Assembly (NCBI RefSeq): GCF_016026235.1
Contig: NZ_CP065613.1
DNA: 64,000 nt
From: Escherichia coli
GTDB lineage: Bacteria; Pseudomonadota; Gammaproteobacteria; Enterobacterales; Enterobacteriaceae
Direction: 5' to 3' (one strand)
Part shown: one piece after another, positions 1 to 64,000 of the stretch
How positions within the stretch are numbered: position 1 is the first letter of the stretch
How the letters are laid out: the number at the start of each line of letters is the position of its first letter
Made by a program: the position numbers and the translations under genes
Notes under the pieces: generated by a model
What the model saw: only the letters and a program-made list of their open reading frames with translations
Database searches by the model: none
What the model was told of the DNA's origin: nothing

Positions 1-1211
<1,211 letters not shown>

Positions 1212-1272
1212 TCAATGCTAAAAACCCCCGACAAGCGGGGGTTCGAAGAGGAGTTAATTTGCCTTAAGTGTA

Positions 1273-2271
1273 TCAGGCGTTGGCGTCTTTGACTTCGCGG
1301 ATGATGTCCTGGTACTCACGCAATTTCTGCGGAGTCATCATACGGCGCTGATCGTCAAGCACGACACCGCCCACTTCATCGGCAATATGCTGCGCAGATT
1401 GCAGCATCAGCTTGAAGTTCTGCAGCTCGTCACCGTAAGACGGTACCTGCATAAAGATAGTGACACCCGGAGTAGTGAAATCCTTCATTTCAGGATCAAA
1501 GGTTCCCGGTTTCACCATATTCGCCAGGCTGAATAACGCCGGGCCGCTGCCATCCGGGCTAAGATGACGATGGTAAATATTCATATCGCCAAAAATGAAG
1601 CCCGCTTGTTGAATGCTGTTAAGAAGCAGTTCACCGTTTAGCTCGCTACCGTGATGCGCCGCGACGTTCATGATAATCACCGCTTCTTTGCGCTTCGGTT
1701 TATCCATAACTGGAGCCGGTTCCGCTACAGGCTCAGGCTGTGGTGCCGCTACGGGTTCTGCAGGCTGGAAAGCCTGTTGTGCCGGTTGCGGTGCTGAATG
1801 CACTGGCTGCGGCGCTGACGCGACCTGTGGCGAAACTGGCTGCTGCAACGGCTGTTCAGGCTGCGGCTGATAGGCAGGCTGCTGCACGGGTTGCTGCACC
1901 GGCTGCGCTGGACGCGGAGCATGTTGCGGCGGTACCTGCGCTTCAGGCGGCTGCTGGACCGGTTGACGCGGCTGCGCAGACGCATAAGGCGGTTGGTACT
2001 GGTGTTGCGGCGACGGACGAGCAGCCTCATGCTCCTGGGCGTTAGCCGGGGCATGATTCACGCGGTGAACACGAACCTCACCAACGCCCTCATCATCTTC
2101 GACATCCTCGTCATAAGAATCGTCGTCACGTTTTGACTTCATTCGTTTTAATGGCCGATCGCGGAACATAGAAGATCGTTCTTTACGGCTGGTCCAGAAA
2201 CCATGTACCAGTAAAGCGATTATGGCGATCGCGCCAACAATGATTAATATCAGACGCAAATCCTGCATCAT
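1273..2271 (-). CDS. zipA: Cell division protein ZipA (FtsZ membrane anchor), Pro/Gln-rich linker
   Basis: ORF 1273..2322; true start taken at [26 protein letters not shown] (TM anchor) giving 332 aa; long P/Q-rich linker then FtsZ-binding domain. Confidence 0.92.
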
Positions 2272-2500
2272 TATATTCTCTGTTGTTCTAACACCTTGCC
2301 ACCACGGCAAACATTTACTCACTAAGAGTATTTGCCGATTACCTCAAGTGCAAGTGCACTATTAACTTTCACAGCACAAAGATAGATGAAATCGTGCTTT
2401 TTGCTGTTTTTTCGAACATATCCTAACTGTCCATTGCGCAATTACCCGGTAAAATACGCAGAATTTTCCTAGGATTGGTCAAAAGGAGCTCATCCTGATT

Positions 2501-3262
2501 ATGGTTTCATCATTCACATCTGCCCCACGCAGCGGTTTTTACTATTTTGCGCAAGGCTGGAAGCTCGTCTCGCAACCTGGGATTCGGCGTTTCGTTATTT
2601 TACCGCTGCTGGTCAATATTTTGTTGATGGGGGGCGCATTCTGGTGGCTCTTTACGCAACTCGATGTCTGGATCCCGACTCTCATGAGTTACGTTCCGGA
2701 CTGGCTACAATGGCTGAGTTATCTGTTGTGGCCTCTGGCTGTCATCTCTGTGCTGTTAGTGTTTGGCTATTTCTTCTCCACGATTGCTAACTGGATTGCC
2801 GCTCCGTTTAACGGTTTATTGGCTGAACAACTGGAAGCACGATTGACTGGCGCTACACCGCCAGATACCGGGATTTTCGGTATCATGAAAGATGTGCCGC
2901 GAATCATGAAACGCGAATGGCAAAAATTTGCTTGGTATCTTCCGCGCGCAATTGTATTACTAATTCTTTACTTCATCCCTGGTATTGGGCAAACCGTCGC
3001 GCCGGTACTGTGGTTCCTGTTTAGCGCCTGGATGTTAGCCATCCAGTATTGCGATTACCCCTTCGATAACCACAAAGTGCCGTTTAAAGAGATGCGCACC
3101 GCCCTGCGCACACGCAAAATCACCAATATGCAGTTTGGTGCTTTAACCAGCCTGTTTACGATGATCCCGCTGCTTAATCTGTTCATCATGCCCGTTGCCG
3201 TTTGTGGCGCGACGGCGATGTGGGTCGATTGCTATCGCGATAAACACGCGATGTGGCGGTAA
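2501..3262 (+). CDS. cysZ: Sulfate transporter CysZ
   Basis: 253-aa [23 protein letters not shown]..., multi-TM protein, position upstream of cysK. Confidence 0.93.
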
Positions 3263-3446
3263 CAATCTACCGGTTATTTTGTAAACCGTTTGTGTGAAAC
3301 AGGGGTGGCTTATGCCGCCCCTTATTCCATCTTGCATGTCATTATTTCCCTTCTGTATATAGATATGCTAAATCCTTACTTCCGCATATTCTCTGAGCGG
3401 GTATGCTACCTGTTGTATCCCAATTTCATACAGTTAAGGACAGGCC
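3263..3446 (+). promoter_or_regulatory. cysK promoter region (CysB-activated in K-12)
   Basis: 184-bp intergenic immediately upstream of cysK; assignment by position and established cys regulon knowledge, individual sites not resolved. Confidence 0.35.
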
Positions 3447-4418
3447 ATGAGTAAGATTTTTGAAGATAACTCGCTGACTATCGGTCACACGCCGCTGGTT
3501 CGCCTGAATCGCATCGGTAACGGACGCATTCTGGCGAAGGTGGAATCTCGTAACCCCAGCTTCAGCGTTAAGTGCCGTATCGGTGCCAACATGATTTGGG
3601 ATGCCGAAAAGCGCGGCGTGCTGAAACCAGGCGTTGAACTGGTTGAACCGACCAGCGGTAATACCGGGATTGCACTGGCCTATGTAGCTGCCGCTCGCGG
3701 TTACAAACTCACCCTGACCATGCCAGAAACCATGAGTATTGAACGCCGCAAGCTGCTGAAAGCGTTAGGTGCAAACCTGGTGCTGACGGAAGGTGCTAAA
3801 GGCATGAAAGGCGCAATCCAAAAAGCAGAAGAAATTGTCGCCAGCAATCCAGAGAAATACCTGCTGCTGCAACAATTCAGCAATCCGGCAAACCCTGAAA
3901 TTCACGAAAAAACCACCGGTCCGGAGATCTGGGAAGATACCGACGGTCAGGTTGATGTATTTATTGCTGGCGTTGGGACTGGCGGTACGCTGACTGGCGT
4001 CAGCCGCTACATTAAAGGCACCAAAGGCAAGACCGATCTTATCTCTGTCGCCGTTGAGCCAACCGATTCTCCAGTTATCGCCCAGGCGCTGGCAGGTGAA
4101 GAGATTAAACCTGGCCCGCATAAAATTCAGGGTATTGGCGCTGGTTTTATCCCGGCTAACCTCGATCTCAAGCTGGTCGATAAAGTCATTGGCATCACCA
4201 ATGAAGAAGCCATTTCTACCGCCCGTCGTCTAATGGAAGAAGAAGGTATTCTTGCAGGTATCTCTTCTGGAGCAGCTGTTGCCGCGGCGTTGAAACTACA
4301 AGAAGATGAAAGCTTTACCAACAAGAATATTGTGGTTATTCTACCATCATCGGGTGAGCGTTATTTAAGCACCGCATTGTTTGCCGATCTCTTCACTGAG
4401 AAAGAATTGCAACAGTAA
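3447..4418 (+). CDS. cysK: O-acetylserine sulfhydrylase A (cysteine synthase A)
   Basis: 323-aa [27 protein letters not shown]...; PLP-fold motifs (SVKCRIG, TSGNTG). Confidence 0.96.
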
Positions 4419-4442
4419 TGCCAGCTTGTTAAAAATGCGTAA

Positions 4443-4468
4443 AAAAGCACCTTTTTAGGTGCTTTTTT
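4443..4468 (+). terminator. Rho-independent terminator downstream of cysK
   Basis: Perfect 10-bp stem aaaagcacct / aggtgctttt with tttt loop, followed by T-run. Confidence 0.7.
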
Positions 4469-4559
4469 GTGGCCTGCTTCAAACTTTCGCCCCTCCTGGC
4501 ATTGATTCAGCCTGTCGGAACTGGTATTTAACCAGACTAATTATTTTGATGCGCGAAAT

Positions 4560-4801
4560 TAATCGTTACAGGAAAAGCCAAAGCTGAATCGATTTTATGA
4601 TTTGGTTCAATTCTTCCTTTAGCGGCATAATGTTTAATGACGTACGAAACGTCAGCGGTCAACACCCGCCAGCAATGGACTGTATTGCGCTCTTCGTGCG
4701 TCGCGTCTGTTAAAAACTGGCGCTAACAATACAGGCTAAAGTCGAACCGCCAGGCTAGACTTTAGTTCCACAACACTAAACCTATAAGTTGGGGAAATAC
4801 A
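4560..4801 (+). promoter_or_regulatory. ptsH promoter region (pts P0/P1, CRP/Mlc-controlled in K-12)
   Basis: Non-coding region upstream of ptsH; positional call from established knowledge, sites not individually mapped. Confidence 0.35.
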
Positions 4802-5059
4802 ATGTTCCAGCAAGAAGTTACCATTACCGCTCCGAACGGTCTGCACACCCGCCCTGCTGCCCAGTTTGTAAAAGAAGCTAAGGGCTTCACTTCTGAAATT
4901 ACTGTGACTTCCAACGGCAAAAGCGCCAGCGCGAAAAGCCTGTTTAAACTGCAGACTCTGGGCCTGACTCAAGGTACCGTTGTGACTATCTCCGCAGAAG
5001 GCGAAGACGAGCAGAAAGCGGTTGAACATCTGGTTAAACTGATGGCGGAACTCGAGTAA
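4802..5059 (+). CDS. ptsH: Phosphocarrier protein HPr
   Basis: 85-aa [32 protein letters not shown]... with active-site His15 context. Confidence 0.97.
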
Positions 5060-5103
5060 TTTCCCGGGTTCTTTTAAAAATCAGTCACAAGTAAGGTAGG
5101 GTT

Positions 5104-6831
5104 ATGATTTCAGGCATTTTAGCATCCCCGGGTATCGCTTTCGGTAAAGCTCTGCTTCTGAAAGAAGACGAAATTGTCATTGACCGGAAAAAAATTTCTG
5201 CCGACCAGGTTGATCAGGAAGTTGAACGTTTTCTGAGCGGTCGTGCCAAGGCATCAGCCCAGCTGGAAACGATCAAAACGAAAGCTGGTGAAACGTTCGG
5301 TGAAGAAAAAGAAGCCATCTTTGAAGGGCATATTATGCTGCTCGAAGATGAGGAGCTGGAGCAGGAAATCATAGCCCTGATTAAAGATAAACACATGACA
5401 GCTGACGCAGCTGCTCATGAAGTTATCGAAGGTCAGGCTTCTGCCCTGGAAGAGCTGGATGATGAATACCTGAAAGAACGTGCGGCTGACGTACGTGATA
5501 TCGGTAAGCGCCTGCTGCGCAACATCCTGGGCCTGAAGATTATCGACCTGAGCGCCATTCAGGATGAAGTCATTCTGGTTGCCGCTGACCTGACGCCGTC
5601 CGAAACCGCACAGCTGAACCTGAAGAAGGTGCTGGGTTTCATCACCGACGCGGGTGGCCGTACTTCCCACACCTCTATCATGGCGCGTTCTCTGGAACTG
5701 CCTGCTATCGTGGGTACCGGTAGCGTCACCTCTCAGGTGAAAAATGACGACTATCTGATTCTGGATGCCGTAAATAATCAGGTTTACGTCAATCCAACCA
5801 ACGAAGTTATTGATAAAATGCGCGCTGTTCAGGAGCAAGTGGCTTCTGAAAAAGCAGAGCTTGCTAAACTGAAAGATCTGCCAGCTATTACGCTGGACGG
5901 TCACCAGGTAGAAGTATGCGCTAACATTGGTACGGTTCGTGACGTTGAAGGTGCAGAGCGTAACGGCGCTGAAGGCGTTGGTCTGTATCGTACTGAGTTC
6001 CTGTTCATGGACCGCGACGCGCTGCCCACTGAAGAAGAACAGTTTGCTGCTTACAAAGCAGTGGCTGAAGCGTGTGGCTCGCAGGCGGTTATCGTTCGTA
6101 CCATGGACATCGGCGGCGACAAAGAGCTGCCATACATGAACTTCCCGAAAGAAGAGAACCCGTTCCTCGGCTGGCGCGCTATCCGTATCGCGATGGATCG
6201 TAAAGAGATCCTGCGCGATCAGCTCCGCGCTATCCTGCGTGCCTCGGCTTTCGGTAAATTGCGCATTATGTTCCCGATGATCATCTCTGTTGAAGAAGTG
6301 CGTGCACTGCGCAAAGAGATCGAAATCTACAAACAGGAACTGCGCGACGAAGGTAAAGCGTTTGACGAGTCAATTGAAATCGGCGTAATGGTGGAAACAC
6401 CGGCTGCCGCAACAATTGCACGTCATTTAGCCAAAGAAGTTGATTTCTTTAGTATCGGCACCAATGATTTAACGCAGTACACTCTGGCAGTTGACCGTGG
6501 TAATGATATGATTTCACACCTTTACCAGCCAATGTCACCGTCCGTGCTGAACTTGATCAAGCAAGTTATTGATGCTTCTCATGCTGAAGGCAAATGGACT
6601 GGCATGTGTGGTGAGCTTGCTGGCGATGAACGTGCTACACTTCTGTTGCTGGGGATGGGTCTGGACGAATTCTCTATGAGCGCCATTTCTATCCCGCGCA
6701 TTAAGAAGATTATCCGTAACACGAACTTCGAAGATGCGAAGGTGTTAGCAGAGCAGGCTCTTGCTCAACCGACAACAGACGAGTTAATGACGCTGGTTAA
6801 CAAGTTCATTGAAGAAAAAACAATCTGCTAA
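5104..6831 (+). CDS. ptsI: PTS Enzyme I (phosphoenolpyruvate-protein phosphotransferase)
   Basis: 575-aa [32 protein letters not shown]...; ptsH-ptsI-crr operon order. Confidence 0.97.
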
Positions 6832-6871
6832 TCCACGAGATGCGGCCCAATTTACTGCTTAGGAGAAGATC

Positions 6872-7381
6872 ATGGGTTTGTTCGATAAACTGAAATCTCT
6901 GGTTTCCGACGACAAGAAGGATACCGGAACTATTGAGATCATTGCTCCGCTCTCTGGCGAGATCGTCAATATCGAAGACGTGCCGGATGTCGTTTTTGCG
7001 GAAAAAATCGTTGGTGATGGTATTGCTATCAAACCAACGGGTAACAAAATGGTCGCGCCTGTAGACGGTACCATTGGTAAAATCTTTGAAACCAACCACG
7101 CATTCTCTATCGAATCTGATAGCGGCGTTGAACTGTTCGTCCACTTCGGTATCGACACCGTTGAACTGAAAGGCGAAGGCTTCAAGCGTATTGCTGAAGA
7201 AGGTCAGCGCGTGAAAGTTGGCGATACTGTCATTGAATTTGATCTGCCGCTGCTGGAAGAGAAAGCCAAGTCTACCCTGACTCCGGTTGTTATCTCCAAC
7301 ATGGACGAAATCAAAGAACTGATCAAACTGTCCGGTAGCGTAACCGTGGGTGAAACCCCGGTTATCCGCATCAAGAAGTAA
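6872..7381 (+). CDS. crr: PTS glucose-specific EIIA component (EIIA-Glc)
   Basis: 169-aa [35 protein letters not shown]... Confidence 0.97.
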
Positions 7382-7403
7382 TTCTTGCCGCAGTGAAAAA
7401 TGG

Positions 7404-7415
7404 CGCCCATCGGCG
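7404..7415. repeat. IS4 target-site duplication, left copy (cgcccatcggcg)
   Basis: 12-bp sequence identical to 8842..8853, directly abutting the IS4 terminal inverted repeats. Confidence 0.85.
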
Positions 7416-8841
7416 TAATGCCAGTCAGTTAAGCAACTGACTGGCTCTTTTTCGGGGCTGTGGGGTATTTCCAGGGCCTCTCCTTTACCACTCTCGGGAA
7501 GGCCCTTCCCCTTCTCGTCGGTAATTTCACAAGTTGTCCCATACTTGCAAGATCGCGCATCAGCTCCGGTATACGTCCCGGTGAAGCGCCCTGCAATGTC
7601 ATCAGCATTCTCATCACCATTCCGCATGATTCTGAGAAACTCAGTTGATTCGGCCAGTAACCTTTCAGATGTTCCGCCATTTTAATCATCTGATATCTCA
7701 CCAGATTATAAGCCAGTAAGACACCCCACAGCTCTTGCTCCACAAGCTCCGGCTTTTTACTTCTCAGCGTCAGCCTGCTCAGTTGCATCGTCTGTTTTAT
7801 CTCCCTGTATCCCAGTTCGATTTCCCAGCGATGACTGTACAGATCCGCCATTTCTCCTCTGGGGAAGCGCATGGCGTCCGTCATCGACGTCAGCAGATGG
7901 CAGACTTTTCCTTTGCGCGTCACGGTCAGCAGGCGGGCTGTCACTTCATTTCCCAGTCCCGGCCACTTTTTTCGTGCCTGCGGGCTGGTTTTCAGCTTCA
8001 CCAGATGATCGCCTTTACCCAGTTTTCTGAGCTCTTCATATTGCGCTCCCTTTCTGAGAGGTATCATCCAGTGGCGGTGTTCTCCCGCCAGGCTCCAGGC
8101 ATTTAACAGTCCCAGTGAGTAATAACCTTTATCCATTAACGTCAGAGTGTTATCGCCGGTTTGTTCTATAAGTTGCTCAGCAAGCTCATTTTCGCTGTTC
8201 TTCATCGTGCCGAAGGCTGCAGCCGTCAGCAGATGGCTGGTCAGTTCCATCTGGCAGACCATTTTGACCTGCGGGTAGAGCGCCGGGTTCCCGGCATGTG
8301 TCTGGCGGGGGAAGGCTGCATCGTTCTCTGGTGTATCCGGTGTGCGCCAGAACACACCATCGATGGCCAACAGGGTCAGGCCGCACCAGTGCGGATGCGG
8401 CGTGGCGTTATGCCAGAGCTGCGCTGTTTTCGTGAACACGCGGCGGACAGCCTCACTTCCCAGGCGCTGGCGGGCCTGAATAACGGCACTGGGGGCAACG
8501 AAGGGGCGATTGCCCGGCAGCATGATGTCCAGGCGATTCACAATCTGGTGAAGAGGTTCTTTACGCTCAAGCGCCATGCCAACAATACACCAGACCATCA
8601 TTTCGAGGGGAAGACGGCGCTTGCGTAGCGTTACAGTACCTGATTCGGCAAGGCAACGAGAGATGAGTTCGGGGTCGAGGTAATCCCCCAGAGAAGTCAG
8701 TGGGTTACGCAGAGAATCGTAACGGGATACCAGATCAAGAGCCTGTCCAATGTGCATAAAAAAATCCGGAAACAAGTGAGCGTTTCCGGATTCTTACACA
8801 GCCACTGGATCGGTCAACTGATCCTTAACTGATCGGCATTA
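7416..8841 (-). mobile_element. Insertion sequence IS4 (1426 bp)
   Basis: Element length 1426 bp; 18-bp imperfect terminal IRs taatgccagtcagttaag (7416-7433) and cttaactgatcggcatta (8824-8841); 12-bp flanking direct repeat; encodes 442-aa transposase. Confidence 0.93.
7429..8757 (-). CDS. insG: IS4 transposase InsG
   Basis: ORF 7429..8775; start taken at [26 protein letters not shown]... (442 aa), recognised as IS4 transposase. Confidence 0.92.
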
Positions 8842-8853
8842 CGCCCATCGGCG
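8842..8853. repeat. IS4 target-site duplication, right copy (cgcccatcggcg)
   Basis: Identical to 7404..7415; with the IS removed the flanks rejoin as aaaaatggcgcccatcggcgccattttttt, a palindromic bidirectional terminator. Confidence 0.85.
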
Positions 8854-8861
8854 CCATTTTT

Positions 8862-9713
8862 TTATGCTTCCGCCAGCGGCGGCAAAATCAATTCATCGCT
8901 CTCATGCTGCTGGGTGTAGCGCATCACTTCCAGTACGCGCAACCCCGCGCGGTGCACCGCATCGGTTAACGCCTTCCCTTTCAGCAAGCCACTGATGAGC
9001 TGAGCACAAAACTGGTCGCCAGTCCCTTTCAGGTCGGTTTTTACCCGTGAATGGGAAATGACATTCACGCTGTCGGCAGTGACCACCACAACCTGCATCT
9101 CCTGATTTTCTTCATTACCGGAGGCGCTGGTAATCACCACCCATTTTAGTGTGTCTGAAAGCAGACTTTTTGCGGCAGCAATGGCACTGTCGAGATCGCG
9201 GCAATTTTTACCGGTCAGGATTTCCAGCTCAAAGATATTGGGGGTAATTCCCTGCGCCAGCGGCAGTAAATATTGTCGATACGCCTCGGGAAGGTCAGGT
9301 TTGACATAAATTCCGCTATCAATATCGCCAATCACCGGATCGACCATGATCAATAGATCAGGATGGTCTTTGCGTAGCGCAGTCAGCCACTCGGCAAGGA
9401 TTTTGATTTGCGATGCCGTTCCCATATAGCCCGTGGTTACAGCACGAAGTTGGCGCAGCGCATCACGCTCCTGAAGCGCACGCAAATAGCCGCTAAACCA
9501 TTCGTCCGGAATCGCACCACCGTAGAAAGTGTCATAATGCGGCGTATTGCTCAGCAATACCGTCGGCACGGCAAAGACATTCAGGCCGTTCTGTTTGATA
9601 GCAGGCACGGCAATGCTGTTGCCTACGCTGCCGTACACTACCTGCGACTGCACGGCGACGATATCCGCCTGCAGTGCCCTGCTCTTATCGTTAAACAACA
9701 ACAAACTACTCAT
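8862..9713 (-). CDS. pdxK: Pyridoxal/pyridoxine/pyridoxamine kinase
   Basis: 283-aa [39 protein letters not shown]... Confidence 0.94.
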
Positions 9714-9751
9714 TTAATTTTTTCTCCTTGCCGATGATCCTCATCGTATTA

Positions 9752-10186
<435 letters not shown>

Positions 10187-10188
10187 TC

Positions 10189-11100
10189 TTAAATCCCCGC
10201 CCCCTGACTAAAATGCTCTTCCCCAAACACCCCGGTGGAAAGGTAGCGATCGCCACGATCGCAGATGATCGCTACCACCACCGCACCAGGGTTAGCTTTT
10301 GCCACCCGCAGTGCTCCGGCAACCGCGCCGCCGGAGCTGACGCCACAGAATATTCCTTCCCGCACCGCCAGTTCGCGCATGGTGTTTTCCGCATCGCGCT
10401 GATGAATATCCAGCACCTCATCCACCAGCGAAGCGTTGAAAATCCCCGGCAGATATTCCGTAGGCCAGCGGCGAATGCCGGGAATGCTGCTGCCCTCTTC
10501 CGGTTGCAGGCCGACAATGGTCACCGGTTTGGATTGTTCGCGCATAAAGCGTGACACGCCGGTGATAGTGCCGGTTGTTCCCATGCTGGAGACAAAATGG
10601 GTAATGCGCCCGCCAGTTTGCTGCCAGATTTCCGGCCCGGTAGTGGTGTAATGGGCGTAAGGGTTATCGGGATTATTGAACTGATCGAGCAGCTTTCCTT
10701 CACCACGATTCGCCATCTCCAGCGCCAGATCGCGCGCACCTTCCATGCCCTGCTCTTTGGTGACAAGAATCAGTTCCGCACCATAAGCACGCATCGCCGC
10801 ACGACGTTCCTGGCTCATGTTGTCGGGCATCAGCAATTTCATGCGATAGCCTTTAAGCGCGGCAATCATTGCCAGCGCAATGCCGGTGTTACCACTGGTG
10901 GCTTCGATTAACACATCACCCGGTTTAATTTCCCCGCGCTTTTCCGCCTCGACGATCATCGAAAGCGCCGCACGATCTTTTACCGAACCTGCCGGGTTAT
11001 TGCCTTCCAGTTTTAACCACACTTCACTGCCGTTATTCGGCCCCATTCGCTGCAACTTCACCAGAGGCGTATTGCCTATTGTTTGTTCTAATGTACTCAC
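10189..11100 (-). CDS. cysM: O-acetylserine sulfhydrylase B (cysteine synthase B)
   Basis: ORF 10189..11178; start taken at GTG 11098-11100 giving (M)STLEQTIGNTPLVKLQRMGP..., 303 aa. Confidence 0.94.
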   Translation of the reverse strand: MSTLEQTIGNTPLVKLQRMGPNNGSEVWLKLEGNNPAGSVKDRAALSMIVEAEKRGEIKPGDVLIEATSGNTGIALAMIAALKGYRMKLLMPDNMSQERRAAMRAYGAELILVTKEQGMEGARDLALEMANRGEGKLLDQFNNPDNPYAHYTTTGPEIWQQTGGRITHFVSSMGTTGTITGVSRFMREQSKPVTIVGLQPEEGSSIPGIRRWPTEYLPGIFNASLVDEVLDIHQRDAENTMRELAVREGIFCGVSSGGAVAGALRVAKANPGAVVVAIICDRGDRYLSTGVFGEEHFSQGAGI

Positions 11101-11123
11101 GATCTCTATCCATACGTGGTGTT

Positions 11124-11160
11124 GCCTGATGCGACGCTTGCGCGTCTTATCAGGTCTACA
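11124..11160. repeat. REP (palindromic unit) in cysM-cysA intergenic region
   Basis: gcctgatgcgacgcttgcgcgtcttatcaggtctaca, canonical REP consensus. Confidence 0.75.
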
Positions 11161-11233
11161 GGTTACAAACCTTGCCATTAAAAAGCCCGGATCGCGGGAA
11201 GCGCCTCCGGGCGTTTAACATTCACTCAACCTA

Positions 11234-12331
11234 TCAGGCGCTTTGTGCGAGAGCAAGTTCCTCATCGCGGGTTTCGATACGCTCGTCGCCGTTATACAGC
11301 CGCGCATGTTGCAGACCAACGAATAAACGCTCGCCACGCTGCGGGGCATCGTCGCCATGCATCACGACCGTCAGCGGTTCGTTGTACCACCCCAGCGGCT
11401 GCACCACTAATTGGGTGTAGTGACCTTTCGGGCTGGCTTCCAGTACCTGTACCGGCAGCGGCGAATCGAGACTGGTACGGCGGCTGATATCCACTTCCCA
11501 AGGGCGCAGAAAGAGATCCACCGGCCCCTGATACGCAGGTGTGTAGCCCAGCGGCCAGCGATGCGCGCCAACATGGAACTGCCCGCCGCGAATGGTTCCC
11601 TGCAGGCGGTTCACTTCGCCCATAAATTCGAGCACAAAACGGGTCGCCGGTTCGCGCCATACCTGATCCGGCGCGTCAGCCTGTTCAATATTGCCCTGGC
11701 TCATCACAACTACACGATCAGCTACTTCGGTCGCTTCTTCCTGATCGTGGGTCACAAAAACGCTGGTGAATTTTAGTTCTTCATGGAGTTGACGCAGCCA
11801 GCGACGCAGCTCTTTACGCACCTGCGCATCCAGCGCGCCAAACGGTTCATCAAGCAGCAGAATTTGCGGTTCTACAGCAAGCGCACGCGCCAGCGCTACA
11901 CGCTGTTTCTGGCCGCCGGAAAGCTGCGCCGGATAACGATCCGCCAGATGGGCAAGCTGGACCATTTCCAGCAATTTTGTCACTTTCGCTTTGATGGCTG
12001 CGGCATTCGGGCGCTCGCGACGCGGCAGCACCGTCAGGCCAAAAGCGATATTGTCGAACACCGTCATATGGCGGAACAGCGCGTAATGCTGGAACACGAA
12101 ACCGACTTTACGATCACGTGCGTGCAGGCGGCTCACGTCGGTGCCGTGGAAGCGAATATGCCCGCTGGTTTGATGCTCCAGCCCAGCGATAATGCGCAGC
12201 AGCGTGGTTTTCCCGGAACCGGACGGCCCCAGCAACGCGACCATCTGACCTGAAGGAATATCCAGTGAGATATCGTTCAGCACCTGGGTGCGACCAAACG
12301 ACTTCTTAATATTGGCAATCTCAATGCTCAT
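11234..12331 (-). CDS. cysA: Sulfate/thiosulfate ABC transporter ATP-binding protein
   Basis: 365-aa [46 protein letters not shown]... (Walker A, ABC signature LSGGQ). Confidence 0.96.
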
Positions 12332-13196
12332 GATGTTCCTCCTGCTGTGCGCGTTTTTCCTGATTCTCCAGGCGCCACTGCAACATACTTTTTAAAAACA
12401 GGGTGATAATCGCCATCAGCGTTAACAGCGCCGCAGCGGTAAAGGAGCCGACGGTGTTGTAGTCCTGCTCCAGCAATTCAATCTGTAACGGCAGCGACAG
12501 GGTTTCGCCGCGAATCGAGCCGGAAACCACCGACACCGCGCCAAACTCGCCAATTGCGCGGGCGTTGGTCAACACCACGCCATAAAGCAGCGCCCAGCGA
12601 ATGTTCGGCAATGTGACGCGGCGAAACATCTGCCAGCCAGACGCGCCAAGCAAAATCGCCGCTTCGTCTTCCTGGCTGCCCTGGCTTAACATCACCGGCA
12701 CCAGCTCGCGCACCACAAAAGGACACGTCACAAAGATGGTGACCAGCACCATTCCCGGCCAGGAGAACATAATTTGCAGATTATGTTCATCCAGCCAGCC
12801 GCCCAGCGGGCCGTTGGAGCCGTAGAACAGCAGATACACCAGACCGGCAACCACCGGTGACACGGCAAAAGGAATGTCCAGTAGCGTCAGCAGTAACTGG
12901 CGTCCGGGGAAGTTAAAGCGCGTCACCAGCCAGGCCAGCAGAATGCCGAACACCAGGTTCACCGGTACGGCAATCAGCGCAATCATCACCGTCAGCCAAA
13001 TCGCGTGCAACATGTCCGGATCGGCCAGATTCTGTAAAACCGGCATCAGCCCCTTGCTGAATGCCTGCACGAAGATGTAAATCATCGGCACCAGCAGGAT
13101 GAACGCCGAAACCAGCATCCCGATGCCAATTAGAAACCATTTGCCCCAGTTAATCGGGCGCGCGTCATAACGCTTCAATTGGGTAACTTCCGCCAT
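12321..13196 (-). CDS. cysW: Sulfate/thiosulfate ABC transporter permease CysW
   Basis: 291-aa [31 protein letters not shown]...; overlaps cysA start by 11 bp. Confidence 0.95.
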
Positions 13197-14029
13197 TAAT
13201 GACCTACCACACGCCGACCAAAGCGACTTTGCAGAGTGTTAATTGAGAACAGCAGCAGCAGAGATGCCGCGAGGATCACCGAAGCAATCGCGCTCGCCGC
13301 CGGGTAATCAAACTCCTGCAAGCGCACAAAAATCATCAGCGACGTCACTTCCGTCTTCCAGGCGATGTTCCCGGCGATAAATATCACCGCGCCAAACTCA
13401 CCAAGACTACGGGTAAACGACAACGCCACACCCGCCACCAGCGCCGGAGAAAGTTCCGGCAGCACCACTTTGCAGAAACTCTGCCAGCGCGTTGCACCAA
13501 GCGTTTCCGCCGCTTCTTCATATTCCGGGCCTAACTCTTCCAGCACCGGCTGCACGGTACGCACCACAAACGGAATGCTGGTAAAGGCCATCGCCACCGC
13601 AATCCCAAGCCAGGTGTAGGTGACTTTGATATCAAACTTCGCCAGCCATTCACCGTAAAAACCGTTCACGGAAAAGAGCGAGGCCAGCGTTAAACCGGCG
13701 ACTGCCGTTGGCAGCGCAAAGGGTAAATCCATCAGCGCATCAAGCAGCGTGCGGCCAGGGAAGCGATAACGAGTTAAGATCCACGCCATCAGCAGACCGA
13801 AAACGCCGTTAAAAATCGATGCCACAAACGCCGACAGCAGCGTCACTTTGTAGGCTGCGACCACCTGCGGGTTGGTGATCACCTCCCAGTACTGCGCCCA
13901 GCTCATCTGGGCCAGCTGCATCACCAGCGCGGAGAGTGGCAGGAGCAAAATCAGGCAAACAAACAGCAGACTGGTGCCGAGGCTTAAGGTAAAGCCCGGC
14001 AGCACGCGTCTTGATGAAACTGCAAACAT
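13196..14029 (-). CDS. cysU: Sulfate/thiosulfate ABC transporter permease CysU (CysT)
   Basis: 277-aa [32 protein letters not shown]...; 1-bp overlaps with cysW and cysP. Confidence 0.95.
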   Translation of the reverse strand: MFAVSSRRVLPGFTLSLGTSLLFVCLILLLPLSALVMQLAQMSWAQYWEVITNPQVVAAYKVTLLSAFVASIFNGVFGLLMAWILTRYRFPGRTLLDALMDLPFALPTAVAGLTLASLFSVNGFYGEWLAKFDIKVTYTWLGIAVAMAFTSIPFVVRTVQPVLEELGPEYEEAAETLGATRWQSFCKVVLPELSPALVAGVALSFTRSLGEFGAVIFIAGNIAWKTEVTSLMIFVRLQEFDYPAASAIASVILAASLLLLFSINTLQSRFGRRVVGH

Positions 14030-15045
14030 TAATTACGCCCCGCCGCTAACAGCTTGTCTAACTCGCCGCCGCTGGTGAAGTGGGTTTTCATCACTTCCGG
14101 CCAGGAGCCAAATTTGTCTTCCACGCGGAACAGCTCGGTCTGCGGGAATTTGTTTTTCAGTTTGTCCATGACTTCCGGGTTATTTACGCGGTAGTAATAG
14201 TCGGTGATGATGGTCTGCGCCTGCGGGCTGTAGAGCCAGTTCAGGTAGGCTTTTGCTGCTTTTTCCGTACCGTTGGCCTGCACGTTTTTATCGACCCACG
14301 CCACCGGGAATTCCGCCAGAATGTTGGTTTTCGGAATCACCACTTCAAAGCCCTGCGCTTCATACTGTTTGCGGATGTTGTTCACTTCCGACTCGAAGCT
14401 GATCAGCACATCGCCCAGGCCGCGCTCGGCAAAAGTGGTGGTCGCGCCACGACCGCCAGTATCGAACACTTCAACGTTTTTCAGGAACTGGGTCATAAAC
14501 TGTTCGGTTTTGGCTTTGTCGCCACCGTCAGCTTTATCCGCTGCGCCCCATGCCGCCAGATAGGTATAACGCGCGTTACCCGACGTTTTCGGGTTCGGGA
14601 AAATCAGCTTCACGTCGGAGCGCACCAGGTCGTTCCAGTCGTGGATATTCTTCGGGTTGCCCTTACGCACCAGGAAGCCCATGGTGGAGTAGAACGGCGA
14701 GCTATTATTCGGCAGGCGCGACTGCCAGTCCGCCGGGATAAGCTTGCCTTTATCGTGCAGAATTTGTACGTCGGTCACCTGGTTATAAGTGACAACGTCG
14801 GCTTTTAAGCCCTGCAAAATTGCCAGCGCCTGTTTTGATGACCCGGCATGAGATTGTTTTATCGTCAGTTTGTCGCCGCCGTTATCTTTGGCCCATTGCT
14901 GTTCAAACGGCGGGTTCAGGGCGGCAAACAGCTCGCGGGAGACGTCATAAGAACTGTTCAGCAGTTCCGTTGCCTGTACATGGCCCGCCAGCAGCAGAGA
15001 AGCGACCAGCGCGAGTGAGTTCTTTTTCAGTAAGTTAACGGCCAT
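14029..15045 (-). CDS. cysP: Thiosulfate-binding periplasmic protein CysP
   Basis: 338-aa [43 protein letters not shown]... Confidence 0.95.
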
Positions 15046-15202
15046 TGCGCACCCTTATAAATTTAATGACTTTCTAATAGCCATCATATTTATAACGGAC
15101 GTGAAAGGAGTAACGGTTTTATATACCGTTTGGTGATTTGGAAGTTGAAAAGGGAATAAGACGAAATCCTCCCCACACATGCAGGGAGGAAACAGAGGTG
15201 AA
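15046..15202 (-). promoter_or_regulatory. cysPUWAM operon promoter region (CysB-dependent in K-12)
   Basis: 157-bp non-coding segment immediately upstream of cysP on the minus strand; positional. Confidence 0.35.
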
Positions 15203-15994
15203 TCAGATACCGACGCTGACCGTCTCCGGCAGTGTGCTGCCGCCATCAATCACATTCTGTGTACCGGTTAAATAGCTGGATTCATCCGATGCGAGGAAGG
15301 CCGCCAGTTCGCCGACTTCCAGCGGATCGGCGAGGCGACGCAGCGGGATTGCTTTTGCCATTTCAGTCAGCACCGACTCTGGATCTTCCGGGTTCGACTG
15401 GCGGGCAATGCTTTCCGCCATTGGCGTGCGGACGTATCCCGGGCAGATGGCGTTAACGCGAATACCAGACTGCGCGTACTCTACCGCCAGCGATTTAGTC
15501 AGGCCAATAATCGCCGCTTTCGTTAAGGCGTACGCCGTTTCACCCGGATCGGCCACCATATCGCCAGTGACCGAAGACATCATCACAATGCGACCATCTT
15601 TGCGGGCAATCATCTCCGGCAGCACCGCCTTCGTGACGTTCCATACGCCTTTAATATTGATATCAATATGGAAATCGCGATCGTCATCGCTCATATCGAG
15701 GAAACTGCCCAGACGACAAACGCCTGCGTTATTCACCAGGATATCAATGCGCCCTTCTTTTTCCTTCGCGCGTTTGATAGCTGCGGCTACCGACGCCGGG
15801 TCACGCACATCGGCGACAACCGCCGTACAGCGATGACCACGACCACACAGTTCGTCCGCCAGCTTTTCGATCTCAGGGGAGATATCCAGCAAGATTAGGT
15901 TTGCGCCATGACGCGCAAAAGTTCTGGCAACTCCTTCGCCAATTCCCTGCAATGCGCCCGTAATCAGTGCTGTCTTGCCCGTGAGTTTACCCAT
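15203..15994 (-). CDS. ucpA: Short-chain dehydrogenase/reductase UcpA
   Basis: ORF 15203..16060; start taken at MGKLTGKTALITGALQGIGEG (Rossmann motif), 263 aa; YxxxK catalytic motif YALTKAA. Confidence 0.92.
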   Translation of the reverse strand: MGKLTGKTALITGALQGIGEGVARTFARHGANLILLDISPEIEKLADELCGRGHRCTAVVADVRDPASVAAAIKRAKEKEGRIDILVNNAGVCRLGSFLDMSDDDRDFHIDINIKGVWNVTKAVLPEMIARKDGRIVMMSSVTGDMVADPGETAYALTKAAIIGLTKSLAVEYAQSGIRVNAICPGYVRTPMAESIARQSNPEDPESVLTEMAKAIPLRRLADPLEVGELAAFLASDESSYLTGTQNVIDGGSTLPETVSVGI

Positions 15995-16122
15995 TTTAAA
16001 GCTCTCCTTGTTAATACAGAGCGTTACACTCCATTCCCTCTGAAAATACAGGATAAACAAAATATTGCTGCGGATCAGCTCACTAATTCAGGAAAATCTC
16101 AATCCAGTCGCTGCTTTATGCA

Positions 16123-16980
16123 TCATTTCAGGCGTTGTGTTAGCTCACTGCTGCGCTGAATCATTTTCAATGACTCCACATCATTGAGTTGCACAAGACC
16201 AACAAACAGTAAATCGGTAACAGAATTTTGCGCCGTGCGGGTAGACATCGACGAGCTACGCCATTCGGTTTCACCGGAAACGGTATCGAGCGTGAAATGC
16301 GCCAGCCGCCGCAGCGGAGAGTCAGCCAGAGAAGTAATGGCAATCACCGTTGCCCCCTGCTTTCGTGCCGCTTCTGCGCACAAGACAATCTCTTTTTTAC
16401 TGCCGCTGTAAGAGATAGCGATTTGTACATCGCCTTTTTTCAACGCCTGGGAAACGGTGGCTTGTACGTGCGTGTCGGCTTCGCAGGCCACGCGATAGCC
16501 AATTTTCATCAGTTTGAACGACAGATCGCGCCCCACCAGCGCCGATCCGCCCAGGCCCGTTATCTGGATAAACGGTGCTTTACTGATGACCTCAATGATT
16601 TTTTGCAGCCGCGCGTAGTCGAACAACGCACAGGTTTGCTCCAGCGCCAGCTCTTTTTCGCGATTCAATTTGCGGGCAATCACTTCCAGCGAATCATCAC
16701 TGGTAATCGAACTGTGCAGGTGCAGCGCCGTGGCATTCGTTTTCTCCCGGCTGGCACTGTATTCGCCAATTAACGCCATACGCAATTCAGTAAATCCTTG
16801 CGCGCCGAGCTTCTGGGCAAATTTCACAATACTCGACTGGCTGATGCCGAGCTGTTTCGCCATCTTGCGCGAAGAGACGGATTTCAGCTCACTCACGTTG
16901 GCCCGCAGAAAGTCAGCAATTTTTTGCTCGTTCTCGGTAAATTCACTTTCCGCATTGCGTATTTTCGTCAGGTACAACAT
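16123..16980 (-). CDS. murR: HTH-type transcriptional repressor MurR (RpiR family)
   Basis: ORF 16123..17235; start taken at [25 protein letters not shown] (285 aa). Confidence 0.9.
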
Positions 16981-17143
16981 CTTCCACTCTCCTGGGCTGG
17001 CAGCAAAAATTCCGCTTAAGTTCTTATGACGCTCTTCACACTCTGCGAGTGTAGACTCAATGATTCCTTTAAGTCTGTCAATTCGGGATATATGATTCCA
17101 TACATCTGCAATTATTTGATCGTAAATAGTAAGGTCACCACCG
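16981..17143. promoter_or_regulatory. murR / murQP divergent promoter-operator region
   Basis: 163-bp intergenic between divergent murR and murQ; positional call. Confidence 0.35.
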
Positions 17144-18040
17144 ATGCAACTTGAAAAGATGATTACCGAAGGCTCGAACGCCGCCTCGGCTGAAATTGAC
17201 CGCGTATCAACGCTGGAAATGTGCCGGATTATCAACGATGAAGATAAAACCGTACCGCTTGCCGTTGAGCGCGTACTGCCGGATATCGCCGCGGCGATCG
17301 ATGTTATCCACGCCCAGGTAAGCGGCGGCGGTCGTCTGATTTATCTCGGTGCGGGAACATCCGGTCGTCTGGGGATTCTGGATGCCAGCGAATGTCCGCC
17401 CACCTACGGCGTGAAACCGGGTTTGGTGGTTGGTTTGATTGCTGGCGGCGAATATGCCATTCAGCACGCGGTGGAAGGCGCGGAAGATAGCCGGGAAGGT
17501 GGTATTAACAATCTGAAAAATATTAATTTAACGGCACAGGATGTGGTGGTTGGTATTGCGGCCAGCGGACGCACGCCGTATGTGATTGCCGGACTGGAAT
17601 ACGCACGCCAGCTCGGCTGCCGCACAGTGGGAATTTCCTGTAATCCCGGGAGCGCTGTTTCAACTACCGCAGAGTTTGCCATTACGCCGGTAGTTGGGGC
17701 CGAAGTGGTCACTGGTTCTTCGCGAATGAAAGCAGGTACGGCGCAGAAACTGGTGCTCAACATGCTTTCCACCGGGCTGATGATTAAATCCGGCAAAGTG
17801 TTCGGCAACCTGATGGTCGATGTGGTCGCCACCAACGAAAAACTGCATGTGCGCCAGGTCAATATCGTTAAAAACGCCACCGGATGTAATGCCGAACAAG
17901 CGGAAGCAGCGTTAATTGCCTGCGAGCGCAACTGTAAAACGGCCATTGTGATGGTGCTGAAAAATCTCGATGCCGCAGAAGCTAAAAAACGCCTGGATCA
18001 ACACGGCGGCTTTATTCGTCAGGTTTTAGACAAGGAATAA
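17144..18040 (+). CDS. murQ: N-acetylmuramic acid 6-phosphate etherase
   Basis: 298-aa [37 protein letters not shown]... Confidence 0.95.
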
Positions 18041-18043
18041 CCC

Positions 18044-19468
<1,425 letters not shown>

Positions 19469-19472
19469 TATT

Positions 19473-20777
19473 ATGAAACGGACAATGCTCTATCTTTCTC
19501 TGCTGGCTGTTAGTTGTAGCGTCAGCGCCGCAAAATACCCTGTTCTGACAGAAAGTTCGCCAGAGAAAGCAGGGTTCAACGTCGAACGGCTTAACCAGAT
19601 GGATCGCTGGATTAGCCAGCAAGTGGACGCCGGTTATCCCGGCGTAAACCTGCTGATTATAAAAGATAATCAGATTGTGTATCGCAAAGCCTGGGGAGCG
19701 GCGAAAAAGTACGATGGCAGCGTATTGATGGAACAGCCTGTCAAAGCCACCACCGGGACGCTGTATGACCTGGCTTCCAATACCAAGATGTACGCCACTA
19801 ACTTTGCTCTGCAAAAGCTAATGAGCGAAGGCAAGCTGCATCCTGACGATCGGATTGCGAAATATATTCCGGGATTTACCGATAGTCCAAATGACACCAT
19901 CAAAGGCAAAAACACGCTGCGGATTTCTGACCTGCTGCATCACAGCGGCGGTTTCCCGGCGGACCCACAATATCCGAATAAAGCGGTCGCGGGCGCGTTA
20001 TATTCCCAGGATAAAGGCCAGACGCTGGAGATGATCAAGCGCACGCCGCTAGAGTATCAGCCCGGCAGCAAGCATATTTACAGTGATGTCGATTATATGC
20101 TGCTTGGATTTATCGTCGAGTCGGTCACCGGTCAGCCGCTTGACCGCTATGTTGAAGAGTCGATTTATCGCCCGCTCGGCCTGACACATACGGTATTTAA
20201 CCCGCTGCTGAAAGGCTTTAAACCGCAACAAATTGCCGCCACGGAATTGAACGGCAATACCCGCGATGGAGTGATCCACTTCCCGAATATCCGCACCTCC
20301 ACTCTCTGGGGTCAGGTGCACGATGAAAAAGCTTTTTATTCGATGGGCGGCGTTTCCGGGCACGCAGGTTTGTTTTCCAATACCGGCGATATTGCGGTGT
20401 TAATGCAAACGATGCTGAACGGCGGGGGCTATGGCGATGTGCAGCTGTTCAGTGCGGAAACGGTGAAGATGTTCATCACCAGCTCTAAGGAAGATGCCAC
20501 TTTTGGCCTCGGCTGGCGCGTGAATGGTAATGCCACCATGACGCCGACGTTTGGCACGCTGGCAAGCCCGCAAACCTACGGTCACACTGGCTGGACCGGA
20601 ACGGTGACCGTTATCGATCCGGTGAATCATATGGCGATTGTGATGTTAAGCAACAAGCCACATTCGCCGGTTGCCGATCCGCAAAAGAATCCCAATATGT
20701 TCGAAAGCGGTCAGCTGCCGATTGCAACGTATGGTTGGGTAGTTGATCAGGTGTATGCGGCGTTAAAGCAAAAGTAA
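19473..20777 (+). CDS. yfeW: Penicillin-binding protein 4B (beta-lactamase-fold)
   Basis: ORF 19440..20777; start taken at MKRTMLYLSLLAVSCSVSAA; SxxK motif in LASNTKMY. Confidence 0.9.
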   Translation: MKRTMLYLSLLAVSCSVSAAKYPVLTESSPEKAGFNVERLNQMDRWISQQVDAGYPGVNLLIIKDNQIVYRKAWGAAKKYDGSVLMEQPVKATTGTLYDLASNTKMYATNFALQKLMSEGKLHPDDRIAKYIPGFTDSPNDTIKGKNTLRISDLLHHSGGFPADPQYPNKAVAGALYSQDKGQTLEMIKRTPLEYQPGSKHIYSDVDYMLLGFIVESVTGQPLDRYVEESIYRPLGLTHTVFNPLLKGFKPQQIAATELNGNTRDGVIHFPNIRTSTLWGQVHDEKAFYSMGGVSGHAGLFSNTGDIAVLMQTMLNGGGYGDVQLFSAETVKMFITSSKEDATFGLGWRVNGNATMTPTFGTLASPQTYGHTGWTGTVTVIDPVNHMAIVMLSNKPHSPVADPQKNPNMFESGQLPIATYGWVVDQVYAALKQK

Positions 20778-20778
20778 T

Positions 20779-20814
20779 AAAAAGGCCAGTCAGTAATGTT
20801 ACTGCCTGGCCTTT
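20779..20814. terminator. Bidirectional rho-independent terminator between convergent yfeW and yfeX
   Basis: 13-bp stem ggccagtcagtaa / ttactgcctggcc (1 mismatch) with 2-nt loop, A-run 5' and T-run 3'. Confidence 0.7.
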
Positions 20815-20834
20815 AATCAATGAATCAGAAACGC

Positions 20835-21818
<984 letters not shown>

Positions 21819-21829
21819 TCAGACGCAAA

Positions 21830-22405
21830 TTAACGCCGCCAGATAATTTTACTGACTTTCCAGTTTTTCAGGGTATCGTCCGAAGGCATTAACCCTTCAG
21901 GACCACTCCATTCCCCGCTGAACTGGTAGCTAATATGTTGACTGCCTTCGGCTTTACATTCGACGGCACGATTATCATCACCATCAGCTTTTTGGCAATT
22001 GCCAAATGCTTTGCTGTAAAGGTCGCTAAACGGTGTACCGATTTTAACACCGGTGTCAGCAGGAATATCGCTATCCAGCACGTCAATGCGACTGATCGTG
22101 CCTTGATCGCCGTTAATCACCATCGCTACGTTGTCGCCCTTCATCACTTCAAAAAAGCGCACCACGTTGCCGTTCGCGGTTTTCATTCCGCTGCGCAGGC
22201 GATAATCGCCATCAAGCGCATCGGCAATGGCTTGTTCTTGCAGTGGTGTGGACGCCGTTAATTCACCAACGCCCTGCTCGCTCACTTTGGTGGACGACCC
22301 AAACCAGTTCCACGGGTTAGCGGCAGACCAGTTAACTGACGACATCGTGGAACAGCCGGTCAGCATCAATGGCATAGCGCATAACATTAAACGCAGCGAT
22401 TTCAT
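21830..22405 (-). CDS. yfeY: Lipoprotein YfeY
   Basis: 191-aa ORF MKSLRLMLCAMPLMLTGCSTMSSVNW... with lipobox LTGC. Confidence 0.9.
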   Translation of the reverse strand: MKSLRLMLCAMPLMLTGCSTMSSVNWSAANPWNWFGSSTKVSEQGVGELTASTPLQEQAIADALDGDYRLRSGMKTANGNVVRFFEVMKGDNVAMVINGDQGTISRIDVLDSDIPADTGVKIGTPFSDLYSKAFGNCQKADGDDNRAVECKAEGSQHISYQFSGEWSGPEGLMPSDDTLKNWKVSKIIWRR

Positions 22406-22465
22406 GTCACTTCCTTTGGTTATTCAATAACGTTGCTTGGAGTGCAAATTCACCAAAAAGTGCCG

Positions 22466-22915
22466 TTATTCTTTTACTTCATTAAAACAAGCGCGTAAAC
22501 GTCGATTGGTCAGCAGCCAGATTAACGCCACAATATCCGCCACTACCAGCGCCAGACCGAAACCGCTAACGGATTCACCGTTCAGCCACAGCCACGGTTG
22601 CCAGCAAAGTAAAACCACCTGCGCCAACAGCAACAGAAAATAGAGTACACGCCAGGTGCGAGGAAACGTAGCCCGCCGACCGCTCAACAAAAACGCCAGC
22701 ACCGCCGGAATGCCAGGAATCAGCCCCAGCCAGAAATTATCGTGATCGGGATAAAACAGATTTAGCAGCGCAGTACCCTGCTCACGCGACGCACCGGCAA
22801 TGACAAACAGCACCCAGGTTCGCGCCTGAAGCAATAGCACAAGCCAGAAGAGCAAGGGTAAACGCAGGCGACCGTGCGCATCATAATGGACAGGATGAAA
22901 CTCAGTACTCTTCAT
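22466..22915 (-). CDS. yfeZ: Inner membrane protein YfeZ
   Basis: ORF 22466..22921; [30 protein letters not shown]..., multi-TM. Confidence 0.88.
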
Positions 22916-23327
22916 CTTCAATCAAACGCTTACCCAGACTCAGCACGTCAGCGTGTTCATATCCCAGGCGTTCATACATTCCGAGCACCATGTCGTTATC
23001 TTCCGGCACATTGATCTGAATTTTCGGGCAGCCGCGAGCAATCAGCTTTTTCTCCAACCGATTAAGCAACGCATTGGCAATCCCACGCCCACGAAACTCT
23101 GGATGCACGCCAAGATAATAAGCAGACCCGCGATGCCCGTCATAACCGCCCATCACCGTTCCGACCACTTCACCGTTTACCTCAGCGACCAGAAACAAAC
23201 TGACGTCATGGTTCATCTTACGCTCGATGTCCATTTCCGGATCGTTCCACGGACGCAGCAAGTCGCAACGCTCCCAAAGGGTGATGACCTCTTCGAAATC
23301 TTCCTGGCGAAATACGCGTATCTCCAT
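22902..23327 (-). CDS. ypeA: GNAT-family N-acetyltransferase YpeA
   Basis: ORF 22902..23438; start taken at [29 protein letters not shown] (141 aa). Confidence 0.9.
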
Positions 23328-23540
23328 GGTATTCGTTACCTTTTTGCGGGTTAAAAGGCTGATTATGGCGTGAACGGTCGAATTAGCCAATATCTGACGA
23401 AAATCGGTTGAAAAAGTGGCATAATGGGGAGTTGTCAACTATTGAAATGAAAAGTAAAACAATTCTCAACAGCAAACGGTCGTAACGGATTACGCGATAC
23501 GATATAACATCTGGAACTTTATTATTACAACTCAGGCCGT

Positions 23541-24410
23541 ATGAGCACTTTTAAACCACTAAAAACACTCATTTCGCGCCGCCAGGTGCTGAAAGCCGGT
23601 TTGGCTGCCCTGACGTTGTCAGGAATGTCGCAAGCCATCGCCAAAGACGAACCTTTAAAAACCAGCAACGGACACAGCAAGCCGAAAGCTAAAAAATCTG
23701 GCGGCAAACGTGTCGTTGTTCTCGATCCAGGCCACGGCGGGATTGATACCGGAGCGATCGGGCGCAACGGTTCGAAAGAAAAACATGTGGTGCTGGCGAT
23801 TGCTAAAAACGTCCGTTCCATTTTGCGTAATCATGGGATTGATGCGCGTTTAACGCGTTCTGGCGATACGTTTATCCCACTTTACGATCGCGTTGAAATC
23901 GCCCATAAACATGGCGCAGATCTGTTTATGTCAATTCATGCCGATGGCTTTACCAACCCGAAAGCTGCCGGTGCTTCGGTATTTGCCCTCTCTAACCGTG
24001 GGGCAAGTAGCGCAATGGCGAAATACCTATCTGAACGCGAAAACCGCGCCGATGAAGTTGCCGGTAAAAAGGCGACTGACAAGGATCACCTATTGCAGCA
24101 AGTGCTGTTTGATCTGGTGCAAACCGATACTATTAAAAACAGCCTGACGCTTGGCTCGCATATTCTGAAGAAGATTAAGCCGGTGCATAAACTGCACAGC
24201 CGCAACACCGAACAAGCCGCGTTTGTGGTGTTGAAATCGCCGTCGGTTCCTTCGGTGCTGGTGGAAACCTCGTTTATCACCAACCCGGAAGAAGAGCGGC
24301 TGTTAGGCACGGCGGCGTTTCGTCAGAAAATCGCCACAGCGATTGCTGAAGGCGTGATCAGTTATTTCCACTGGTTCGACAACCAGAAAGCACATTCGAA
24401 AAAGCGATAA
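23541..24410 (+). CDS. amiA: N-acetylmuramoyl-L-alanine amidase AmiA (Tat-secreted)
   Basis: 289-aa ORF MSTFKPLKTLISRRQVLKAGLAALTLSGMSQAIA... with twin-arginine-like signal. Confidence 0.95.
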   Translation: MSTFKPLKTLISRRQVLKAGLAALTLSGMSQAIAKDEPLKTSNGHSKPKAKKSGGKRVVVLDPGHGGIDTGAIGRNGSKEKHVVLAIAKNVRSILRNHGIDARLTRSGDTFIPLYDRVEIAHKHGADLFMSIHADGFTNPKAAGASVFALSNRGASSAMAKYLSERENRADEVAGKKATDKDHLLQQVLFDLVQTDTIKNSLTLGSHILKKIKPVHKLHSRNTEQAAFVVLKSPSVPSVLVETSFITNPEEERLLGTAAFRQKIATAIAEGVISYFHWFDNQKAHSKKR

Positions 24411-25313
<903 letters not shown>

Positions 25314-25318
25314 CTCCC

Positions 25319-26371
25319 TCACCCCCATTCCCGCATCCGCTGATGCAACGTCAACGACGGCTTCTCGGCAAACAGCTGCTGGTAATCCGTGGCAAATTGC
25401 CCCAGATGCCAGAATCCCCACTGCATGGCGGCGTCTTTTACCGTTGTGCTTTGCGACCACGGGCTTATCAGTTCGCGGCGTACGGCGTTCAGGCGAATGC
25501 GTTTCAGCCACGCGTTTGGGCCAATGCCTAAAATAGCGTGAAACGCGTTTTGTAGCGTGCGGCGGCTGACATGCAGTTGATTACACAAATCCAGCACCGT
25601 CACCGGTTCGGACATGTTTTCCAGCACATATTCACGGGCGCGGGAAAGCAACCGACGGTAACTCTGATGACTGATGCTTTCCGCCGTCACCATTGGTTGC
25701 GCTTCTTCCAGCATCGCCCCCATCGCCATTAGCAAATTATCCCCCAGCACTTTTCGCACTGCAGGCTGATGAAGATTTTCCGGGTTCTCGCAAAACGTCG
25801 CCAGCGCCTGTTGGACAAAGCCCCACAGCGCGGCTTTATGCTGCTCTTTCACTTCCAGCGCCGACTGGCTACGCAACATATGTAATACCCGATCCGGATT
25901 ATGCAAAAAGTTAGCCTGACGGGTGATGACATCTTCAGAAAGCACTACGCCCAGGATCGTGTAATCGTCCGGCGTACTTAATTCAAACTCGGTTCCACCA
26001 GGGCGCGTCGCTATTTCTGCGCTTCCCAGACATTGCGAACCGATAAATCCCTGCTCACCGCGCGTCGCCGGAATGCCAAACCAGAACGAGTTCGGCCAGA
26101 CCAGACACGACTGACGCAGCGCCAGACCGGTGTATTCACGAAAAACCTGAATATCATCGAGTAGAATTTCCGTAAATTCACCATGAAACTTGCCCGGATG
26201 CAGCTGATCGTAAATCTGCTGCCAGGCGGTAATCGTTAAAGCATGTTCATAGACATCCGTTGTCTGTCGTTGATGAACATTATCCACTTCGACCTTCGGC
26301 GTGAGCTTCAGGTTTTCGGGTAAGGGTTCATGATAAAGATGGTGCAAATTGGCTGTACGGGTCTTTTTCAT
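25319..26371 (-). CDS. eutR: AraC-family transcriptional activator of the eut operon
   Basis: 350-aa [34 protein letters not shown]...; C-terminal AraC HTH. Confidence 0.95.
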
Positions 26372-26416
26372 GATGTTAATGCCGGGTGTTGTAGGACACC
26401 CGGCACCTCCGACAGG

Positions 26417-26917
26417 TTAATGGGGCTTGAGACGATAACGACTACTGCGTTTACGTAACGTCCCGGCAGAAAAGAGCTGTTCGAGCGCATTTCTGGCTTT
26501 TTCCAGCGGCCAGCCAAAGTGGGCAGCCACTTCTCCTGCCGTCATTCCCTGACGTACTGATGTTAACAGCGCCAACAACTCGTCAGCAGATTCCGCGACG
26601 ATAACTGGCGCGTCGGGTTCCTTTACGGGTTGCTTCGGCTGGCGGTTAAAGCCAGTAACCAGCCACTGGGTGTCATCGTCTGGCCGACCGATCTCCTTAC
26701 GGCTGATGACACGCCCGGTACGCATCGCGGCAGCACAACCTGCGTCCAGCGCAGCACGACACGCCGCCAGATCGCCTTCCACCACCAGCGTTAAGCGACC
26801 AGGGTCAAGCACTTCGTGACTGAGCAGACGAACGTTAGCTGCTTTGAGCATGGCATCCGCTGCATCTATCGCAGCGACCATGCCGTCCACTTCCAGCAAT
26901 CCCAGTGCATTGATCAT
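26417..26917 (-). CDS. eutK: Ethanolamine-utilisation microcompartment shell protein EutK
   Basis: ORF 26417..26923; MINALGLLEVDGMVAAIDAADAMLKAANV... BMC domain. Confidence 0.93.
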   Translation of the reverse strand: MINALGLLEVDGMVAAIDAADAMLKAANVRLLSHEVLDPGRLTLVVEGDLAACRAALDAGCAAAMRTGRVISRKEIGRPDDDTQWLVTGFNRQPKQPVKEPDAPVIVAESADELLALLTSVRQGMTAGEVAAHFGWPLEKARNALEQLFSAGTLRKRSSRYRLKPH

Positions 26918-26929
26918 CGGCAACCTCCA

Positions 26930-27589
26930 TTACGCACGCTGGATTGGATTACGCGCGATTTCCAGCACTGCATCGGTAAAGGCGTTACAGGCTGCTTTAC
27001 ACGCGGCCTGGCTACCGGTTAAAAATGCTGCCGAGTAGTTGGTTTCAGACGGTGGCGGGACATAGGTCACCAGCTGTACGTCGGCAGATTTCAACGCTGC
27101 ATCAATGCCGTAGGTCGCTTCCAGCGGCGGTGCCACCAGATACGCCATCGGATCGCCAAGCGTGATCCCGGCGGTTGATGAGAGATAAGAACCGGTACGC
27201 GAAACTACATGTGCCAGGAATGCCGTATCTTGCGCATCATTAGCCCACTGGAAAGCAGCGCCATTTTCAATATGCGCAACCATCGCATCCAGACCTGCAC
27301 GCACTTCCGCCGGGTTTGGCCCACCAAGCATAATCAGCACTTCACCGGCAGTCGGTGACGGGCCGTGTGCAGCGCCCGCATACAGCGAGCGGCCATACAC
27401 CACTTCCACCATCGCCTGCTTGGTCGCTTCATCAGCGGCAATGTAGGTGACGTCATCGGAGTCGGCAGAAATCAGACCGAGGCTACGAATATGCGGCGGC
27501 AATTTTAGTTCACGCGCAAAATCGGCGTTAACGGAGGCAATCACCCGCATAGCGGTGACAGACGGTCGAATCAAATCTAAAGCTGGCAT
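26930..27589 (-). CDS. eutL: Microcompartment shell protein EutL (tandem BMC domains)
   Basis: 219-aa [44 protein letters not shown]... Confidence 0.95.
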
Positions 27590-27598
27590 GATGCCTCC

Positions 27599-28486
27599 TT
27601 ATCGGGTCATGTTGATGCCGGATGCTTTCTGCTCCAGCATACGTTTCGCCAAATCCACAATGACGGCTGCGGCTTCAACCGGCGGCGTGCCGCCCTGGTG
27701 AATGTTAGAGATACAGGTGCGATCGGCCTCAACGGTGGTCGCCATACGTGGCGAGTAAACGGCGTAGCAGGAGAGGCTTTCTGACTGACCCAACCCCGGA
27801 CGTTCGCCCACCAGCAGGATCACCACTTTCGCGCCGAGGATCTCACCGATCTGATCTTCAATCTTCACGCGACCATAACGAACAAAGAATGGTGTACCGA
27901 CTTTCAGCCCGACCTGTTTCAGGCCCGCCATCAGCGGTGGCAGGATCTCTTCGTAGTTCACGGTGATCGCATCAGTTGACAGGCCATCAGAAATAACGAC
28001 CTGCACGTCCGGATTGGCAACACACTGCGCTTTCAGCGCTTCAACAGCTTCTGCACACAGGCGGCGGCCCATATCCGGGCGAGTCAGGTAGAGATTTTTG
28101 TCGCTAATTTCAGAGCGTACTTCCAGCAAGCCCTGCGCTTTCACCCACTCTTCCGGCACTTCTTTAAGTACGGTATCTTTCGAACGAGAGTGATCGGCCA
28201 GGAAACGCAGCAGCGCCTGGGTACGCGGACGCGGACCGGCACGACCGGTACAAACGCGGGCCACGGTGCTGCGGCGCAGTTCTGTTAATACGTCTGCGCG
28301 ATGTGGGTTTTCAACACCAATCCACGCTTTTGCTTCCGCAGAACCTAAATCCAGCGCGCAGCTTTCCGAGGTCACCGGTGCCGCACAGGTGGTAGTGGCG
28401 CACTTTGCTTCTGACGGCGCGGGGGCCGTTTGTCCCATTGACGCCATCACGCTGCGTACAATTTCTTCAATCTGTTTTTGATCCAT
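27599..28486 (-). CDS. eutC: Ethanolamine ammonia-lyase small subunit
   Basis: 295-aa [31 protein letters not shown]... Confidence 0.96.
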
Positions 28487-28506
28487 GATGTGTTATCTCC
28501 GCGTCA

Positions 28507-39403: not shown

Positions 39404-39857
39404 CTGCTTCCTCCTGTTTGGTGAGAGATGCCAGATAATCCACCAGTTGCTGCACGCTTTGCGGGTCGTGGCTGTTTAGCTCGAAAATCGGCTCTTCGAA
39501 GCCCGTCTCAAGCAATAACTTTCGCGTTGCGGCGACGTCAGCATCTGGCATGTCCGTTTTACTGATGACGGCGATTTGCCGTTTGCTGACGCCAATATCC
39601 AGCAACCCGGCAGGCAACCGACTTTCCGGGTCATTCGCGCCGTGGACATAGATCAGCATGTCCACATCCTGTAGCGTGGTAATTAAGGCGTGATACCAGC
39701 GGGGATGGCTAAAATATTCACCCGGCGTATCAATATCGCCCTTATCATTAAATTCCACGGCCTGTGTTTTTCTGGCGAGGGTATAATTCCCCTGCAACGC
39801 ATTAAATAACGTTGTTTTCCCTGCCCCGACGGTACCCACAAACGCAATTCGTTTCAT
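39378..39857 (-). CDS. eutP: Ethanolamine utilisation protein EutP (P-loop GTPase-like)
   Basis: 159-aa ORF MKRIAFVGTVGAGKTTLFNALQGNYTLARKTQAVEFND... Walker A GAGKTT. Confidence 0.94.
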   Translation of the reverse strand: MKRIAFVGTVGAGKTTLFNALQGNYTLARKTQAVEFNDKGDIDTPGEYFSHPRWYHALITTLQDVDMLIYVHGANDPESRLPAGLLDIGVSKRQIAVISKTDMPDADVAATRKLLLETGFEEPIFELNSHDPQSVQQLVDYLASLTKQEEAGEKTHHSE

Positions 39858-39869
39858 GAATGCCTCGTA

Positions 39870-40205
39870 TTAACTTTTGGTCATTTCACAAAGCGTATAA
39901 TTTAATAAGCGACCTAAACCGCTGACGGTTTGTGATAACGCTTCTTCTACTGCGCCCACCGAGCCATAAATCACCAATGCACCACTGAAGCGGTCGAGAA
40001 AACCGATATGCACATCAGCGGCTTTCAATGCTAAATCACCGGCGATCATCGCCGTTTCGCCAGGAGTTAGCGTCATAATGCCAATTGCGCCCGCATCCGG
40101 AACGCCGATTTTCTTCGCCAGTTCCTCGCCGGGATGCGCGATGAGATGCGCCAGCGTGACCTGTTTGCCGGGCACAAATTCCTGAATGATGCGTTCTTTA
40201 TCCAT
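39870..40205 (-). CDS. eutS: Microcompartment shell protein EutS
   Basis: ORF 39870..40277; start taken at [32 protein letters not shown] (111 aa). Confidence 0.93.
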
Positions 40206-40330
40206 GAGTCGCCGCCTGTGAAAAACTTTCGTGTATCGTGACAATTTTTCGTCAGAGTAAATAACAAAATTCGGCAAGCGCGTTTAAAAGGTGAGGTAGA
40301 TCACTAAGAATGGAGAGATATTTACTGTTA
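40206..40330 (-). promoter_or_regulatory. Main eut operon promoter region upstream of eutS (EutR-dependent in enterics)
   Basis: AT-rich non-coding sequence immediately 5' of eutS on the minus strand; positional. Confidence 0.3.
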
Positions 40331-40450
40331 TGAATAAACTTTCATATGCGACGCATGAATATAAATAAAATAATATCGAGATATTTTATATTGCTTTTTT
40401 TATTATTCGTAAACTCAGTAATAAGCTTTACTAATATATTGCAGCTGGAC

Positions 40451-40478
40451 CGCTTACCCTGAATATTCAGGGTAAGCG
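40451..40478 (-). terminator. Perfect 13-bp hairpin downstream of maeB (probable terminator, no clear U-tract)
   Basis: cgcttaccctgaa-ta-ttcagggtaagcg, 17 nt past the maeB stop. Confidence 0.4.
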
Positions 40479-40495
40479 TGAGAGTTAAAAAAGAA

Positions 40496-42775
40496 TTACA
40501 GCGGTTGGGTTTGCGCTTCAACCACGGCCAGCGCCACCATGTTGACGATACGACGCACCGATGCGATCGGCGTTAACACGTGAACCGGTTTCGCCACGCC
40601 CATCAGCACCGGACCGACAGTCACACCTTCTGAGCTGGAAACGCGCAGTAAGTTGTAACTAATGCGGGCAGCTTCCATGTTCGGCATCACCAGAATATTG
40701 GCAGAACCTTTCAAAGGGCTGTCCGGCATACGGTCGTTGCGAATCGCTTCCACCAGCGCTGCATCGCCGTGCATTTCACCATCAATCATCAGTTCTGGTG
40801 CACGTTCCCTGACCAGTTCCAGCGCCTGACGCATTTTGCTCGACGACGGGCAGTCAGAAGAACCAAAGTTGGAGTGCGACAACAAAGCAACGCGCGGCTC
40901 AATACCAAAACGACGGACAGTTTCTGCCGCCATCAAGGTGATCTCCGCCAGCTCTTCTGCGTCTGGTTCGTCATTGACGTAGGTATCGGCAATAAAGGTG
41001 TTACCACTCGGCAGCAGCAGCGCGTTCATTGCACCTGCGGTGTGAACGCCATCGCGATAACCAAAGACATTTTTCACCACGCTAAAATGTTCATGATAAT
41101 CACCCACCGTACCGCAGATCATTGCATCGGCTTCCCCACGCTGAACCATGATCGCGCCGATCACTGTCGGGTTACTGATCAGCGCCCGCTGCGCCTGTTC
41201 CTGAGTGACGCCGCGACGCTTCATGATCTGGAAGTATTCGGTCCAGTACTCTTTAAAGCGCGGATCGGATTCGTTATTGACGATCTCAAAATCAACGCCC
41301 GCTTTGATCTGCAAGCCCAGTTTCTGAATGCGCATTTCGATCACGTTCGGACGACCGATAAGGATCGGTTTCGCCAGTCCCAGCGTTACCAGTTCCTGAG
41401 TGGCATGCAGAACGCGCGCCTCTTCCCCTTCCGGCAGAACTACGCGCTTCGGCGCTTTGCGAGCCTGGGAGAAAATCGGCTTCATAAACAGGTTGGTTTT
41501 GTAAACGAACTCAGTCAGCTTGTCGATGTAGACGTCGAAATCAGCAATCGGACGCGTCGCCACGCCCGACTCCATCGCCGCTTTCGCGACCGCAGGAGCG
41601 ATCTTAACGATCAAGCGCGGATCAAACGGTTTTGGAATGATGTATTCCGGACCAAAGCTCAGATCCTGATCGCCATACGCTGAAGCCACCACTTCGCTCT
41701 GTTCCGCATGGGCCAGTTCTGCAATCGCGCGTACCGCCGCCAGTTTCATCTCTTCGTTGATGGCGGTTGCGCCAACGTCCAGCGCGCCACGGAAGATGAA
41801 CGGGAAGCAAAGGACGTTGTTGACCTGGTTTGGATAGTCAGAACGACCGGTGCAGATGATGGCATCCGGACGCACTTCTTTCGCCAGCGGCGGCAGAATT
41901 TCCGGTTCCGGGTTCGCCAGCGCCAGGATCATTGGTGCCCGAGCCATTTTCTTCACCATTTCCTGGGTCAGCACTTTCGGGCCGGAACAGCCGAGGAAAA
42001 TATCTGCGCCTTCAATCACATCATCGAGGGTACGTTTGCCGTCATCCACTACCGCATATGCGGCTTTGGTTTCCGCCATGTTTGGCTCACGGCCTTGATA
42101 GATAACGCCTTTTGAATCGCAAACCACGATGTTATGTTTTTGCAGACCCAGCGCTACCAGCAGGTTCATACAGGCGATTGCTGCAGCACCCGCGCCGGAA
42201 ACCACCATACGCACATCAGAGATGTTTTTCTCCACCACGCGCAAGCCGTTGAGGATGGCGGCAGTGCTGATAATTGCCGTGCCGTGCTGATCGTCGTGGA
42301 ATACCGGAATATTCATCCGCTCGCGCAGTTTCTGTTCAATATAGAAACATTCTGGCGCTTTAATGTCTTCGAGGTTGATGCCGCCGAAGGTCGGTTCGAG
42401 CGCAGCGACGACTTCAATAAATTTGTCCGGGTCGAGTTCATCAACTTCAATGTCAAATACATCAATTCCGGCGAATTTCTTAAACAGAACGCCCTTGCCT
42501 TCCATCACCGGTTTGCCCGCCAGCGCGCCAATGTTGCCTAACCCCAGCACCGCCGTACCGTTAGAGATCACCGCCACCAGGTTACCGCGCGCGGTATATT
42601 TGTAGGCTTTTAACGGGTCTTTTTCGATTTCAAGACAAGGTGCGGCAACGCCTGGTGAGTAGGCCAGCGCCAGATCGCGCTGCGTTGCCAGAGGCTTGGT
42701 TGGAGAAACCTGGATTTTCCCTGGAACTGGAAATTCATGGAAATCAAGTGCACTTTGTTTTAACTGGTCATCCAT
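40496..42775 (-). CDS. maeB: NADP-dependent malic enzyme (malic enzyme plus PTA-like domain)
   Basis: 759-aa [50 protein letters not shown]... Confidence 0.97.
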
Positions 42776-43063
42776 TTGGTTGTTCCTTTCACGTAACGTT
42801 CACAAATAAAGTGTGTGGGCAACAGCCCCTGCCCACAACGTGGCGCACATTATTACCTTGCCGGAGTCTACAGACTTTGAGCAAGTCCAAACTCTCACCA
42901 TTAATATAATGTTTTGGTAATAATCCTATAACACTGATGTTACCTGCTTAATCCAGCAATACCATGCCTGTCTGCTATGCTTTTTTGATGCGTTTAGCGA
43001 AATTTCTCAGAAGTGTGAATTAACGCACTCATCTAACACTTTACTTTTCAAGGAGTATTTCCT

Positions 43064-44014
43064 ATGAACGAGTTAGACGGCATCAAACAGTTCACCACTG
43101 TCGTGGCAGACAGCGGCGATATTGAGTCCATTCGCCATTATCATCCCCAGGATGCCACCACCAATCCTTCGCTGTTACTCAAGGCTGCCGGATTATCACA
43201 ATATGAGCATTTAATAGACGATGCTATCGCCTGGGGTAAAAAAAATGGCAAGACCCAGGAACAACAGGTGGTCGCAGCGTGTGACAAACTGGCGGTCAAT
43301 TTCGGTGCTGAAATCCTCAAAATCGTACCCGGTCGCGTGTCAACAGAAGTTGATGCACGCCTCTCTTTTGATAAAGAAAAGAGTATTGAGAAGGCGCGCC
43401 ATCTGGTGGACTTGTATCAGCAACAAGGCGTTGAGAAATCACGCATTCTGATCAAGCTGGCTTCGACCTGGGAAGGAATTCGCGCGGCAGAAGAGCTGGA
43501 AAAAGAAGGTATTAACTGCAACCTGACGCTGCTGTTTTCTTTTGCACAGGCACGGGCCTGTGCGGAAGCAGGCGTTTTTCTGATTTCGCCGTTTGTCGGG
43601 CGTATTTATGACTGGTATCAGGCACGCAAACCGATGGACCCGTATGTGGTGGAAGAAGATCCGGGCGTTAAATCGGTGCGCAATATCTACGACTACTATA
43701 AGCAACACCACTATGAAACCATTGTGATGGGCGCGAGCTTCCGTCGCACCGAACAAATCCTCGCCTTAACCGGCTGCGATCGACTGACTATCGCACCGAA
43801 TTTGCTGAAGGAGGTGCAGGAAAAAGTTTCGCCAGTGGTACGTAAATTAATCCCACCTTCTCAGACGTTCCCACGCCCAGCTCCCATGAGCGAAGCGGAG
43901 TTCCGTTGGGAGCACAATCAGGATGCGATGGCGGTAGAAAAACTGTCTGAAGGCATTCGTCTGTTCGCCGTTGATCAACGCAAACTGGAAGATCTTCTTG
44001 CCGCCAAACTATAA
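43064..44014 (+). CDS. talA: Transaldolase A
   Basis: 316-aa [46 protein letters not shown]... Confidence 0.96.
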
Positions 44015-45131
44015 ACCAGCCACGGAGTGTTATATGTCCCGAAAAGACCTTGCCAATGCGATTCGCGCACTCAGTATGGATGCGGTACAAAAAGCCAATT
44101 CTGGTCATCCCGGCGCGCCGATGGGCATGGCTGATATTGCCGAAGTGCTGTGGAACGATTTTCTTAAACATAACCCTACCGACCCAACCTGGTATGATCG
44201 CGACCGCTTTATTCTTTCCAACGGTCACGCGTCGATGCTGCTCTACAGTTTGCTACATCTGACCGGTTACGACCTGCCGCTGGAAGAACTGAAGAACTTC
44301 CGTCAGTTGCATTCGAAAACCCCTGGCCACCCGGAAATCGGCTATACGCCCGGTGTTGAAACCACCACCGGTCCACTTGGACAAGGTTTGGCGAACGCCG
44401 TCGGACTGGCGATAGCAGAGCGTACACTGGCGGCGCAGTTTAACCAGCCGGATCATGAAATTGTCGATCACTTCACCTATGTGTTTATGGGCGACGGCTG
44501 CCTGATGGAAGGTATTTCCCACGAAGTCTGTTCGCTGGCGGGCACGCTGGGACTGGGCAAGCTGATTGGTTTTTACGATCACAACGGTATTTCGATTGAT
44601 GGAGAAACCGAAGGCTGGTTTACCGACGATACGGCAAAACGTTTTGAAGCCTATCACTGGCATGTGATCCATGAAATCGACGGTCACGATCCGCAGGCGG
44701 TGAAGGAAGCGATCCTTGAAGCGCAAAGCGTGAAAGATAAGCCGTCGCTGATTATCTGCCGTACGGTGATTGGCTTTGGTTCGCCGAATAAAGCAGGTAA
44801 GGAAGAGGCGCACGGCGCACCACTGGGGGAAGAAGAAGTGGCGCTGGCACGGCAAAAACTGGGCTGGCACCATCCGCCATTTGAGATCCCTAAAGAGATT
44901 TATCACGCCTGGGATGCCCGCGAAAAAGGCGAAAAAGCGCAGCAGAGCTGGAATGAGAAGTTTGCCGCCTATAAAAAGGCTCATCCGCAACTGGCAGAAG
45001 AGTTTATCCGTCGGATGAGCGGTGGTTTACCGAAGGACTGGGAGAAAACGACTCAGAAATATATCAATGAGTTACAGGCAAATCCGGCGAAAATCGCTAC
45101 CCGTAAGGCTTCGCAAAATACGCTTAACGCT

Positions 45132-46649
45132 GATATGACTTTCCGTGTCAAACCGGAATCTCTAATTTTGACGATTTTCTTTTTAGGTTTAATTCCCTGA
45201 GGGCGACGTAGCAGTAAATCCGACGGTGAATCACGCTGATATTCGCGGGTTGGATACCGCATTACAGAGGTCCGTCATATGAGCCTGCCACTTTCTTACG
45301 TCGCGAATCAGCTTTGTTCCGCCGTCGCCAAGCGCTAACGTGGGTTACTCTTGTACCGGGCTACGTCGCCTTCAGGGAACTGGTTATTCTCATTTTTTAT
45401 TTGTGACATTGTGGTTGTTGTGCGACAGACATTGCTATTCGGCCCATATCCCAGATAAAACCCGCCAGCTCACGTGCAACAGCAACAATTGTAATATTGA
45501 CATTCTTTCCTTTGGCCTGAAGTTTTCGATACCTCTTACAAAGCCTGAGTTGAGCATCCCATGCTCTGTCAATGACGGGGCGGGGTAAATTTTCCTGCCT
45601 TTTTTGTATTGCCGGACTGATGCGTGCCGGATGACGGTAACTCCACGCTGCCTCGACCAATAGCTTTCTGGCATAGCTGTTTCCGGCTTTGGTAATGCTG
45701 CCCTGATGTCTGCTTCCACCCGATGAATATTCTGATGGCGTGATACCAAACCATGACATCAGTTGTCGTGGATGTTCAAAACGGGTCAGATCACCCAGTT
45801 CAGAAATTAATCCAACCGCAGTAATAAACTGAATCCCTCGCATGGCTTGCAGCGCCTCTACTACCGGATACAGCCTCCATTCGGTAACGGCCTCCTTCAG
45901 GGCGGATTCCAGCCGTTCACATTGTGCCTGCCGGTCTTCTATTGTACGACGGTGTTCGTCAAAAGCTAATTGTCGCCAGGGACTTTCGAATGAGTATTTG
46001 CTGAGCCAGCGTCGGTGTGCAGGGCCCCAATCTGCTCGCCCGACATAATGGACCCCATGAACCAGAAGAAACGATTTCAGACGTTGCCTTGCATGCCGTA
46101 AATCATCGCGGGCAGATGCCCATGCCCGGGCCAAATCCCGGAATGCCTCATCTTCAATGCCGGGTACGTAGACAGCAGAAAGATCTCCTGCACGCAGTGA
46201 ACGCACAAGTCTGATGGCATCACGGCGATCGGTTTTAACCCGCTCCCCCGGTTTTTTCGGGATAAGTGAGGGGGCGCAGACCATGCAGTCAAAACCGGAT
46301 TTCACCAGCCGACGATAAAGTCCATAACCACAGGGCCCCGCTTCATAAACGATACTGACCTGCGATGACTTTGACCTGAGACGTTTACAAAGATTCTGAA
46401 TATCAGTAGGTGATGTGCCAATTTTACCCATCAGTTCAACAGGTTCTGAATTGATAGCATAAGCGACAGTAATCGATTCTTTGTGAACATCTAACCCGAC
46501 GTACAATGTGTTATTGTTGTTCATGCTGGCCTCCGTGGTGGAAATACCGGGGTGTAGCAACAGCTCACCCATGCGGCTCTGACAACGATGTTAACCCGCG
46601 TTAAATATCCCACGTTGGCCAGCATCTGTCTCACGGAAAGTCATACTGC
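45132..46649 (-). mobile_element. IS110-family insertion sequence (IS1111-subgroup-like; ~1.52 kb) with 14-bp subterminal inverted repeats
   Basis: Insert between tktB halves; CT dinucleotide at both junctions (45130-45131 and 46650-46651), no longer duplication; perfect subterminal IRs tatgactttccgtg (45134-45147) and cacggaaagtcata (46632-46645); single DEDD-type transposase ORF; 265 bp non-coding 3' of tnp. Confidence 0.8.
45397..46524 (-). CDS. IS110-family (DEDD-type) transposase/recombinase
   Basis: ORF 45397..46572; start taken at MNNNNTLYVGLDVHKESITVAYA... (375 aa) with GGAGG 7 nt upstream; YVGLDVHK N-terminal motif typical of the IS110 family. Confidence 0.85.
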   Translation of the reverse strand: MNNNNTLYVGLDVHKESITVAYAINSEPVELMGKIGTSPTDIQNLCKRLRSKSSQVSIVYEAGPCGYGLYRRLVKSGFDCMVCAPSLIPKKPGERVKTDRRDAIRLVRSLRAGDLSAVYVPGIEDEAFRDLARAWASARDDLRHARQRLKSFLLVHGVHYVGRADWGPAHRRWLSKYSFESPWRQLAFDEHRRTIEDRQAQCERLESALKEAVTEWRLYPVVEALQAMRGIQFITAVGLISELGDLTRFEHPRQLMSWFGITPSEYSSGGSRHQGSITKAGNSYARKLLVEAAWSYRHPARISPAIQKRQENLPRPVIDRAWDAQLRLCKRYRKLQAKGKNVNITIVAVARELAGFIWDMGRIAMSVAQQPQCHK

Positions 46650-47597
46650 CTTACGGGCCGATGCTACCGGAGCTGCTCGGCGGTTCGGCGGATCTGGCTC
46701 CCAGCAACCTGACCATCTGGAAAGGTTCTGTTTCGCTGAAGGAAGATCCGGCGGGCAACTACATTCACTACGGGGTGCGTGAATTTGGCATGACCGCTAT
46801 CGCCAACGGCATTGCGCACCACGGCGGCTTTGTGCCGTATACCGCAACGTTCCTGATGTTTGTTGAATACGCCCGTAACGCCGCGCGGATGGCGGCACTG
46901 ATGAAAGCGCGGCAGATTATGGTTTATACCCACGACTCAATTGGTCTGGGCGAAGATGGTCCGACGCACCAGGCTGTTGAGCAACTGGCCAGCCTGCGCT
47001 TAACGCCAAATTTCAGCACCTGGCGACCGTGCGATCAGGTGGAAGCGGCGGTGGGCTGGAAGCTGGCGGTTGAGCGCCACAACGGACCGACGGCACTGAT
47101 TCTCTCCAGGCAGAATCTGGCCCAGGTGGAACGTACGCCGGATCAGGTTAAAGAGATTGCTCGTGGCGGTTATGTGCTGAAAGACAGCGGCGGTAAGCCA
47201 GATATTATTTTGATTGCCACCGGTTCAGAGATGGAAATCACCCTGCAAGCGGCAGAGAAATTAGCGGGAGAAGGTCGCAATGTTCGCGTAGTTTCCCTGC
47301 CCTCGACCGATATTTTCGACGCCCAGGATGAGGAATATCGGGAGTCGGTGTTGCCTTCTAACGTTGCGGCTCGCGTGGCGGTGGAAGCAGGTATTGCCGA
47401 TTACTGGTACAAGTATGTTGGTCTGAAAGGGGCAATTGTCGGGATGACGGGTTATGGGGAATCTGCTCCGGCGGATAAGCTGTTCCCGTTCTTTGGCTTT
47501 ACCGCCGAGAATATTGTGGCAAAAGCGCATAAGGTGCTGGGAGTGAAAGGTGCCTGATGGTGATCGCCGGATGCTGATTGCCGGATGCGACGCTGAC

Positions 47598-48505
<908 letters not shown>

Positions 48506-49088
48506 TCCAGGAGATGCTCCTGCATGGCTTTCAGATATGCATTTTCTGCGCGAAGATAACGCAGCTCATTCTTCATCTCTTCCGGCGTCATGTTTCCCTC
48601 GTTTTCATGGGTATCATTAGAACGGGTCATGCTTTTCTCCTTCCTGCGCCTGATAAAGGCCTCATTACCAGATTTGCGGTAGCCTTTTATCCAGTTTTTA
48701 ACCATGTTGTGGCTGGGAATGTTAAACCGGGCAGCTACCCGGGGTAGAGACTCAGAATGCCCGAGAGCATAAAGAACCACGCAAAGTTTATCTTCAGGAG
48801 AATAGCTACGCTTGTGTCTGCAATCCAGTGCCTGAGGACCGTGAAGAAGAAAAAGATTAATCCAGTGTGAGAGGCTGGTGTGAGAAAGTTGAAAGAGTTT
48901 TGCCGTAGAAATGATGCCTGCATGACCGGCCAGGTAATGATTTACAGCGGCAAGTTTTACTTCAAATGAATGTTTCATAAACTGCACCTTCAGATGTCAG
49001 ATTATGTCCAACATTTGGGGTGCAGTTCATGACGCGTCTTATCCGGCCTACAGCGTCTTAACCGGTCTACATGTCCCCGCTATTTTGT

Positions 49089-50132
49089 TTAACGGGTGAT
49101 CCACAACGTGGGCCAGGCGTCTGGCCCATGCCAGTTATCGCAGGTGGGTTCTGCGGCGTAACGCACCAGGCGAAAACGCTGACCGTCAAAGCGCCAGCGC
49201 GCCTGAATGCCACAATCGCTTAATCCGCGCCCTTTCGCTAAGGTCACCAGCTCACGCGATTTCTCATCAAATGTTGCGTTCATCAGTTCCAGTTCATTCG
49301 TCTCCTGACCGTTGTTGAACGGCAAACGCAACCGAACCGGGCGCGAGGCCAGCGGCTTTTTACGCGACACAATCCATGCCAAATCAATGGTGTTATAGGC
49401 CCCTGCCTCACAGCTAATCATCATCAGCGCTTTATCATCAGTCAGCGCAGTGACATTCACCTCACGACGCAATGGATCAAGCGAGCAGCGCAGACCATTC
49501 ATCCGCCAGTTTCCATAATCCAGCAAATCGTTGCGTTCTTCGAGTGAGAGTGGCGTCGGCGTTGGGTTAACCACCGCGACCTCTTTCAGCGCAGGCGCGG
49601 GCGGTACGCTGAGCGGCGGTTCGTCCCCTTTCTTTATCCACGCGGTTTCACTGCCAACGCGCTTTTGCTGAGCATCAATAAACAACAACGCCGCTTTTAA
49701 GCCACTCAGAGAAATGGTCTGATTGCCGTCGCGTAAGGTGATCGCCTTCCCTTCCTGAATCATCTGCAAAAACGCGGTGATGGTTGCCGTATCATCGGTT
49801 ACTAATAACCATGGTGAAATCCGCCACTTGTCACCACTTAACGCCAACGGCTCACCATCTAACAGCAGCCGTGGCGCTATCTCCCCTTCAGACGCATCCG
49901 GCGATTTCAACCCGCCGCGCTCAATACGTAAAACGGCATCGGTATGCGCCCCGGCGCTGCGGCTCAGGGTCATCACCAGTCCATTATGATCGCCCGTATT
50001 GCGCGCCACGCAGAAGTTTTGGTTATTACAGGTGACCTGCCAGTCGGAAAACGCCCGTTGCGCTGGTGCCGCCCACACCAAAGACGTCGGCAACAAAGCG
50101 AAAAAAAAGAGAAGGAAAATGCGATAGCGCAT
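49089..50132 (-). CDS. ypfG: DUF1176 periplasmic protein YpfG
   Basis: 347-aa ORF MRYRIFLLFFFALLPTSLVWAAPAQRAFSDWQVTCNNQNFC... with signal peptide. Confidence 0.9.
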   Translation of the reverse strand: MRYRIFLLFFFALLPTSLVWAAPAQRAFSDWQVTCNNQNFCVARNTGDHNGLVMTLSRSAGAHTDAVLRIERGGLKSPDASEGEIAPRLLLDGEPLALSGDKWRISPWLLVTDDTATITAFLQMIQEGKAITLRDGNQTISLSGLKAALLFIDAQQKRVGSETAWIKKGDEPPLSVPPAPALKEVAVVNPTPTPLSLEERNDLLDYGNWRMNGLRCSLDPLRREVNVTALTDDKALMMISCEAGAYNTIDLAWIVSRKKPLASRPVRLRLPFNNGQETNELELMNATFDEKSRELVTLAKGRGLSDCGIQARWRFDGQRFRLVRYAAEPTCDNWHGPDAWPTLWITR

Positions 50133-50257
50133 GGACGGTACGACCCCAGAAGTTCAAACAAACAGCACAAGTCGTATCTTCGTTGCGCAGGTAGCGCGGC
50201 TCAATCGGATTTGTCGGATTGAGCCAACAATAAACAACGAAATATTATTGTTATTTT

Positions 50258-50833
50258 TCAGTCCATTAAATGTGACGTTTGCAAATAGTTAAGCAATAAC
50301 ACCGTCTTACCGTCACGTATCTTGCCGGTTTTGATCATCTCCAGCGCCTGGCTGAACGGCACCTCGAGCACTTCAATATCTTCATCTTCGACACCGCCAC
50401 CGGCGTTAGCGCGCTGATTGTCACTGTATTCGGCGATAAAAAAGTGGATTAGCTCAGTCACACCGCCTGGCGACATATACAGTTCAAATAATTTGCGCAC
50501 TTCGCCCACTTCATAGCCCGTCTCTTCAATCGCTTCTTTGCGAATGCACACTTCCGGTTCGTCGTTATCCAGCAGCCCGGCGCAGGTTTCAATCAGCTGC
50601 CCGCTTTCATTGCCATTAACCCAGGTAGCGACACGGAACTGACGAATCAGAACCACGGTCTTTTTCTTCGCGTTGTACAGGAGGATCGTCGCACCATTGC
50701 CGCGATCGTACACTTCACGTTTATGGCGGATAACTTCGCCATCTTTGCGCGTGAGATCGTAAGTAATGTTGTGCAGGGTGAAATAGTTATCGGAGAGAAT
50801 TTTGTCTTTAATGAGGGTGATTTGTTGCGTCAT
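50258..50833 (-). CDS. nudK: GDP-mannose pyrophosphatase NudK (Nudix)
   Basis: ORF 50258..50860; start taken at [27 protein letters not shown] (191 aa); Nudix box region. Confidence 0.92.
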
Positions 50834-50900
50834 ACCGACTCCACAGCGCGAAATGAACAATTATCTTACGCTGTGAAGTCGGGTTTGTCTGCGCAGGCTA

Positions 50901-52880
50901 TCAGTGAGATTTGACTGATTTTACCCCCAGCCAGTCAATAATCCCCTGTGCCGCATGACGTCCTTCTGCCATTGCGGTAACCACCAGATCCGCACCACGC
51001 ACGGCGTCGCCACCGGCGAAGATTTTCGGATTGGTGGTCTGGTAACGGTACTGGCTTTCCACATCCGCGATGATGCGGCCCCATTTGTCTACCGTTACAC
51101 CGTGCGACTCCAGCCACGGCATCCCGTGCGGATTGAAGCCAAACGCCATAATCACCGCGTCGGCTGGCATGACAAATTCACTGCCTTCCACCGGTACTGG
51201 ACGCCGACGCCCCTGGGCATCCGGCTCGCCAAGACGCGTACGCAGGAAACGAATCCCGCAAACGTGACCTTGTTCATTCAGCTCAAGCGCCACCGGCTGG
51301 ACGTTAAATTCGAAGTTGGCCCCCTCTTCGCGGGCGTTCTTCACCTCTTTCTTCGAGCCTGGCATGTTAGCTTCATCACGACGATAAGCGCAGGTGACGT
51401 TACTCGCGCCGTGGCGCAGCGCAGTACGCACACAGTCCATCGCGGTGTCGCCGCCGCCCAGTACCACGACGTTAAGTCCGGCGGTATTGATAAACGGCTC
51501 TTCCGGTAGCTCTTCGAGCCCCATCACCTGTTTAGTGTTGGCGATGAGGAACGGCAGCGCGTCATAAACGCCCGGCGCATCTTCATTGGGTAAACCCGCT
51601 TTCATGGAACGGTAAGTGCCTACGCCAACGAAGACCGCGTCGTATTGTTCCAAAAGCGAATCCAAAGAGACATCTTTACCCACTTCACAATTGAGTTCGA
51701 AGTGAATCCCCATCGCGCTGAAGATTTCCCGACGGCGTGCCAGCAGGGATTTATCCAGTTTGAAAGAAGGAATGCCGAAAGTGAGCAAGCCACCGATTTC
51801 TGGATGGCGATCGTACACCGTCACCGCCATGCCATTGCGGGTCAGAACATCCGCACAGGCCAGCCCTGCCGGACCTGCACCGATAATCGCCACCCGCTTG
51901 TCCACTTTGGTGACATGGCTTAAGTCAGGACGCCAACCTTTCGCCAACGCCTGATCTGAAATGTAGCGTTCAATGTTGCCGATAGTTACCGCACCGTGCT
52001 CATCGCGAATAGTACAGGCACCTTCACACAAACGGTCTTGCGGACAAACGCGTCCGGTAATTTCCGGCAGGGTGTTGGTCAGGTGAGAAAGCTCGACGGC
52101 GGCGTCGATGTTTCCGGCTTTCACCAGTTCAATCCACTGCGGTATATGGTTATGCAGCGGGCAGGTCCATTCACAAACGCTGTGCTCGCCGCATTTAAGG
52201 CAGCGCGAGGCTTCCCGTTGTGCCTGATCGGCACGGAATGGCAGATAAATTTCATCAAAACCGGTTTTGCGCGCTTCAATCGCCAGTTTATCCGGCTCGC
52301 CACGCGCGGGCGTTGCCTGCATTTGTTCGACTTTACTCATTACCGGCATTTCTTGTGCAGCGGTACTGGCATGCCACGGTTGATGTTCCTGACGTGCGGT
52401 ACGCAAGCGGCGGGATTTCGCCATGCCTGAGAGTGCGGCGTCAGTGACCAGCTGCAGCGCGTCCGCCGGGCAATTCTCGACACAGGCAGGACCGTTTTCG
52501 CGCCCTGCACAAAGGTCGCATTTATGCGCCGTGGCTTTAACTTTGCCCGCTGCGACGGGTGTCAGGACGATTTGCATCGTACCAAACGGACAGGCCACCA
52601 CGCAGGATTTACAGCCAATACACTTTTGCTGATTGACCTGAATGCTGTCATCAACGTGGCTGATTGCGCCATTAGGGCAGCTACGGGCGCAGGGCGCATC
52701 TTCACAATGGTGACAGGTCACTGCACTACGTTGCTGCTGATGTTTGATAACCGTAATTCGGGGATGAAAATGGTGTTGGCTCAGGACATGTTGCTCATCA
52801 TTGTGAGCCATGACACAAGCGATTTCACAAGCATGACAACCCAGACATTGCTGACTGTTGGCCATAATAAAACGATTCAT
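50901..52880 (-). CDS. aegA: Putative Fe-S/FAD oxidoreductase AegA (GltD-like)
   Basis: 659-aa ORF MNRFIMANSQQCLGCHACEIACVMAHNDEQ... with several 4Fe-4S Cys clusters and C-terminal FAD/NAD domain. Confidence 0.94.
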   Translation of the reverse strand: MNRFIMANSQQCLGCHACEIACVMAHNDEQHVLSQHHFHPRITVIKHQQQRSAVTCHHCEDAPCARSCPNGAISHVDDSIQVNQQKCIGCKSCVVACPFGTMQIVLTPVAAGKVKATAHKCDLCAGRENGPACVENCPADALQLVTDAALSGMAKSRRLRTARQEHQPWHASTAAQEMPVMSKVEQMQATPARGEPDKLAIEARKTGFDEIYLPFRADQAQREASRCLKCGEHSVCEWTCPLHNHIPQWIELVKAGNIDAAVELSHLTNTLPEITGRVCPQDRLCEGACTIRDEHGAVTIGNIERYISDQALAKGWRPDLSHVTKVDKRVAIIGAGPAGLACADVLTRNGMAVTVYDRHPEIGGLLTFGIPSFKLDKSLLARRREIFSAMGIHFELNCEVGKDVSLDSLLEQYDAVFVGVGTYRSMKAGLPNEDAPGVYDALPFLIANTKQVMGLEELPEEPFINTAGLNVVVLGGGDTAMDCVRTALRHGASNVTCAYRRDEANMPGSKKEVKNAREEGANFEFNVQPVALELNEQGHVCGIRFLRTRLGEPDAQGRRRPVPVEGSEFVMPADAVIMAFGFNPHGMPWLESHGVTVDKWGRIIADVESQYRYQTTNPKIFAGGDAVRGADLVVTAMAEGRHAAQGIIDWLGVKSVKSH

Positions 52881-53085
52881 AACGACCTTCTTTTTTGGTT
52901 GTAAAAACCTTATTCTTTATATGAGTGTTGTTATTACCCGACTTACAGGGGAATCGGCAATGTTCATGTGCCCAGAATAAGTAACTATTTCGCTATAAAC
53001 TGTGGCAGATCAAATAATCCCATCATTGACTAAATTGCGTTTCAGCGAACTGGAACATTAATGATTTTTTGTGGAGAAGACGCGT

Positions 53086-54786
53086 GTGATTGTTAAACGA
53101 CCCGTCTCGGCCAGTCTGGCCCGGGCCTTTTTTTACATTGTGCTGCTGTCGATTCTTTCCACGGGTATCGCTCTGCTAACTCTGGCGAGCAGTTTGCGCG
53201 ACGCTGAGGCTATCAATATTGCCGGATCGCTGCGTATGCAGAGTTACCGCCTGGGCTACGACTTGCAAAGTGGCAGTCCACAACTCAATGCACATCGCCA
53301 GCTGTTTCAGCAGGCACTGCATTCACCGGTATTAACCAATCTCAACGTCTGGTATGTGCCAGAAGCAGTAAAAACTCGCTATGCGCATCTGAATGCCAAC
53401 TGGCTGGAGATGAATAATCGTCTCAGCAAGGGCGACTTGCCGTGGTATCAGGCCAATATTAATAACTATGTTAATCAGATAGACCTGTTCGTGCTGGCTT
53501 TACAGCACTACGCTGAACGCAAAATGCTGCTGGTGGTGGCGATTTCCCTAGCTGGCGGCATCGGTATTTTCACGCTGGTCTTTTTTACTTTGCGCCGCAT
53601 ACGCCATCAGGTGGTTGCCCCGCTGAATCAGCTGGTTACCGCCAGTCAGCGTATTGAACACGGGCAGTTCGACTCGCCGCCGCTGGATACCAGCCTGCCG
53701 AATGAGCTTGGTCTGCTTGCAAAAACCTTTAACCAGATGTCGAGCGAGCTGCATAAATTGTACCGTTCGCTGGAGGCGTCAGTAGAAGAAAAGACTCGCG
53801 ATCTCCACGAGGCCAAGCGTCGTCTGGAGGTGTTGTATCAATGTTCGCAGGCGCTGAACACCAGCCAGATTGATGTGCATTGTTTCCGCCATATTTTGCA
53901 GATTGTTCGCGACAATGAAGCGGCTGAATATCTGGAGTTAAATGTCGGTGAAAACTGGCGGATTAGCGAAGGGCAACCAAACCCGGAATTGCCGATGCAG
54001 ATTTTACCGGTGACAATGCAAGAGACGGTTTACGGCGAACTGCACTGGCAAAATAGTCACGTTTCATCATCAGAACCGCTGCTTAACAGCGTTTCGTCGA
54101 TGCTGGGACGCGGTTTGTACTTTAATCAGGCGCAGAAGCATTTTCAGCAGTTATTGTTGATGGAAGAACGTGCAACCATCGCCCGCGAATTGCACGACTC
54201 GCTGGCTCAGGTACTTTCTTACTTACGTATCCAGTTGACGTTACTTAAGCGTTCGATACCGGAAGATAACGCCACCGCACAAAGTATCATGGCCGATTTT
54301 TCCCAGGCGTTGAATGATGCTTATCGGCAGTTACGCGAGCTGTTGACTACTTTCCGCCTGACGCTGCAGCAGGCGGATCTCCCCTCCGCGTTGAGGGAAA
54401 TGCTGGATACGTTACAAAATCAAACCAGCGCCAAACTGACCCTCGACTGCCGTCTGCCAACCCTGGCGCTGGATGCGCAAATGCAGGTGCATTTGTTGCA
54501 AATTATTCGCGAAGCGGTGCTGAATGCGATGAAGCACGCCAACGCCAGCGAAATCGCCGTCAGTTGCGTCACCGCGCCGGACGGCAATCACACGGTTTAT
54601 ATCCGTGATAACGGGATTGGTATCGGTGAACCGAAAGAACCCGAAGGTCATTATGGTCTGAATATCATGCGCGAACGCGCGGAACGGCTAGGTGGGACGC
54701 TGACTTTTTCACAACCTTCCGGCGGCGGCACGTTAGTGAGTATTAGCTTTCGCTCTGCGGAGGGTGAGGAAAGTCAGTTGATGTAA
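53086..54786 (+). CDS. narQ: Nitrate/nitrite sensor histidine kinase NarQ
   Basis: ORF track 53071..54786; start taken at GTG 53086 giving (M)IVKRPVSASLARAFFYIVLLSIL... (566 aa); GTG at 53071 is an alternative. Confidence 0.93.
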   Translation: MIVKRPVSASLARAFFYIVLLSILSTGIALLTLASSLRDAEAINIAGSLRMQSYRLGYDLQSGSPQLNAHRQLFQQALHSPVLTNLNVWYVPEAVKTRYAHLNANWLEMNNRLSKGDLPWYQANINNYVNQIDLFVLALQHYAERKMLLVVAISLAGGIGIFTLVFFTLRRIRHQVVAPLNQLVTASQRIEHGQFDSPPLDTSLPNELGLLAKTFNQMSSELHKLYRSLEASVEEKTRDLHEAKRRLEVLYQCSQALNTSQIDVHCFRHILQIVRDNEAAEYLELNVGENWRISEGQPNPELPMQILPVTMQETVYGELHWQNSHVSSSEPLLNSVSSMLGRGLYFNQAQKHFQQLLLMEERATIARELHDSLAQVLSYLRIQLTLLKRSIPEDNATAQSIMADFSQALNDAYRQLRELLTTFRLTLQQADLPSALREMLDTLQNQTSAKLTLDCRLPTLALDAQMQVHLLQIIREAVLNAMKHANASEIAVSCVTAPDGNHTVYIRDNGIGIGEPKEPEGHYGLNIMRERAERLGGTLTFSQPSGGGTLVSISFRSAEGEESQLM

Positions 54787-54949
54787 TGCCTCCTACTGAC
54801 CAAAGAATACTTGCACTTAAGGTTCAGTATAAAAGGGCATGATAATTTACATTAACTCCTTTTTTTCTCCACGATTGGCTCGTACCTTGCCGCTACAGTG
54901 AAGCAAGTCAAGCCTACAACGATACGCAGAAACACGAGGTCCTCTTTTA

Positions 54950-57900
54950 ATGGCGAATTTCTTTATTGATCGCCCCATTTTTGCCTGGGTGCTGGCAATC
55001 CTGTTGTGTCTGACAGGTACCCTGGCGATTTTTTCATTGCCCGTTGAACAATACCCCGATCTCGCGCCACCGAATGTGCGAGTGACCGCTAACTATCCCG
55101 GCGCATCGGCCCAGACGCTGGAAAACACCGTGACCCAGGTTATCGAGCAAAATATGACCGGCCTCGATAATCTCATGTATATGTCATCTCAGAGCAGTGG
55201 CACCGGTCAGGCATCTGTCACTTTAAGTTTTAAAGCAGGCACCGATCCGGACGAAGCCGTGCAGCAAGTACAAAACCAGCTGCAATCAGCCATGCGAAAG
55301 TTACCGCAGGCGGTGCAAAATCAGGGCGTGACGGTGCGTAAAACCGGCGATACCAATATTCTGACCATTGCTTTCGTCTCTACCGATGGTTCGATGGATA
55401 AACAGGATATTGCCGATTATGTTGCCAGTAATATTCAGGACCCGTTAAGCCGCGTGAATGGCGTCGGGGATATCGATGCCTATGGTTCGCAATATTCCAT
55501 GCGTATCTGGCTGGACCCGGCGAAACTCAACAGTTTCCAGATGACGGCTAAAGATGTCACTGATGCCATTGAGTCACAGAACGCGCAGATTGCGGTTGGG
55601 CAACTTGGGGGTACACCTTCCGTCGATAAGCAGGCGCTCAACGCCACCATTAACGCCCAGTCACTGCTGCAAACACCAGAACAGTTCCGCGATATCACCT
55701 TGCGGGTGAATCAGGATGGCTCAGAGGTAAGGCTGGGCGATGTCGCCACCGTCGAAATGGGGGCGGAGAAATACGATTATCTTAGCCGCTTCAATGGTAA
55801 GCCAGCCTCCGGGTTGGGGGTAAAACTGGCCTCCGGCGCAAACGAAATGGCGACAGCGGAGCTGGTGCTCAATCGTCTCGACGAGCTGGCGCAGTACTTC
55901 CCGCACGGACTGGAATACAAGGTGGCGTATGAAACCACCTCGTTTGTTAAAGCCTCCATTGAAGACGTGGTGAAAACGCTGCTGGAAGTTATCGCCCTGG
56001 TTTTCCTCGTTATGTATCTGTTCCTGCAAAACTTCCGCGCCACGCTGATACCCACTATCGCCGTGCCGGTGGTGTTGATGGGAACCTTCTCCGTACTTTA
56101 CGCCTTCGGTTACAGCGTCAACACCTTAACCATGTTTGCGATGGTACTGGCGATCGGTCTGCTGGTGGATGACGCCATCGTGGTGGTGGAAAACGTCGAA
56201 CGTATTATGAGTGAGGAAGGACTCACTCCTCGCGAAGCCACACGTAAATCGATGGGGCAGATCCAGGGGGCACTGGTCGGGATTGCGATGGTGCTTTCGG
56301 CGGTATTTGTACCAATGGCCTTCTTCGGCGGCACCACCGGTGCCATCTATCGCCAGTTCTCTATTACCATTGTTGCGGCGATGGTGCTGTCAGTACTGGT
56401 AGCGATGATCCTCACTCCGGCTCTGTGTGCCACGCTACTTAAGCCACTGAAAAAAGGTGAGCATCACGGGCAAAAAGGCTTTTTTGCCTGGTTTAACCAG
56501 ATGTTTAACCGCAACGCCGAACGCTACGAAAAAGGGGTGGCGAAAATTCTCCACCGTAGCCTGCGCTGGATTGTGATTTATGTCCTGCTGCTTGGCGGCA
56601 TGGTGTTCCTGTTCCTGCGTTTGCCGACGTCGTTCTTACCGCTGGAAGACCGTGGCATGTTTACTACCTCGGTACAATTGCCCAGCGGTTCAACCCAACA
56701 ACAGACCCTGAAAGTCGTTGAGCAAATCGAGAAATATTACTTCACCCATGAAAAAGACAACATCATGTCGGTGTTTGCCACTGTTGGTTCTGGCCCCGGG
56801 GGTAACGGGCAAAACGTGGCGCGAATGTTTATCCGCCTGAAAGACTGGAGCGAACGCGACAGTAAGACCGGCACCTCATTTGCCATTATCGAGCGTGCAA
56901 CGAAGGCGTTTAACAAGATTAAAGAAGCTCGCGTTATCGCCAGCAGCCCGCCAGCAATTAGCGGTCTTGGTAGTTCTGCGGGTTTTGATATGGAGTTGCA
57001 GGACCACGCTGGAGCAGGTCACGATGCGCTGATGGCAGCACGTAACCAGTTGCTGGCGCTGGCGGCGGAAAACCCGGAGCTAACCCGTGTGCGCCATAAC
57101 GGCCTCGACGACAGTCCGCAGTTGCAGATTGATATCGACCAGCGTAAAGCTCAGGCGCTGGGCGTTGCTATCGACGATATTAACGACACACTGCAAACCG
57201 CCTGGGGTTCGAGCTATGTGAATGACTTTATGGATCGCGGTCGCGTGAAGAAAGTCTATGTGCAGGCAGCTGCGCCGTATCGCATGCTGCCAGATGACAT
57301 CAATCTCTGGTATGTCCGAAATAAAGATGGCGGCATGGTGCCCTTCTCTGCTTTCGCGACCTCACGCTGGGAAACAGGCTCGCCGCGTCTGGAACGCTAT
57401 AACGGTTATTCTGCGGTTGAGATTGTTGGGGAAGCCGCACCGGGGGTCAGTACCGGTACGGCGATGGATATTATGGAATCGTTAGTGAAGCAGTTGCCAA
57501 ACGGCTTTGGTCTGGAGTGGACGGCGATGTCGTATCAGGAGCGACTTTCCGGCGCGCAGGCTCCGGCGCTGTACGCCATTTCCTTGCTGGTGGTATTCCT
57601 GTGTCTGGCGGCGTTGTATGAAAGCTGGTCGGTGCCGTTCTCGGTAATGCTGGTCGTGCCGCTGGGGGTTATCGGCGCGCTGCTGGCAACCTGGATGCGC
57701 GGGCTGGAAAACGACGTTTACTTCCAGGTGGGCCTGTTAACGGTCATTGGTTTATCGGCGAAAAACGCCATCCTGATCGTCGAGTTTGCTAACGAGATGA
57801 ACCAAAAAGGCCACGACCTGTTTGAAGCGACGCTCCACGCCTGCCGTCAGCGTTTACGCCCGATTCTGATGACCTCGCTGGCATTTATCTTCGGCGTATT

Positions 57901-58063
57901 GCCAATGGCAACCAGCACGGGTGCCGGTTCCGGTGGTCAGCATGCGGTGGGTACTGGCGTAATGGGCGGGATGATTTCGGCCACTATTCTGGCTATTTAC
58001 TTCGTGCCGCTGTTCTTTGTACTGGTGCGCCGCCGCTTCCCGCTGAAGCCGCGCCCGGAATAA
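54950..58063 (+). CDS. acrD: RND aminoglycoside efflux pump AcrD
   Basis: 1037-aa [58 protein letters not shown]... Confidence 0.96.
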
Positions 58064-58070
58064 GCAATAA

Positions 58071-58101
58071 AAAAGGCGACATGCTAATGTGTCGCCTTTT
58101 T
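58071..58101 (+). terminator. Rho-independent terminator of acrD
   Basis: Perfect 11-bp stem aaaaggcgaca / tgtcgcctttt with 8-nt loop, followed by T-run, 8 nt past the acrD stop. Confidence 0.75.
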
Positions 58102-58161
58102 CAACTTTCCGATTAAGAACCTGCTCAGCGGGTTCTTGCTGTTTGTACTTTGTCTCAGGAA

Positions 58162-58221
58162 TTACTTACGAAGCATAACTTCGATAAAGTCTTTCCAGTT
58201 CCCCAGTTCACGTTCAATCAT
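58162..58221 (-). CDS. ypfM: Small protein YpfM (19 aa)
   Basis: Minus-strand ATG at 58219-58221 to TAA at 58162-58164 encoding MIERELGNWKDFIEVMLRK, matching the K-12 small protein as recalled. Confidence 0.7.
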   Translation of the reverse strand: MIERELGNWKDFIEVMLRK

Positions 58222-58583
58222 AACAACCTCTCTTATAATTATGGGTATTCTACGGAAACAATATACCGTGGTGAAGCTAATTTACTCGATTGCTGCGATG
58301 ACTACCTCCGGGGGACAAACCTTATGTAAATACTATGGTCCTGCGGTGATAATTTGTATGTGATACACAGCAACATTTCGAGATATTCATACGGCATCTA
58401 ATACTGATTTAATTCTGGTTAAAATACAGACAGATAACAAGATGAATATTCTTAATGTTTACGTTAAAAATGTTTAATATTATTTAATAGTTGTTAATTT
58501 GAATACTTCGATAATGTTATATTTCCTGATAATCATTTGCAGGCAAAATGTTTTCACCCTTAAATGAGTATTTATTCTCATAG

Positions 58584-58958
<375 letters not shown>

Positions 58959-58961
58959 TCT

Positions 58962-60089
58962 ATGTCGTGCCCGGTTATTGAGCTGACACAACAGCTTATT
59001 CGCCGCCCTTCCCTGAGTCCTGATGACGCAGGATGCCAGGCTTTGTTGATTGAACGTTTGCAGGCGATCGGTTTTACCGTTGAACGCATGGATTTTGCCG
59101 ATACGCAGAATTTTTGGGCATGGCGTGGGCAAGGTGAAACGTTGGCCTTTGCCGGGCATACCGACGTGGTGCCGCCTGGCGACGCCGACCGTTGGATCAA
59201 TCCGCCGTTTGAACCGACCATTCGTGATGGCATGTTATTCGGGCGCGGTGCGGCAGATATGAAAGGCTCGCTGGCGGCGATGGTGGTAGCGGCAGAACGC
59301 TTTGTCGCACAACATCCCAACCATACGGGGCGACTGGCATTTCTGATCACCTCTGATGAAGAAGCCAGTGCACACAACGGTACGGTAAAAGTCGTCGAAG
59401 CGTTAATGGCACGTAATGAGCGTCTCGATTACTGCCTGGTCGGCGAACCGTCGAGTATCGAAGTGGTAGGTGATGTGGTGAAAAATGGTCGTCGCGGATC
59501 GTTAACCTGCAACCTCACCATTCATGGCGTTCAGGGGCATGTTGCCTACCCGCATCTGGCTGACAATCCGGTACATCGCGCAGCACCTTTCCTTAATGAA
59601 TTAGTGGCTATTGAGTGGGATCAGGGCAATGAATTTTTCCCGGCGACCAGTATGCAGATTGCTAATATTCAGGCGGGAACGGGCAGTAACAATGTTATTC
59701 CGGGTGAACTGTTTGTGCAGTTTAACTTCCGCTTCAGCACCGAACTGACTGATGAGATGATCAAAGCGCAGGTGCTTGCCCTGCTTGAAAAACATCAACT
59801 GCGCTATACGGTGGATTGGTGGCTTTCCGGGCAGCCATTTTTGACCGCGCGCGGTAAACTGGTGGATGCGGTCGTTAACGCGGTTGAGCACTATAATGAA
59901 ATTAAACCGCAGCTACTGGCCACAGGCGGAACGTCCGACGGGCGCTTTATTGCTCGCATGGGGGCGCAGGTGGTGGAACTCGGGCCGGTCAATGCCACTA
60001 TTCATAAAATTAATGAATGTGTGAACGCTGCCGACCTGCAGCTACTTGCCCGTATGTATCAACGTATCATGGAACAGCTCGTCGCGTGA
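58962..60089 (+). CDS. dapE: Succinyl-diaminopimelate desuccinylase
   Basis: 375-aa [59 protein letters not shown]... Confidence 0.96.
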
Positions 60090-60116
60090 TGAGTGGTTCT
60101 GCAAGAGGAAATAAGC

Positions 60117-60317
60117 ATGGACTGGCTGGCTAAATATTGGTGGATTCTGGTGATTGTCTTTTTGGTAGGCGTCCTGCTGAACGTGATTAAAGATCTCAAG
60201 CGCGTCGACCATAAGAAATTTCTCGCCAACAAGCCGGAGCTTCCCCCGCATCGTGATTTCAACGATAAGTGGGACGATGACGACGACTGGCCGAAAAAGG
60301 ATCAACCGAAGAAGTAA
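60117..60317 (+). CDS. ypfN: Small membrane protein YpfN
   Basis: ORF 60093..60317; start taken at [27 protein letters not shown] (66 aa). Confidence 0.85.
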
Positions 60318-60332
60318 GCTGAGTGCTCAACC

Positions 60333-60412
60333 GTAGGCCGGATAAGGCGTTAACGCCGCATCCGGCAATGGTGAACGATGCCTGATGCGACGCTCACGCG
60401 TCTTATCAGGCC
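60333..60412. repeat. BIME: two REP palindromic units between ypfN and ypfH
   Basis: gtaggccggataaggcgttaacgccgcatccggca and gatgcctgatgcgacgctcacgcgtcttatcaggcc. Confidence 0.75.
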
Positions 60413-60426
60413 AGGTAATCTGTCTT

Positions 60427-61125
60427 TTACATCATTTCAATCACATCATCATCGCCAGGCTTACCGCCACTTAGCGCTTCGTCGAAATAATGTTTCGGAA
60501 TGGTATAACGCAAGTGATCCAGGGCAAATTGCATACTGCGATTGTCGATCGCATGGCCTAAATCCTCCACGATATCCAGCGTCACGTCACCACCGGCACT
60601 GATTAATGCTTCCTGCGCCGCAACCGCATGCGCCAGATCGATAACCGGATCTTCACCACCATGAATCAAGTGAATTGTCGTGGCTGTAGACGCGGTTTCC
60701 GGCAGGCTCGCATAGCGTCCGTTAAAGGCAATGACGCGCGAAGCAAGGCCCGGTTCGGCTTTAATGCTCTCCAGCGCCATAATCGCGCCTTGTGAGAAAC
60801 CAATTAGCGCCGTGGCGTTAGCCCCTACTCCGCTCTGTTTCTGCCAGTAGCGTACCGTCTCAATAAACGTCGGCATGATCGCATCCACACGCGCCTGGCG
60901 ATTATCTTCCGTAATACCCTGCACCGAAAACCACTGACGCCCCGCCGGATTACCGCTCGGCTCCGCGCCTCCGACACTCACCACCAGCGCATCAGGAAAT
61001 AGCGGCGCAAACCAGCTGCCTATTTCCCCCATTGCCACCGGGTTATCCCCGACACCGTGGAAAAGCAGTAACAACTGTTGCGCAGGTTTATCCGGGCTTT
61101 GAACAACAAAATGGTCATGTTTCAT
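60427..61125 (-). CDS. ypfH: Esterase YpfH (alpha/beta hydrolase)
   Basis: ORF 60427..61149; start taken at MKHDHFVVQSPDKPAQQLLLLFHGVGDNP (232 aa); GFSQG nucleophile elbow. Confidence 0.92.
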   Translation of the reverse strand: MKHDHFVVQSPDKPAQQLLLLFHGVGDNPVAMGEIGSWFAPLFPDALVVSVGGAEPSGNPAGRQWFSVQGITEDNRQARVDAIMPTFIETVRYWQKQSGVGANATALIGFSQGAIMALESIKAEPGLASRVIAFNGRYASLPETASTATTIHLIHGGEDPVIDLAHAVAAQEALISAGGDVTLDIVEDLGHAIDNRSMQFALDHLRYTIPKHYFDEALSGGKPGDDDVIEMM

Positions 61126-61198
61126 GGCGAACTCCTTAACTGATGTCATTAATTTTACGCCGCTGACTCACAATGACCATGGGAGAAAATTGAAGGAG

Positions 61199-63214
61199 TC
61201 AGTGAAAAAATTGCCATTGCGTTATGCGATCGCGCAGACGCTCAGTGCGAACATCATTAAGTGCGAACAGCGCCTGCGCGGCCTCTTCCCGCTGACGGAC
61301 CAGTAACATCTTGCGGCCTGAAAGTTTAAGTGTGGTACATAACTGCGCGTCGCTGACGTTTTTCTGTAAACGCCCACGCAGCGCCGGTAATGCCAGTTCA
61401 CTGGTTTGTAGCAGACGCAATAAGCAACCTAACGATGTTAATAGCGGACGATGAGCGAAAGCAAAACCGGCCAGTTCAAGCCAGTCGTCGTCAGAAAGGA
61501 CGGCATCGTTTAGTGGATCAACAGGAAGCGTTTCGCCATTCCACTTTGCGAGAGCTTGCGCATCGCGACGTAAACGGTAATGCTCACGTTCAGCCAGCTG
61601 TTTACCCGCATCACTCGTCGGTAACAGCGCCATCGCCGTATAGCAACCGCTGCTGGCTTCACGATGATTACCCATTCGCACCAGCACAAAACCGCAGCGT
61701 TGCCAGAAACGCCATAACTCCCCGGTGTAACCAAAACTCACCGAAAGATAGTCGAGGTCATGCGTATATTGCAAAGCACCAGCAATAAGTTGCTGCCCTG
61801 TGCCTTCGCGCTGACGCGCCGGATGAACTGCTATCCGGCTGACCCGCCGTCCGCGCAATGTCGCCGCCAGTGGATTGCTGCCGTGCGCCGCCAGCGACTG
61901 GGCCACCAGATTACCCCGCGGGCGACGAAAACCCGCCCATACCGCCTGACTGAGTTCTTGAGATAATCCACCCTCATCCACCAGCCACAGCGCTCCGGCA
62001 ATCTCGTTTTCGCCAGCCGCCTGTAAAAAATGTTGCCCTGGTGCATCCATCATGCGGCGTAAATCCAGTGGCGAAGTCCGGTAGTGCGCACCAGACAATA
62101 ACTGATAAACCTTTAACGGCGTTTCTGGCTCGATTCGCCATAACGTCTGTTCAAATGCGGAAATGACGATATTGCCTTGTGGTGTATGGGTGAAGTTTTC
62201 ATCGCCAAAAACCAGTGCCTCGCTGACCATTTTCTCCAGCGGGCATCCCTGCGCCCAGCGGATCGGTTGTTGCAGTTCAAAACGGTGTAAATGCGGAAAG
62301 CGAGCGCAAAATTTCAGCAAAAAACCACGTCCGGTGCCTTCGTAGCCCTGCACCGTAGTGGTTAACAACGTTCGAGGAAAACGCGATACCAGTTGATGCA
62401 ACAACGGCGCAGGTATGGCTGCGGCTTCGTCGACCACCAGCCAGTCGGCTTGCTCATCGCTGGCTAACAAGGCATCCGGCGCAATAAAGCGAAACTTCTC
62501 GCCCGCAAATTGTGCCAGTACATCCGTTGCCGCTTTTGCGGGCGCGGTGACAATCGCACTGCCCGCAATACGAGAAATGAGTTGCCCTGCCAACGCCGAC
62601 TTACCGCGCCCACGCGCAGCAGTTACCGCTGCCACGCCCGACGGCATGGTCAGTAGCTGCTGTAAGAGTTGCTGTTGTTCTGGTTGTGGTGCGCCGGTCG
62701 CGGGGTGCCAGTCAGTACGGGGAGTAAAATGCGCCAACGAGAACGGCTGGTTTTGCCGCCAGAGGATAGCGTCGTTATCCGCCGTAAGTACGCGTTTGAA
62801 ATGCTGGACAAAATGCGGCGTCGCAATAGGGTCAGGGCAATCACTCCAGCGCAGCGAGTCGGCATCAGGTTGGTTTTCCCACTCTTCCCATACAGGGAGT
62901 AACAAAACCAGCCAGCTTCCCGCTTTCAACGTTCCGCTAAGTGCGGCAAAGGCAGCGGCATCAAAGCCGTGGCGGGCGTCGAAAACCGCATGCCGGAACT
63001 CGCGCCCAAGTAAAGTTTGTAGTGCCGAGGGAGAACAGTGGTTTTCAGCATCTGGCTGCGGCGAAATCCACAGCCAGTCGCCAGGTAAGGCATCACGTAA
63101 CTTAAGCGCATGATCAAAACACCAACCCTCTTCCCCGCTCAACACCAGCAAGCGGCGGATCCCTTCACGTTTCATTTGCGCTGTTAATGTGTGAAGCGCA
63201 GTCAGTTCAGCCAT
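61199..63214 (-). CDS. tmcA: tRNA(Met) cytidine acetyltransferase TmcA
   Basis: 671-aa ORF MAELTALHTLTAQMKREGIRRLLVLSGEEGWCF...; Walker A ARGRGKSA and C-terminal GNAT domain. Confidence 0.95.
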   Translation of the reverse strand: MAELTALHTLTAQMKREGIRRLLVLSGEEGWCFDHALKLRDALPGDWLWISPQPDAENHCSPSALQTLLGREFRHAVFDARHGFDAAAFAALSGTLKAGSWLVLLLPVWEEWENQPDADSLRWSDCPDPIATPHFVQHFKRVLTADNDAILWRQNQPFSLAHFTPRTDWHPATGAPQPEQQQLLQQLLTMPSGVAAVTAARGRGKSALAGQLISRIAGSAIVTAPAKAATDVLAQFAGEKFRFIAPDALLASDEQADWLVVDEAAAIPAPLLHQLVSRFPRTLLTTTVQGYEGTGRGFLLKFCARFPHLHRFELQQPIRWAQGCPLEKMVSEALVFGDENFTHTPQGNIVISAFEQTLWRIEPETPLKVYQLLSGAHYRTSPLDLRRMMDAPGQHFLQAAGENEIAGALWLVDEGGLSQELSQAVWAGFRRPRGNLVAQSLAAHGSNPLAATLRGRRVSRIAVHPARQREGTGQQLIAGALQYTHDLDYLSVSFGYTGELWRFWQRCGFVLVRMGNHREASSGCYTAMALLPTSDAGKQLAEREHYRLRRDAQALAKWNGETLPVDPLNDAVLSDDDWLELAGFAFAHRPLLTSLGCLLRLLQTSELALPALRGRLQKNVSDAQLCTTLKLSGRKMLLVRQREEAAQALFALNDVRTERLRDRITQWQFFH

Positions 63215-63228
63215 CCCTGCCCCGGAAG

Positions 63229-64000
63229 TTAAATGCTTTTACCAAAAGTATTGCATTGTGCCGGATCGCCGCTGTCGAAACCACGTTTAAACCAGCTGTA
63301 GCGTTGCTGAGAAGTGCCATGAGTGAAACTGTCTGGTACTACTCGCCCCTGACTTTGCTGTTGTAAACGGTCATCGCCGATGGCCTGCGCCGCGTTCAGC
63401 GCCTCTTCCAGATCGCCGGTTTCCAGAACGCCTTGCTGCTGCATACTATGCCCCCAGACACCGGCAAAACAGTCGGCCTGGAGTTCCATACGCACAGATA
63501 AGCGGTTCACTTCCGCCTGCGTCGCGTTTTGTTGCAGTTGACGAACTTTCGGCTCGATGCCTAACAGTTTCTGCACATGATGACCGACTTCATGGGCGAT
63601 AACGTACCCTTGGGCAAAATCGCCATCCGCGCCAAGTTTGTCTTTCATGTCATCATAGAAGGAGAGATCGATATAAACCGTGCCATCCGCCGGGCAATAG
63701 AACGGCCCCATTATGGACTGGCCCGCCCCGCATCCGGTACGCGTCATTCCACGGTACATGACCAGCTTCGGTTGCTGATAGGTCTTACCCATCTTCTCGA
63801 ACTGTTGTCCCCAGGTGTCTTCCGTGGTTGCCAGAATCACCGAGGTGAATTTTGCGGCTTCGTCTTCATTTGGGCTAATTGATCGCGTTGATTGCTGTTG
63901 AGAAACCGGCTGCCCGGTCATCAACCCGGTTAAATCAACGCCATAGTAGCCTGCAACCAGCACGACTATCAGTAAAATCAGCCCGCCTTTACCGCTCGGC
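63229..64000 (-). CDS. ypfJ: Putative zinc metalloprotease YpfJ (start lies beyond window end)
   Basis: Minus-strand frame open from 63229 to the window edge; ...[20 protein letters not shown]... with HEVGHH zinc-binding motif. Confidence 0.9.

Follow-up and report, generated by a model that had tools for sequence, protein, structure and literature searches.

An intact IS4 in the crr/pdxK hairpin of an Escherichia coli genome, a probable target-directed insertion at a recurrent site

What becomes of two convergent genes when an insertion sequence lands in the hairpin between them, and is such a landing exceptional? Both questions are raised by an IS4 found between crr and pdxK in Escherichia coli, in a stretch of 64,000 nucleotides from contig NZ_CP065613.1 (assembly GCF_016026235.1), referred to here as the window. 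The product of crr, EIIA-Glc, is a central regulator of carbon catabolite repression. The best explanation, to which we give a probability of about 0.88, is a target-directed IS4 insertion at a crr/pdxK hairpin hotspot, with probable replacement terminators at the ends of the element. The genes and the element are arranged as follows.

6872 to 7381, plus strand: crr (EIIA-Glc), intact ORF of 169 aa (Pfam PTS_EIIA_1, E 2e-49; annotated as crr in matching genomes)
7416 to 8841, minus strand: IS4 (99.4% identity to the annotated K-12 IS4; best E. coli matches 99.9%)
7416 to 7433, no strand: IRR, the inverted repeat at the 3' end of the transposase gene, TAATGCCAGTCAGTTAAG (16/18 against the other end)
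7429 to 8757, minus strand: IS4 transposase CDS, 442 aa from the ATG at 8757 (Pfam Nterm_IS4 and DDE_Tnp_1; YREK motif)
8824 to 8841, no strand: IRL, the inverted repeat at the 5' end of the transposase gene, reverse complement TAATGCCGATCAGTTAAG (comparison of the two ends)
8862 to 9713, minus strand: pdxK (pyridoxal kinase), intact ORF of 283 aa (Pfam Phos_pyr_kin; same length as K-12 pdxK)

Transcription of crr heads toward the element, pdxK is convergent with it, and neither coding sequence was damaged by the insertion. The transposase gene lies on the minus strand, like pdxK. A further ORF of 273 aa (6806-7627, minus strand) runs antisense to crr, extends across the junction with IS4 and can almost certainly be dismissed as spurious.

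The original prediction described a full-length IS4 of 1426 bp with 18-bp inverted repeats and a 12-bp flanking direct repeat, and all of this holds. The element covers 1426 bp, the terminal repeats TAATGCCAGTCAGTTAAG and TAATGCCGATCAGTTAAG agree at 16 of 18 positions, and a perfect 12-bp direct repeat, CGCCCATCGGCG, brackets the element at 7404-7415 and 8842-8853. Its sole long ORF is on the minus strand (7429-8775, 448 aa from a TTG at 8775), with matches to Nterm_IS4 (E 3e-33) and DDE_Tnp_1 (E 4e-32) and the Y(2)R(3)E(6)K motif of the IS4 family at transposase aa 307. We took as marks of IS4 a length of about 1.4 kb, inverted repeats of about 18 bp starting with -AATR-, a duplication of 10-13 bp and a single DDE transposase ORF; the element agrees in size, ends (TAATGCC...), duplication length, transposase domains and motif, and is nearly identical to the reference. 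The end signature of the IS4 subgroup is given as -AATR--------WTW (PMC2266710, Table 1).

As for identity, the element differs from the MG1655 feature "insertion sequence:IS4" at 8 of 1426 nucleotides and at 5 amino acids. That copy sits at 4,502,090-4,503,515, between yjgZ and nanX, so the original prediction was right to place the K-12 copy elsewhere. Compared with 11 other IS4 copies at crr/pdxK and the K-12 copy, the window allele has 5 private positions (IS coordinates 93, 101, 445, 616 and 955). No record of the exact 442-aa transposase was found. The nearest copies (99.9%) are on chromosomes and large plasmids of strains such as CFSAN029787, an enteroinvasive E. coli, which hints that the window may belong to a Shigella/EIEC-like lineage. 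Several such copies per record, as in CFSAN029787, suggest an active allele, and in the window its ORF and both ends are intact.

The site before insertion can be rebuilt by removing IS4 and one copy of the repeat, which gives AAAAATGGCGCCCATCGGCGCCATTTTTTT, in the context ...GTGAAAAATGGCGCCCATCGGCGCCATTTTTTTATGC.... The joined flanks differ from K-12 by 2 SNPs in 222 bp, both within pdxK. The K-12 alignment that had been proposed as a check leaves the 42-bp crr-pdxK intergenic sequence identical to MG1655, base for base. Lying between the stop codons of the two genes, this sequence forms the hairpin A5-TGGCGCC-CATC-GGCGCCA-T7, whose T7 run overlaps the pdxK stop codon (8862-8864). Its fold energy is -24.8 kcal/mol on the plus strand (z = -4.5) and -23.4 on the minus strand (z = -3.8), and no shuffled sequence matched it. 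The two halves are now found at either side of the element.

7396 to 7415, no strand: left half of the former terminator, with the A5 run, the 5' stem arm and the left duplication copy at 7404-7415 (identical to K-12 up to the junction)
8842 to 8863, no strand: right half of the former terminator, with the right duplication copy at 8842-8853, the 3' stem arm and T7 (K-12 comparison)

A GC-rich stem-loop, an A run, a T run and convergent genes are all present, as in a bidirectional intrinsic (Rho-independent) terminator, and the native hairpin is predicted to be the bidirectional terminator of crr and pdxK. A literature search on a pdxK/crr terminator returned nothing. The fold and the K-12 identity agree with the earlier claim that the joined flanks restore an A-run/T-run hairpin common to both genes. 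The same prediction had placed the insertion in the loop of the hairpin, and here it was only partly right. The 12-bp duplication and the hairpin dyad share one centre, which means that the staggered cuts enclose the loop and, in each arm, the inner 4 bp. The 4-nt loop is thus included, but the duplication also takes 4 bp from both stem arms.

What does the split do to transcription? The insertion leaves residual hairpins of 5 bp, with energies of -7.7 and -9.0 kcal/mol, each followed by UAAUGCC and by no U tract. Judging from these folds, the predicted native terminator would be inactivated on both strands. The ends of IS4, on the other hand, carry hairpins of their own.

7420 to 7453, plus strand: inward terminator-like element at the IRR end, in the path of the crr transcript (terminator scan; -18.7 kcal/mol; MFE fold of the junction RNA)
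8758 to 8795, minus strand: hairpin AAGAAUCCGGAAAC / GUUUCCGGAUU followed by a U run (U7), in the path of the pdxK transcript (inverted repeat; z = -7.5; -18.4 kcal/mol)
8790 to 8817, minus strand: sigma-70-like promoter match, TTGACC, 16 nt, AAGAAT, preceded by TGn (the only match in 6800-9800)

The hairpin at the IRR end has an 11-bp stem (GCCAGTCAGTT/AACTGACTGGC), the loop AAGC and the tail TCTTTTTC. Written as RNA, it reads GCCAGUCAGUU-AAGC-AACUGACUGGC, then UCUUUUUC; it lies 5-38 nt inside the crr-proximal end, and the stop codon of the transposase gene falls within its loop. The minus-strand hairpin lies 47-84 nt inside the pdxK-proximal end, and its U run abuts the transposase AUG. It received no call from the simple terminator scan, because maximal stem extension consumes its Ts. 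Both energies (-18.7 and -18.4) are comparable to those of the native hairpin cores (-17.7 and -19.2 kcal/mol). With hairpins and U tracts of this strength, the crr and pdxK transcripts would be terminated further downstream. Their 3' ends therefore probably move outward by about 40 and 105 nt, respectively, and do not run through IS4. The effect of the insertion on the neighbouring genes is probably small.

The same hairpins may also protect the transposase gene against transcription that enters from outside. With a score of 9/12 the promoter match is a modest one, and from its position the transcript of the transposase gene would be predicted to start near 8783, where the 5' arm of the minus-strand hairpin ends. 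If this internal promoter is real, the transcript made by IS4 itself would start inside the upstream hairpin and so escape it, which is speculative. The scan for outward-facing or hybrid promoters at the IS4 ends found none.

The other possible outcome is that the split terminator causes substantial crr read-through, antisense to the transposase gene, and pdxK read-through that drives the transposase, with altered expression of crr, pdxK or IS4. The split of the native hairpin and U tract, the weak residual hairpins and the common orientation of pdxK and the transposase gene all point in this direction. Strong hairpins with U tracts stand just inside both ends, however, at energies that match the native terminator cores, and 54 genomes keep the insertion, in one orientation or the other; in all 11 comparison loci, crr and pdxK are annotated as intact. 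This persistence with intact genes suggests that the insertion carries little cost, and we consider substantial read-through unlikely. The original prediction of crr read-through into IS4 and altered pdxK 3'-end formation is thus retained in part: the 3' ends would have to shift, but long crr read-through is unlikely with these end structures in its path.

We then have to ask why IS4 is found at this position. To describe its targets, a further 30 IS4 copies with flanks were collected through three common transposase alleles and the empty sites were rebuilt. Leaving out one locus with Ns in its flanks (L036), the survey amounts to 29 unique sites including the window; it is a small set from few genomes, and repeat insertions at the same terminators are included. 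Duplication lengths range from 11 to 14 bp. Relative to the centre of the duplication, all 29 sites have A at -12 and 27 have it at -11, while T is found at +11, +12 and +13 in 27/29, 28/29 and 25/29. AAA (within -16..-8) and TTT (within +8..+16) occur together at 26 of the 29 sites; among 62,502 background positions of the window, 1.2% show this combination. The window site fits this pattern, with A over -14..-10 and T over +10..+16.

Strong hairpins (-17 to -25 kcal/mol) were found at approximately 20 of the 29 sites, many of them between convergent genes, and there it is the apex of the hairpin that is duplicated. The targeted terminators, with genes assigned through Pfam, include adhE/tdk, eno/ygcG, rpoD/mug, degS/mdh, raiA/bamD and ssb/yjcB, and several were struck more than once and in both orientations. 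The recurrent hotspots between convergent genes comprise L027, L035 and L037/L040 (eno/ygcG), L024 and L043 (adhE/tdk), L026 and L041 (raiA/bamD), and L038 and L039; at such terminators, the duplication length varies by 1-2 bp at one and the same hairpin.

The abundance of hairpins, with the apex duplicated, would also be expected if IS4 recognised the extruded hairpin or cruciform of a terminator instead of its A/T-tract sequence. We regard this as improbable. The targets that form no hairpin (the K-12 yjgZ/nanX site L004, and L005, L009, L030, L031 and L042) keep the tracts at the same spacing, with L031 having the T tract only, which argues that IS4 recognises the tracts and not an extruded hairpin. 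Moreover, the sites agree almost without exception in having A at -12 and -11 and T at +11 and +12, but they do not agree in the complementarity of the stem: in a fixed register, at least 7 of 8 complementary positions are seen in only 12 of the 29 sites.

The preference for spaced A and T tracts is not new. IS4 was reportedly found by Mayaux et al. in 1984 in the pheST attenuator, with the target consensus AAA-N20-TTT, and for IS231A the target described by Hallet et al. in 1994 is said to be GGG-N5-CCC with flanking A/T tracts. The window site and 26 of the 29 surveyed sites are like this IS4 consensus, and we see no difference. The target arms are strongly conserved in the IS4 subgroup (De Palmenaer 2008). 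The preference being already documented, the insertion is an ordinary instance of known behaviour.

Two unoccupied sequences with the IS4 pattern were also seen in the window, both made of an A run, a hairpin and a T run. One is at about 4432-4476 (centre 4454), downstream of an ORF (3447-4418) that synteny with L003 identifies as cysK, and the other at about 58063-58107 (centre 58085), downstream of a 1037-aa ORF at 54950-58063.

Is the window insertion peculiar to its strain, as first supposed? The survey of other genomes proposed at the outset found IS4 at crr/pdxK in 54 of 5426 complete E. coli genomes (1.0%), 15 in the orientation of the window, where both junctions were found, and 39 in the opposite one, detected with a synthetic opposite-orientation query, all as raw genome counts without correction for clonal relatedness. 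Some are already annotated in public genomes, e.g. SMS-3-5 and VR50. None of the complete E. coli genomes matches both window junctions at 100%, and the junction AAAAATGGCGCCCATCGGCGTAATGCC gave 0 matches in a scan of GTDB species-representative genomes. The site is empty in K-12 and in FDAARGOS_943, the closest complete genome over window positions 9000-30000 (100.0%). Since this relative has an empty site, the window insertion is lineage-specific, though the site is a general hotspot. Strain specificity therefore stands to this extent, but the insertion is no oddity, given its repeated independent occurrence in both orientations.

In FDAARGOS_943 (L003, NZ_CP065615.1 5168000-5184000), a cluster of IS66-family, ISSso6 (IS110-like) and ISEc60 (IS4-like) elements truncates pdxK. 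The small crr/pdxK region has been struck by different IS elements in sister lineages.

We compared the window with 11 other occupied loci. All 12 share one nucleotide position and one 12-bp duplication, 7 with the orientation of the window and 5 with the opposite one. At least 6 IS4 alleles are present, and as many as 84 SNPs over 3.55 kb separate the flank haplotypes, the window flanks differing from every other compared locus by at least 26 SNPs. The loci of VR50, SMS-3-5 and AR_0013 have the insertion point, the 12-bp duplication and the intact crr and pdxK of the window; the differences between the window and other strains lie in the IS4 alleles, the flank haplotypes and the orientation, which is opposite in 39 of the 54. 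The same position and duplication with different alleles and flank haplotypes indicate, as far as these sequences go, that crr/pdxK is a recurrent hotspot.

Two pairs of genomes, HH35 with SCPM-O-B-12142 (L016/L021) and VR50 with M15 (L002/L020), have flanks that differ by 0-1 SNP in 3.55 kb and the same allele in opposite orientation. Together with the junctions, which form a 38-nt inverted repeat of 89% identity, they could be taken as signs of a single ancestral insertion, spread by descent or recombination and turned around by in-situ inversion between these repeats. This is very improbable: there are at least 6 alleles on distant flank haplotypes, one clade with a single orientation is contradicted by the 54 genomes, the empty FDAARGOS_943 site places the window lineage as occupied among empty ones, and eno/ygcG, adhE/tdk and raiA/bamD were struck repeatedly with duplications differing by 1-2 bp, a difference that only independent events produce. 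In-situ inversion as the source of the opposite orientations was rejected, since no chimeric inverted repeats are seen, which would confine any crossover to the outermost 7 nt of the repeats, and since in 12/12 loci the CATC loop has its native orientation in both copies of the duplication, so independent insertion is more parsimonious. For the pairs with the same flanks, the sequences favour two separate insertions by the resident allele.

Target-directed insertion at a recurrent site can thus be laid out as a series of steps. An intact, ordinary IS4 entered the hairpin that separates the convergent genes crr and pdxK, a target of its preferred type. IS4 chooses targets with A and T tracts approximately 11-14 bp from the centre of the staggered cut (AAA-N20-TTT) and duplicates the central 11-14 bp. 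Bidirectional intrinsic terminators match this shape, that of crr/pdxK being a near-perfect example, hence a recurrent hotspot at the same nucleotide, in either orientation and in many E. coli lineages. The window copy is one such independent event, the nearest complete relative keeping the empty site.

A wider proposal may follow from this, which we put forward tentatively, as rather less probable than its opposite: a "terminator-swap", in which IS4 homes to bidirectional terminators through their A/T tracts, destroys them and supplies inward terminators of its own. A limited literature search found no explicit published test of terminator replacement. If the proposal is true, the insertion would be near-neutral for the convergent genes on either side and would itself be insulated from these genes, and this would explain the polymorphic IS4 hotspots at crr/pdxK, eno/ygcG, adhE/tdk, raiA/bamD and others. 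If the part on replacement terminators is wrong, crr could acquire, in occupied strains, a 3' UTR that is longer or less stable.

In practical terms, an IS4 that splits an A-run/T-run hairpin between convergent genes should be expected in genome scans, and not be read as an anomaly. With 1% occupancy and both orientations, crr/pdxK is usable as a polymorphic marker. The locus matters little for biology at large, and serves as a clean worked example of how the choice of target site renders an IS insertion benign.

Elsewhere in the window, matches to Rfam naRNA4 (CssrE) above the gathering score were found at 60336-60412 (both strands) and 32588-32669 (minus strand), presumably REP-type palindromic repeats. 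An ORF at 58962-60089 (375 aa), suspected to be an IS110-type transposase beside a REP element, is actually an M20 peptidase.

Lastly, we compare the insertion with known systems. The closest is the K-12 IS4 (insG, b4278), the type element of the IS4 family and subgroup, which has the same 1426 bp, inverted repeats agreeing at 16/18 positions and a 12-bp duplication. Both copies have a single DDE transposase ORF with Nterm_IS4, DDE_Tnp_1 and YREK, and they differ in their site, yjgZ/nanX in K-12 and crr/pdxK in the window.

In IS10 and IS50, the transposase genes are protected from outside transcription. IS4 is similar in having a hairpin upstream of the transposase start that is complete only in transcripts entering from outside. 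Unlike in IS10 and IS50, the predicted IS4 hairpin resembles an intrinsic terminator (U7) and would not be just a structure masking the RBS.

As for other elements with a taste for intergenic palindromes, group IIC introns insert after terminators, and Tn7 uses the glmS terminator as its site. IS1397, IS621 and ISRm22 insert in REP sequences (PMC1525189). IS4 shares with all of these an insertion at intergenic palindromes that avoids gene disruption. IS4 differs as a DDE element that moves by cut-and-paste and makes use of symmetric A/T tracts, and it duplicates the hairpin apex instead of inserting beside it.

Follow-up and report, generated by a model that had tools for sequence, protein, structure and literature searches.

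The genes yfeK and cysM lie tail to tail in the 64-kb stretch of Escherichia coli DNA analysed here (the window), and nothing is placed between the two reading frames except the dinucleotide that separates their stop codons (Table 1). The stop positions and the 2-bp distance given by an earlier sequence-only reading of this DNA are borne out by the ORF coordinates and the sequence. YfeK matches Pfam DUF5329 (PF17263; E=1.1e-31, 109 bits with a cut-off of 27) and NCBIfam NF007646 (PRK10318.1-3; 278 bits with a cut-off of 171), and its N-terminus carries a signal-peptide-like segment. PADLOC gave no match for YfeK or YfeS as defence proteins. In synteny with K-12, yfeK sits between pdxK and cysM and 3' of a sigma-E-type promoter motif, all 28 nt of which are identical in K-12. 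Sigma-E promoters are described to include that of yfeK (PMC3326320), and yfeK(S) of K-12 has been reported as an operon of the sigma-E regulon (PMC2685091, PMC11502571). Judged by its sequence, the motif probably works as a promoter in the window strain, too. The nucleotide identity between window and K-12 is 95.2% for yfeK, whose start codon is GTG in the window and ATG in K-12, and 97.5% for cysM. CysM is assigned to the PLP-dependent enzyme family (Pfam PALP, E=1e-74), and its gene is followed by the ORFs of cysA, cysW, cysU and cysP, all on the minus strand.

Table 1 Features at and around the yfeK/cysM junction, in window coordinates
Feature	Position	Strand	Description	Basis
pdxK	8862-9713	-	Upstream neighbour, divergent from yfeK	ORF; synteny with K-12
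Sigma-E-type promoter motif	9757-9784	+	GAAACTT-N16-TCAAA upstream of yfeK	Regex match
yfeK	9818-10186	+	122 aa, GTG start, protein ends PAQ	ORF; Pfam; NCBIfam; same PGAP call in FDAARGOS_943
Palindrome	10151-10184		ATTGCGCAG...CTGCGCAAT at the yfeK 3' end; hairpin possible in both transcripts	Folding
yfeK stop codon	10184-10186	+	TAA	ORF list
Spacer	10187-10188		TC between the convergent stop codons; yfeS slot in its "empty" state	Sequence; 50-nt junction comparison
C-rich, G-poor tract	10187-10460	+	RNA downstream of the yfeK stop, antisense to the end of cysM; putative loading region for Rho	Composition
cysM stop codon	10189-10191	-	TTA on the plus strand (TAA on the minus strand)	ORF list
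cysM	10189-11100	-	Cysteine synthase B, 303 aa, GTG start at 11100; last gene of cysPUWAM	ORF; PGAP, 912 nt

The window has no trace of yfeS. The search for a remnant that the sequence-only reading had proposed was run with K-12 YfeS as tblastn query over the whole 64 kb, and the best match had an E-value of 1.3. When the K-12 segment containing yfeS was used as blastn query against the window, only dispersed REP copies matched. An Rfam scan of positions 9400-11400 gave no match at the junction; its sole match, a sub-threshold one to the REP-derived naRNA4, falls between cysM and cysA (11123-11155).

A 2-bp gap between convergent genes is not unusual, and tight convergent tails are common in this part of the chromosome. 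Tight tail-to-tail ends are found in two of the six convergent pairs of a 50-kb stretch, namely hemF/eutR and yfeH/ypeB. In the window, the ends of the convergent ORFs of hemF (24414-25313, plus strand) and eutR (25319-26371, minus strand) are 5 bp apart, and in the neighbouring region of K-12 the overlap of yfeH and ypeB is 4 bp.

The window differs from K-12 at several other places. The crr/pdxK pair has the look of a classic bidirectional terminator (AAAAATGGCGCC-CATC-GGCGCCATTTTTTT), and in the window an IS4-family element of 1426 bp (7416-8841), which K-12 does not have, is located inside this palindrome, so that the hairpin is parted from both U-tracts. The element has imperfect 18-bp terminal inverted repeats, is flanked by a 12-bp target duplication (CGCCCATCGGCG at 7404-7415 and 8842-8853) and encodes a transposase on the minus strand (7429-8775; Pfam Nterm_IS4 and DDE_Tnp_1). 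The cryptic prophage CPZ-55 (6.8 kb), which splits eutB/eutA in K-12, is absent at ~29880-29902, and the eut operon is thus contiguous. Two K-12 intergenic segments of ~140-155 bp (cysP/ucpA and yfeW/yfeX), which are probably REP/BIME elements, are missing at ~15160 and ~20800.

Two states of the yfeK-cysM interval

Compared with the window, K-12 MG1655 has the same flanking genes in the same order and orientation (pdxK-yfeK-[yfeS]-cysM, b2418-b2421), but the alignment of the two intervals reveals 955 extra bases at the junction, consisting of yfeS and a REP/BIME (locus record L001, 7718-8672). The K-12 gene order yfeK-yfeS-cysM, as given in the sequence-only reading, is therefore correct, with yfeS (b2420) between the two other genes. 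The encoded YfeS has 244 aa and an N-terminal WGR domain. Due to the extra bases, the stop codons facing each other in K-12 are those of yfeS and cysM, 188 bp apart. The cassette also alters the end of YfeK, which reads PAEGN in K-12 and PAQ in the window. With 40.6%, the GC content of the cassette is low in comparison to the 53% of the window, and its REP/BIME part has matches at about 40 sites in each E. coli genome. In E. coli HYM1 (locus L010, 1502-2851), an IS1397-family, IS3-like element lies between yfeS and cysM, where K-12 has the REP/BIME.

In K-12 the cassette is limited by 8-bp direct repeats, ATTAATCC, at L001 7713-7720 and 8665-8672, and the same repeats are found at the exact cassette limits in BL21, HYM1 and Pseudocitrobacter. 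The repeat was rejected as statistically remarkable by itself, with 17 two-copy families of 8-15 nt occurring in the same 1.2 kb. It counts only because it lies at both boundaries and is conserved from allele to allele.

Among complete E. coli genomes the state seen in the window is the common one. With an 80-nt query that has the junction in its middle and also matches an O157:H7 genome with 100% identity, the junction was found uninterrupted in 4035 of 5426 genomes (74%). The cassette, counted as present when at least 80% of it was covered, occurs in 1381 of them (25%), a value that overstates its natural frequency because many of these genomes are laboratory derivatives of K-12 and BL21. 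Over 50 nt, the junction is identical to that of the window in the six yfeS-less strains that were read (FDAARGOS_943, F3398, LY180, Nissle 1917, A4 and P31_YH1), and in the RefSeq annotation (PGAP) all six have the 2-bp gap, too. While the junction is the same in yfeS-less strains, the surrounding 1-kb interval is otherwise ~95-98% identical to the window, except in FDAARGOS_943, which is 100% identical over this 1-kb stretch of yfeK/cysM. For the 5.2-kb interval, the top-ranked E. coli matches are 97.8-98.5% identical. The statement that yfeS is absent thus holds in comparison with K-12 but misleads as a framing, since most E. coli share the empty junction. It is better put that an extra cassette is present in K-12 and in about 25% of strains. 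The sequence-only reading had also supposed that its K-12 gene order would be wrong if K-12 and most E. coli had the 2-bp junction; most E. coli do have it, whereas K-12 does not.

Outside E. coli, species-representative genomes were scanned with a YfeK alignment. With few loci from Escherichia and none from Salmonella or E. fergusonii among the results, this outgroup sample is thin. In these genomes the convergent arrangement of yfeK and cysM is widespread among Enterobacteriaceae, and the space between the two genes is variable. Nothing lies between the genes in Pseudocitrobacter faecalis DSM 27453 and E. coli SCPM-O-B-8794 (stops 2 bp apart in both), in Enterobacteriaceae UBA5654 (1 bp), in Escherichia sp. 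E1V33, where yfeK and cysM overlap by 12 bp, and in Citrobacter amalonaticus and Superficieibacter sp. (31-32 bp). In Klebsiella spallanzanii and S. electus, 426-516 bp with a SnoaL-like gene separate the stops, in two Enterobacteriaceae genomes ~1.2 kb with a DUF218/SanA-like gene, and in E. albertii a segment of 1.8 kb with 34.5% GC. The insert of E. albertii NBRC 107761 (L017, 3831-5649) holds two small ORFs of 164 and 99 aa, which match no Pfam or NCBIfam family, and in this strain a clear hairpin-plus-T terminator follows directly 3' of the yfeK stop. In a Pseudocitrobacter MAG, yfeS occupies exactly the K-12 site and has the same ATTAATCC boundaries. For this genus the occupied state is represented by this one MAG contig and by a Pseudocitrobacter contig of 5.08 Mb that encodes a YfeK with the ending PAEGN. 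The PAEGN ending is also present in YfeK of the Enterobacteriaceae isolate G50, and in other genera, Klebsiella among them, a YfeK of 124 aa, the length of the occupied type, is common. The abutting of yfeK and cysM at 0-2 bp, or their overlap, is widespread in E. coli and close relatives.

Probable transcription across the junction

In agreement with the sequence-only reading, which had seen no room for a terminator at the junction, a scan of positions 9500-11400 found no canonical intrinsic terminator there. The hairpin at the yfeK 3' end (Table 1) has calculated energies of -14.0 kcal/mol on the plus strand (z -1.1 against shuffles) and -16.3 kcal/mol on the minus strand (z -1.7), and a U-tract follows on neither strand. 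The occupied allele of K-12 has a mismatch in the palindrome and does not adopt the window fold. As a structured element the palindrome was rejected, for it folds no better than shuffled sequences and is not conserved in E1V33 and UBA5654.

The RNA past the yfeK stop has a distinct composition. Its ratio of C to G is 1.93 in the first 78 nt, compared with a window-wide 95th percentile of 1.72, and stays at 1.25 or above when the counting frame starts anywhere across ~230 nt past the stop. Judged on composition only, this RNA is rut-like, i.e. untranslated, C-rich, G-poor and 3' of a stop codon. Rho acts on untranslated C-rich RNA, which makes Rho-dependent termination shortly into the antisense of cysM the most likely fate of the yfeK transcript, as far as composition and general knowledge can tell. 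Without the cassette, a transcript driven by sigma-E from yfeK would extend for a short distance into sequence antisense to the end of cysM, and either Rho or a collision with RNA polymerase arriving from cysPUWAM would stop this untranslated C-rich read-through RNA. Transcription of cysM would, in the same way, stop inside the antisense of yfeK. Collision-type bidirectional termination is the alternative to Rho, and under either mechanism some overlap of the yfeK and cysM 3' ends is likely.

Transcriptional interference between yfeK and cysM, as suggested by the sequence-only reading, is possible, and the sequence neither supports nor excludes it. Since the arrangement is found in most E. coli and in several related genera, interference, if there is any, seems to be tolerated. 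A stronger proposal would be that the tight junction is a regulatory device, in which read-through from yfeK, induced by sigma-E, lowers the expression of cysM, and of cysPUWAM with it, under envelope stress, putatively via polymerase collision or via cleavage by RNase III where the 3' ends overlap. Such a device would fit with the sigma-E motif kept upstream of yfeK, with a junction that has no intrinsic terminator and a palindrome able to fold in both transcripts, and with bidirectional termination by collision, as documented for convergent genes of E. coli (bioRxiv 10.1101/2022.10.23.513370). However, the hairpin does not exceed shuffled sequences (z -1.1 and -1.7) and is not conserved in E1V33 and UBA5654, the junctions of which are equally tight, and the C-rich tract predicts that Rho would terminate the transcript quickly. 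In addition, one quarter of E. coli insulate the pair by ~1 kb, with no known phenotype linked to cysM. We consider a regulatory role of the junction unlikely.

Origin of the two alleles

The nucleotide identity between K-12 and the Pseudocitrobacter MAG is 95.9% for yfeS but 80.7% for yfeK and 89.6% for cysM. A cassette that is much more similar between genera than its flanks, with their 81-90%, is the mobile part of the locus. Within E. coli, yfeK itself is unusually polymorphic, with nucleotide identities between strains as low as ~92% (window compared with loci L001-L017). Similarity of yfeK is independent of the presence of yfeS, as the yfeK of K-12, which has yfeS, is 98.6% identical to that of LY180, which does not, and the yfeK of HYM1 (with yfeS) is 97.8% identical to that of P31 (without). 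This polymorphism, together with a similarity that does not track yfeS, suggests frequent recombination at the locus and points to two alleles that would be shuffled by recombination through conserved flanks.

The competing view is that yfeS is ancestral and that most E. coli, including the lineage of the window, lost it by a deletion between the ATTAATCC repeats, with the 2-bp junction as the scar. Direct repeats of 8 bp at the exact limits of the cassette in K-12, BL21, HYM1 and Pseudocitrobacter are what such a deletion would use, a second genus has yfeS at the same site, and YfeK of 124 aa, the occupied-type length, is common in other genera. Loss by the repeats would, however, produce the sequence GCGGAAGGAAATTAATCCTTAAAT. 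This exact clean deletion of the K-12 cassette, searched as a synthetic query, is absent from all 5426 genomes, the best full-length match (93.3%) being the canonical empty allele. Instead, the empty sites all read GCGCAATAATCTTAAAT, as does that of P. faecalis with one change. The low GC content of the cassette (40.6%) and its identity between genera, far above that of the flanks, also argue against such a loss. A repeat-mediated deletion is already disfavoured and in our opinion quite improbable. That the missing yfeS is an artefact of assembly or sequencing, or a deletion private to this isolate, is practically ruled out by the same junction in 4035 independent complete genomes and in other genera.

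The high identity of the cassette between genera, the yfeK similarity that does not follow yfeS, the missing clean deletion and the low GC content together indicate that the cassette is mobile and that yfeS was not lost in the window strain. We are highly confident that the window represents the majority "empty" haplotype of a two-state polymorphism and that yfeS of K-12 is part of a horizontally moved cassette of ~955 bp. The polarity at deep nodes is less certain and not fully settled, given that the 124-aa form of YfeK is common outside E. coli, in Klebsiella and further genera.

The last 60 nt of yfeK in the window (10127-10186) are identical to those of P. faecalis DSM 27453 (L014, 3810-3869) despite an overall yfeK identity of 82.5%, and the empty allele may therefore have crossed genera as well. 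Constraint at the nucleotide level on the 3' half of yfeK was rejected as an explanation, since variable sites are evenly spread within Escherichia. Due to this even spread, the high identity of yfeK to Pseudocitrobacter is better read as exchange than as constraint.

Significance and comparison with known systems

The absence of yfeS from the window is ordinary accessory-gene variation that is already known and annotated, and it does not suggest an unknown system. For the yfeK-cysM interval K-12 is a minority type and not the reference state. In strain comparisons, yfeS should be treated as an accessory cassette and its absence should not be scored as a loss. The cargo seen in the slot comprises yfeS with the BIME, the DUF218/SanA-like gene, the SnoaL-like gene and the AT-rich 1.8-kb segment of E. 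albertii. One could speculate that the junction is a conserved slot whose small cargo is swapped between enterobacterial genera by recombination via the conserved gene ends and that its empty state couples envelope stress to sulfur assimilation through sigma-E-driven antisense transcription into cysM; we think that this combined scenario is doubtful. The two alleles nevertheless form a natural pair in which the same convergent genes either abut at 2 bp or are insulated by ~1 kb with REP/BIME, and this pair could serve to test how E. coli resolves unterminated convergent transcription.

Among known systems, the junction can be compared with overlapping bidirectional terminators. Bidirectional termination driven by collision at convergent E. 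coli genes has been documented by Wang et al. (bioRxiv 10.1101/2022.10.23.513370) and, as cited in that preprint, by Ju et al. 2019. To the extent that these terminators are described there, the yfeK/cysM pair resembles them in being convergent and without a canonical terminator, and in having, where the two genes meet, a palindrome able to form a stem-loop in either transcript. In contrast to them, the predicted yfeK/cysM stem-loop is statistically unremarkable and is not conserved in relatives with equally tight junctions.

Follow-up and report, generated by a model that had tools for sequence, protein, structure and literature searches.

Two described kinds of 3'-end element and one family of extragenic repeats come closest to the hairpin that follows maeB in Escherichia coli. 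Intrinsic terminators combine a stem of about 5-14 bp and a loop of 3-8 nt, placed soon after the stop codon, with a U-rich stretch of 7-9 nt directly after the stem. The main text of Dar & Sorek 2018 describes stable stem-loops with few U's and no upstream A-tract as characteristic of transcripts that depend on Rho for termination and are then trimmed by PNPase and RNase II, and proposes that terminator types switch in evolution through the loss or gain of U's (PMC6061677). REP/BIME elements, which stabilise 3' ends, occur in many copies that match a consensus. We propose, with slightly better than even confidence, that the maeB stem-loop ends the transcript as a terminator hairpin whose U-tract has decayed, and that it also shields the mRNA 3' end. 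This is an element of a well-described kind, with its K-12 counterpart already present in published 3'-end tables, and its worth lies mainly in annotation, since it sets the maeB 3' UTR (~53 nt in K-12) and the boundary between maeB and eut.

Transcription of maeB is constitutive, and the eut operon, comprising 17 genes controlled by EutR, is tightly induced. Both lie on the minus strand of the 64-kb stretch of E. coli DNA analysed here (the window), in which positions 40200-40560 match E. coli FDAARGOS_943 at 100% identity and can be found in 5,423 of 5,426 complete genomes. The features of the locus, in the order of transcription, are as follows.

40496..42775, minus strand: maeB coding sequence (NADP-dependent malic enzyme), TAA stop at 40498-40496; from the open reading frame list and the RefSeq annotation of FDAARGOS_943 and K-12.
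40479..40495, minus strand: U-rich spacer of 17 nt between stop and hairpin, UUCUUUUUUAACUCUCA; from the sequence, with no A-tract before the stem.
40451..40478, minus strand: maeB 3'-end hairpin, a perfect 28-nt palindrome; from the sequence, the RNA fold and conservation in Escherichia with wobbles on the sense strand only.
40442..40450, minus strand: tail GUCCAGCUG, where a U-tract would be expected; from the sequence, the allele survey and the K-12 termini by homology.
40313..40441, minus strand: Escherichia-specific AT-rich spacer; from composition and cross-genus alignment.
40206..40312, minus strand: block conserved across genera, presumably the eut promoter/leader judging by its conservation and position, CATTCTTAGTGATCTACCTCACCTTTTAAAC...TTGCCGAATTTTGTTATTTACTC... 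to the eutS ATG; from alignment with Citrobacter, Klebsiella, Pseudocitrobacter and Yokenella.
39870..40205, minus strand: eutS, gene 1 of the eut operon; from the open reading frame list and the RefSeq annotation of FDAARGOS_943 and K-12.

The eutS start codon is thus reached about 245 nt downstream of the hairpin. An earlier note on this DNA had placed the hairpin upstream of the eutS promoter, and this agrees with its position about 130 nt upstream of the conserved block that presumably holds the promoter. Proteomics of strain W3110 found MaeB abundance to be independent of eut induction (PMC11334477), in agreement with separate maeB and eut transcription units.

The palindrome CGCTTACCCTGAATATTCAGGGTAAGCG occupies exactly 40451-40478 on the minus-strand, maeB side, and the distance of 17 nt from the maeB stop given in the earlier note is correct (40479-40495). 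Because its 'ta' centre is self-complementary, the DNA forms a perfect 14+14 palindrome of 28 nt. A hairpin loop of 2 nt is sterically impossible; in the maeB-sense RNA, 40467-40478 pairs with 40451-40462 in a 12-bp stem closed by the 4-nt loop AUAU (40463-40466), so that the perfect symmetry and high stability first described hold, but the 13-bp hairpin with a ta loop does not. Local RNA folding yields an energy of about -20 to -22 kcal/mol (centroid -22; z = -4.0 against shuffles), and the stem length, loop size and distance from the stop codon fall within the range of intrinsic terminators. The palindrome is the longest perfect inverted repeat of the window and has a single match in its 64 kb at up to 3 mismatches, with shuffles giving 0. 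A search for perfect hairpins whose arms are no shorter than 12 bp gave 3 sites in the 64 kb; 200 dinucleotide shuffles gave 0.015 on average. The other two, at 4441-4468 and 58070-58101, are classical A-tract/stem/T-tract terminators of the bidirectional type (AAAAAAGCACCTTTTTAGGTGCTTTTTT and AAAAAAGGCGACATGCTAATGTGTCGCCTTTTT), which leaves the maeB hairpin as the only one of the three without a T-run.

On the maeB-sense side the tail GUCCAGCUGCAAUAU holds 2 U in its first 9 nt, and GUCCAGCUG is therefore not the U-rich stretch of an intrinsic terminator; on the plus, antisense strand the tail UGAGAGUUAAAAAAG likewise has no U-tract. We rejected a bidirectional terminator on the grounds that neither side carries a U-tract and that natural variants weaken the antisense hairpin. 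A consensus promoter/terminator scan did not call the maeB hairpin, and the same scan returned no promoter-like site in the maeB-eutS intergenic region. Membership of a known RNA family was also rejected, as an Rfam search of 39800-41000 with E up to 10 gave noise at chance level, well below gathering scores (mir-3167, 21.5 bits where the gathering score is 86, E = 0.6).

The hairpin is present in nearly all E. coli as a single copy and is kept in three other Escherichia lineages. Comparison of K-12 and six further E. coli with these three lineages indicates that the stem is far better conserved than the flanking DNA, and all internal stem changes produce U·G or G·U pairs in the maeB-sense RNA and A·C mismatches in the antisense RNA. 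They comprise C7>U in E. coli HCM-25C-3, an A>G in the right arm common to E. coli MSB1_4I, Escherichia sp. MOD1-EC7003 and E. whittamii, C8>U with A12>G in MOD1-EC7003, and A13>G in E. whittamii. Standard pairs fill 94.9% of cells in the sense direction and 88.5% in the antisense direction; across pairs 2-11 the sense strand is 100% paired, and the antisense strand has five broken cells. Energies of the variant hairpins range from -16.3 to -20.4 kcal/mol in the sense direction, and the antisense forms are as weak as -7.5 (sense versus antisense: -16.3 vs -7.5, -16.9 vs -12.8, -18.6 vs -14.1 and -19.6 vs -15.6 kcal/mol). This bias argues for selection on the structure of the maeB-sense RNA and not on the DNA palindrome, within a small covariation sample of six distinct sequences and about five independent events, with no double compensatory change.

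The same comparison bears on whether the palindrome is a DNA site bound by a dimeric regulator of eut or maeB, a role also raised in the earlier note. In this strain, the perfect 28-bp dyad symmetry, the intergenic location and the position upstream of eutS are what such an operator would present. Its defining properties, a conserved dyad with conserved spacing inside a promoter, are nonetheless lacking: the symmetry is broken at 1-3 positions in HCM-25C-3, MSB1_4I, MOD1-EC7003 and E. whittamii, and the palindrome stands outside the conserved eut block and is absent from genera that share it. Neither the length nor the sequence of the loop is constant (TA, TTA, TAA or a centre rewritten as GTTTATTC), and the gained base or rewritten centre alters half-site spacing in a way that a dimeric DNA-binding site would not tolerate. 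In MSB1_4I, where a 2-kb insertion parts maeB from eutS, it is maeB that keeps the hairpin and tail. The spacing of the palindrome is not one known for Cra, ArgR or LexA boxes. We consider an operator very improbable, and the suggestion of a protein-binding palindrome is best set aside.

The MSB1_4I locus itself (NZ_LR898874.1 1508300-1511500; our loci L087/L089) carries the ~2-kb insert directly after the hairpin tail, with a family-4 glycosyltransferase gene on the opposite strand. A copy of IS1A lies between eutS and eutP, and the eut operon of this strain is therefore probably disrupted.

Published 3'-end mapping places the end of the maeB transcript at this hairpin in K-12 MG1655. Supplementary Data 2-4 of PMC10687069, in tables that appear to be RNAtag-seq-based, list a very sharp 'Primary' maeB 3' terminus on the minus strand with a peak at 2576046-2576055, a dominant position of 2576046 or 2576048, a signal of 0.99-1.0, a rank of 34 and a 3' UTR of 53 nt. 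The fold listed there for this terminus is the same hairpin, at -19.5 kcal/mol with a maximum U-run of 3 (PMC10687069). Checked on the K-12 sequence, the palindrome spans 2576054-2576081 and its last paired base is 2576055, so that the ends in these tables correspond to tails of 7-9 nt, AGUUUAG(CU), at a U|G step; 2576048 and 2576046 align to window positions 40445 and 40443. The terminus 7-9 nt after the stem was thus seen on the K-12 allele, AGUUUAGCU, which is the allele that the published tables cover. The earlier note had looked to 3'-end mapping as a check on the hairpin, and the outcome is favourable: in these tables K-12 transcripts end at the hairpin, and the palindrome is conserved within Escherichia.

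We re-derived the offsets of the fold sequences in PMC10687069 from the row for the thrL attenuator, as legend and rows disagree. The legend of Supplementary Data 3 gives -40..+10 for the fold sequence and -20..+10 for the U-tract, and the thrL row corresponds to about -50..+1 and -10..+20. This mismatch matters for anyone turning those tables into coordinates.

Behind one conserved stem, the tail varies widely. The alleles that we found are listed here.

E. whittamii: tail ATTTTTATATT (AUUUUUAUAUU).
Escherichia sp. MOD1-EC7003: tail GTTTTATTG.
E. coli MSB1_4I: tail GTTTTGCTG.
E. coli, about 470-590 genomes: tail GTTTTCCTG (GUUUUCCUG type).
E. coli, about 1,865 + 1,184 genomes: tail GTTTAGCTG (GUUUAGCUG type), with or without the K-12 terminal G>A.
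One other Escherichia lineage: tail GTTAAGTCC.
This window, 117 of ~5,409 complete genomes, about 2%: tail GTCCAGCTG (GUCCAGCUG).

Alleles other than that of the window contain 4-6 U, and genuine U-tracts directly follow the same stem in E. whittamii (ATTTTTATATT), MOD1-EC7003 (GTTTTATTG) and some E. coli (GTTTTCCTG or GTTTTGCTG). The absence of a U-run on the maeB side, reported in the earlier note, is accurate for this strain but describes a minority allele, most E. coli having GUUUAGCUG or GUUUUCCUG. From its sequence the window allele looks to be derived from GTTTAG by TT>CC at window positions 40447-40448 (K-12 2576050-2576051). Among its carriers are strains of O157:H16 and O169:H41 and one labelled O157:H7; the count of 117 comes from blastn, as the megablast '>=99%' band gave 530, a number inflated by truncated alignments. 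Nearest-neighbour sums for the last 9-nt RNA:DNA hybrid, which are rough and use the parameters of Sugimoto 1995, weaken from -13.9 kcal/mol in the window through -9.3 in K-12 and -4.5 in E. whittamii to -2.7 at the canonical Citrobacter terminator. The T-weight, calculated in the style of d'Aubenton-Carafa, is 0.58 for the window tail, 0.94 for K-12, 2.65 for E. whittamii and about 5 for canonical Citrobacter; across the canonical maeB terminators of other genera it is 4.6-5.3. The K-12 tail is itself a poor U-tract.

To compare the site across genera, we fetched 80 Enterobacteriaceae loci with the MaeB C-terminus as query and inspected the DNA beyond each stop codon. Citrobacter and the Klebsiella oxytoca group have a canonical terminator 19-20 nt after the stop, GGCGCGGG..CCCGCGCC followed by 9 nt that include 7-8 T. 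At 14-17 nt from the stop, Pseudocitrobacter and Yokenella have comparable terminators, likewise with a GC stem and a T-run but differing in sequence. In each of the four genera the terminator borders immediately on the cross-genus block CATTCTTAGTGATCYACYTCACCTTTTAAA...TTGCCGAATTTTGTTATTTACTC, which extends to the eutS ATG. The spacer between stop and terminator in other genera, TAATTTCACTTTAATTAATT, is roughly alignable with UUCUUUUUUAACUCUCA. The arizonae and diarizonae subspecies of Salmonella have a canonical terminator after maeB followed by unrelated AT-rich DNA and not by the conserved block. Enterobacter, Leclercia, Kluyvera and others show REP-like or other palindromes after maeB, or a different downstream gene. 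The CGCTTACCC...GGGTAAGCG hairpin is confined to Escherichia, where it is followed by an AT-rich spacer of ~75-135 nt and then by the same conserved block. Conservation in other enterics, proposed as a check in the earlier note, therefore holds across Escherichia and gives way in other genera to a different terminator or palindrome at that position.

The AT-rich spacer (40313-40441; 67-90% A+T in 30-nt windows and ~76% over the first 120 nt) is absent in the other genera. It holds no annotated feature in the K-12 annotation and no promoter-like match in the consensus scan; that H-NS binds it is a guess. One Escherichia lineage (L004) has a shorter version.

These comparisons raise the alternative that the hairpin is a relic without function, left by inserted DNA (a decayed REP-like pair, for instance) that arrived together with the AT-rich spacer and replaced the ancestral terminator. 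Both hairpin and spacer are indeed Escherichia-specific, and four Enterobacter/Leclercia loci (L033, L039, L048 and L074) carry an inverted REP-like pair, ..GCGTTCGCTTACCCGACCTAC..GTAGGCCGGATAAGCGCAGCGCC.., in the first 90 nt after the maeB stop. The inner parts of this pair, CGCTTACCC and GG(A/G)TAAGCG, equal the outer 9 bp of both Escherichia hairpin arms. A REP-derived origin may be weakly indicated by this similarity, for which we roughly estimate a chance probability of ~0.06, and such an origin would not exclude function. We regard a functionless relic as improbable, given that the element is single-copy in E. coli, that its stem is better conserved than its flanks and varies only by sense-strand wobbles, and that K-12 transcripts end at it in the tables of PMC10687069. 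Membership of a REP or MITE family was rejected on copy number: megablast finds one locus per genome and the window holds one match, in place of the many consensus-matching copies that mark REP/BIME elements. The two 'places' per genome returned by blastn are the palindrome matching itself on both strands.

Several other repeats came to light in the course of this comparison. A typical E. coli REP, GCCGGATAAGGCGTTAACGCCGCATCCGGC, lies at window positions 60337-60366 and is unlike the maeB hairpin. Many Enterobacter, Leclercia, Lelliottia and Pluralibacter genomes (L031, L032, L044, L047, L050, L060, L064, L072, L078, L079 and others) have, after maeB, palindromic CCCTCTCCC...GGGAGAGGG repeats in tandem, whose very stable hairpins reach -50 kcal/mol and which look from their sequence like a different extragenic repeat family. 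The MaeB encoded by one record labelled Chryseobacterium sp. 18061 (L065, CACSKA010000009.1) is of the Enterobacteriaceae type, with 87% identity across 248 aa at the C-terminus, and the repeats downstream are Enterobacter-like; this assembly is probably contaminated or mislabelled.

In the mechanism that we favour, RNA polymerase would pass the maeB stop codon and, 17 nt further on, the nascent RNA would fold into the 12-bp hairpin (about -20 kcal/mol). Beyond the stem, most E. coli have a U stretch that is short and weak (GUUUAGCU or GUUUUCCU), and the K-12 ends, which lie at the U|G step and leave 7-9 nt beyond the stem, could arise by one of two routes. In the first, the hairpin would bring about weak intrinsic termination with help from the residual U's and from pausing at that U|G step. 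This route is favoured by the U-tracts of relatives, the canonical terminators of other genera at the same site and the 7-9 nt tail, and equally by the low C content just downstream and the closeness of translated eutS. In the second, polymerases that read on would stop downstream, most obviously through Rho, and 3' exonucleases would trim the RNA back to the hairpin; the tail length fits this route as well. Ending at the hairpin would keep the EutR-controlled eut operon free of constitutive transcription from maeB. A non-canonical terminator insulating eut, as the earlier note put it, gains support for its role from the K-12 3' end, from conservation in Escherichia and from the terminators of other genera, release at the hairpin itself being putative.

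In the window strain, the TT>CC change leaves GUCCAGCU, which gives a much more stable RNA:DNA hybrid, and hairpin-driven release should therefore be inefficient. More polymerases would be expected to read on and to stop downstream, by Rho or at the AT-rich spacer, after which 3' exonucleases would trim back to the hairpin and leave it, as before, to fix the maeB mRNA end and keep it stable. With the residual U's gone, insulation of eut may be leakier. For this allele, we thus expect weak intrinsic release, a hairpin acting mainly as an exonuclease barrier and possibly more leakage into eut.

Several observations weigh against termination at the hairpin, namely the 2 U in 9, the stable hybrid, the scan that did not call the hairpin, the signature of the type described by Dar & Sorek and a mild C>G stretch 80-160 nt downstream of the stem (C 20%, G 10%, C/G = 2.0). 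One alternative is a purely protective hairpin, in which diffuse Rho termination downstream, perhaps aided by the AT-rich spacer, would be followed by trimming by PNPase and RNase II; no E. coli allele would terminate at it, and its sole effect would be to set and stabilise the 3' end seen at steady state. The stable stem, low U content, missing upstream A-tract and precise steady-state end match the class set out in the main text of PMC6061677, the K-12 tail has just 3 consecutive U's, the C>G stretch could serve such a mode, and the ~2% of genomes with the window allele show that the U's can be dispensed with. Against it, genuine U-tracts follow this stem in related Escherichia, and canonical terminators occupy the site in other genera. 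The stretch of 120 nt directly downstream of the stem is also C-poor (C 12%, C/G = 1.0), with no obvious Rho-loading (rut) site, and the distance to translated eutS leaves little room for Rho to act ahead of the operon. We consider this purely protective role possible but tentative. A literature search that took in PMC6061677 (main text), PMC7815308, PMC12207403, PMC12259150 and PMC6131387 brought up no gene-level Rho-dependence or full-length transcript data for maeB in the portions of these sources that it covered.

Termination at a hairpin with a decayed U-tract also leads to a further proposal, that one stem followed by AUUUUUAUAUU, GUUUUAUUG, GUUUUCCUG, GUUUAGCUG and GUCCAGCUG forms a natural allelic series of a terminator-type switch. 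We think this rather unlikely. If it were true, the window allele would measurably raise maeB read-through into eut or shift maeB to Rho dependence, and basal expression of the ethanolamine utilisation genes would be lineage-specific. Independently of that outcome, the tails behind one conserved stem are a convenient test set for the amount of U-tract that an E. coli terminator needs. They could equally be used to test drift between intrinsic and Rho-dependent modes, as proposed in the main text of Dar & Sorek (PMC6061677).

Set beside the known systems, the maeB hairpin resembles intrinsic terminators in its stable stem-loop, in the K-12 end 7-9 nt after the stem and in the U-tract of its Escherichia relatives. 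The same site, 17-20 nt after the maeB stop and ahead of the eut block, holds the maeB terminator in Citrobacter and Klebsiella oxytoca (GGCGCGGGTTTCTCCCGCGCC + TTTTTATTT). The Escherichia stem is, however, unrelated to it in sequence and only ~50% GC, and differs from intrinsic terminators in general by a U-tract that is weak in most E. coli and missing here (2 U in 9) and by the absence of an upstream A-tract. With REP/BIME 3' stabilisers it shares the nature of an extragenic palindrome after a stop codon and a 9-nt arm similarity to the Enterobacter-type REP found after maeB; unlike them it is single-copy and lies off the consensus of E. coli REPs, and its hairpin is short and perfect where the REP stem is imperfect. 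Its first 120 nt downstream are not C-rich, unlike the class of Dar & Sorek, and Rho dependence of maeB is only putative. Like the protective stem-loops of that class, as characterised in the main text of PMC6061677, the maeB hairpin is stable, marks a precise 3' end, has few U's and lacks an A-tract, and its allele series resembles the switching between terminator types proposed there.

What the first reader, a model, noticed from the sequence alone, without database searches (positions are those of the whole stretch)
44034..47557. tktB (transketolase 2) is inactivated, and its 3' fragment is bracketed by two different IS elements
The tktB frame runs normally for 366 codons, then reads 22 foreign codons into the IS110-family insert and terminates at 45200. 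The C-terminal 298 codons (46661-47557) are intact but separated. The IS1397-like element starts only 40 bp past the tktB stop, so two unrelated IS elements lie within 4 kb. Loss of TktB leaves TktA as the sole transketolase. Clustered IS insertions could mark a locus under relaxed selection or a hotspot.
Basis: partly seen in the sequence, partly recalled or inferred. Interest (0 to 1): 0.35.

Follow-up and report, generated by a model that had tools for sequence, protein, structure and literature searches.

The report
tktB split by RNA-guided ISSso6
The minor transketolase gene tktB of this E. coli strain is broken by a recent insertion of the known mobile element ISSso6, which landed there because tktB carries a near-perfect copy of the short sequence that the element's own guide RNA seeks. 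This is an ordinary gene-inactivation event, not a special hotspot.

Summary
tktB (44034-47557, +) is interrupted after codon 366. The frame reads 22 foreign codons and stops at 45200, and the 3' part is intact. The insert (45132-46649, 1518 bp, transposase on the minus strand) is ISSso6 of the IS110 family, with IS1111-type layout. The element 40 bp past the tktB stop (47598-49029, 1432 bp) is IS1397, sitting in the loop of a REP palindrome with a TGAC duplication.

The "hotspot or relaxed selection" reading is not needed. Each IS went to its own specific target. IS1397 is known to insert into REP sequences. ISSso6 encodes a conserved seekRNA/bridge-RNA-like structure downstream of its transposase. 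Its two variable guide segments co-vary with the flanking DNA in 40 relatives (0 of 10,000 permutations reach the observed score). They specify TTARCGCTTACGT, and tktB has TTAACGCTTACGG (12 of 13).

The closest complete genome, FDAARGOS_943, is 99.95% identical across the window. It shares the IS1397 copy but has an intact tktB, and both tktB halves are 100% identical to that gene, so the insertion is recent. None of 5426 complete E. coli genomes has this junction. The exact truncated protein is already public (WP_073801380.1) on 8 contigs, which argues against an artefact. Known elements, known mechanism, dispensable isozyme: low interest.

The parts
43064..44014 (+). talA (transaldolase A, 316 aa), intact. 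It is the upstream gene of the talA-tktB operon.
   Evidence: ORF; annotated tal in the syntenic locus of FDAARGOS_943.
44034..45131 (+). tktB 5' fragment, codons 1-366 (thiamine-diphosphate-binding domain). The frame continues 22 codons into the IS and stops at 45198-45200.
   Evidence: 100% identical to nt 1-1098 of the intact tktB; PF00456 E=4e-173; ORF list.
45130..45131 (.). Core dinucleotide CT at the left junction. The same CT occurs at 46650-46651, while the uninterrupted gene has it once.
   Evidence: 2-nt overlap of the two flank alignments. CT flanks both ends in almost every ISSso6 copy examined; the exceptions are the left flanks ending ...GACGCC (L012-L014, L024) and L023, whose left flank lacks the AACGCT.
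45132..46649 (-). ISSso6 (IS110 family, IS1111-type layout), 1518 bp counting one core copy. It is 100% identical to a copy in FDAARGOS_943.
45134..45147 (.). Subterminal inverted repeat at the right end (TATGACTTTCCGTG), 2 nt from the IS end. Its partner is at 46632-46645, 4 nt from the other end.
   Evidence: Read from the sequence. The subterminal repeat plus the TTGACA motif is conserved in relatives.
45193..45381 (-). 189-nt region downstream of the transposase gene, inferred to encode the seekRNA/bridge-RNA-like guide RNA. It has a long closing stem and two sub-domains.
   Evidence: MFE -88 kcal/mol for the non-coding region. Alignment with 40 relatives at 83% mean column identity, with discrete hypervariable windows. 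Consensus structure of 43 pairs, 5 with compensatory changes. No Rfam family matches.
45330..45338 (-). T guide (RNA 5'-UUAGCGCUU-3'), on the 5' side of the internal loop. It is complementary to the IS-top strand of the target across the core and the right flank.
   Evidence: Hypervariable column block in A1. It co-varies with the right flank in relatives: 112.5 of 156 versus 57.9±5.7 when permuted, 0 of 10,000 permutations.
45295..45301 (-). B guide (RNA 5'-ACGUAAG-3'), on the 3' side of the same internal loop. It has the same sense as the left flank plus core, so it pairs with the bottom strand.
   Evidence: (65 of 112 versus 36.4±4.4 when permuted, 0 of 10,000 permutations).
45231..45242 (-). 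Conserved AUAUCAG(CGUGA) segment in the second RNA sub-domain. It is identical to the IS right end plus core (…CATATC|AG). I take it as a candidate donor-binding element; this is inference.
   Evidence: In L002, a partial tandem copy of the IS is joined exactly at this internal sequence.
45397..46524 (-). ISSso6 transposase gene, 375 aa, intact (DEDD/RuvC-like domain plus PF02371 C-terminal domain).
   Evidence: Same length and position as the PGAP CDS WP_001063816.1 in identical copies.
46650..47557 (+). tktB 3' fragment (nt 1097-2004, codons 367-667 from 46652). The longest ORF is 46661-47557 (298 aa).
   Evidence: 100% identical to the intact gene; Transket_pyr plus Transketolase_C domains.
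47578..47597 (.). Left half of the REP palindromic unit GCCGGATGCGACGCTGAC. The right half, GCGTCTTATCCGGC, follows the IS at 49034 onward. The IS3-family target duplication TGAC is at 47594-47597 and 49030-49033.
   Evidence: Empty site in strain 33F4 compared with the window; junctions.
47598..49029 (-). IS1397 (IS3 family), 1432 bp, with inverted repeats TGAACTG[A/C]ACCCCAAA. orfA is 48457-48987 and orfB (integrase core) is 47630-48352, with a programmed frameshift.
   Evidence: PGAP annotates 'IS3-like element IS1397 family transposase' at the same site in GPEC1446. FDAARGOS_943 has the same insertion, 99.93% identical.
49089..50132 (-). ypfG (DUF1176), intact, the downstream neighbour.

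Best explanation
tktB was inactivated by a single, recent, simple insertion of the catalogued insertion sequence ISSso6. ISSso6 is an IS110-family element with IS1111-type layout: a DEDD transposase, 14-bp subterminal inverted repeats, and a 265-nt non-coding region downstream of the transposase gene. That region encodes a structured RNA of the seekRNA/bridge-RNA kind. One internal loop carries a 9-nt guide (UUAGCGCUU) and a 7-nt guide (ACGUAAG). Together they specify the target 5'-TTARCGCTT-ACGT-3' (window + strand) around a CT core. tktB codons 363-368 read TTAACGCTTACGG, which matches 12 of 13 positions, one of them through a G·T wobble. The element therefore integrated there, in the fixed orientation and without a target duplication. 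The neighbouring IS1397 is an older, independent event at its own preferred target, the loop of a REP palindrome in the tktB-ypfG spacer. The result is a 388-aa truncated TktB (PP domain plus a 22-residue foreign tail) and a separated, probably untranslated, Pyr/C-terminal fragment. The strain probably relies on TktA. Shown here: anatomy, element identities, target consensus, guide-flank covariation, presence or absence in relatives. Inferred: that the RNA is made and guides the recombinase, that TktB activity is lost, and that TktA compensates.
For: Both flanks abut exactly in the intact gene with a 2-nt CT overlap, and both are 100% identical to it.

The insert is 99.9-100% identical to annotated ISSso6 copies, and the transposase has PF01548 and PF02371.

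About 15 different ISSso6 insertion sites from complete E. coli genomes and metagenomes share the oriented flank consensus (c)gTT(a/g)ACG-CT-TAC(g).

The downstream non-coding region aligns with 40 relatives as a conserved scaffold with discrete hypervariable windows. Those windows lie on the two sides of one internal loop. They co-vary with the right and left flanking DNA of each relative, about 9.6 and 6.6 SD above permuted pairings, with 0 of 10,000 permutations reaching the observed score.

The T-before-B order, subterminal repeats, downstream non-coding region and lack of duplication match the experimentally characterised IS1111-type seekRNA systems (PMC11187229).

The tktB site is the only perfect TTARCGCTTAC in 50 kb of the uninterrupted relative, and it is conserved in three other strains' tktB.

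FDAARGOS_943 is 99.95% identical across the window. It has the IS1397 copy but an intact tktB.

IS1397 sits in a REP loop with a TGAC duplication, and its REP specificity is published.

The exact 388-aa truncated product is on 8 public contigs, including two assemblies read here. One contig breaks inside the IS, as short-read assemblies do.
Against: There are no expression data for the RNA and no transposition assay for ISSso6, so guide function rests on covariation and on analogy with ISEc11, ISPa11 and ISKpn4.

The transposase (375 aa) is longer than the 330-350 aa quoted for typical IS1111-family members.

FDAARGOS_943 carries at least 14 ISSso6 copies and the same perfect tktB site, yet the site is empty there. 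No other complete genome uses it. A matching target is therefore necessary but far from sufficient.

Some of the 8 contigs may be re-sequencings of one strain.

tktA and read-level data are outside what I could examine.
Confidence: 0.9

Rival explanations
1. The tktB-ypfG region is an insertion hotspot or a locus under relaxed selection, and that is why two unrelated IS elements cluster within 4 kb.
For: Two IS elements lie within about 4 kb. tktB is a minor, RpoS-dependent isozyme whose single loss gives no strong phenotype. The lineage is IS-active: three further IS differences between the window and FDAARGOS_943 in 64 kb. IS1397 occupies the same REP in three somewhat diverged strains: FDAARGOS_943, GPEC1446 and NCTC10444.
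Against: Each IS sits precisely on its own sequence-specific target. The IS1397 copy is intergenic and harms no gene. The two events differ in age. 0 of 5426 complete genomes have ISSso6 in tktB, although 40 genomes carry full-length ISSso6 and the motif is conserved. Both tktB halves show no further decay, being 100% identical to the intact allele.
Confidence: 0.1
2. The insertion is an assembly artefact: a repeat copy misplaced into tktB.
For: ISSso6 is multicopy in this lineage (at least 14 places in FDAARGOS_943). Multicopy repeats are where mis-joins occur. I could not inspect reads.
Against: Both junctions have the exact ISSso6 termini and core CT at a 12/13 cognate target in the correct orientation, which a random mis-join would not produce. 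The same junction, as the exact 388-aa product, is in at least two separate public assemblies: a 3.2-Mb contig with 1 mismatch in 9167 nt, and a draft contig identical over 5327 nt. It is on 8 contigs in all.
Confidence: 0.02
3. The split gene still yields activity. The 388-aa N-terminal product and a 298-aa C-terminal product would assemble like the naturally split two-gene transketolases of some bacteria and archaea.
For: Both fragments keep open frames and complete or nearly complete domains. Natural split transketolases exist (my own knowledge, not tested here).
Against: The cut lies inside the Pyr domain: the C-terminal ORF starts at profile position 20 of 174. No Shine-Dalgarno sequence is evident before the ATG at 46661, and the promoter-like scan found no site reading into the 3' fragment, with site counts at chance level. 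1.5 kb of antisense IS lies between the fragments.
Confidence: 0.03

Closest known systems
IS1111-type seekRNA-guided insertion sequences (ISEc11, ISPa11, ISKpn4; Siddiquee et al. 2024, PMC11187229) and IS110 bridge-RNA recombinases (IS621)
   Same: DEDD/RuvC-like transposase with the PF02371 C-terminal domain. Subterminal inverted repeats. Long non-coding region downstream of the transposase gene. Oriented, duplication-free insertion at a short specific target. An RNA with one segment complementary to the top strand, located 5' of a segment complementary to the bottom strand. Natural reprogramming among relatives, where guide and flank change together.
   Different: ISSso6 itself is not mentioned in the main text of that paper (supplements not checked). 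Its transposase is 375 aa, versus 330-350 aa typical for IS1111. Its close relatives are almost all in Burkholderiaceae. No experimental RNA or transposition data exist for it here.
ISEc21 (IS110 family), which targets a conserved site inside IS3-family transposase genes
   Same: Several ISSso6 copies sit at one conserved site inside IS66-family transposase (tnpC) genes. This is IS-in-IS targeting with occasional hits in host genes.
   Different: The target family differs (IS66, not IS3). The non-coding region is downstream, not upstream, and the guide order is opposite.
IS1397 insertions in REP/BIME palindromic units (Clément 1999; Wilde 2001, 2003, as cited in PMC1525189)
   Same: 1432-bp IS3-family element with a two-ORF frameshift transposase, inserted in the central loop of a REP unit with a 4-bp duplication.
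   Different: Nothing notable. This copy is shared with FDAARGOS_943 and found at the same REP in GPEC1446 and NCTC10444.
IS-mediated pseudogenisation in IS-rich E. coli/Shigella lineages (e.g. Hawkey et al. 2020, PMC7373316)
   Same: A dispensable metabolic gene is knocked out by a multicopy IS, with IS content differing between close relatives.
   Different: The hit here comes from a highly site-specific, RNA-guided IS at a near-cognate site. It does not come from the low-specificity IS1/IS600-type elements that dominate Shigella genome decay.

Membership tests
ISSso6 (as named by NCBI PGAP) | Near-identity over the full length to annotated ISSso6 copies | tested here: met
   99.9-100% identity over about 1530 nt to more than 20 copies annotated 'IS110-like element ISSso6 family transposase'. 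100% identity over 1528 nt to a FDAARGOS_943 copy. The ISfinder reference sequence itself was not available.
IS110 family | DEDD (RuvC-like) transposase with an N-terminal PF01548 domain and a C-terminal PF02371 domain | tested here: met
   PF02371 E=8e-24 and PF01548 E=2e-11, both above the gathering cut-off.
IS1111-type subgroup | Subterminal inverted repeats with short terminal extensions | tested here: met
   Perfect 14-bp TATGACTTTCCGTG, 2 nt and 4 nt from the ends. Conserved in relatives.
IS1111-type subgroup | Long non-coding region downstream of tnp | tested here: met
   265 nt downstream versus about 125 nt upstream of the annotated ATG at 46524 (measured 122 nt from one codon further upstream).
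IS1111-type subgroup | Transposase length 330-350 aa and clustering with IS1111 transposases | tested here: inconclusive
   The transposase is 375 aa, outside the quoted range. No phylogeny with IS1111 and IS110 reference proteins was made.
seekRNA/bridge-RNA-guided targeting | [quoted passage not shown] | tested here: met
   Guides at 45330-45338 and 45295-45301. tktB matches 8 Watson-Crick pairs plus 1 wobble of 9, and 6 of 7. Permutation tests gave 0 of 10,000 for both guides. The guides lie on the two sides of one internal loop.
seekRNA/bridge-RNA-guided targeting | The RNA is transcribed, binds the transposase and is required for transposition | not testable with these tools
   Needs RNA-seq, co-purification and transposition assays.
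seekRNA/bridge-RNA-guided targeting | Oriented insertion without a target-site duplication | tested here: met
   All copies have the same flank orientation. Only the 2-nt core is ambiguous, and no net duplication occurs if one CT is counted as part of the IS.
IS1397 (IS3 family) | About 1.4-kb element with TG… inverted repeats, orfA/orfB with a programmed -1 frameshift, rve integrase core, and a 3-4 bp duplication | tested here: met
   1432 bp, inverted repeats TGAACTG[A/C]ACCCCAAA, TGAC duplication. HTH plus rve domains. PGAP annotates 'programmed frameshift'. 99.7% identical to an annotated IS1397.
IS1397 (IS3 family) | Insertion into the loop of a REP palindromic unit | tested here: met
   Empty site GCCGGATGCGACGCTGAC|GCGTCTTATCCGGC in strain 33F4. 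Specificity documented in PMC1525189.
tktB (transketolase 2) | Transketolase domains plus talA-tktB synteny between maeB and ypfG | tested here: met
   Pfam domains. Gene order maeB-talA-tkt-ypfG-nudK-aegA-narQ. Both halves are 100% identical to the 667-aa gene of FDAARGOS_943.

The most novel reading that the evidence does not exclude
ISSso6 and its Burkholderiaceae relatives form an experimentally uncharacterised clade of RNA-guided IS110/IS1111-type recombinases. Its guide code (9-nt T guide plus 7-nt B guide around a CT core, tolerating a G·T wobble and distal mismatches) can be read directly from natural guide-flank covariation. The tktB event would then be a documented natural near-cognate hit of such a system in a core-metabolism gene. 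That is useful as a real-world data point on the specificity limits of bridge/seekRNA recombinases.
Probability: 0.75. Interest if true: 0.3.

Novelty: already known. Interest (0 to 1): 0.17.

Why it matters
For the strain, it means loss of the stationary-phase transketolase isozyme, with probably little phenotype as long as tktA is intact. It also gives a lineage marker separating it from its close relative FDAARGOS_943. More generally, clustered IS elements need not indicate a hotspot or decaying locus. Here two site-specific elements each found their own target: a REP loop, and a 13-nt RNA-specified motif that happens to lie in a coding sequence. The ISSso6 guide-target analysis also offers a small natural dataset on mismatch and wobble tolerance of an RNA-guided recombinase.

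Tried and rejected
- An Rfam scan of 43000-50000 at E≤1 gave no hit, so no curated family covers this RNA.
- A metagenome scan for the ISSso6 end found 8 loci, none in tktB. These were useful only as extra target sites.
- The junction query and the whole-locus query against 5426 complete E. coli genomes found no genome with the insertion.
- A promoter and terminator scan of 44900-46900 gave counts at chance level and no outward promoter toward the 3' fragment.
- Literature searches for tktB pseudogenes in Shigella and for accession LSGL00000000 returned nothing useful. I therefore did not establish the pathotype of the source strain.
- I tried to decode the second (donor-binding) RNA sub-domain. 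Only the conserved AUAUCAG match to the right end plus core was convincing, and I found no clear complement to the left end, so I left it as inference.
- The single-sequence MFE fold pairs part of the guide regions. I rejected it in favour of the alignment-based structure.
- My regular-expression extraction of guides mis-registered four relatives (L030, L050, L055, L080). I kept them in the test, which makes it conservative.
Full report
**1. Observation**

The ORF map and sequence show talA (43064-44014) followed by a transketolase frame starting at 44034. I aligned the window against the intact 2004-nt tktB of the nearest complete genome, E. coli FDAARGOS_943 (locus L001).
- Window 44034-45131 is identical to nt 1-1098.
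- Window 46650-47557 is identical to nt 1097-2004.
- The two alignments overlap by a 2-nt CT.

The insert is therefore 45132-46649, 1518 bp counting one CT. The interrupted frame reads 22 foreign codons and stops at 45198-45200. The downstream ORF 46661-47557 (298 aa) is intact, and by homology 301 codons are retained. Pfam places Transketolase_N in the 5' product and Transket_pyr plus the C-terminal domains in the 3' ORF. Gene order is maeB-talA-tkt-ypfG-nudK-aegA-narQ, which identifies the gene as tktB.

**2. The two elements**

*The insert.* It encodes a 375-aa protein on the minus strand (45397-46524) with PF01548 (DEDD_Tnp_IS110) and PF02371. It is 99.9-100% identical to copies that PGAP annotates as 'IS110-like element ISSso6' in E. 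coli chromosomes and pINV-type plasmids.
- It has perfect 14-bp subterminal inverted repeats (TATGACTTTCCGTG at 45134-45147, partner at 46632-46645).
- It has a 265-nt non-coding region downstream of the transposase gene.
- This is the IS1111-type layout described by Siddiquee et al. 2024 (PMC11187229).

*The downstream element.* It spans 47598-49029 (1432 bp).
- Its inverted repeats are TGAACTG[A/C]ACCCCAAA.
- It has an HTH orfA and an rve orfB.
- It has a TGAC duplication.
- It is 99.7% identical to a PGAP-annotated IS1397 at the same position in strain GPEC1446, and 99.93% identical to the copy in FDAARGOS_943.

Comparison with the empty site in strain 33F4 shows that it lies in the loop of a REP palindromic unit, GCCGGATGCGACGCTGAC|GCGTCTTATCCGGC. 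That is the experimentally established target of IS1397 (PMC1525189).

**3. Why ISSso6 is in tktB**

I collected flanks of ISSso6 copies from complete E. coli genomes and eight metagenome contigs. They give an oriented consensus (c)gTT(a/g)ACG-CT-TAC(g) with CT on both sides. Several copies sit at one site inside IS66-family tnpC genes.

A scan of species-representative genomes found 77 loci encoding relatives of the transposase, most of them 70-81% identical, nearly all in Paraburkholderia, Caballeronia, Cupriavidus and Burkholderia. Their downstream non-coding regions align with that of ISSso6 at 83% mean column identity, as a conserved scaffold interrupted by short hypervariable windows.

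The consensus structure has 43 pairs, 5 with compensatory changes.
- It has a 19-bp closing stem and two sub-domains.
- In the first sub-domain, a 9-nt window lies on the 5' side of an internal loop and a 4-nt window plus [A/T]AG lies on the 3' side.
- Across relatives, the 9-nt window is the reverse complement of the DNA just right of the element. The observed score is 112.5 of 156, against 57.9±5.7 for permuted pairings.
- The 4-nt window equals the DNA just left of the element. The observed score is 65 of 112, against 36.4±4.4.
- No permutation of 10,000 reached either observed value.

This matches the seekRNA arrangement shown experimentally for IS1111-type elements, where the top-strand match lies 5' of the bottom-strand match.

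For ISSso6 the guides are UUAGCGCUU (45330-45338) and ACGUAAG (45295-45301). Together they specify TTARCGCTTACGT on the window + strand. tktB reads TTAACGCTTACGG, which is 12 of 13 with one G·T wobble. This is as good as or better than most of the other sites; only the L003 IS66 site scores higher on both guides combined.
- In 50 kb of the uninterrupted FDAARGOS_943 locus, the only perfect TTARCGCTTAC is this tktB site.
- In the window no perfect site remains, because the element has split the tktB one.
- The motif is conserved in tktB of three other strains.

Inferred, not shown: that the RNA is transcribed and guides the recombinase. Rfam has no family for it.

**4. Age, reality and distribution**

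FDAARGOS_943 matches the window at 99.94-99.97% throughout, with 23 mismatches in about 62 kb.
- It shares the IS1397 copy.
- Its tktB is intact.
- The two genomes also differ by an IS4-like insertion (window only) and an ISEc60/ISSso6/IS66 cluster in pdxK (FDAARGOS_943 only). IS activity is therefore ongoing in this lineage.

The two tktB halves have no further mutations, so the ISSso6 insertion is recent and IS1397 is older. None of 5426 complete E. coli genomes has the junction, although 40 genomes carry full-length ISSso6.

The exact 388-aa truncated product is already public as WP_073801380.1, 'transketolase family protein [Escherichia coli]', on 8 contigs. Two were read here:
- A 3.2-Mb contig of GCA_901482675.2, with 1 mismatch in 9167 nt.
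- A 36.8-kb contig of GCA_001907535.1, identical over 5327 nt and ending inside the IS.

Together with the cognate-target junctions, this makes an assembly artefact very unlikely.

**5. Consequences**

According to the literature:
- TktA supplies 70-90% of transketolase activity.
- tktB single mutants lack the ribose sensitivity of tktA mutants.
- Only the double mutant is auxotrophic (PMC3905653).
- talA-tktB is RpoS-dependent (PMC4393010).

Loss of TktB should therefore be well tolerated. talA upstream is intact. The transposase runs antisense to tktB, and the scan shows no promoter reading into the 3' fragment. Reconstitution from two fragments is improbable. tktA lies outside the window, so 'sole transketolase' remains an inference.

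**6. Interpretation and verdict**

The suggestion of a hotspot or relaxed selection is not needed, because two site-specific elements each hit their own target at different times. Dispensability of tktB is permissive only.

Everything here is of a known kind: known IS elements, a known targeting mechanism for the family, and a truncated protein already in public databases. The modest added value is the reading of the ISSso6 guide code from natural covariation, and a natural example of a near-cognate hit in a housekeeping gene.

Interest is low (0.17). Novelty: already known.

Noticed in passing
window 7416-8841: A 1426-bp IS4-like element (448-aa ORF on the minus strand, inverted repeats TAATGCCAGTCAG…/…GATCGGCATTA, 12-bp duplication cgcccatcggcg) is inserted in the terminator-like hairpin between crr and pdxK. 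It is absent from FDAARGOS_943.
   Followed up: partly
window ~9242-9252; L019 4331-10520 (FDAARGOS_943): pdxK is uninterrupted in the window. In FDAARGOS_943 it is split by a 5.3-kb cluster of ISEc60, ISSso6 and an IS66-family element. That ISSso6 copy is 100% identical to the one in the window's tktB.
   Followed up: partly
window 32561-32740: The window has one extra ~100-bp REP/BIME unit (a tandem repeat of a REP pair) in the eutG-eutH spacer relative to FDAARGOS_943.
   Followed up: partly
window 53086-54786: narQ is intact in the window (566 codons). In FDAARGOS_943 it is annotated as frameshifted and differs by a 4-nt indel.
   Followed up: partly
L028-L104 (genome-contig loci): The closest relatives of the ISSso6 transposase (mostly 70-81% aa identity) are almost exclusively in Burkholderiaceae. 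The only Enterobacterales species representative with a hit was a 109-aa fragment in Acerihabitans arboris. ISSso6 is 49.7% GC. This suggests an old transfer from Betaproteobacteria into the E. coli/Shigella gene pool.
   Followed up: no
L002, L003, L004, L010, L012-L014, L024, L025: Many ISSso6 copies sit at one conserved site (…CTCCGTT[G/A]ACGCT|) inside IS66-family tnpC genes. This is IS-in-IS targeting, like ISEc21 in IS3 elements. Left and right flanks are often from different genes, which suggests later rearrangements between copies.
   Followed up: partly
L002 ~1500-1610 (FDAARGOS_943 chromosome 282151-283789): A 106-bp partial copy of the ISSso6 right end is joined head-to-tail to a full copy. 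The join falls exactly at the internal sequence ATATCAGCGT, which mimics the right-end/flank junction. This may be recombinase action on the DNA that encodes its own RNA's putative donor-binding segment.
   Followed up: no
L015, L027: A 1523-bp ISSso6 variant (~98.6% identical) sits at a divergent left flank (…CATTCACT). It could carry an altered guide.
   Followed up: no
statistics: 1205 of 5426 complete E. coli genomes contain some ISSso6-like sequence, but only 40 have a full-length copy. Most carry remnants.
   Followed up: no
window 48618 (L105 position 8585): There is a single-base difference inside the IS1397 copy between the window and GCA_901482675.2. The gene call for orfB there is 200 aa, against a 240-aa ORF in the window.
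   Followed up: no

What the first reader, a model, noticed from the sequence alone, without database searches (positions are those of the whole stretch)
45132..46649. IS110-family element in tktB with CT junctions, 14-bp subterminal IRs and a 265-nt non-coding 3' end (candidate guide-RNA locus)
A ~1.52-kb insert splits tktB exactly between codons Ala and Tyr. The same CT dinucleotide sits at both junctions (aacgCT|gatatg... and ...actgcCT|tacggg) with no longer target duplication. There are perfect 14-bp subterminal inverted repeats (tatgactttccgtg at 45134-45147; cacggaaagtcata at 46632-46645) and one 375-aa ORF with the YVGLDVHK N-terminal signature of DEDD-type IS110 transposases, preceded by a GGAGG ribosome-binding site. 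IS110/IS1111 recombinases are known to use a structured non-coding RNA from one element end to pair with target and donor DNA around a CT core. The 265-nt non-coding stretch 3' of the tnp stop (45132-45396) is where an IS1111-type element would encode it; whether this copy does is inference. The element is most likely a catalogued IS, so the value lies in the RNA and target-site analysis rather than a new family.
Basis: partly seen in the sequence, partly recalled or inferred. Interest (0 to 1): 0.55.

Follow-up and report, generated by a model that had tools for sequence, protein, structure and literature searches.

The report
ISSso6 insertion carrying its bridge RNA
A catalogued insertion sequence (ISSso6, IS110/IS1111 family) has split the transketolase gene tktB, and its 3' non-coding end encodes a folded guide RNA whose loops spell out the insertion site; it is a clear but already catalogued example of RNA-guided transposition.

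Summary
The insert is ISSso6, which is 100% identical to copies in many E. coli genomes. It lies on the minus strand of the window, inside tktB, and a CT is present at both junctions (AG in the element's own orientation). Putting the flanks back together with a single CT gives intact tktB.

The 265-nt stretch after the transposase gene contains a roughly 190-nt conserved block at window 45382..45190, minus strand. Across 45 distinct relatives this block keeps one fold: 97.6% of cells are paired and 11 pairs show compensatory changes.

Two arms of the first internal loop vary between relatives and follow each element's own flanks:
- UUAGCGCUU is complementary to the site A-AG-CGCTAA.
- CGUAAG is identical to the left flank plus core.

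Sixteen distinct ISSso6 insertion sites give the consensus GTA-AG-CGYTAA, which matches these arms. The second loop carries AUAUCAG, which equals the right end of the element plus the core.

None of this is new in kind. Durrant et al. 2024 (Supplementary Table 5) already list ISSso6 as IS1111-group with a bridge RNA detected in the right end. New here are the explicit guide code and target motif, plus some side observations such as self-insertions into guide-coding DNA. Expression of the RNA was not tested, and the guide for the left end was not resolved.

The parts
44034..45131 (+). 5' part of tktB (transketolase 2), ending in the Ala codon GCT whose last two bases are the CT core
   Evidence: ORF and translation. 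The flanks rejoined with one CT give intact tkt genes at 100% identity.
45130..45131 (.). Core dinucleotide CT (AG in element orientation) at the right-end junction of the element
   Evidence: Sequence. The same AG flanks every ISSso6 copy examined.
45132..46649 (-). ISSso6 body, 1,518 bp. The right end (RE) is at 45132 and the left end (LE) at 46649.
   Evidence: 100% identical over its full length to copies annotated as ISSso6 in E. coli.
45134..45147 (.). Subterminal inverted repeat, RE copy (CACGGAAAGTCATA in element orientation), 2 nt from the end
   Evidence: The inner bases change together with the LE copy in relatives.
45146..45151 (-). TTGACA hexamer in RE, a candidate -35 box of a promoter that would form only when RE and LE are joined in a circle
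   Evidence: Present in almost all relatives, always 14 nt from the end. In the joined ends it lies 17 nt from CAGTAT in LE. The promoter role is inferred from ISEc11 (PMC11187229).
45190..45382 (-). Conserved structured RNA gene (bridge RNA / long seekRNA), about 193 nt, running from the 5' strand to the 3' strand of the closing stem P1
   Evidence: Alignment A1 of 45 distinct relatives. Fold counts: 97.6% of cells paired, 11 compensatory pairs, slid controls 35-43%. Single-sequence fold z = -4.85.
45330..45338 (-). Target guide in the 5' arm of loop 1, UUAGCGCUU. It is complementary to the element-orientation top strand A-AG-CGCTAA (last left-flank base, core, right flank +1 to +6).
   Evidence: A1 columns 54-61 are complementary to each element's own right flank in 69-88% of cases. 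The tktB site reads A-AG-CGTTAA, with one G-T wobble.
45295..45300 (-). Target guide in the 3' arm of loop 1, CGUA-AG. It is identical to the left flank -4 to -1 plus the core, so it would pair with the bottom strand.
   Evidence: A1 columns 94-98 are identical to the own left flank in 71-100% of cases. The tktB left flank is cccGTA-AG.
45235..45242 (-). Donor guide in the 3' arm of loop 2, AUAUC-AG-C. It equals the last 5 nt of RE, the core, and the first base of the right flank.
   Evidence: ATATCAG is present in 43 of the 45 relatives, and all relatives with a recovered right end finish in CATATC. The next base (A1 column 158) equals right-flank base +1 in 94%, against 45% for other elements' flanks.
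45211..45217 (-). UUACUGC, the candidate guide for the left end (complementary to LE bases 1-6, GCAGTA); unproven
   Evidence: Conserved in A1. A 6-mer match of this kind is expected about 1.8 times by chance.
45397..46524 (-). Transposase/recombinase gene, 375 aa: DEDD residues D12, E61, D99, D102 and the S268-G269 motif
   Evidence: Pfam PF01548 (6.7e-11) and PF02371 (1.6e-23). NF033542 at 273.9 bits. The C-terminal domain aligns to the IS621 recombinase 8wt6, E = 2e-5, with the SG motif aligned. Residue positions.
46530..46534 (-). GGAGG ribosome-binding site, 5 nt upstream of the ATG
   Evidence: Sequence.
46632..46645 (.). Subterminal inverted repeat, LE copy (TATGACTTTCCGTG in element orientation), 4 nt from the end
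46643..46648 (-). CAGTAT in LE, a candidate -10 box of the circle-junction promoter
   Evidence: Conserved in most relatives. The spacing to TTGACA is 17 nt in the joined ends. Inferred, not tested.
46650..46651 (.). Second copy of the core dinucleotide CT, at the left-end junction of the element
   Evidence: Sequence.
46652..47557 (+). 3' part of tktB, starting at the Tyr codon TAC

Best explanation
This is a copy of ISSso6, an IS1111-group member of the IS110 family, inserted into tktB by RNA-guided recombination.

Proposed mechanism:
- The element encodes a DEDD/serine recombinase. Directly downstream it encodes a roughly 190-nt RNA closed by a long stem and holding two internal loops.
- Loop 1 reads the target. 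Its 5' arm (UUAGCG-CU-U) pairs with one DNA strand across the core and the right flank. Its 3' arm (CGUA-AG) pairs with the other strand across the left flank and the core. Together they specify about 5'-GTA-AG-CGYTAA-3'.
- Loop 2 carries AUAUC-AG, which equals the right end of the element plus the core. It would hold the joined ends of the excised circle.
- Recombination at the AG (CT) core joins circle and target without duplication, leaving one core copy at each junction.

Read on the strand where the core is CT, the layout is the same as in IS621: the left-target guide is in the 5' arm and the right-target guide in the 3' arm. The difference is that the RNA and transposase genes face the opposite way, and the RNA lies at the 3' end of the element.

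Shown here: the identity of the element, the precise junctions, the conserved fold, the covariation of guides with flanks, and the target consensus.

Inferred: that the RNA is made (probably co-transcribed with the transposase from a promoter formed at the circle junction), that it binds the recombinase, and the circle intermediate itself.
For: Identity and junctions:
- Full-length copies at 100% identity are annotated as ISSso6.
- NF033542 scores 273.9 bits. Pfam finds PF01548 and PF02371. The SG motif aligns to the IS621 recombinase in PDB 8wt6.
- The reconstructed empty site equals intact tktB.

Fold:
- 77 relatives at 70-81% amino-acid identity were found, nearly all in Burkholderiaceae. 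Their 3' non-coding regions align only over one block, with two hypervariable segments.
- For the named fold, 97.6% of cells pair and 11 pairs carry compensatory changes, with 0 of 500 shuffles reaching these values. Slid controls pair at 35-43%.

Guides:
- Own right flank (RT, 6 positions scored) matches 4.17 of 6 positions against 1.78 for other elements' flanks. Own left flank (LT, 5 positions scored) matches 3.22 of 5 against 1.67. No permutation out of 10,000 reached either value.
- A scan of all RNA columns against all flank positions, with no prior choice of columns, recovers exactly these columns plus column 158 in loop 2.
- Sixteen distinct ISSso6 sites give GTA (14 of 15 flanks), AG, C (14/14), G (13/14), Y (14/14), T (9/14), A (8/14), A (12/14). 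This equals the guide-specified CGTA-AG-CGCTAA, with a G-T wobble at the Y position.

Literature:
- Durrant 2024 Supplementary Table 5 gives ISSso6 as RE, IS1111.
- Siddiquee 2024 shows experimentally that in IS1111-type elements the downstream non-coding region gives a seekRNA, with the top-strand match 5' of the bottom-strand match. That is the order seen here.
Against: - There is no transcript or binding evidence.
- No Rfam 15 family matches the region, even at E up to 10.
- No promoter-like site above chance lies in the non-coding ends on the element's strand.
- Helices P2, P6 and P7 are nearly invariant, so covariation says nothing about them.
- The guide for the left end is unresolved. 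The 5' arm of loop 2 matches neither end, and the only candidate is a 6-mer at chance level.
- The element ends are almost invariant among relatives, so the donor-loop assignment rests on identity, not covariation.
- A few relatives (L013, L045, and the L022/L034/L041/L063 group) do not fit their flanks in the standard register.
- The transposase is 375 aa. That is longer than the 330-350 aa Siddiquee et al. give for core IS1111 transposases, and it is only about 17-25% identical to the other transposases in the excerpt of their identity table that I read.
Confidence: 0.85

Rival explanations
1. The RNA is only a short seekRNA of about 70-100 nt, consisting of the loop-1 domain, and it selects the target alone. 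The element ends would then be recognised by the protein, by the subterminal inverted repeats and by the target-derived flanks. Under this view loop 2 is not a donor-binding loop.
For: - For ISEc11, ISPa11 and ISKpn4, Siddiquee et al. found a predominant RNA of 82-96 nt carrying both target matches. [quoted passage not shown]
- In this family only one arm of loop 2 matches an element end.
- The inner bases of the 14-bp inverted repeats change together at both ends, which suggests a separate recognition system for the ends.
Against: - The whole 190-nt block, including the closing stem P1 around both loops, is conserved, and P1 has 6 compensatory pairs.
- AUAUCAG in loop 2 is identical to the RE end plus core in 43 of the 45 relatives. 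The next base follows the first base of the right flank of the target in 94%. This links loop 2 to both donor and target.
Confidence: 0.12
2. The conserved 3' block works only as DNA, for example as transposase-binding sites, a promoter or a terminator. In that case the matches to the flanks are by-products.
For: The right end does hold DNA-level signals: the inverted repeat and a conserved TTGACA. No transcript has been shown.
Against: - Compensatory changes keep RNA-type helices, including G-U pairs (for example columns 19-188: GC 21, GU 20, AU 4).
- The two variable arms match opposite strands of a site that lies outside the element, and they change with it. A DNA-binding site has no reason to do that.
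- Direct experimental precedent exists for related elements.
Confidence: 0.02
3. The insertion was not sequence-specific, and the repeated CT is just a 2-bp target duplication.
For: A dinucleotide repeat on its own could be a short duplication.
Against: - All 15 distinct left flanks end in TA-AG. 13 of 14 right flanks start with AG-CG.
- The relatives have different, guide-matched flanks.
Confidence: 0.01

Closest known systems
IS621 and its bridge RNA (IS110 group; Durrant et al. 2024, PMC11208160; Hiraizumi et al. 2024, PMC11208158)
   Same: - DEDD plus serine recombinase. The C-terminal domain aligns to PDB 8wt6 with the SG motif in register.
- A folded RNA with two internal loops.
- One arm is identical to the left target plus core, and the other is complementary to the core plus right target.
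- The core is included in the guides, and it reads CT on the strand where the 5' arm is the left-target guide.
   Different: - The RNA gene lies downstream of the transposase in the right end, not upstream in the left end.
- Relative to the transposase gene, the guide order and the core are inverted (AG).
- The inverted repeats are 14 bp rather than 2-3 bp.
- The transposase is 375 aa against 326 aa.
- The left-target guide is shorter (3-4 nt plus core).
- The second donor guide was not identified.
IS1111-family seekRNA elements ISEc11, ISPa11 and ISKpn4 (Siddiquee et al. 2024, PMC11187229)
   Same: - Subterminal inverted repeats and a long non-coding region after the transposase gene.
- The RNA carries a top-strand match 5' of a bottom-strand match, and the two overlap at the insertion point.
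- No target duplication.
- A -35 box in the right end, suited to a circle-junction promoter.
- Relatives are naturally 'reprogrammed', differing mainly in the guide segments.
   Different: - The ISSso6 transposase is longer (375 against 330-350 aa) and only distantly related to them, at about 17-25% identity to the other transposases in the excerpt of their table that I read.
- The RNA of ISSso6 has not been tested experimentally.
ISCARN28 and other IS1111-group elements with predicted right-end bridge RNAs (Durrant et al. 2024, Fig. 6 and Supplementary Table 5)
   Same: They share the table entry type: group IS1111, bridge RNA detected in RE. The N-terminal motif is similar (VGLDxHK).
   Different: The paper shows a manual guide assignment for six examples only, and ISSso6 is not among them.
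ISPpu9 and its ssr9 module (Pares-Guillen et al. 2025, PMC12288879)
   Same: An IS110-family element whose downstream RNA-gene module is found duplicated or on its own. This resembles the partial right-end copies seen next to ISSso6.
   Different: In ISPpu9 the small RNA was not needed for transposition, and the modules are bounded by defined boxes. The ISSso6 duplicates start at various internal AG sites.

Membership tests
IS110 family (DEDD transposase elements) | Transposase with an N-terminal DEDD (RuvC-like) domain and a C-terminal Transposase_20 domain carrying the G--P----SG motif | tested here: met
   PF01548 at 6.7e-11 and PF02371 at 1.6e-23. NF033542 at 273.9 bits against a cut-off of 140. 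D12, E61, D99, D102 and GITPSEYSSG with S268-G269, aligned to GLTPRRYESG of IS621.
IS110 family (DEDD transposase elements) | Site-specific insertion without a target duplication, apart from a shared core dinucleotide | tested here: met
   The empty site holds one CT. The 16 distinct sites give the consensus GTA-AG-CGYTAA.
IS1111 group | Subterminal inverted repeats of 7-17 bp | tested here: met
   A perfect 14-bp repeat, lying 4 nt (LE) and 2 nt (RE) inside the ends.
IS1111 group | The longer non-coding region lies downstream of the transposase gene (RE longer than LE) | tested here: met
   265 nt downstream against 125 nt upstream.
IS1111 group | Transposase related over its full length to that of IS1111, typically 330-350 aa (Siddiquee et al.) | tested here: inconclusive
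   The protein is 375 aa. In the excerpt of Siddiquee et al.'s identity table that I read, its row shows about 17-25% identity to other transposases. I built no phylogeny. The ISfinder group as quoted by Durrant is IS1111.
IS1111 group | Top-strand target match 5' of the bottom-strand match in the RNA | tested here: met
   The 5' arm is complementary to the top strand and the 3' arm is identical to it, in transposase orientation.
Bridge RNA / seekRNA | A conserved secondary structure in a non-coding end | tested here: met
   A1 fold: 97.6% paired, 11 compensatory pairs, slid controls 35-43%.
Bridge RNA / seekRNA | Loop arms that covary with the target flanks on both strands and include the core | tested here: met
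   No permutation out of 10,000 reached the observed matches.
Bridge RNA / seekRNA | A second loop with two arms matching the two donor ends | tested here: inconclusive
   The right-end arm AUAUC-AG is present in nearly all relatives. The left-end arm was not found: the 5' arm of loop 2 matches nothing, and UUACUGC is at chance level.
Bridge RNA / seekRNA | The RNA is transcribed, binds the recombinase and is required for recombination | not testable with these tools
   No expression data are available. No Rfam family matches.
Bridge RNA / seekRNA | A match to the published covariance models | not tested
   The models are not available here. The published result for ISSso6 is 'RE'.

The most novel reading that the evidence does not exclude
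The DNA that encodes the guides is itself a near-cognate insertion site, so ISSso6 repeatedly recombines into its own RNA gene. That would create tandem right-end modules, some holding a second complete RNA gene. Such modules could then move or be lost on their own, as reported for the ssr9 module of ISPpu9. This would be a built-in route by which bridge-RNA genes duplicate, diverge and become reprogrammed.
Probability: 0.2. Interest if true: 0.45.

Novelty: already known. Interest (0 to 1): 0.25.

Why it matters
It matters little as a discovery. The element is in ISfinder and RefSeq, and its bridge RNA was already placed in the right end by a published survey.

The practical value is in annotation:
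- tktB in this genome is a pseudogene made by a site-specific, RNA-guided insertion.
- The target code, GTA-AG-CGYTAA, predicts where further copies can land in Shigella and E. coli.

The 45 relatives carry at least 20 different guide pairs on an almost unchanged scaffold. They form a ready natural data set on how an IS1111-type RNA is reprogrammed, including a short left guide, tolerance of G-U pairs, and unequal core guides.

Tried and rejected
- Rfam 15 scan of 44500-47300 at E up to 10 gave only a chance snoRNA hit outside the element. The whole window at gathering threshold gave only naRNA4.
- The single-sequence minimum-energy fold found the closing stem but a different interior. I replaced it with the comparative fold. 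RNAalifold's alternative for the junction (columns 26-29 with 119-121) cannot be separated from my P6, because all those columns are invariant. Only the A/G change at column 118 opposite U170 mildly favours P6.
- Search for a left-end donor guide. The 5' arm of loop 2 was compared with both ends in all registers, with and without wobble, and nothing fitted. A mutual-information scan of RNA columns against the first and last 40 nt of the elements gave no identity or complement signal. The k-mer matches are at chance level.
- Promoter scan of the element found nothing in the non-coding ends above the shuffled expectation.
- I considered that TCATATGAC in ISSso6 (window 45282..45274) is an end guide. 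I rejected this because the segment is variable in relatives while their ends are not.
- I did not build a covariance model of my own. The window sequence is about 80% identical to the relatives, so a hit would add nothing.
Full report
WHAT IS THERE. The window holds a 1,518-bp insert at 45132-46649, bounded on each side by CT (45130-45131 and 46650-46651). I joined 100 nt of left flank, ending in that CT, directly to the 100 nt that follow the second CT. The resulting 200-nt sequence matches annotated transketolase genes at 100% identity, and 5,425 of 5,426 complete E. coli genomes hold a match covering at least 80% of it. The insertion is therefore exact. The empty site has one CT, the occupied site has two, and no other base was gained or lost. 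No complete RefSeq E. coli genome carries this tktB junction. Two other assemblies do (L005 and L092).

The perfect 14-bp inverted repeats sit 2 and 4 nt inside the ends. They are the only such matches in the window. One ORF of 375 aa runs on the minus strand from 46524 to 45397, preceded by GGAGG. It is followed by 265 non-coding nt and preceded by 125. Every statement of the finding is confirmed. The one caveat is that the dinucleotide reads AG in the element's own orientation.

IDENTITY. The insert is 100% identical over its full length to copies that RefSeq annotates as 'IS110-like element ISSso6 family transposase'. Of 5,426 genomes, 125 have a match and 40 hold a near-complete copy, on chromosomes and on invasion plasmids. 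The protein reaches NCBIfam NF033542, 'IS110 family RNA-guided transposase', at 273.9 bits against a cut-off of 140. It also matches Pfam PF01548 and PF02371. Its C-terminal domain aligns with the IS621 and ISCro4 recombinases of the PDB, with GITPSEYSSG opposite GLTPRRYESG. The DEDD candidates are D12, E61, D99 and D102, and the serine motif is S268-G269.

THE RNA. A search of one genome per species found 77 relatives of the transposase at 70-81% identity, almost all in Paraburkholderia, Caballeronia, Cupriavidus and their kin. Downstream of their stop codons the sequences are unalignable except for two blocks. One is about 190 nt long, and the other is the last 35 nt or so of the element. 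I aligned the 45 distinct versions of the 190-nt block (A1; in the window 45382..45190, minus strand).

The comparative fold has these parts:
- a long closing stem, P1;
- a first domain (P2, P3) that opens into an internal loop closed by a hairpin (P4, P5);
- a second domain (P6) with another internal loop closed by a hairpin (P7).

Counted on the alignment, 97.6% of cells form pairs and 11 pairs show changes on both sides. No shuffle out of 500 reaches these values, and sliding the partners by 1-3 columns drops pairing to 35-43%. P1, P3, P4 and P5 carry the compensatory changes. P2, P6 and P7 never vary, so they are supported only by being pairable.

THE GUIDES. Within this otherwise 82%-identical alignment, the two arms of loop 1 are hypervariable. 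I extracted each element's ends and flanks and compared them with its own arms.

The 5' arm is the reverse complement of the last left-flank base, the two core bases and right-flank bases +1 to +5. Per-position agreement runs from 67% to 90%. The 3' arm is identical to left-flank bases -3 to -1 plus the core, with 74-100% agreement.

Against their own flanks the guides match 4.17 of 6 right-flank positions and 3.22 of 5 left-flank positions. Against the flanks of other elements they match 1.78 and 1.67. None of 10,000 permutations reached the observed values. I also scanned every variable RNA column against every flank position, without choosing columns in advance. That scan returns exactly these columns, plus one more: the base after AUAUCAG in loop 2 equals the first right-flank base in 94% of cases, against 45% for other elements' flanks.

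For ISSso6 the arms are UUAGCGCUU (window 45338..45330) and CGUAAG (45300..45295). They specify CGTA-AG-CGCTAA. The tktB site is CGTA-AG-CGTTAA, so every position pairs if one G-T wobble is allowed. Sixteen distinct ISSso6 insertion sites from Shigella, E. coli and Salmonella assemblies give this profile: G (14/15), T, A, then AG, then C (14/14), G (13/14), T or C (8 and 6), T (9/14), A (8/14), A (12/14). The mixed T/C position lies opposite a guide G, which can pair with either base.

The top-strand match lies 5' of the bottom-strand match. This is the order Siddiquee et al. report for IS1111-type seekRNAs, and the reverse of the IS110 type. Read on the window's plus strand, the core is CT, the 5' arm is identical to the left target plus core, and the 3' arm is complementary to the core plus right target. 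This is the IS621 layout, with the RNA and transposase genes pointing the other way.

THE DONOR SIDE. The 3' arm of loop 2 contains AUAUC-AG in 43 of the 45 versions, and all relatives with a recovered right end finish in CATATC. This is the analogue of a donor guide. Its one-base extension follows the target, which ties the loop to both partners.

The guide for the left end is not resolved. The 5' arm of loop 2 (ACCUCUGUAAU) fits neither end. UUACUGC, next to P1, is complementary to the first six bases of the left end, but 6-mer matches of this kind are expected about 1.8 times by chance.

The inner bases of the two inverted repeats change together in relatives (for example TATGACTCCCCGTG with CACGGGGAGTCATA). 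The ends may therefore be recognised partly in another way.

EXPRESSION (INFERRED). The RNA block starts 14 nt after the stop codon, and no promoter-like site above chance lies in either non-coding end. The right end holds a TTGACA at a fixed 14 nt from the tip in almost all relatives. In joined ends it would lie 17 nt from CAGTAT in the left end. This resembles the circle-junction promoter shown for ISEc11. In that case the RNA would be made with the transposase from the excised circle. This step has not been tested.

WHAT IS KNOWN. The IS110/IS1111 bridge RNA (Durrant 2024; Hiraizumi 2024) and the seekRNA (Siddiquee 2024) are established. ISSso6 itself appears in Durrant's Supplementary Table 5 as 'Detected Bridge RNA End: RE; IS110 Group: IS1111', and its transposase is in Siddiquee's data set. 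The five papers listed that mention ISSso6 by name are genomic surveys or mapping tools by title and abstract, so none appears to describe its RNA.

The finding is therefore correct but already known in kind, and in outline for this very element. What is added here is the explicit guide code and the target motif. Membership in the IS1111 group is met on inverted repeats, position of the non-coding region and guide order. It is inconclusive on transposase length and relatedness: 375 aa, and about 17-25% identity to other transposases in the excerpt of Siddiquee's table that I read.

SIDE OBSERVATIONS. Five complete ISSso6 copies are followed directly by AG and a partial copy of the element's own 3' part. 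All five internal breakpoints are at an AG. Three lie in or next to guide-coding DNA: GTT-AG-CGCTT, ATC-AG-CGTGA and GAA-AG-TGGCA. I read these as insertions into near-cognate sites of a resident copy, followed by homologous deletion. The modular circles of ISPpu9 are a possible alternative.

In about a dozen relatives the 5'-arm guide specifies AA for the core and the right junction reads AA, while the left junction reads AG.

VERDICT. This is a real feature, correctly interpreted, and ordinary for its family. Interest is low to moderate.

Noticed in passing
L006 2894-3098; L007 2894-3054; L105 1814-1924; L104 1819-2157; L094 1941-2176: Complete ISSso6 copies are followed directly by AG and a partial repeat of the element's own 3' part up to the right end. 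The repeats start at element positions 1314, 1358, 1413, 1180 and 1001, and every breakpoint is at an internal AG. Three breakpoints lie in or beside guide-coding DNA. The repeat in L104 contains a second complete RNA gene. This looks like self-insertion followed by deletion, or like module circles as in ISPpu9.
   Followed up: partly
L016, L017, L019, L027, L031, L032, L038, L042, L054, L058 (junctions); L093 1942-1943: In these relatives the 5'-arm guide carries UU opposite the core and the right junction reads AA. The left junction and the other core guides read AG. The two 'core' copies of one element therefore differ. One ISSso6 copy (L093) also has AA at its right junction, next to a perfect CGCTAAC right flank.
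   Followed up: partly
window 47560-49100: An IS1397 copy (IS3 family; two overlapping minus-strand ORFs at 47630-48352 and 48457-48987) lies directly after the 3' end of tktB, before ypfG. tktB is thus flanked by a second insertion sequence.
   Followed up: partly
window 32588-32669 (-) and 60336-60412 (both strands): Rfam naRNA4 / CssrE hits (REP-derived nucleoid-associated RNA) at 77.5 and 92.7 bits. They are unrelated to the finding.
   Followed up: no
L003, L004, L088 right flanks; L009 right flank: Three ISSso6 copies with different left flanks share the same right flank, AGCGTACAGCCTGAACC, which is the end of an IS66-family element. A fourth copy sits 7 nt further into the same sequence. 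This suggests either a hotspot at IS66 ends or rearrangements between ISSso6 copies.
   Followed up: no
A1 columns 113-118 and 124-127 (window 45280..45275 and about 45269..45266): Two further variable segments of the RNA covary with nothing I tested. One lies between the two domains and the other in the 5' arm of loop 2. The first roughly tracks whether the target is A-AG or T-AG.
   Followed up: partly
L011-L087: The closest relatives of this enterobacterial element (70-81% amino-acid identity) are nearly all in Burkholderiaceae, often as contigs of about 1.54 kb that are collapsed repeats. In the one-genome-per-species collection the only enterobacterial relative was a partial match at 88% identity in Acerihabitans (L084). 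This points to transfer of ISSso6 into the Escherichia/Shigella lineage from a betaproteobacterial pool.
   Followed up: no
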